From an uncultured virus (IMG/VR IMGVR_UViG_3300020438_003889) (Duplodnaviria; Heunggongvirae; Uroviricota; Caudoviricetes): a stretch of 20,000 nucleotides of DNA. Position 1 is the stretch's first letter. Every line of letters begins with the position of its first letter. Location: IMG/VR virus record IMGVR_UViG_3300020438_003889; one strand, given 5' to 3'. Positions 1 through 20,000 of the stretch are shown piece after piece. The notes beneath the pieces were generated by a model, which ran no database searches, was not told where the DNA came from, and worked only from the letters and a program-made list of their open reading frames with translations. The position numbers and the translations under genes are program-made.

Positions 1-3000
1 GGTCCATATTTGTCTTCCCATTTAGCAGGCTTTTCAGAATGTCCTAACATTTCCCATGGATGAGTATGAGGTCTATCAGTATCAAAATAGTAATTAAATA
101 TTCCTCTCCAATATCCTGCTTCGTTATCTGTTCCGTTGATATCTTTACTTGCAGAATAGTTGAAAGTGAACGGATCAGAATCTACATATCCCGAATTAGT
201 TCTAAAGTCTACATTGTTTCTTCCTGCCCATATATAAAAGTCTTCACTCATTACTCCATTGACTTCATTCCTTGTAAACAGATTAGTACTGTGAGCACCA
301 GGAAGTACACTATGAATATTAAGTAAATCTTTGTTGTATGTTGATTTAATATTGTTGTAAATTCTTTTTTCTAATTCTAAAAGTAAATCATCTCTGAAAT
401 CACCGTATGCAATAGACCTAGAACCATCGTGTCCAACAATTACTTGTTGTGCTGTTCTATACGAGTTGTCAGTTTCTAGTGCCGGTGTAAACTTAGGATA
501 CATACCTAATTTTGTCGGAGTAGGTGGAATGTAACTTCCTTCAGTATTGGAATAATCTTTAATTTTGATAATGTCGCCGGTTGCAAGTGCTGATACAAAA
601 TGTATACTGTCAACAGTTGTGCTAAAAGTATAATCAGTACCTAATAATAATTGTATATCATTTTTATAAACGTATACTGCTCTGTTGCTTAATACTGTTG
701 GATCAAAAATACTATCAATTGAATATTCTGTTGCTGACGGATCTTGTACTGTATATTTTCTTTCAGTTTTGGATTCTCCAAATCCAATCATATCTTCATA
801 ATAAAAAGGTGATGCAACATTTTTTGCATACGTCATTTCAGTTAAAATTTCATCAACTCTATCTGCAACGTTACCTTCGTATGTTGATCCTGTCGCCTGT
901 GTTAAAAAATTTTCTTTAAATTTTTGATATTCTAAGTTCGAATGGTCTAATGCTGTAATAAAGTTTGCTTCTTTGTCAATTAAGTTGAACATCGCAGAAG
1001 TTATTGAACCTGCATGATTTTGTAGTGCACCACCTGTTAAGAATGATTCCGGTTTGTCTCTTAAATTGGTAGGTCCTGGTATAACACCTGTAATATCAGT
1101 TGATCTGTTACTTACGTTGATAATATGATTAGAGATTTGTCCTAATGTAAATTCGTTCAACGAGTCATTAAGAGAATTGTTTGATAGTATATCTGGTATC
1201 TCATATGCACCTTTGTCTTTAAGTTTTGGTGCTGTTGACCAACAGAATAAAGATACAATATCGTGTAATTTTAATTCTTTAGCAAATTTAACAAATTTGT
1301 TTGATGTTCCGTTTACTAGTGTAAAATCTGTGTTAATTTTTTTAATTACACCATTTACTTTTACAGCAACTTCTAAATCAGTTAACGATGCTGAATTTTT
1401 ATAAACATCAACTGCAAATAATTTTTTTTCTGTTGCTGTTGCAAAATGAGTTCTTTTTACTCTTTGTTTTGATTCTGTTAATCTTTCTTTCCAGTTTGTT
1501 CTAGGATTGTAAGTTGTTAATCCTGTAATTTCATGTGTGAATCCTGTTGATGTTGTTTGAGTAATAAAATCATCACCTGATTTATACTTAAATGTTCCAC
1601 TGTTAACATCAGATTCAAAAACTAAATCACCAACATTGTTAATTGTATTATATTTTACTTGTAATCCTAAAACGGTGTCTGTTATTGCACCTGCTGATAT
1701 TTTATAAGAAAATAATTCCGAACCTGCAAAGTTTGTAGATGAGTATATTGAATCATCGCTGTAACTGATTCCGTTTTTGTCAAATACATCAAACAACGGT
1801 TGTTGATTTAATTTTGTTTTCTTTTGACCTTCTATCCATTGGCTTAAATTTTTATCAGGCCCGGCAGTAGTTGAAAAGTGTAAAGTTTTACCTTGATTTT
1901 TTTCTCCAAATTCAACGTATACTTGTTCTCCGTCAACTGGGTATGTATCATTGATTTCTGCTAGTTGCAAAGCAATAACTGTTGACCCTGCTACCTTAAC
2001 AAAATTAACTTCGTAAATTTTATTTTTAACAAGTTTATCTGTGTCAGCAGTAAACAATATTCTCATACCGTTTGTTACTTCTAGACCGTCAACATAATAA
2101 CCTGTTTGGTTAACCATAGATGAGAATACATCAGTTGTTACATCATCAACAAGTGCAACTGATTTTTTTGCTATTGTACCGTAATTAAACAATTGAAGAC
2201 CAGAATCAAATTCTATAATTGGTCTTTTTGCTCTGTCATCTTCTGACAATGTAAATTCTGATCCGTTTGCTGTTGCTGTTGCTTCAATTACAGATTTATG
2301 AAACCATCTGTTGTATCTTGACCAAGCATTTTGATCTACTGAATCACGTTTAATTGTAATGTAATCATGTTTGTCCGGTCTATAGAATGATTTTGCATAT
2401 GGTCTTGAATCAAAGCCAACTGAATCATATAATATTGTAGTTTCTGTTGCATATGTTTCTGGAGTAATTAAACTGTCAACATCAGTTAATGTAATTTTAC
2501 TTCCAACACCCTCGATGTAAAAAGATTTGTCTCCGTATTTTTCTGTATCAATTACATTTGATCCAAATCTTATTTTCATTCCATTGGATAAAACTGTTCC
2601 ATTACACATTGTATAGTTTACTGCACCTACAATATCTTCTGTTGTATTAATTTTAGTTGTTGACGTTTCTGTTTGAATTTTTATAACACCGTGCATCGCT
2701 CCATGATTACCACATTGATAAAACAAAGAGTCAGGAGCATCTGTTGGTACTGTAAATGTTATTGTTCCTTTATCTATACCGTCGTTTGTTACTCCTTTTG
2801 TGTACAATATTGATGTACTACCGTCTGATGCTTTACCCGACGACACCGGCTCTGTCATTATCCACAACGGATGTCCGACTGCGTCAATTTTAAATTTATA
2901 TGTGTTACCTCTGTATAAAGTTATTGCAGGATTATCTTTGGCTTCATGAGTTGAAAATCTATACACTCCAACTTTTGGAACAGTTACCGCAATCTCTGTT

Positions 3001-3536
3001 GTTGAACCTGTCGCAATTTTATCAACTAATATTGCTGTTGGACCATTTGGCAACCAATAGTATTCTCTAAAGTTAACAAGTTTATCTGTGTCAACATACG
3101 GATTCCAAGAATATGTTTTCTCTTTTGTTAATCTGTCATGATTGTCCACTGGAGCATTAAAATAACCTAATTGATTTAAAAAATCATCATAAGTTGCTGT
3201 AAATTTAATTTTTTCATCAATAGTAGTTGATGTTGTGTCAACATCTGCAACAGTTACAGTTGGTTCTAACTGATACTGTGTTCTGCTTTTAGTTGTTGCA
3301 CCTAAGTAATTGTCTGTTATATTCCTAGTATAAGAATCTAATCTTCCAATATAACCATCTAGTCGTTCAAGTTTTCCTTTTTGTATTGCAGGATCTAGTG
3401 TGCTACTTAAAAATTTTTCGTTTGCGTCTGTTCTGTAGTAATGAGGAAGATGTGCAACGGTTCTTCTATATTCACGACCGTTTTTGTCTGTGACTACTTC
3501 GTATCTTTTTGTGCTGTCAATTGCGTTGTCTGCCAT
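1..3536 (-). CDS. Very large virion/baseplate structural protein (C-terminus runs off the left edge; >=1178 aa) containing a cupredoxin-like domain
   Basis: Not in the ORF track. ATG at 3536-3534, 2 nt after the gp6 stop. Hand translation MADNAIDSTKRYEVVTDKNGREYRRTVAHLPHYYRTDANEKFLSSTLD...REYYWLPNGP...NAWSRYNRWFHKSVI...PTPTKLGMYPKFTP...DTDRPHTHPWEMLGHSEKPAKWEDKYG stays open to position 3. Position after gp6 suggests a wedge-associated (gp7-like) role, which is inference. Confidence 0.85.
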   Translation of the reverse strand, partial: MADNAIDSTKRYEVVTDKNGREYRRTVAHLPHYYRTDANEKFLSSTLDPAIQKGKLERLDGYIGRLDSYTRNITDNYLGATTKSRTQYQLEPTVTVADVDTTSTTIDEKIKFTATYDDFLNQLGYFNAPVDNHDRLTKEKTYSWNPYVDTDKLVNFREYYWLPNGPTAILVDKIATGSTTEIAVTVPKVGVYRFSTHEAKDNPAITLYRGNTYKFKIDAVGHPLWIMTEPVSSGKASDGSTSILYTKGVTNDGIDKGTITFTVPTDAPDSLFYQCGNHGAMHGVIKIQTETSTTKINTTEDIVGAVNYTMCNGTVLSNGMKIRFGSNVIDTEKYGDKSFYIEGVGSKITLTDVDSLITPETYATETTILYDSVGFDSRPYAKSFYRPDKHDYITIKRDSVDQNAWSRYNRWFHKSVIEATATANGSEFTLSEDDRAKRPIIEFDSGLQLFNYGTIAKKSVALVDDVTTDVFSSMVNQTGYYVDGLEVTNGMRILFTADTDKLVKNKIYEVNFVKVAGSTVIALQLAEINDTYPVDGEQVYVEFGEKNQGKTLHFSTTAGPDKNLSQWIEGQKKTKLNQQPLFDVFDKNGISYSDDSIYSSTNFAGSELFSYKISAGAITDTVLGLQVKYNTINNVGDLVFESDVNSGTFKYKSGDDFITQTTSTGFTHEITGLTTYNPRTNWKERLTESKQRVKRTHFATATEKKLFAVDVYKNSASLTDLEVAVKVNGVIKKINTDFTLVNGTSNKFVKFAKELKLHDIVSLFCWSTAPKLKDKGAYEIPDILSNNSLNDSLNEFTLGQISNHIINVSNRSTDITGVIPGPTNLRDKPESFLTGGALQNHAGSITSAMFNLIDKEANFITALDHSNLEYQKFKENFLTQATGSTYEGNVADRVDEILTEMTYAKNVASPFYYEDMIGFGESKTERKYTVQDPSATEYSIDSIFDPTVLSNRAVYVYKNDIQLLLGTDYTFSTTVDSIHFVSALATGDIIKIKDYSNTEGSYIPPTPTKLGMYPKFTPALETDNSYRTAQQVIVGHDGSRSIAYGDFRDDLLLELEKRIYNNIKSTYNKDLLNIHSVLPGAHSTNLFTRNEVNGVMSEDFYIWAGRNNVDFRTNSGYVDSDPFTFNYSASKDINGTDNEAGYWRGIFNYYFDTDRPHTHPWEMLGHSEKPAKWEDKYG

Positions 3537-3538
3537 CT

Positions 3539-6500
3539 TTAGTATCCAGCACCACTAACTGTTCCTGTTGAAGTGGATCCTGATACTGCTGATGTAGACC
3601 TTGTAGTCGTTGTTGTTGAAGTGGTCGATGTTACAACTGTTCCTGATGCTTGGAGTTGGTTTGCTCCTATGGCATCAATTATTGATACATCATCAACGGT
3701 GGCCCCACTAATGAATATTTCGTTTGATGTTCCTGATATTTGAAATAATGATCCAAACACTTGTCCTGTTTGATTTGGTACTATTACAACTGTTAATAAA
3801 TGCGGTGCTAGTCTATTGTGAACGTGTGCCGCAAGTTCTGTAAAGTAAAAAGAATCTCCAAAATCAAAATTATTCAATGCAAAAAATTGATCTATTGTAT
3901 CAACAACCATTGTTTTTATAATTGCATTTGAGATATTTGATTCAGGATTTTTTACAACTTTAAATGTTGCTTGAAATTCTTCTTCTGATTTTGTTCCAAA
4001 TAATATTTTGTAAGATACAGGATGATAAATTATTTGATCTGATAATCCTTTTACTGGATTTAATTTGTTTGAATAACTTATTCTTAATTGATCCGATGTA
4101 CTCGGTGCTGGTTTTGTGCCACCTTGTTTAAGCCATTTTCTAAATAATGTATCATAAGATCTTTCTAATAGATATATGTCAACTATGTTTGATACCGAAG
4201 GATCTATTCTTGTATTGTTTCCAGCAAAATGCTGATACTGGAAGTACAATGACGATCTTCCTTTTCGTGCATAATAATCTGTTGTTGTAACTAAAGAATT
4301 TGTTGTAGAACTATACTTTTTAATTACGTTTTCTGCTGTGTCGTAAAAATAAAATAACTGTCCGTCTGTATATGATCCAGGTAATGTAATACTAGATTCG
4401 TTCTGCGTTACGATAAAATTAGTTGCACCATACGGTCTCCATCTTTCAATGTTGTTATCTGTTGATATGAATTTTTCATAGAACACCCATTTAGTTGCTT
4501 CGCTTAATGTAGGCTCAATCATTATTTCAAATAATTCAGGATTATCAACAACACCGTCATCGTCTGAATCAAAGAAACCAACTTTTACTTTTCTGTTATC
4601 TTGATACCCATCTGCTTCTGATATAGTGTCAACTACTTGCCAAACATTTGGATAACCTACTGCGTTTCCTGTACTAACAAGTGTATTGTTTTTTAATAGT
4701 TTAATTGTATCTTTTTTGGTTTGTCCTGATGTATAATCGTAAATTTTTTCTTGTGGATCAAAATGAAATTTGTTTTGTCCTGCTGATTCAAATATGTAAT
4801 CTAATTTTCTGTATGATACTGTGTATGTTGATCCGTCATTAGTAAAATTAAACCACCAACTTTGATCTAAATTTGTTCCTGATTCATCTCCCGCAAACCC
4901 TAAACTAAACGTATTGTTTGAACTAACATCTGTTGTTTTAATAACTTTCCATGTACCTGTTGTTTCGTCATACCTTAATGCAAAATTTTCATATGCTGTA
5001 ATTCTATTTTGTAGATCTGCTTTTAATGTTGTACCTAATGCTGTTGCTAGTTGTGGAATAACTGCTTTTACGACTGCATTGTCTGGAATAACATCTGCTA
5101 ATGTTATTGGTCCTAATCCCGACTCTAAATTTCCAACACCACCGTTTGCTCCATCTCCAACAACTGAGGCTATTTTTGCCCAATGTCTATCTTGTGCTTC
5201 GTCTGTTGCTGAATCAACTAATTTTCCATTTTTAAATTTTCTCGTATCCGGTGAAGTAAATTTAACCAACGCACCTGGTTTTATGTATTTTAAATTTGAT
5301 GTTGCATATTGACCTACTACTAAAGGACCAGCCGAATAAATGTATCCAGTGTTTGTGTTCGTACTTGTTGTTGTACTGTTCCAAGACGTTGTTAACAATG
5401 AGAGATCTTTTGCTCCATACTTGTTATAATAAAACTGTCTTGAGTATGGTAATTTTATTTTTGTTTCTATTTTTGTGTTAAGTGTGTTAAGAATATCATT
5501 CTTGTTATTAAATGTAAAAGTAAATGAAGGTAATGTTTCTTCTTTATAAAGAACACCGTCATCGGCAATTACATTAACATTTGAATATGATCCTGTTGGG
5601 TCAACAATTTCTTTTGCTCTTGATATACCCGATGCCGTTCTGTTAACAGATCTAATTTTAATAATTTCTTGTGATGCTTTTAATGGTACAACATTGTAAT
5701 CTTCTGCTGTAATCATTCTATCTTGTGAATAATAAACCTGTGGTGCTTTTTCTCTAATTGATGCACTTGATTCTGATTGTGCAGAATTATAAAGTGTTTG
5801 TTGCAAACTTGCTCCAACAGTTAATGTTTGATTTGCGCCATTCTTATCTAAGTATGGAATATTAAATTGTATACTTTGCATATCTGCAGGTTGAATTGTG
5901 TATCTTTCATTAGCACTTGTTCTGTAGTATGCTCTGAATCTTCCCATAGGAATATCTGCAAAGTTGCCATCGCCAAATACTAGATCAACACTATCATTTG
6001 CTCTAGTAACTGTGTTGTAAATATTTCTCACACTTGATTCAACTGAATTATAAATTGCGTTGTTACCTGCAAGTGCTGGAACGTTTTTCCATAAAGAATA
6101 AGGTTGGCCAAAATCATCTAATTGCCATAACCAGACGTCTGAATCATTAATATTATTAGCACCTAACGGTTGTACTAAATTTGTTGTTGAATCTGTTATT
6201 GTAAAATCTTCTGCTTGTAATGTTCCTTCTTTGAACAAAGCAAAAAATCCTGTGTTGTTTGACGAATCACCTGCGCCGTCAGTCCTATATACGTATGAGA
6301 ACGAACCACCCGGTAGAGGTAATCTTTCATAAATGTAATCTTGTTTAAGTATTGTTGATGGAACAATTTCAAATTTTCTTGTTATACCGCTCACCGGTCT
6401 TGAAAAAGTATACATTGGTACATCTGTATTGCTAGATCTTGTTGCGTAAATTTCTGTAGATATGTTTCCAATCTTACCTGACTCTAATGGTTTTCCAAAA

Positions 6501-7003
6501 GTCTGTCCTGTTTGATTTAATCCTTCAAGAATATTAATAAAGTGTTCTCTGTAATTTGGATTTGCCGCATCATTCCAACGTATTGTTAATCCTGCTAGAC
6601 TTTGTCCTGCACTATCTTTTATTTCTTCAGTGGTTGATACTGATGTAAATTTTAACATTCCAACTGCCGGTTTATTTCTAGCGGCATTGTAGTTGATAAG
6701 TCTTGCTAATCTTAAAACTGAATCTCTTCTTGATGCTGTTTCTAGGAAATTTTCTCTTGCATTTAAATCAACTCTGAACGATAATGATTGTGCCACATAA
6801 GCAATTAGATCTAATAGTGCAACATACTCAGAACTTTCAACAAAGTCGTTAAAATCATCTGGATAATTTTCTTGCAGATATGCAACCATAGTTCTACGCA
6901 TGGTTTCAAAATCATAAGATTTGAAATCCGCTGACTGGAAAGCAGTATAGATCTTTCTCCAATCCTCTGCTACTAATAATCTGTTTTGTCTTTTTGTGGC
7001 CAT
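3539..7003 (-). CDS. gp6: Baseplate wedge subunit, T4 gp6-like (1154 aa)
   Basis: N-terminal gp6/baseplate-J features (DFKSYDFETMRRTMVAYL, ALLDLIAY, ENFLETASRRDSVLRLARLINY), LVFGDGNFADIP and ESSASIREKAPQVYYSQDRMITAEDY. Directly follows gp25. Confidence 0.88.
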   Translation of the reverse strand: MATKRQNRLLVAEDWRKIYTAFQSADFKSYDFETMRRTMVAYLQENYPDDFNDFVESSEYVALLDLIAYVAQSLSFRVDLNARENFLETASRRDSVLRLARLINYNAARNKPAVGMLKFTSVSTTEEIKDSAGQSLAGLTIRWNDAANPNYREHFINILEGLNQTGQTFGKPLESGKIGNISTEIYATRSSNTDVPMYTFSRPVSGITRKFEIVPSTILKQDYIYERLPLPGGSFSYVYRTDGAGDSSNNTGFFALFKEGTLQAEDFTITDSTTNLVQPLGANNINDSDVWLWQLDDFGQPYSLWKNVPALAGNNAIYNSVESSVRNIYNTVTRANDSVDLVFGDGNFADIPMGRFRAYYRTSANERYTIQPADMQSIQFNIPYLDKNGANQTLTVGASLQQTLYNSAQSESSASIREKAPQVYYSQDRMITAEDYNVVPLKASQEIIKIRSVNRTASGISRAKEIVDPTGSYSNVNVIADDGVLYKEETLPSFTFTFNNKNDILNTLNTKIETKIKLPYSRQFYYNKYGAKDLSLLTTSWNSTTTSTNTNTGYIYSAGPLVVGQYATSNLKYIKPGALVKFTSPDTRKFKNGKLVDSATDEAQDRHWAKIASVVGDGANGGVGNLESGLGPITLADVIPDNAVVKAVIPQLATALGTTLKADLQNRITAYENFALRYDETTGTWKVIKTTDVSSNNTFSLGFAGDESGTNLDQSWWFNFTNDGSTYTVSYRKLDYIFESAGQNKFHFDPQEKIYDYTSGQTKKDTIKLLKNNTLVSTGNAVGYPNVWQVVDTISEADGYQDNRKVKVGFFDSDDDGVVDNPELFEIMIEPTLSEATKWVFYEKFISTDNNIERWRPYGATNFIVTQNESSITLPGSYTDGQLFYFYDTAENVIKKYSSTTNSLVTTTDYYARKGRSSLYFQYQHFAGNNTRIDPSVSNIVDIYLLERSYDTLFRKWLKQGGTKPAPSTSDQLRISYSNKLNPVKGLSDQIIYHPVSYKILFGTKSEEEFQATFKVVKNPESNISNAIIKTMVVDTIDQFFALNNFDFGDSFYFTELAAHVHNRLAPHLLTVVIVPNQTGQVFGSLFQISGTSNEIFISGATVDDVSIIDAIGANQLQASGTVVTSTTSTTTTTRSTSAVSGSTSTGTVSGAGY

Positions 7004-7019
7004 AATACTTTATAAACGA

Positions 7020-7027
7020 TATTTATA
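7020..7027 (-). promoter_or_regulatory. T4-type late promoter TATAAATA upstream of gp6
   Basis: Plus strand tatttata at 7020-7027 reads TATAAATA on minus, in the gp25-gp6 gap, 16 nt before the ATG. A gp55 sigma factor is encoded in the window. Confidence 0.8.
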
Positions 7028-7047
7028 GTATTAATTATGTGCGTATA

Positions 7048-7452
7048 TTAAGATAGGCGTAAAGATGTATCTCTGTCGAATTTGAATACCAACTTTTCAG
7101 TGATATTGTACGGAACATATGTCAAAGACGCCTGAATTGCAATACCGTGCTCATATTCTTCTACTATAATTTCATTAGTTGCTAGACGCTGATCTGCATT
7201 TAATTGCTCAGTTACGTCATCAATAATTAATTGTCTTGTTGCTTCTGTTAATGGCTCAAATAAGGCATCGTATATAATAGTACCAAAAGCAGGATTTTCT
7301 ACTCGTTCACCTTTTCTCACAGACAATCTGTTCATTAAATCTTGTTTGATTAACTCAAAATCATACAATTTAAAGTTGGAATTATCTGCACGTGAACTAA
7401 ACCCTTTGTATGCATTTCCTCTTTTAGGTATGTTGTTTTTCTCGTCAGCCAT
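7048..7452 (-). CDS. gp25: Baseplate wedge/sheath initiator, gp25 (GPW_gp25) family
   Basis: LIKQDLMNRLSVRKGERVENPAFGTIIYDALFEP matches the gp25 motif (GER..P.FG....LFEP). AAGGA Shine-Dalgarno upstream. Confidence 0.92.
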   Translation of the reverse strand: MADEKNNIPKRGNAYKGFSSRADNSNFKLYDFELIKQDLMNRLSVRKGERVENPAFGTIIYDALFEPLTEATRQLIIDDVTEQLNADQRLATNEIIVEEYEHGIAIQASLTYVPYNITEKLVFKFDRDTSLRLS

Positions 7453-7467
7453 TATTCATTGTCCTTT

Positions 7468-9918
7468 TTATTTTTTCTTCTGCCAACCCCAACCTTCGCC
7501 GGATTGTGCTTTTTTTAATGCTTCGTCTTGTGCTTTTTTAAAGTTTTCTTTACCACCCCATTCAGCATACATATCGTCACTATATAACTTATCAATATCA
7601 TAAGATCCACTACTTGAACCAGTACTACTAGTATCAATATTTGAAAACATATCTGTATCAAACCCAAATATTTTTCCTATGTTTTTACTCACTGATGCTA
7701 AATTTTTGCCCAGTTTGTCTTTTATTGTATTAGTTTCAGTAACTGCAACCACTTTATTTCCTACTATATGTTTGTGTACACTCTTTATCTTATTTACATC
7801 AACTGAGATTGACTCTTTTGTGATCGGGCCTTCTAGATGTGGTGAAACTATGGTTTCTGAATTTTTAACTATGGAATCTCCTAACACATTGGCAATACTT
7901 TTTGCACCTTCTGTTAATTTAGATAAATCTCCATCTAACGGAAGATTTTTAGTTTTGATTAGTTTTGATAGATCACCTTTTACGTTCAACAATCCATCTG
8001 TGTTTACAAAAACTTTATCTTTGAACATATTTGTTGCATCACCTGAAACCAACGAATCTACAGATTCTTTAAACATAGACGAAATTTCATTTGCTGACGA
8101 TTTTATTTTATTAATATCAAACGGACCAACTGGTTTAATATCTTTTCCAAAATTATTCCATGGACCTGGAGCCTCTGGTTTTGCGTTTGCTAGATCAAAT
8201 ACTTTGGCATAATCTTTTGCAAATGATTCTGCAACTGATTGAATTTTTTCTATATCAATTGATTTTTCTAAATTCAAAGATTTAATCTTTTCTTCCAAAT
8301 CTGCTTTTACTTGATCTGCTTTGATAACTTCATTTGAACTTGTTCTGTTTGATTGTGCAATACTTTCTGCATTATCAGGATTTTTAGATTTTGCTACAAC
8401 ATCATTGTCTGTTGCTGACGCACCTGCAAATGTATTCATGCCTCTTGTTAATCCATAATGATATTCAAATGGCTCGTGTGTTGGTACTCTCATACCGTCC
8501 ATAGACTCGTTGATGCCATCTTCCCATTTTAAAGGTTTTGGTTTAATTTTATTAGCAGAATTAACATCACCAATCGGTGTAACCAACGTATTTGTTCCTG
8601 CTGGATCTTCAGATAATAAATCTGTTCTTACTAAATTTTTAACAACTTCTGCGTTCGGTGTAATTGTGTTATGGTGAACCTGTGTACCTGCAAGGTGAAC
8701 CTGTCCTCCGGAATGATGTTCTTGACCTGTACCTGCGTAAGATAATATTGCGCCTGCTGGTGCTTTAGTTGATAGCGACCCTCCAACTGCGTGTAATTTT
8801 ATATCATTATCTGCAATTTGCTGAATGTCTCTTCCGTCAACAACAATTTTATCTTTTGCTTTCATTTTAATTTGTCCTTTGGCAAACATATTAATATTTG
8901 CATCACTATGAAAGTTTATGTTGTTTGTTGAACGTACATTTAATCCACCACCTGCGTATATGTCAATTGCTCCGTTGGCCGCTAATTGTACCCAAGATTC
9001 TCCTGTAGCAGATCCAATATAAATTACTCCTTCTGTGTCATGTAATAGTATTTGATGACCTGTTGAAGTTCTTAATCTAATATGCTGATTGTCTTGTTGG
9101 TAATCACCATCGTCCATAACAAATGTATGTCCGGGTAATCTGTTTACTTCTTGGTCTTGTGGATTATCTATTGCACCTAACTTGTATTTTTTTGCTGATG
9201 GAGATCTGTCTAACGGTCCTGGTGTACTAATACCAAACACTGTACTAGGAGATTCTCTTCTTGCTGATGACGTTGTTGTTCCTCTAACATCATCTTGTAT
9301 CAGTCCTTGCTTTCTTAATGTTTCTGCAATCGGGTGTATGGGTTTTGAAATCTTATCGTAATTTCCGCCATTAACATTCCATGCTCTTTTGTTTACTTCT
9401 CCTGCAGGCACAGAACTTGTACCATACACAGTTTCTTTTGATAATCCTGCTGAATGATGACCTTTTACATCTTTTGTTTTAGTTTGTTCAGATGCCGCGA
9501 TGCCAGGAACCATGTGATTTGCATATGCATCTTGAATACATCCTATCCAAAATGCTTGATCAATTTTTCCTTCTGCAAAAATTACAAGTACTCTAGTATC
9601 TATGTCTGGCGGAGTTGCCCACATACCATAAGAGTGTTGTGTGTTTGCATAATCGTAAGGATCAGATTTGTTAGTTGCGTTCAAACTTTTTACACCATAG
9701 AACGGTGTTAGATATTGACAAGTTACTAGATCAGATTGTGCAGGTTCAGTTGTTTTTGATAGAGCAGGAATAACAACTTTAATCCTACCCATTTTCTCTG
9801 GATCATAATTTTGTTTTACAATAGCAACATAAGGACCTGAATCTATACTTGTATACGACTCTTCTTTTTTTGGTGCTTTAGTAGTTGCTACATCTCCACT
9901 TAAATGAATATTTGCCAT
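7468..9918 (-). CDS. gp5: Baseplate central spike, gp5/VgrG-like (OB-fold plus beta-helix, unassigned C-terminal extension)
   Basis: OB-fold motifs DPEKMGRIKVVIP and SYGMWATPPDIDTRVLVIF; GHTFVMDDG, IRLRTSTGHQILLHD and short beta-helix repeats. AGGAGG RBS. Lies next to gp25. Confidence 0.82.
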   Translation of the reverse strand: MANIHLSGDVATTKAPKKEESYTSIDSGPYVAIVKQNYDPEKMGRIKVVIPALSKTTEPAQSDLVTCQYLTPFYGVKSLNATNKSDPYDYANTQHSYGMWATPPDIDTRVLVIFAEGKIDQAFWIGCIQDAYANHMVPGIAASEQTKTKDVKGHHSAGLSKETVYGTSSVPAGEVNKRAWNVNGGNYDKISKPIHPIAETLRKQGLIQDDVRGTTTSSARRESPSTVFGISTPGPLDRSPSAKKYKLGAIDNPQDQEVNRLPGHTFVMDDGDYQQDNQHIRLRTSTGHQILLHDTEGVIYIGSATGESWVQLAANGAIDIYAGGGLNVRSTNNINFHSDANINMFAKGQIKMKAKDKIVVDGRDIQQIADNDIKLHAVGGSLSTKAPAGAILSYAGTGQEHHSGGQVHLAGTQVHHNTITPNAEVVKNLVRTDLLSEDPAGTNTLVTPIGDVNSANKIKPKPLKWEDGINESMDGMRVPTHEPFEYHYGLTRGMNTFAGASATDNDVVAKSKNPDNAESIAQSNRTSSNEVIKADQVKADLEEKIKSLNLEKSIDIEKIQSVAESFAKDYAKVFDLANAKPEAPGPWNNFGKDIKPVGPFDINKIKSSANEISSMFKESVDSLVSGDATNMFKDKVFVNTDGLLNVKGDLSKLIKTKNLPLDGDLSKLTEGAKSIANVLGDSIVKNSETIVSPHLEGPITKESISVDVNKIKSVHKHIVGNKVVAVTETNTIKDKLGKNLASVSKNIGKIFGFDTDMFSNIDTSSTGSSSGSYDIDKLYSDDMYAEWGGKENFKKAQDEALKKAQSGEGWGWQKKK

Positions 9919-9922
9919 CTGC

Positions 9923-12715
9923 TTATAATCCTCCTAACACATGACCGTATGGTTTGCCTGTTTTTGGATCAATCATAATTCTTTTGTTGTTGTACTGTGC
10001 TGTTTTTTGTTTTACCAAAGGATCGTGCTTGTTGCCTTTAGTTTCTACTGTGTGTTTCACACCTTCTGAAACTGTGTGTTGGAATTGATCTGTGTTCATC
10101 ATAATTTTTGCATCTTCGATAGTGATATCATCTGAACTAGGATCATGAGGCTGTGTTGCAACTGTGTGCATTTTTCCATCAGGATGCCATCTTGATTGTG
10201 CGTTTTCACTGTATGAGAACGTACCGTTTGTTTTCTTTGACGTATCACCTTTAGGAATTTCAGGTTCAATGGAAGGATATGCTGTTGCATTTACTCCACC
10301 TTGGTTTTTAATTCTTATCATGTGAATGTCTTGTGTAAATCTTCCTTCTTCAAAGTTGCTGTCTACTTTATATACTTTATACAATCCCGAAAACCTAACA
10401 TCTTTTCCTGATTCAGCAAAATTGTATTTTCCTGATTTTTCATTAAAGTCTGTTGGAAATTTAAAATCAAGTGTGCATAAAGGCTCTGCTTCGTCAAGAG
10501 AGAATGATCCTGTTTCTTCGCTCCATGTGTTTCCTTTTATGGTTCCCCATTTTTTAGATACCATAACAGGATTTTTTGGATCATAGTTTGGCTCGTATGC
10601 CATTGGTATGTATTGATCCGATCCTATCCATGCTGGATCACCCATTATATTCATTGTTACTTTTATCATGTCTGCTAAAGGATTAGTTAGATAATCATAA
10701 AACTCTCTTGTTTTTGCAGACTTTTTATCGCTGTCAGACTCTCCGTTATTGACCGAACCCGACGATACTGGATGACTTCTGACTCCAAACAATTCATTTC
10801 CATATACGCCATCTCTGCCTACTATTGTTTTATCTTTTTTCTTGTCATTAAAATCTTTAATTTCTTTACTGTCATGATCTAGTGTATTAGCATCAGACAT
10901 TCTTGCTTGAAAAAATGCATACTTGTAATTGATGTTTAGATCTAGTACATCTAAATTTTGACCTGTATAGATGTAATTGTATTTTTTCTTAACTAATTTC
11001 CCCCATTTGCCTGCACCGGTCAACCCTGGTGCAACAAAATTTCCTATATGTATAAGATATGGTTGTATGTGATAGTGTATTGTTTTTCTATGCATCTTAT
11101 TGATACCATCTAAATCAGAATGTGTGTAAACACTGGTAATAATTTTAAACCATGGCACATACTCTTTCATAACTGCTTTGTCGGCCGAACCTGGCACACC
11201 ACCTTTGTATTCTGGTCTTTGTGATGCATCCATAGTTTTTTTCCAATACTTTTCTACAAAGTCTGTTGCTATGTCATTGTATGCATCAGTACGCATCATT
11301 ATGGCTTCAATTGTTGCAGGTATTGATGAATTATCTTTCATTTGTAAAGCCTTGATTGCTGGAGTATTTTTTATAATTGCATTCTGTAATCCAACATCAA
11401 CACCTTCAAACTTTTTGTAATCAATTTTCTTTGATCCTATAGGCGGCAAATCAAATTTTCCAATATTCCAGAAAGTCATGGGATCTCCAGACGATTCTAC
11501 TTTTTGACCTGCAAAATAAGGATCGTATGTTATTCTGTATTCGTCTTTAAATTCTCTTTGTTTTTTTGTTATTTCAGTATCTTGTATTTTGTCTATGCCG
11601 TTTATTATGGACTCAAACTGTTCTGCTATATTTCTTCCTGTTACTTCGATTGGTCCTCTAACGTAGTTAAATCTGTTAACCATTGCAAACTCTGTGTAAG
11701 GTACAGCAGTCAGAGTATACTTCGAACCTCCTTGGTTTATATCAACTGTTGAGTTTACTAGTTTGATTGGATATTGTTTTTTTGTTAACCCCGGAACGCC
11801 TTTAACTACATTGCCTTTTGAATCATAACCTACAAATTCTAGTGTTAATAAAAATGGTGCATCCATGTGATCTATGTAACCACAATTAAGAGCCGCTCCA
11901 CGTAGTTTTTCGTACAATGTTACACCAAATGGTTCGGACAACTCAAAATCTATCTTGGTAAAATTCATTAGTTTTCTATCTTCGTTGGGTGCATGAATTC
12001 CTTCTACATTTACTCTTTCAAAATAGATATCATGGTTGTCTTTTAATATGTCCGAAGAAAACTTTCTATACGGATCGTATTTTTTCCTAACTGCATCATC
12101 TCTTTCTGCGTTGGCTCTACTTTCGTGTATACTTCCTCCTTGCTCTGATTTAACAAAATTTTCGTTACTAAAACTTCCGCCGGTTCCTATACCACCTGAT
12201 TTTGCAATAATATCGTGTGGTGTTTGAGTTATTATGTTAGCAGGAAATCTCACGTCGCCTTCGGTTAAACCTGACAATGTCCAAATGTAATTGTAACTTG
12301 CAAATTGGTGTAATACATTAGTGTGAGTAAATTGTCTTTCACTTTGTTGGTATCTATTACTATACATTTTTTTAGATTCAACAGAATTTGAATTTGTTGT
12401 TGCTTCTGATGTATCTACGTCTTTGACTGTTTCAGATTCTATATCGTGTATAAACTCTTCAGTTTTGTTCTGTAAACTTTTATTATTCTTATAAGAATTT
12501 TTATGAATATGACTTAGGTTGCTGTTTTCAAGTTTTTCTTCTACTGTGGCTCCGGATGCCGAGTCTGACGTTGTTGCTTCTGCTATGTCAGATGCAACTA
12601 TTGTTTCTAAATCTAAAGCAAATAAATTTACTCTATGTTCTTTGAAGTACGCCATCTTCTCGTCGTAGTTCATTTTTTTAAATGCTTGAATTTCTGCGGA
12701 AGTGAAATCTGCCAT
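9923..12715 (-). CDS. Putative baseplate hub protein (gp27/gpD-like), 930 aa
   Basis: Lies between the LysM/gp53-like gene and the spike, the usual hub position. C-terminal VTMNIMGDPAWI and FSGLYKVYKVDSNFEEGRFTQDIHMIR resemble the terminal barrel of hub proteins. Confidence 0.6.
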   Translation of the reverse strand: MADFTSAEIQAFKKMNYDEKMAYFKEHRVNLFALDLETIVASDIAEATTSDSASGATVEEKLENSNLSHIHKNSYKNNKSLQNKTEEFIHDIESETVKDVDTSEATTNSNSVESKKMYSNRYQQSERQFTHTNVLHQFASYNYIWTLSGLTEGDVRFPANIITQTPHDIIAKSGGIGTGGSFSNENFVKSEQGGSIHESRANAERDDAVRKKYDPYRKFSSDILKDNHDIYFERVNVEGIHAPNEDRKLMNFTKIDFELSEPFGVTLYEKLRGAALNCGYIDHMDAPFLLTLEFVGYDSKGNVVKGVPGLTKKQYPIKLVNSTVDINQGGSKYTLTAVPYTEFAMVNRFNYVRGPIEVTGRNIAEQFESIINGIDKIQDTEITKKQREFKDEYRITYDPYFAGQKVESSGDPMTFWNIGKFDLPPIGSKKIDYKKFEGVDVGLQNAIIKNTPAIKALQMKDNSSIPATIEAIMMRTDAYNDIATDFVEKYWKKTMDASQRPEYKGGVPGSADKAVMKEYVPWFKIITSVYTHSDLDGINKMHRKTIHYHIQPYLIHIGNFVAPGLTGAGKWGKLVKKKYNYIYTGQNLDVLDLNINYKYAFFQARMSDANTLDHDSKEIKDFNDKKKDKTIVGRDGVYGNELFGVRSHPVSSGSVNNGESDSDKKSAKTREFYDYLTNPLADMIKVTMNIMGDPAWIGSDQYIPMAYEPNYDPKNPVMVSKKWGTIKGNTWSEETGSFSLDEAEPLCTLDFKFPTDFNEKSGKYNFAESGKDVRFSGLYKVYKVDSNFEEGRFTQDIHMIRIKNQGGVNATAYPSIEPEIPKGDTSKKTNGTFSYSENAQSRWHPDGKMHTVATQPHDPSSDDITIEDAKIMMNTDQFQHTVSEGVKHTVETKGNKHDPLVKQKTAQYNNKRIMIDPKTGKPYGHVLGGL

Positions 12716-12716
12716 T

Positions 12717-13016
12717 TTACAATCCTAGATCGTTTTGCAAATTACTTAATTTTGGTATTCTTATTACAGTTCCTGGTTTGAAGTCGTATATTGGATCTTC
12801 TATTTCGTTTGGATTTCGTTGAGCAAACACCCACCATAACCTTGGAGTACCATATAAGTCAAATGCCAATAGGTCTGGTCTGTATGCATATATTCTATCA
12901 ATCTCATACTGAATATCATCTGCACCACCTGTTATAGGTCTAGGATTGAAAATACTTAAATGTGTATCTGTTTGTTCAGTGTTAAGATACGGAGATGTGT
13001 TTGAATATTTTGCCAT
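12717..13016 (-). CDS. gp53: Baseplate wedge LysM-like protein (gp53 / tail X-like)
   Basis: YRPDLLAFDLYGTPRLWWVFAQRN...DPIYDFKPGTVIRIP is the gp53/LysM-type signature. Start overlaps the upstream stop (TAATG). Confidence 0.8.
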   Translation of the reverse strand: MAKYSNTSPYLNTEQTDTHLSIFNPRPITGGADDIQYEIDRIYAYRPDLLAFDLYGTPRLWWVFAQRNPNEIEDPIYDFKPGTVIRIPKLSNLQNDLGL

Positions 13017-13921
13017 TAAATGAATCCTACCCCGTCTTTGTTTTGTAAATCACCAGATATAAAATCTTTCATATTAAATTTCTTAATTGTATCTCTAGAG
13101 TATACTGGTTGTAATTGTATTGTGAATAAACTTTGTGTCGGTGCCCACGTTTCAGGAAGAGCACTATCTTGATCCATTGTTCTCATCTCATTTGGATTCA
13201 TTGTGTCTGCACCTGAATTCATTGCTCCGCCCATTCCCATTTGACTTGTAGAAATATAATCTATTCCTTCTCTTAATTCACAAGTGAATGTACTGATAAC
13301 ACAAGGAATATTTTTAAACACATGATTTCCGTATCCGTTGAGTGTACATATCGGAGGAGGATTTCCTCTGTTTGCATCACCTTCTTCTCCGCCAAAAAAC
13401 ATTTTTGTTGCCGATCTTAAAAAGTGTAATGTTGCCACCCAATACAATGCGTCTTGTTGATTCTGTACTGGAAATTCTGCAACTATTGTCATGTTTGCAG
13501 GCTCAGAATTTTGATATGCGTAAAATGGATAGTTGGCATGGGTTGTTGCTAATGGATTATAATTTGCATTGTGTTGCAAAATAACCGAAGGTGTTAATGG
13601 AAATATAATTCCGCCTTCTTCTGCCAATGGTCCCAAAATATTTGATTTTGATTGTGATTCAGTTTTACCGCCGCCATTGAAAAAGAAGTTGTACATATCC
13701 TCTCCTTTACGTAGAGTTAGTTTGACTCTCCAATCTGTTTGCTTTGATCTTCTAGACCATTTTGCTGTTGTGTTTGCTGACATTGGCCCTTCACCACCAG
13801 GTGGTAAACCTGCGCCAAATAGACGGCCTAGTGTTCTACTAAAAATATTGCCCCCACTGGTTTTAAACACCTCTGTTAGGGTCTTCTTATCAGGACTAAA
13901 TTTATCTTCAATATCTGCCAT
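13016..13921 (-). CDS. Putative tail tube initiator / baseplate protein (gp48/gp54-like)
   Basis: IIFPLTPSV, PPPICTLNGYGNHVFKNIPCVISTFT resemble tube-fold initiator proteins of contractile tails. First gene after a late promoter, directly before the LysM gene. Confidence 0.6.
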   Translation of the reverse strand: MADIEDKFSPDKKTLTEVFKTSGGNIFSRTLGRLFGAGLPPGGEGPMSANTTAKWSRRSKQTDWRVKLTLRKGEDMYNFFFNGGGKTESQSKSNILGPLAEEGGIIFPLTPSVILQHNANYNPLATTHANYPFYAYQNSEPANMTIVAEFPVQNQQDALYWVATLHFLRSATKMFFGGEEGDANRGNPPPICTLNGYGNHVFKNIPCVISTFTCELREGIDYISTSQMGMGGAMNSGADTMNPNEMRTMDQDSALPETWAPTQSLFTIQLQPVYSRDTIKKFNMKDFISGDLQNKDGVGFI

Positions 13922-13931
13922 ATTTTTCCGG

Positions 13932-13960
13932 TTGCGTTTTCAGTTTAATAATTGTATACT
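13932..13960 (+). promoter_or_regulatory. Sigma70-type promoter for the gp55-gp47-gp46 operon
   Basis: TTGCGT (13932-13937), 17-nt spacer, TATACT (13955-13960). Confidence 0.6.
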
Positions 13961-13967
13961 TTAACTA

Positions 13968-13975
13968 TATTTATA
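13968..13975 (-). promoter_or_regulatory. T4-type late promoter TATAAATA for the baseplate operon
   Basis: Exact TATAAATA on the minus strand, 46 nt upstream of the ATG at 13921. Confidence 0.8.
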
Positions 13976-14081
13976 GGCACAATTTTAGGCGTATTTAATT
14001 CCCGTTACGGCACACTTTAACAGACCTGTTTGTGGTCAACTTTACAACAATTATAACAGCAATAGCAAAAAGCAAGGAAAA

Positions 14082-15125
14082 ATGAGAAGAGTAAAGTACC
14101 TAAATAACAGAGACCTACTAATACAAATACACAAAAGCAAGATGACCTATAGTTCATTTGTGGACGAGGGTGATGAGTTTTTTGATGTCATTGTGCCTGC
14201 AAAAGAAAAAATTAACATTAGATCCATTGCAATGGCTAAAAAAACAAGGGCCAAAAAATTAACACAGGAAGCATGGGAAAAAGCAAAAGAAGATGGCCAG
14301 AAAAAAATTAAATTAACTGACTTTACTGTTTCGCCTAGAAAAATTGATAAGACTGATTTAGTATTTAGAGTCATGACATTTGATCATATACCCGAAGATG
14401 CTGATAGAAAAAGAAATCCAAAGTCCGTGGCAGACAGACACGTTAAAGTTAACTTTCCTCCATACCAACATTATAAAATTGACAAAAAAGGAAAACTATA
14501 CTGTGTAGGAAAATCACATTGGGAAGGTGGTATGTCAAATGGTAACTTCAAACTGGATGGTGGAAAGATTACAAACGAACTTGCAAGAATGTTTATGAAA
14601 TTGTGTGAACGTTACGGTACAAGAGCAAACTGGAGAGGTTACACTTATAATGACGAGATGCAATCACAAGCACTGATGCAATTATCACAGATTGGTTTAC
14701 AGTTTGATGAATCAAAATCAGAGAATCCGTTTGCATATTATACTGCGGCAATAACAAATTCATTTACAAGAATTTTAAACATTGAAAAGAAAAATCAAAA
14801 CATTAGAGACGACTTGTTAGAGCAAGAACACATGAAGCCATCATTTACAAGACAGAATGCAAACGAGTTAGCAACTGAATCATATCAAAAGAAAGTTAAA
14901 AGTCTGCATGGAGCAGTAAGAATGGCAACAAAGACATCTATTAAAGAACTAAACAAAAAATTAAAAAAAGAAAAAAGAAACAAAATGAGAGATGAGGACG
15001 ACGATAAAAAAATTACCGATACACTCCATGATGACGAACACGAGATGTTAAAATACAAAGATATAAAACCTGAAGATATTAAACCTCCTGTAATGAAGAC
15101 TTGGGGTACTAGAGGTAAGAAGTAA
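14082..15125 (+). CDS. gp55: RNA polymerase sigma factor for late transcription, gp55-like (enlarged, 347 aa)
   Basis: KYLNNRDLL N-terminus and NWRGYTYNDEM...FDESKSENPFAYYTAAITNSFTRILNIEKK core match the gp55 family. Adjacent to gp47/gp46. AAGGA RBS. Confidence 0.88.
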   Translation: MRRVKYLNNRDLLIQIHKSKMTYSSFVDEGDEFFDVIVPAKEKINIRSIAMAKKTRAKKLTQEAWEKAKEDGQKKIKLTDFTVSPRKIDKTDLVFRVMTFDHIPEDADRKRNPKSVADRHVKVNFPPYQHYKIDKKGKLYCVGKSHWEGGMSNGNFKLDGGKITNELARMFMKLCERYGTRANWRGYTYNDEMQSQALMQLSQIGLQFDESKSENPFAYYTAAITNSFTRILNIEKKNQNIRDDLLEQEHMKPSFTRQNANELATESYQKKVKSLHGAVRMATKTSIKELNKKLKKEKRNKMRDEDDDKKITDTLHDDEHEMLKYKDIKPEDIKPPVMKTWGTRGKK

Positions 15126-15126
15126 T

Positions 15127-16149
15127 ATGGCTTTTTTTAAAAAGGTAGCCTGTTTCACGGACATACATTTCGGACTAAAAGGTAATTCTCGAGTACACAA
15201 CGATGATTGCGAATCATTTATCTATTGGTTTATTGAACAAGCCAAAGCAGAAGGATGTGACACTTGTATATTCCTAGGTGATTGGCACCATCACAGATCA
15301 GCCACAAACGTTTCTACTATGAACTATACTGTTTCTAACATGGAACGTTTAGGTGCGGCATTTGAAAAAGTTTATGTAATGATGGGTAACCATGATTTAT
15401 TCTACAGAGAAAAAAGAGAAATTAACTCTATGGAATTTATTAGAAACATTCCAAACATTGTAATGGTTAACGAATGGATAGAAGACGATGACGTTGCAAT
15501 TATTCCATGGATCGTAGGAGATGAATGGAAAAAAATTGCAAAAATGAAAAAGAAGTATGTGTTTGGACACTTTGAACTACCATACTTTAAAATGAATGCA
15601 ATGATTGATATGCCCGATGTTGGTACAATCAAAACAGATCATTTCGCAGGATGTGAAAAAGTATTTTCAGGACATTTTCATAAAAGACAACAAATGAAAA
15701 ATGTAACTTATATGGGTAATGCGTTTCCTCACAACTACGCAGATGCCGGAGATGATGAAAGAGGAATGATGGTATTAGAGTGGGGTGGTGAGCCTAAGTA
15801 TATTAATTGGCCTGATTGTCCAAAGTACAGACATATTAAAATAAGCGAACTGTTAAAAAATGCAGACGATTTGCTAGACAAAAATATGTATGTTAGAGTT
15901 GGTTTAGATATTAAAATAAGTTACGAAGAAGCAAACTTTATTAGAGAAACATTCATTGACAAATACAATTTAAGAGAATTACAACTAATACCAGAACAGG
16001 TAGATAATGCACAACAACCGCTTGTTGAAGTACAAAAGTTTGATTCAGTAGATCAAATTGTTTTAAAACAACTGGAAGGTGTTGATTCCGAAACGTATGA
16101 TAAAAACATCTTGATGGCAATTTATAGGAATTTAGATGTTAACCATTAA
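15127..16149 (+). CDS. gp47: Recombination endonuclease subunit (Mre11/SbcD-like metallophosphoesterase)
   Basis: Motifs DIHFG, GDWHH, GNHD, GHFE, SGHFH. Confidence 0.93.
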   Translation: MAFFKKVACFTDIHFGLKGNSRVHNDDCESFIYWFIEQAKAEGCDTCIFLGDWHHHRSATNVSTMNYTVSNMERLGAAFEKVYVMMGNHDLFYREKREINSMEFIRNIPNIVMVNEWIEDDDVAIIPWIVGDEWKKIAKMKKKYVFGHFELPYFKMNAMIDMPDVGTIKTDHFAGCEKVFSGHFHKRQQMKNVTYMGNAFPHNYADAGDDERGMMVLEWGGEPKYINWPDCPKYRHIKISELLKNADDLLDKNMYVRVGLDIKISYEEANFIRETFIDKYNLRELQLIPEQVDNAQQPLVEVQKFDSVDQIVLKQLEGVDSETYDKNILMAIYRNLDVNH

Positions 16150-17911
16150 ATCATTATCAGTAAAAAACTTCATGAGTGTAGGTAATACTGCACAAGGTAT
16201 TAATTTTGACAACAAAAGCCTTGTTCTAGTAATTGGTGAAAACATGGATCTAGGCGGTGACGATGCCGGTGCTAGGAATGGTACTGGTAAGACTACAATT
16301 ATTAACGCACTATCATATGTGTTTTACGGAGAAGCATTAACAAGTATCAGGAGAGATAATCTTGTAAACAAAACTAACGAAAAAGGCATGATGGTTTCTG
16401 TGTCGTTTGTTAAAAACAATATTACATATACTATTGAAAGAGGTAGAAAACCTCAAGTGTTTAGATTCTATGCAAACGAAATAGAACAGAATACAGAGAG
16501 TAACGAAGCACAAGGTGAGAACAAAGAAACACAGCAAGAAATAAACAAATTGCTTGGTATGACCCATGCCATGTTTAAAAACATAATTGCACTAAACACT
16601 TACACTTTACCGTTCCTTGCAACTAAACAAGGCGAACAGAGAGAAATTATTGAACAGTTGCTTGGTATAACACTCTTAAGTGAAAAATCAGATCTTTTAA
16701 AAGAACAAATGAAAGCAACTAAAAACGAGTTGCAAGAAGAAAAGATAAAACTAGATGCAAAAAATGCCTCTAACGAAAAAATACAAGAGTCTATCGAAAG
16801 TTTAAAAATAAGATCTAGTGCTTGGCAAAGTCAAAAAGATCAAGATTCTGTAAACTTTGCTCAAGCAATAGCAGAGTTAGAAAAAGTGGATATTAAAGCA
16901 GAATTAGAAGCACACAAAAAAGCACAATCTCACAGTGAAAATTATTTGAAACTACTGGGTTTACAAAAAGAAAAAGCATATCATGACGATGCGTTTACTA
17001 GAGCAGAAACAAATGTAACTAAAACCGAATCTGATTTAAAATTTGCAGAACAGGCCAAGTGTCCAACTTGTGAACAATCATTGCATGATGAAAAACACAA
17101 ACAACTAACTGATAATTTAATTGCTACACTGAATGAAAGTAAAGCAGACGTTACAAAAGCAAAAACTGATATTAATAATGTACAAAAGAGTATTGACGAT
17201 ATCGGCGATTTAGGACAAACTCCAGATACCTATTATGACAGCATCGATGAAGCATACAATCACAAAGGTTCATTAAAAGATTTACAAAGACAACTAGAAC
17301 AAAACGAAGCCAAAGAAGATCCTTATGCAGAACAGGTAGAAGAACTAAACAAATCTGCAATACAAAAAATTGATTACACAATTATAAACGAACTCGAAGA
17401 TCTAAACAGACATCAAGACTTTTTGTACAAACTGTTAACAGCAAAAGATTCATTTATAAGAACAAGAATTATTGAACAGAACTTAACATATCTAAATCAA
17501 AGATTGGCATATTATCTAGGACAAGTAAAACTTCCGCACACAGTTACATTCCAAAGTGACTTGACTGTGCGTATTGAAGAACTAGGTAGAGAACTTGATT
17601 TTGATAACTTGAGTAGAGGCGAAAGAAACAGATTAATATTATCTTTGAGTTGGGCATTTAGAGATGTATGGGAATCACTTTATCAACAGATCAACTTGTT
17701 GTTCATTGATGAATTGGTAGATGCTGGTATGGACGCATCTGGCGTTGAATCTTCTATTGCTGTATTGAAAGACATGAGTAGAACACAGCAAAAGAATATT
17801 TTCCTAATATCTCACAAAGATGAACTGGTAAGCAGAGTGAATTCTGTACTGAAAGTAGTAAAAGAAAACGGTTTTACCAATTATGAAAATGATGTGGATA
17901 TTATTGTTTAG
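16136..17911 (+). CDS. gp46: Recombination endonuclease ATPase subunit (Rad50/SbcC-like)
   Basis: KNFMSVGN, Walker A NGTGKTT, coiled coils around a CPTC zinc hook, signature LSRGE, Walker B LLFIDE, ISH switch. Overlaps gp47 by 14 nt. Confidence 0.94.
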   Translation: MLTIKSLSVKNFMSVGNTAQGINFDNKSLVLVIGENMDLGGDDAGARNGTGKTTIINALSYVFYGEALTSIRRDNLVNKTNEKGMMVSVSFVKNNITYTIERGRKPQVFRFYANEIEQNTESNEAQGENKETQQEINKLLGMTHAMFKNIIALNTYTLPFLATKQGEQREIIEQLLGITLLSEKSDLLKEQMKATKNELQEEKIKLDAKNASNEKIQESIESLKIRSSAWQSQKDQDSVNFAQAIAELEKVDIKAELEAHKKAQSHSENYLKLLGLQKEKAYHDDAFTRAETNVTKTESDLKFAEQAKCPTCEQSLHDEKHKQLTDNLIATLNESKADVTKAKTDINNVQKSIDDIGDLGQTPDTYYDSIDEAYNHKGSLKDLQRQLEQNEAKEDPYAEQVEELNKSAIQKIDYTIINELEDLNRHQDFLYKLLTAKDSFIRTRIIEQNLTYLNQRLAYYLGQVKLPHTVTFQSDLTVRIEELGRELDFDNLSRGERNRLILSLSWAFRDVWESLYQQINLLFIDELVDAGMDASGVESSIAVLKDMSRTQQKNIFLISHKDELVSRVNSVLKVVKENGFTNYENDVDIIV

Positions 17912-17918
17912 ATTTTAC

Positions 17919-17948
17919 TTGACAAAACCAGATCATACGTGCTTTAAT
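17919..17948 (+). promoter_or_regulatory. Sigma70-type promoter for the 63-aa basic protein
   Basis: Perfect TTGACA (17919-17924), 18-nt spacer ending TGC, TTTAAT (17943-17948). GAAGGA RBS before the ATG at 17989. Confidence 0.6.
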
Positions 17949-17988
17949 AAAAGATATATTAATTAATAATATAAAGAAGGATATAATT

Positions 17989-18180
17989 ATGTCAGAAACA
18001 CATGAACAGATCATGACTGAGATTCAAACTTACTCTGAAGAGAATCAAAAATTCACAGAGAAAGGTGTTAAAGCAAGTGCCACAAGAGCAAGAAAGGCAT
18101 TAGCATCTCTTTCAAAATTGATCAAAGCAAGAAGAAAAGAAATTCAAGAAGTTAAAAACGCGGCAAAGACAGCGGCGTAA
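17989..18180 (+). CDS. Small basic histone H1-like (Hc1-family) putative DNA-binding protein
   Basis: KGVKASATRARKALASLSKLIKARRKEI resembles the G(N/V)KAA..RARK core of Hc1-like proteins. Strong RBS, own promoter and terminator. Confidence 0.65.
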   Translation: MSETHEQIMTEIQTYSEENQKFTEKGVKASATRARKALASLSKLIKARRKEIQEVKNAAKTAA

Positions 18181-18203
18181 TTTTTAATTATTGAGATCTC
18201 ATT

Positions 18204-18238
18204 AAAGCCTGTGCAATTATGTTGTGCAGGCTTTTTTT
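18204..18238 (+). terminator. Rho-independent terminator between convergent genes (possibly bidirectional)
   Basis: AAAGCCTGTGCAA-ttatg-TTGTGCAGGCTTT stem (two G-U pairs on the plus strand) ending in a T7 run. Confidence 0.85.
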
Positions 18239-18671
18239 ACGACTCGAGAATACCTTTGCTTTTTTTCTCTCTGATAATTCCAGATCCGTGTATTCGCACT
18301 CTGATATGACCGTTGTAATAATCATCAGTCTCAAGAACTTTACGTGCAAATTGTTCTCTGGCTTCTATGTAGGATAGTTCTGCTCTGGATTTACAATAAA
18401 AAAGTATTTCTCGTGTAAATTTGTCTTTACCAAGTTTTTGGACATCTTCGGTCAAAGCATCACTTGAACCAAAATACTCTTTCCAATCTGATTCCACTGT
18501 ATATCTGCGTTTGTTGACTCTCCCTTTTAACGGAGGTCTTGCTTTTTTGAACTCTGCTAACTTTTTACCAATATATTTCCTACCATTAGTTGTATTTGTG
18601 ATCTGATACACGAACCCAACTACACCTTCTGGTACTTCATCTACTATTTCTTCTTTGTATGTCCACTGCAT
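18237..18671 (-). CDS. GIY-YIG family endonuclease (144 aa from ATG 18671)
   Basis: GFVYQITNTTNGRKYIGKK (GIY-YIG), YFGSS, FTREIL, conserved E (YIEAREQF) and YYN. ATG at 18671 preferred over the TTG at 18689. Confidence 0.88.
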   Translation of the reverse strand: MQWTYKEEIVDEVPEGVVGFVYQITNTTNGRKYIGKKLAEFKKARPPLKGRVNKRRYTVESDWKEYFGSSDALTEDVQKLGKDKFTREILFYCKSRAELSYIEAREQFARKVLETDDYYNGHIRVRIHGSGIIREKKSKGILES

Positions 18672-18676
18672 ACTAC

Positions 18677-18684
18677 TATTTAAA
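18677..18684 (-). promoter_or_regulatory. Late promoter variant TTTAAATA, 5 nt before the GIY-YIG ATG
   Basis: Minus strand reads TTTAAATA-gtagt-ATG with no SD. Confidence 0.55.
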
Positions 18685-18694
18685 GCCAAAAAGA

Positions 18695-18723
18695 TTGACC
18701 TGTAAAAATGTTTATGTTATATA
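18695..18723 (+). promoter_or_regulatory. Sigma70-type promoter facing the non-coding region
   Basis: TTGACC (18695-18700), 17-nt spacer ending TGT, TATATA (18718-18723). No plus-strand ORF follows. Confidence 0.6.
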
Positions 18724-18728
18724 CAAGT

Positions 18729-19152
18729 GATAGGCAACACAGCAAATTAAAATTTCTCATAGGCAAATATAGCATCTTCGTACATAAGGGAGTTACGGTG
18801 TAACAACACAGGCGAATCCCATGATGCAAACAGCAAAAAATGATGAGGCTCTTAGAAAAAGATAAACCTCAGGTTTACCAAATACTATTGTGTAAGGGTT
18901 TGGTAGGCTCGCGTTGGATGAATGAGTTAACGGGTACAGCACAACCGCCCGGCGAAAGCAACGATACACAATGACTACGATACTCGCCACAGATTATCAA
19001 AGTTAGTTCGGCTAGAAATAGCCGAATTATGACTACTCATCTGCCACAGAATACGCAACACTAGAAGTTGCGTTAAAAGTTATTTTCGAGATTGCGTAAA
19101 TTAGAAGTAAACTGAGCGTAAGCGAAAGTTTAGATGTCTTTAGACATCTTTT
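18729..19152 (+). ncRNA. Putative large structured non-coding RNA (family unassigned) and/or origin-priming transcript
   Basis: ORF-free, GC-richer than its flanks, with an upstream promoter, about ten predicted helices with G-U pairs favouring the plus strand, GNRA tetraloops, a 9-bp loop-to-downstream pseudoknot, and a terminal hairpin plus T run. Confidence 0.65.
19132..19152. terminator. Palindromic hairpin AGATGTCT-TT-AGACATCT followed by Ts; possible terminator
   Basis: Perfect 8-bp inverted repeat at 19132-19149, between the putative RNA and the stop of the convergent 134-aa ORF. Confidence 0.45.
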
Positions 19153-19163
19153 AGTTGATGTGA

Positions 19164-19568
19164 TTACTCTTCTTCGTCGTCAACTTTGTTATACTTTTCA
19201 GATAGTACTGACTTTAATTCCGGTTCTTCTGATTCTTCAATATTGGAAACATCCTCATCAGTTAATTCTACTTCCTTATCCGGTTCAAAATCTTTGATTT
19301 TTTCTTTTGCGAGTTTTAATACTTCTTCCATGGTTTCCAGTTTTGCTTTTAGTGTGGCGACCTTAAGTTTTAGTTCCTCGTTTTCCTGTTTTACGCCCGC
19401 GGCGTGTTTGCCGACATGGTCTACGTCTCTGGTAGCATTTTCTAATCGTATGAGTATCTGCTTGTTACGACTCTCTTTTTGAGAAACTGCCTGATGTAGG
19501 TGTTCCTTTTCAAGTGTTAGGTCTTTGATTGTATTTTTAAGTTCTAGGACTAGATCGCTGGTCGACAT
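19164..19568 (-). CDS. Hypothetical coiled-coil protein with acidic C-terminus
   Basis: Heptad-like LELKNTIKDLTLEKEHL...LKLKVATLKAKLETMEEVLKLAKEKI, then an E/D-rich tail. Preceded by a TTTAAATA late-promoter-like box. Confidence 0.75.
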   Translation of the reverse strand: MSTSDLVLELKNTIKDLTLEKEHLHQAVSQKESRNKQILIRLENATRDVDHVGKHAAGVKQENEELKLKVATLKAKLETMEEVLKLAKEKIKDFEPDKEVELTDEDVSNIEESEEPELKSVLSEKYNKVDDEEE

Positions 19569-19577
19569 ATGTTCATT

Positions 19578-19585
19578 TATTTAAA
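19578..19585 (-). promoter_or_regulatory. Late promoter variant TTTAAATA upstream of the 134-aa ORF
   Basis: Minus strand TTTAAATA-aatgaacat-ATG. Confidence 0.5.
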
Positions 19586-19599
19586 GAGGTCTGTGTTCC

Positions 19600-19617
19600 A
19601 TTATAGTATACTATAAT
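19600..19617. repeat. Perfect 18-bp palindrome ATTATAGTATACTATAAT
   Basis: The sequence is its own reverse complement and lies immediately after the gp51-like stop codon. Confidence 0.85.
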
Positions 19618-19618
19618 T

Positions 19619-19840
19619 CTAAAAAAATGGTTGTCCGGTTTTCTTGGCAGTTTCCAAGTTCTCTTTTATTATGTCTGCAATAATTTTTCTCTCCTCTACA
19701 GAAAGGTTTAGAGATTCTTGCCATGTCACGCCTCCTCGCATATACCAGCATATTTTAAGCAGTTCGTGTTTGATGTTTTTGGATTCATTTTCTAGATCCT
19801 TGAAATATGATAAAATGTCAGACTCCGTGAGTGTCAGCAA
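19619..19840 (-). CDS. gp51: gp51-like baseplate hub assembly protein; probably the -1 frameshift extension of gp26
   Basis: ICWYMRGGVTWQESLNLSVEERKIIADIIKE resembles the short gp51/tail-chaperone-T helical motif. Only a TTG start without SD; the frame is open back through the slippery site. Confidence 0.6.
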   Translation of the reverse strand: MLTLTESDILSYFKDLENESKNIKHELLKICWYMRGGVTWQESLNLSVEERKIIADIIKENLETAKKTGQPFF

Positions 19841-19842
19841 CT

Positions 19843-20000
19843 TTATCCGAAAAAATTTGCGTTATCAAACGTGATAGGTACTTGGTATGTTGCCGGTGCA
19901 CCTTTCTTAATTTGCTCTTCTGTGGATTTTGCAGTCATGGGTTTCAATGAACCCTGCTGTCTTATTTTGACCAATGCGGCTTCTAACTCCTGAACCAATT
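19843..20000 (-). CDS. gp26: C-terminus of baseplate hub assembly protein gp26-like (partial; begins outside the window)
   Basis: Hand translation ...LVQELEAALVKIRQQGSLKPMTAKSTEEQIKKGAPATYQVPITFDNANFFG*, stop at 19845-19843. The ...FF(G)* ending and position before a gp51-like ORF fit gp26 homologues. Confidence 0.6.
   Translation of the reverse strand, partial: LVQELEAALVKIRQQGSLKPMTAKSTEEQIKKGAPATYQVPITFDNANFFG
19849..19855 (-). other. Candidate -1 programmed ribosomal frameshift heptamer T TTT TTC
   Basis: In-frame X XXY YYZ pattern, one codon before the gp26 stop. A -1 shift reads TTT CGG ATA AAG TTG CTG ACA, continuous with the 73-aa ORF. Confidence 0.7.

Follow-up and report, generated by a model that had tools for sequence, protein, structure and literature searches.

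The window analysed here is a 20,000-nt stretch of DNA from an uncultured marine jumbo T4-like phage. At about 18730–19152 of its plus strand lies a conserved non-coding structured RNA of about 420 nt. The RNA adjoins the recombination genes gp46 and gp47. Around it are the genes of an Hc1-like protein and a GIY-YIG nuclease, and an ORF of 134 aa that looks coiled-coil-like. The nuclease gene (18237–18689, minus strand) diverges from the RNA and encodes a SegE-like protein of 150 aa that matches PF19835 at 126.6 bits. The next gene downstream lies on the opposite strand, and the RNA ends in a hairpin and UUUU facing this convergent gene.

The RNA has a probable promoter of its own at its start and a terminating hairpin at its end. 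The promoter (18695–18723, plus strand) is of sigma-70 type, with TTGACC at 18695–18700, a 17-nt spacer and TATATA at 18718–18723. The original prediction had placed these elements correctly, and we call the promoter probable from its match to the consensus. A consensus promoter scan of the window did not call the site because the scan rule demands T at position 6 of the second hexamer. Among 49 relatives, TTGAC followed by A, C or T occurs within the first 60 nt in 34, and only 14 have a −10-like hexamer at 16–18 nt spacing that satisfies a simple rule. An exact match to AAGATTGACC is found a single time in the 44.7-kb contig. The terminal hairpin (19132–19153; AGAUGUC/GACAUCU followed by UUUU) was picked up by a terminator scan as intrinsic-terminator-like in the window, and three pairs of this helix (helix 15) are changed on both sides. 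The U run after the last hairpin is missing in many relatives, where the RNA continues into a plus-strand ORF.

RNA-library contigs cover the RNA in four runs from four studies, starting at 18733 or 18741 and ending at 19020–19117. No contig covers 18485–18732, and only one run touches the GIY-YIG gene. Strand, ends and level are not readable from these contigs, in which DNA may be included. We take this metatranscriptome coverage as a hint of expression: the RNA may be transcribed in the sea. The stretch had been described as ORF-free. Literally it is not, since ORFs of 41–65 aa overlap it, but it holds no conserved reading frame. The ORF from 18840 is not conserved, because its length varies from 4 to 83 codons across 50 sequences and its start codon is missing in several.

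We assessed the fold on 50 non-redundant homologues, comprising 82 base pairs and 4001 pair cells. Of these cells 97.4% are paired, compared with 30–38% when the partners are slid. Compensatory (two-sided) change occurs in 42 of the 82 pairs, a level reached by none of 500 shuffles. RNAalifold gives 72 pairs, 31 with compensatory change. The plus strand folds at −103.9 kcal/mol (z = −3.18), and none of 100 shuffles is as good; for the minus strand z is −1.95 and 3 of 100 shuffles are as good. Every sequence element listed in the original prediction is present at its assigned position, and its central claim, a pseudoknotted plus-strand structure at the RNA level with conserved GNRA loops, is upheld by both covariation and folding energy. 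Several individual pairings had to be revised, as described below (all features on the plus strand).

The 5′ leader (18730–18771) has little structure and contains two UAGGCA motifs (18731–36 and 18760–65); AGGCA is conserved, in 2–4 copies, in relatives. The 5′ domain (18772–18827) consists of helix 1 (18772–76/18823–27; GCATC/GATGC in the DNA, two pairs with two-sided change) around helix 2 (18788–91/18817–20; GGGA/TCCC, three such pairs) and a small variable hairpin. The proposed GTTAC/GTAAC helix is kept in few sequences only, and another small helix covaries at that place. Next comes a hairpin at 18844–18871, preceded by the near-invariant AAAAAUGAUGAGG, with the predicted UGAGG/CCUCA stem and an inner 2-bp helix (helices 3 and 4). 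Both covary across the 50 sequences: 18846–18869 is AU in 24 and GC in 23, and 18853–18864 is UA in 26 and GC in 24. The long hairpin at 18872–18909 (helix 5), predicted as a 12-bp stem, is supported as 11 bp, 18872–82/18899–909, plus 18885–18896. Ten of these 12 pairs show two-sided change, and the helix contains the top mutual-information pairs. The loop of this hairpin forms the predicted 9-bp pseudoknot (helix 6, spanning 18886–18973), in which 18886–94 (UAUUGUGUA) pairs with 18965–73 (UACACAAUG). It is paired in 98.7% of cells, with two-sided change in six of nine pairs, and was also found by an independent helix scan.

The most conserved stretch is a core junction (18911–19056; helices 7–10, and RNAalifold), which serves as the anchor of our covariance models R1 and R2. 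It is closed by GCGU 18911–14 with ACGC 19053–56 and encloses 18926–27/18961–62, a hairpin at 18931–35/18947–51 with the near-invariant loop GGGUACAGCACAACCGCCC, and GC-GAAA-GC at 18952–59. CGGGT/GCCCG and GC-GAAA-GC are backed by covariation on the 50 sequences. The junction had been drawn as closed by CGTT/AACG. That pairing is 98% paired but has no two-sided change, and the alternative of 18911–14/19053–56 plus 18926–27/18961–62 fits equally well or better; 18927–18961 is CG in 41 sequences and UA in nine. Two pairings had been offered for TGAGT. The one with ACTCA is 91% paired but has only one covarying pair, and the one with ACTCG is 77.6% paired with zero covarying pairs.

Within the core junction lie two copies of a short motif, GCCACAG. 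Copy 1 (18986–18992) sits in the loop of a hairpin at 18979–18998, preceded by ACUC. This hairpin was identified in alignments by eye, where its stem changes between clades from ACUC/GGGU to ACUC/GAGU to UACA/UGUA; it shows only 82% pairing, and the alignment is gapped there. It is followed by the predicted 11-bp GAAA-capped hairpin (19004–19029; helix 12), which is 99.5% paired with two-sided change in five pairs and is kept in distant clades and in bacterial copies. After it comes a conserved UAUGACU (GUGUGACU in most relatives). Copy 2 (19043–19049, within 19039–19049) is preceded by AUCU, matches copy 1 and is apparently single-stranded.

The variable linker (19057–19108) carries ACGCA/UGCGU repeats and is poorly aligned and length-variable. 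The ACGCAAC/GTTGCGT helix predicted here is 86.6% paired where present and is at most compatible with this stretch. ACGC(A) has three possible partners, and the linker repeats could compete with the closing helix, which might amount to a switch. The 3′ domain (19109–19131) is a hairpin, AAACU/AGUUU around GAGCGUAAGCGAA (helices 13 and 14), with two-sided change in all five outer pairs. Clade B/C phages retain the GAGCG..GCGAA 3′ hairpin, as do three (L326–L328) of the four bacterial loci.

An nhmmer search gave 129 matches, all in viral loci, with 53 distinct full-length sequences. Model R1 gives full-length matches in distant loci, always on the plus strand and downstream of gp46. For the weakest covariance-model matches (E 0.001–0.1), position and strand weigh as much as the score in calling homology. 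A blastn search of 50,697 phage records with the RNA gave no match. R1 and R2 gave no match in the Phosso and Atu_ph07 loci or in the whole genome of PA5oct, where the best hit (E 3.4) fell elsewhere, and the four PA5oct ncRNAs listed in Table 1 of PMC7318152 were rejected as counterparts on their coordinates. A 16-base pattern matched 120 times in unrelated, mostly GC-rich bacteria; we treated these matches as chance because none of the 120 fits the nhmmer profile. Four strings of the RNA are absent from six supplementary files of a catalogue of 10,006 candidate viral RNAs of 29–151 nt (PMC10690425); three other files, apparently including the large alignments, lay outside this comparison, and a fragment of the window RNA may be listed in the set.

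The window RNA matches no Rfam family at gathering score, and 18600–19250 has no family match at E up to 10 other than archaeal or nematode snoRNA fragments of 12–17 bits. The family had been called unrecognized. This holds for the window sequence, but its relatives carry RF01718 (Polynucleobacter-1; Weinberg et al. 2010) as a 5′ domain. We tested 29 relatives, and in 15 of them RF01718 sits immediately 5′ of the core, with about 40–50 nt between it and the core match; in these 15 loci the sequence that follows RF01718 on its 3′ side is matched by R1 and R2. Polynucleobacter-1 is listed from fresh-water/estuary and Burkholderiales sources, and Table 1 of the 2010 paper marks it ‘cis-reg? y’, i.e. 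probably cis-regulatory (PMC2864571).

We found RF01718 in 3 of 151 Burkholderiales genomes sampled. The carriers are Polynucleobacter-like, with genomes of about 1.7–1.9 Mb, and show the same arrangement as the phage relatives. All four bacterial loci have RF01718 and twin motifs; a core match was found in L326 only (R2, 13.9 bits, E 0.1, in the right place and strand). The RNAs containing RF01718 share the core, twin motifs and GAGCG..GCGAA 3′ hairpin with the window RNA. The window RNA itself has no match to the RF01718 model, either at 37 bits or above or at E up to 10, and a small, unrelated-looking 5′ domain stands where RF01718 would be. By homology, the window RNA is a domain-reduced member of a wider RNA family that has RF01718 as its 5′ domain elsewhere. 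The Rfam model of RF01718 spans 141 nt only; the core, the pseudoknot, the twin motif and the phage setting fall outside the description of RF01718 available to us.

Several known RNA classes invite comparison. GOLLD, ROOL, HEARO, raiA and OLE likewise run to several hundred nt, are rich in conserved helices and pseudoknots and occur in phages or mobile elements. The window RNA has no Rfam match to any of them and no tRNA neighbours. We know of none of these classes with a demonstrated biochemical role, and to our knowledge a concerted twin motif is not a described feature of any of them. The omega RNA of IscB/TnpB, the IS110 bridge RNA and the tigRNA of TIGR-Tas likewise combine a conserved scaffold with short lineage-variable segments and lie beside a nuclease gene, as the phage RNAs do here, or near a recombinase fragment, as in the bacterium. 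TIGR-Tas has two short guides per RNA (PMC12045711). Unlike in these systems, what varies in the present RNA is a single 7-nt sequence that it contains twice, and no IscB, TnpB, IS110 or Nop-domain protein is nearby. An identity as HEARO or IscB–TnpB omega RNA was rejected on the missing Rfam match and on the neighbours (Hc1-like, GIY-YIG and the coiled-coil-like ORF).

The tmRNA is likewise phage-encoded, pseudoknotted, 350–400 nt long and behind an early-type promoter, and is described in two-piece form from marine phages such as Melnitz (PMC9004378). A tmRNA was rejected here: ARAGORN found no tRNA or tmRNA, there is no Rfam tmRNA match, and we saw no tRNA-like domain by eye and no conserved tag frame. 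RNase P RNA was rejected with no Rfam model match at E up to 10. A group I intron with a free-standing GIY-YIG was also rejected; it has no Rfam match, and the RNA lies between promoter and terminator, not inside an ORF. No ToxN-like gene, as in type III toxin–antitoxin systems, is among the Pfam matches of the loci, and the only repeat unit seen by eye is partial and of about 22 nt.

The twin motif is the new feature found here. GCCACAG occurs twice in the window RNA about 57 nt apart, and the spacing in relatives is 53–59 nt. The two copies are identical in 60 of 71 sequences, across 24 variants of the motif; in a shuffle control, a 7/7 motif match arose in 39 of 1420 shuffles. All 11 copy-to-copy differences are transitions, with no transversions, and the motif flanks, CUC and UCU, also differ by transitions only. 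Differences of this kind fit wobble-tolerant pairing to one partner containing G/U. Co-change of two short copies across more than 20 lineages is the pattern that would be expected of a reprogrammable base-pairing element. Each motif lies within a larger repeated unit, UGUGACU-N8–10-motif.

Our search for a pairing partner covered phage genome fragments and three bacterial genomes. No complement of the motif was found inside the RNA, and no site at a homologous position tracks the motif in the 7–14 kb loci. Hexamer counts in the contig, 7 and 6 where about 11 are expected, show no enrichment. Genome-wide pattern counts in the three bacterial genomes were close to but below the control in two (29 versus 46 and 22 versus 32) and roughly double the control in the third (57 versus 29). 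An exact 11-nt complement in a baseplate gene was discarded, as it belongs to a conserved run coding for LWWVF (Leu-Trp-Trp-Val...) that is present regardless of motif type and without covariation.

Other readings of the motif were also considered and rejected. A complement to a tRNA anticodon loop, or a T-box-like specifier, conflicts with motif positions 1–2 also being identical between copies and with several variants that would require a pyrimidine at tRNA position 37. A mimic of the anticodon loop itself does not suit a loop of 6 nt, and a DNA-level promoter reading of UGUGACU...motif does not suit a spacing of about 10. Kissing of identical loops would need a palindromic core, which is absent from most variants. 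A target-site duplication is at odds with a position fixed across all lineages.

The reading we prefer, with confidence a little short of even, is a stand-alone, trans-acting structured RNA with a multi-helix core and an H-type pseudoknot, a domain-reduced family member that displays the twin motifs. The conserved scaffold presents one lineage-specific sequence twice, at a distance of about 57 nt; in the window a hairpin loop carries it as ACUC-GCCACAG and a strand of the junction as AUCU-GCCACAG. In the most likely mechanism, which we hold more tentatively, both copies would pair with the same complementary sequence in some RNA or DNA, either at two sites on one molecule or on two separate molecules. 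The RNA would then be a bivalent, sequence-programmable adaptor (a guide, bridge or sponge), not a cis-regulator. The analysis establishes the structure, its conservation, the lack of a conserved reading frame, the occurrence in RNA libraries, the family links and the concerted twin motifs; we infer the trans action, the pairing and the partner. Against pairing, a three-way co-change of two copies and a partner is demanding, and a co-evolving dimeric protein could keep the sites alike.

A specific form of this adaptor, which we consider unlikely, is a programmable bivalent guide or bridge RNA whose two identical 7-nt segments pair with the same sequence on two strands or molecules and so aim a protein that has no DNA-binding domain. 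Specificity segments would reach at least 10 nt in some lineages if the wobble-tolerant flanks are counted. Targets might be, for example, inverted-repeat half-sites or the identical core of two recombining DNAs, and the aimed protein might be the bare GIY-YIG nuclease in phages and another enzyme in the bacterial islands.

The twin sites could instead bind a protein. The RNA would then be a scaffold or decoy for a co-evolving dimeric or repeated RNA-binding protein or RNase, including an antitoxin-like or nuclease-decoy role. Two alike sites at a fixed spacing of 53–59 nt on a rigid-looking scaffold, each within the larger UGUGACU-N8–10-motif unit, would suit such a protein, as would the repeated AGGCA motifs in the leader and the presence of the family in phages and in a bacterial locus adjoining an integrase fragment. 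However, at least 24 very different motif variants mean that the protein would have been re-specified many times, and the transition-only differences (11 of 11) point to wobble pairing, not protein contacts. With no candidate protein common to the examined phage and bacterial loci, we also hold this explanation to be unlikely.

Following the 2010 guess for Polynucleobacter-1 (Table 1 of PMC2864571), the RNA might be a cis-acting 5′ leader or riboswitch for a downstream gene. Of the 29 clade A loci that have an ORF downstream, 20 carry one on the plus strand whose start falls between 10 nt before and 23 nt after the modelled 3′ end of the RNA, and co-directional ORFs also follow the RNA in clade B and in bacterial locus L326. 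The U run missing after the last hairpin in many relatives and the three possible ACGC(A) partners, which resemble an expression platform, are consistent with a leader. However, the ORFs that follow the RNA show no similarity from one clade to another. A riboswitch would be expected at a consistent position ahead of a homologous, co-directional gene, whereas here the genes behind the RNA are non-homologous or absent. A 256-aa downstream ORF gained no Pfam or PHROG backing as an ATE1/Bpt-like enzyme among the ORFs tested. The window and loci L032, L034, L040, L041, L009, L022, L024 and L062 have no co-directional downstream gene and still keep the RNA at 72–97% identity. In the window the RNA closes with its terminator-like hairpin against a convergent gene, and RNA-library contigs cover it without flanks. 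A cis-acting leader is in our estimate distinctly improbable.

The original prediction also suggested a partner RNA of the GIY-YIG nuclease. Here the RNA would be a guide or specificity subunit of the adjacent SegE-like protein, with the twin motifs aimed at a repeated or palindromic DNA site. The adjacency is striking. In 21 of the 29 clade A loci examined a PF19835 gene sits immediately upstream of the RNA in divergent orientation; in eight of nine clade B loci it is again immediately upstream but co-directional. Ten more contigs, of up to 124 kb, each have one PF19835 match only, and it adjoins the RNA: in nine of them about 210–370 nt separate it from the core, in the tenth about 1.1 kb. 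The two are thus almost always adjacent in phages, and adjacency survives the orientation flip. The protein has 135–165 aa, of which the domain covers 123, and is a bare catalytic domain without a DNA-binding domain. The residues GFVY, YIG, R62, E94 and N126, which we take to be of catalytic type, are invariant in 11 homologues that are 56–76% identical between clades.

Co-occurrence is nevertheless not obligate. Methylophilales phage Melnitz has a 62%-identical GIY-YIG, and no RNA was detected there (R1 and R2 at the locus, R1 in the whole genome). Conversely, the bacterial locus L326 has the RNA with no GIY-YIG among six ORFs scanned, having a DUF6641 gene and an integrase fragment instead. 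An obligate nuclease–RNA pair is therefore unlikely. Members of the gene family are present in 554 phage records, of which 339 bear the name Synechococcus; among the 554, our RNA check covered Melnitz only. Seven nt is also short for a guide, and the adjacency may simply be inherited, because all phage carriers share gp46-to-gp51 synteny. Striking as the arrangement is, we doubt strongly that the RNA is a subunit of this nuclease.

The catalytic-RNA and replication-primer options of the original prediction gained no specific support. As a ribozyme, self-processing or acting on another RNA, the molecule would use the twin motifs as substrate-binding arms or cleavage sites. Its size, pseudoknot, several GNRA loops and near-invariant unpaired stretches would suit this, and the identical motifs could be the two points at which processing frees a ~57-nt unit. 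None of the ribozyme, RNase P or intron models of Rfam matches it at E up to 10, however, and RNA-library contigs run through both motif sites (18946–19117 in X15; 18741–19043 in X16). We rate a ribozyme very unlikely. In T4, origin transcripts serve as primers, and the RNA does lie beside gp46 and gp47, but such primers need no conserved tertiary fold and the bacterial member lies beside an integrase fragment, not at an origin. We find a replication primer or origin transcript barely credible.

Large RNAs with intricate folds but no assigned function are uncommon, and several of them have turned out to act in unexpected ways. With the present analysis, an orphan Rfam motif of 141 nt becomes the 5′ end of a modular RNA, apparently several hundred nt long (about 420 nt in the window). 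The RNA family is now located both in abundant giant phages of the sea and in bacteria of fresh water. The analysis also provides a directly testable feature: two copies of a short sequence that change together, with wobble-compatible differences only. The uncultured phage is not amenable to experiment, but Polynucleobacter is culturable, and because carriers of the RNA are Polynucleobacter-like, an experimental search for its partner is feasible.

A promoter-like TTGACC-17-TATATA lies where the original prediction had placed it, and the window sequence contains the terminal hairpin with UUUU. The predicted helices were also found in place; covariation tests gave good support to the pseudoknot and left some smaller helices unsupported. 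The + strand folds better than its shuffles and better than the - strand (z = -3.18 versus -1.95). Against loci fetched through gp46, blastn found 18690–19163 conserved at 72–97% identity, far exceeding the conservation of an intergenic spacer. An invariant 19-nt pattern was used for a second collection scan, after which an nhmmer profile gave 129 matches, every one in a viral locus. The structured RNA observed here is real.

A first alignment contained the window and 28 of 30 full-length references, with two exact duplicates of one locus (L039) left out. For the larger alignment, 82 near-full-length matches were reduced to 53 distinct sequences and then to 49 representatives below 97% identity, giving 50 sequences with the window. 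RNAalifold predicted 72 pairs, 31 with compensatory changes. A second structure, of 15 helices and 82 pairs, was written by hand from mutual information and a helix scan. It was 97.4% paired across the 50 sequences, versus 30–38% when partners were slid by 1–3 columns. Two-sided change occurred in 42 of the 82 pairs, and none of 500 shuffles reached any of the measures. The pseudoknot (18886–18894 with 18965–18973) was among the best-supported helices. No conserved reading frame was found across the RNA in the aligned sequences.

The window has no match in Rfam 15, and ARAGORN also found nothing. A covariance model of the core (R1, 18870–19058) extended the full-length matches, at weaker scores, to many further viral loci. 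Eleven of these belong to a distant clade whose gp46 is about 55% identical. The matches always lie on the + strand, a little downstream of gp46. These distant loci carry a long additional 5' part before the core, which Rfam identifies as Polynucleobacter-1 RNA (RF01718; 38–108 bits, gathering score 37). RF01718 lies directly 5' of the core in 15 of 29 loci tested (7/9 and 8/20); among these 29, the window's clade and several others lack it. In its source paper the motif appears only in a table, listed as probably RNA and probably cis-regulatory with switch unknown, with 16 representatives from Burkholderiales and from fresh water or estuary (Weinberg et al., 2010; PMC2864571). No other paper in the literature searched mentions RF01718.

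Among 151 sampled Burkholderiales genomes, three had RF01718 above cut-off and one more had a weak match. Downstream of RF01718 in one bacterial genome, a second core model (R2) matched weakly, in the right place and on the right strand. By eye, the bacterial loci show twin motifs, the hairpin with the conserved loop, and a GNRA-type hairpin with GUGU after it; a GAGCG..GCGAA 3' hairpin is clear in three of the four (L326–L328). Because relatives of the core carry RF01718 5' and share these downstream features, there is a larger modular RNA to which the window RNA is related in domain-reduced form; Rfam's RF01718 describes just the 5' third of that larger RNA. The GAGCG-NNA-GCGAA of the 3' hairpin (window 19109–19131) is kept from marine phages to the same three fresh-water bacterial loci (- strand, about 1190–1215 in L326), and in the bacterial copies it looks like the twin motif (AGCGAAA). 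One distant member (L079, 4661–4815) has a shorter core (155 nt) in which only one motif copy was found; truncation or reduction may have produced it.

The twin motif is a 7-nt sequence present twice in the RNA, in the window as GCCACAG at 18986–18992 and 19043–19049. By mutual information, 18986–18988 and 19043–19045 covary in identity, not complementarity, and the two hexamers are identical in all 50 aligned sequences, in eight variants. We surveyed 71 sequences from all phage clades, having dropped 5 of 76 in which both anchors could not be located. The best 7-mer common to both regions was identical in 60 and had one difference in 11; all 11 differences were transitions (24 variants). With shuffled regions, a 7/7 match arose in 39 of 1420 trials. 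Most phage and three of four bacterial sequences have CUC as the three bases 5' of copy 1 and UCU 5' of copy 2, again separated by transitions alone, and in several lineages the shared stretch reaches 10–14 nt. In the four bacterial loci the repeated motif is AGCGAAA, GGCGAAA or AGCGAUG, and its two copies are 53–59 nt apart. Copy 1 occupies the loop of a hairpin with a stem that varies in sequence between clades, and copy 2 lies in the strand running into the closing helix. Sites that differ by A/G or C/U alone are what one U- and G-containing partner strand could pair with. Since the copies differ only in this way, we regard pairing with a shared nucleic-acid partner as likelier than recognition by a protein. 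A search of the RNA itself, 7–14 kb of each phage genome and three bacterial genomes did not find the partner.

About one-fifth of sampled words from 18200–19600 were present in six RNA runs. Contigs of four of these runs, from four studies, were mapped to the window; they start at 18741 (three) or at 18733 with two further letters (one) and extend to 19020, 19043 or 19117. All four leave 18485–18732 uncovered, and the GIY-YIG gene has contigs from a single run. This cover hints at a start a few bases 3' of the -10 element and at an RNA more abundant than its neighbours, given that contigs are blind to strand, ends and level and that RNA libraries can hold DNA. Contigs of two metatranscriptome runs (X15 and X16) contain a further RNA that has in common with this one just the inner 5' hairpin domain (18790–18829; 40 nt, two differences), with different flanking sequence on both sides, which suggests further expressed relatives assembled from other modules.

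The window, from an IMG/VR contig of 44.7 kb, is T4-like in gene content, with baseplate genes on the - strand and gp55, gp47 and gp46 on the + strand. The DNA runs that contain the stretch come from many studies of sea-water, marine or viral metagenomes. A 134-aa ORF is convergent with the RNA. Between gp46 and the - strand SegE-like GIY-YIG gene (18237–18689, 150 aa) is a + strand gene for a 63-aa Hc1 histone H1-like protein (17989–18180; PF07432, 47.5 bits). Such a chlamydial-type protein is unusual for a marine jumbo phage; most loci of the window's clade have a similar-sized ORF (62–76 aa) there. Comparison of gp46 places the jumbo phages PA5oct (48.5%), Phosso and Atu_ph07 closest among cultured relatives. 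R2 had no match in their gp46-to-baseplate-hub intervals: an unannotated 1-kb gap in Phosso (L324, 9410–10425), and 9236–10750 in PA5oct (L002) and 8154–8782 in Atu_ph07 (L325), where only tiny hypothetical ORFs intervene. An unrelated RNA may occupy this position in the cultured relatives.

The original prediction offered a partner RNA of the GIY-YIG nuclease as one option, and the adjacency holds in phages. In the window's clade, 29 of 33 upstream ORFs were tested (the four omitted were two duplicates and two loci with a small + strand ORF nearest), and 21 of them are a PF19835 gene lying directly upstream in divergent orientation. The other eight loci have an intervening gene, with a 136–157-aa - strand ORF further upstream. 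The distant clade has the gene directly upstream and co-directional in 8/9 loci, and in ten further contigs the sole PF19835 match adjoins the RNA. The protein is little beyond a catalytic domain with invariant GIY, YIG, Arg, Glu and Asn positions. This pattern is suggestive. However, every phage carrier has the same gp46-to-gp51 surroundings, and two cases speak against an obligate pair. Melnitz has the best match (62%) among 554 records of this family, common in T4-like cyanophages and related phages, and no detectable RNA. In L326, the one bacterial locus with ORFs scanned, the RNA lies next to an integrase fragment and a DUF6641 gene, with no GIY-YIG among those ORFs. We consider a guide role unlikely. 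The family is widely labelled 'NAD synthetase' in phage records and PHROG 447, which looks like a propagated mis-annotation. Because it is 56–76% identical across clades with gp46 only about 55% identical, the protein is better conserved than expected of a selfish homing endonuclease.

As to cis-regulation of the downstream gene, a + strand ORF does begin within 23 nt of the modelled RNA 3' end in 20 of 29 loci (overlapping by at most 10 nt in two), but these ORFs show no relation between clades and the RNA is kept in nine loci without one, including the window. The stretch 3' of the RNA has the look of a gene-turnover hot spot, with variable genes. Unrelated, clade-dependent ORFs of 256–462 aa fill the slot from there to the gp51-like baseplate gene (L013, 9027–9797; L074, 8981–10135; L071, 9722–10699; L066, 8945–10198; L079, 4976–6364), none with a Pfam family; in the window this slot is empty.

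The finding is real and exceeds the interest of a lone hairpin-rich spacer. The RNA is large, conserved and probably abundant; it ties marine giant phages to a Rfam motif that had been an orphan, and it bears a concerted twin specificity element. In our best reading, which we hold tentatively and at somewhat short of an even chance, it would act as a bivalent base-pairing adaptor.
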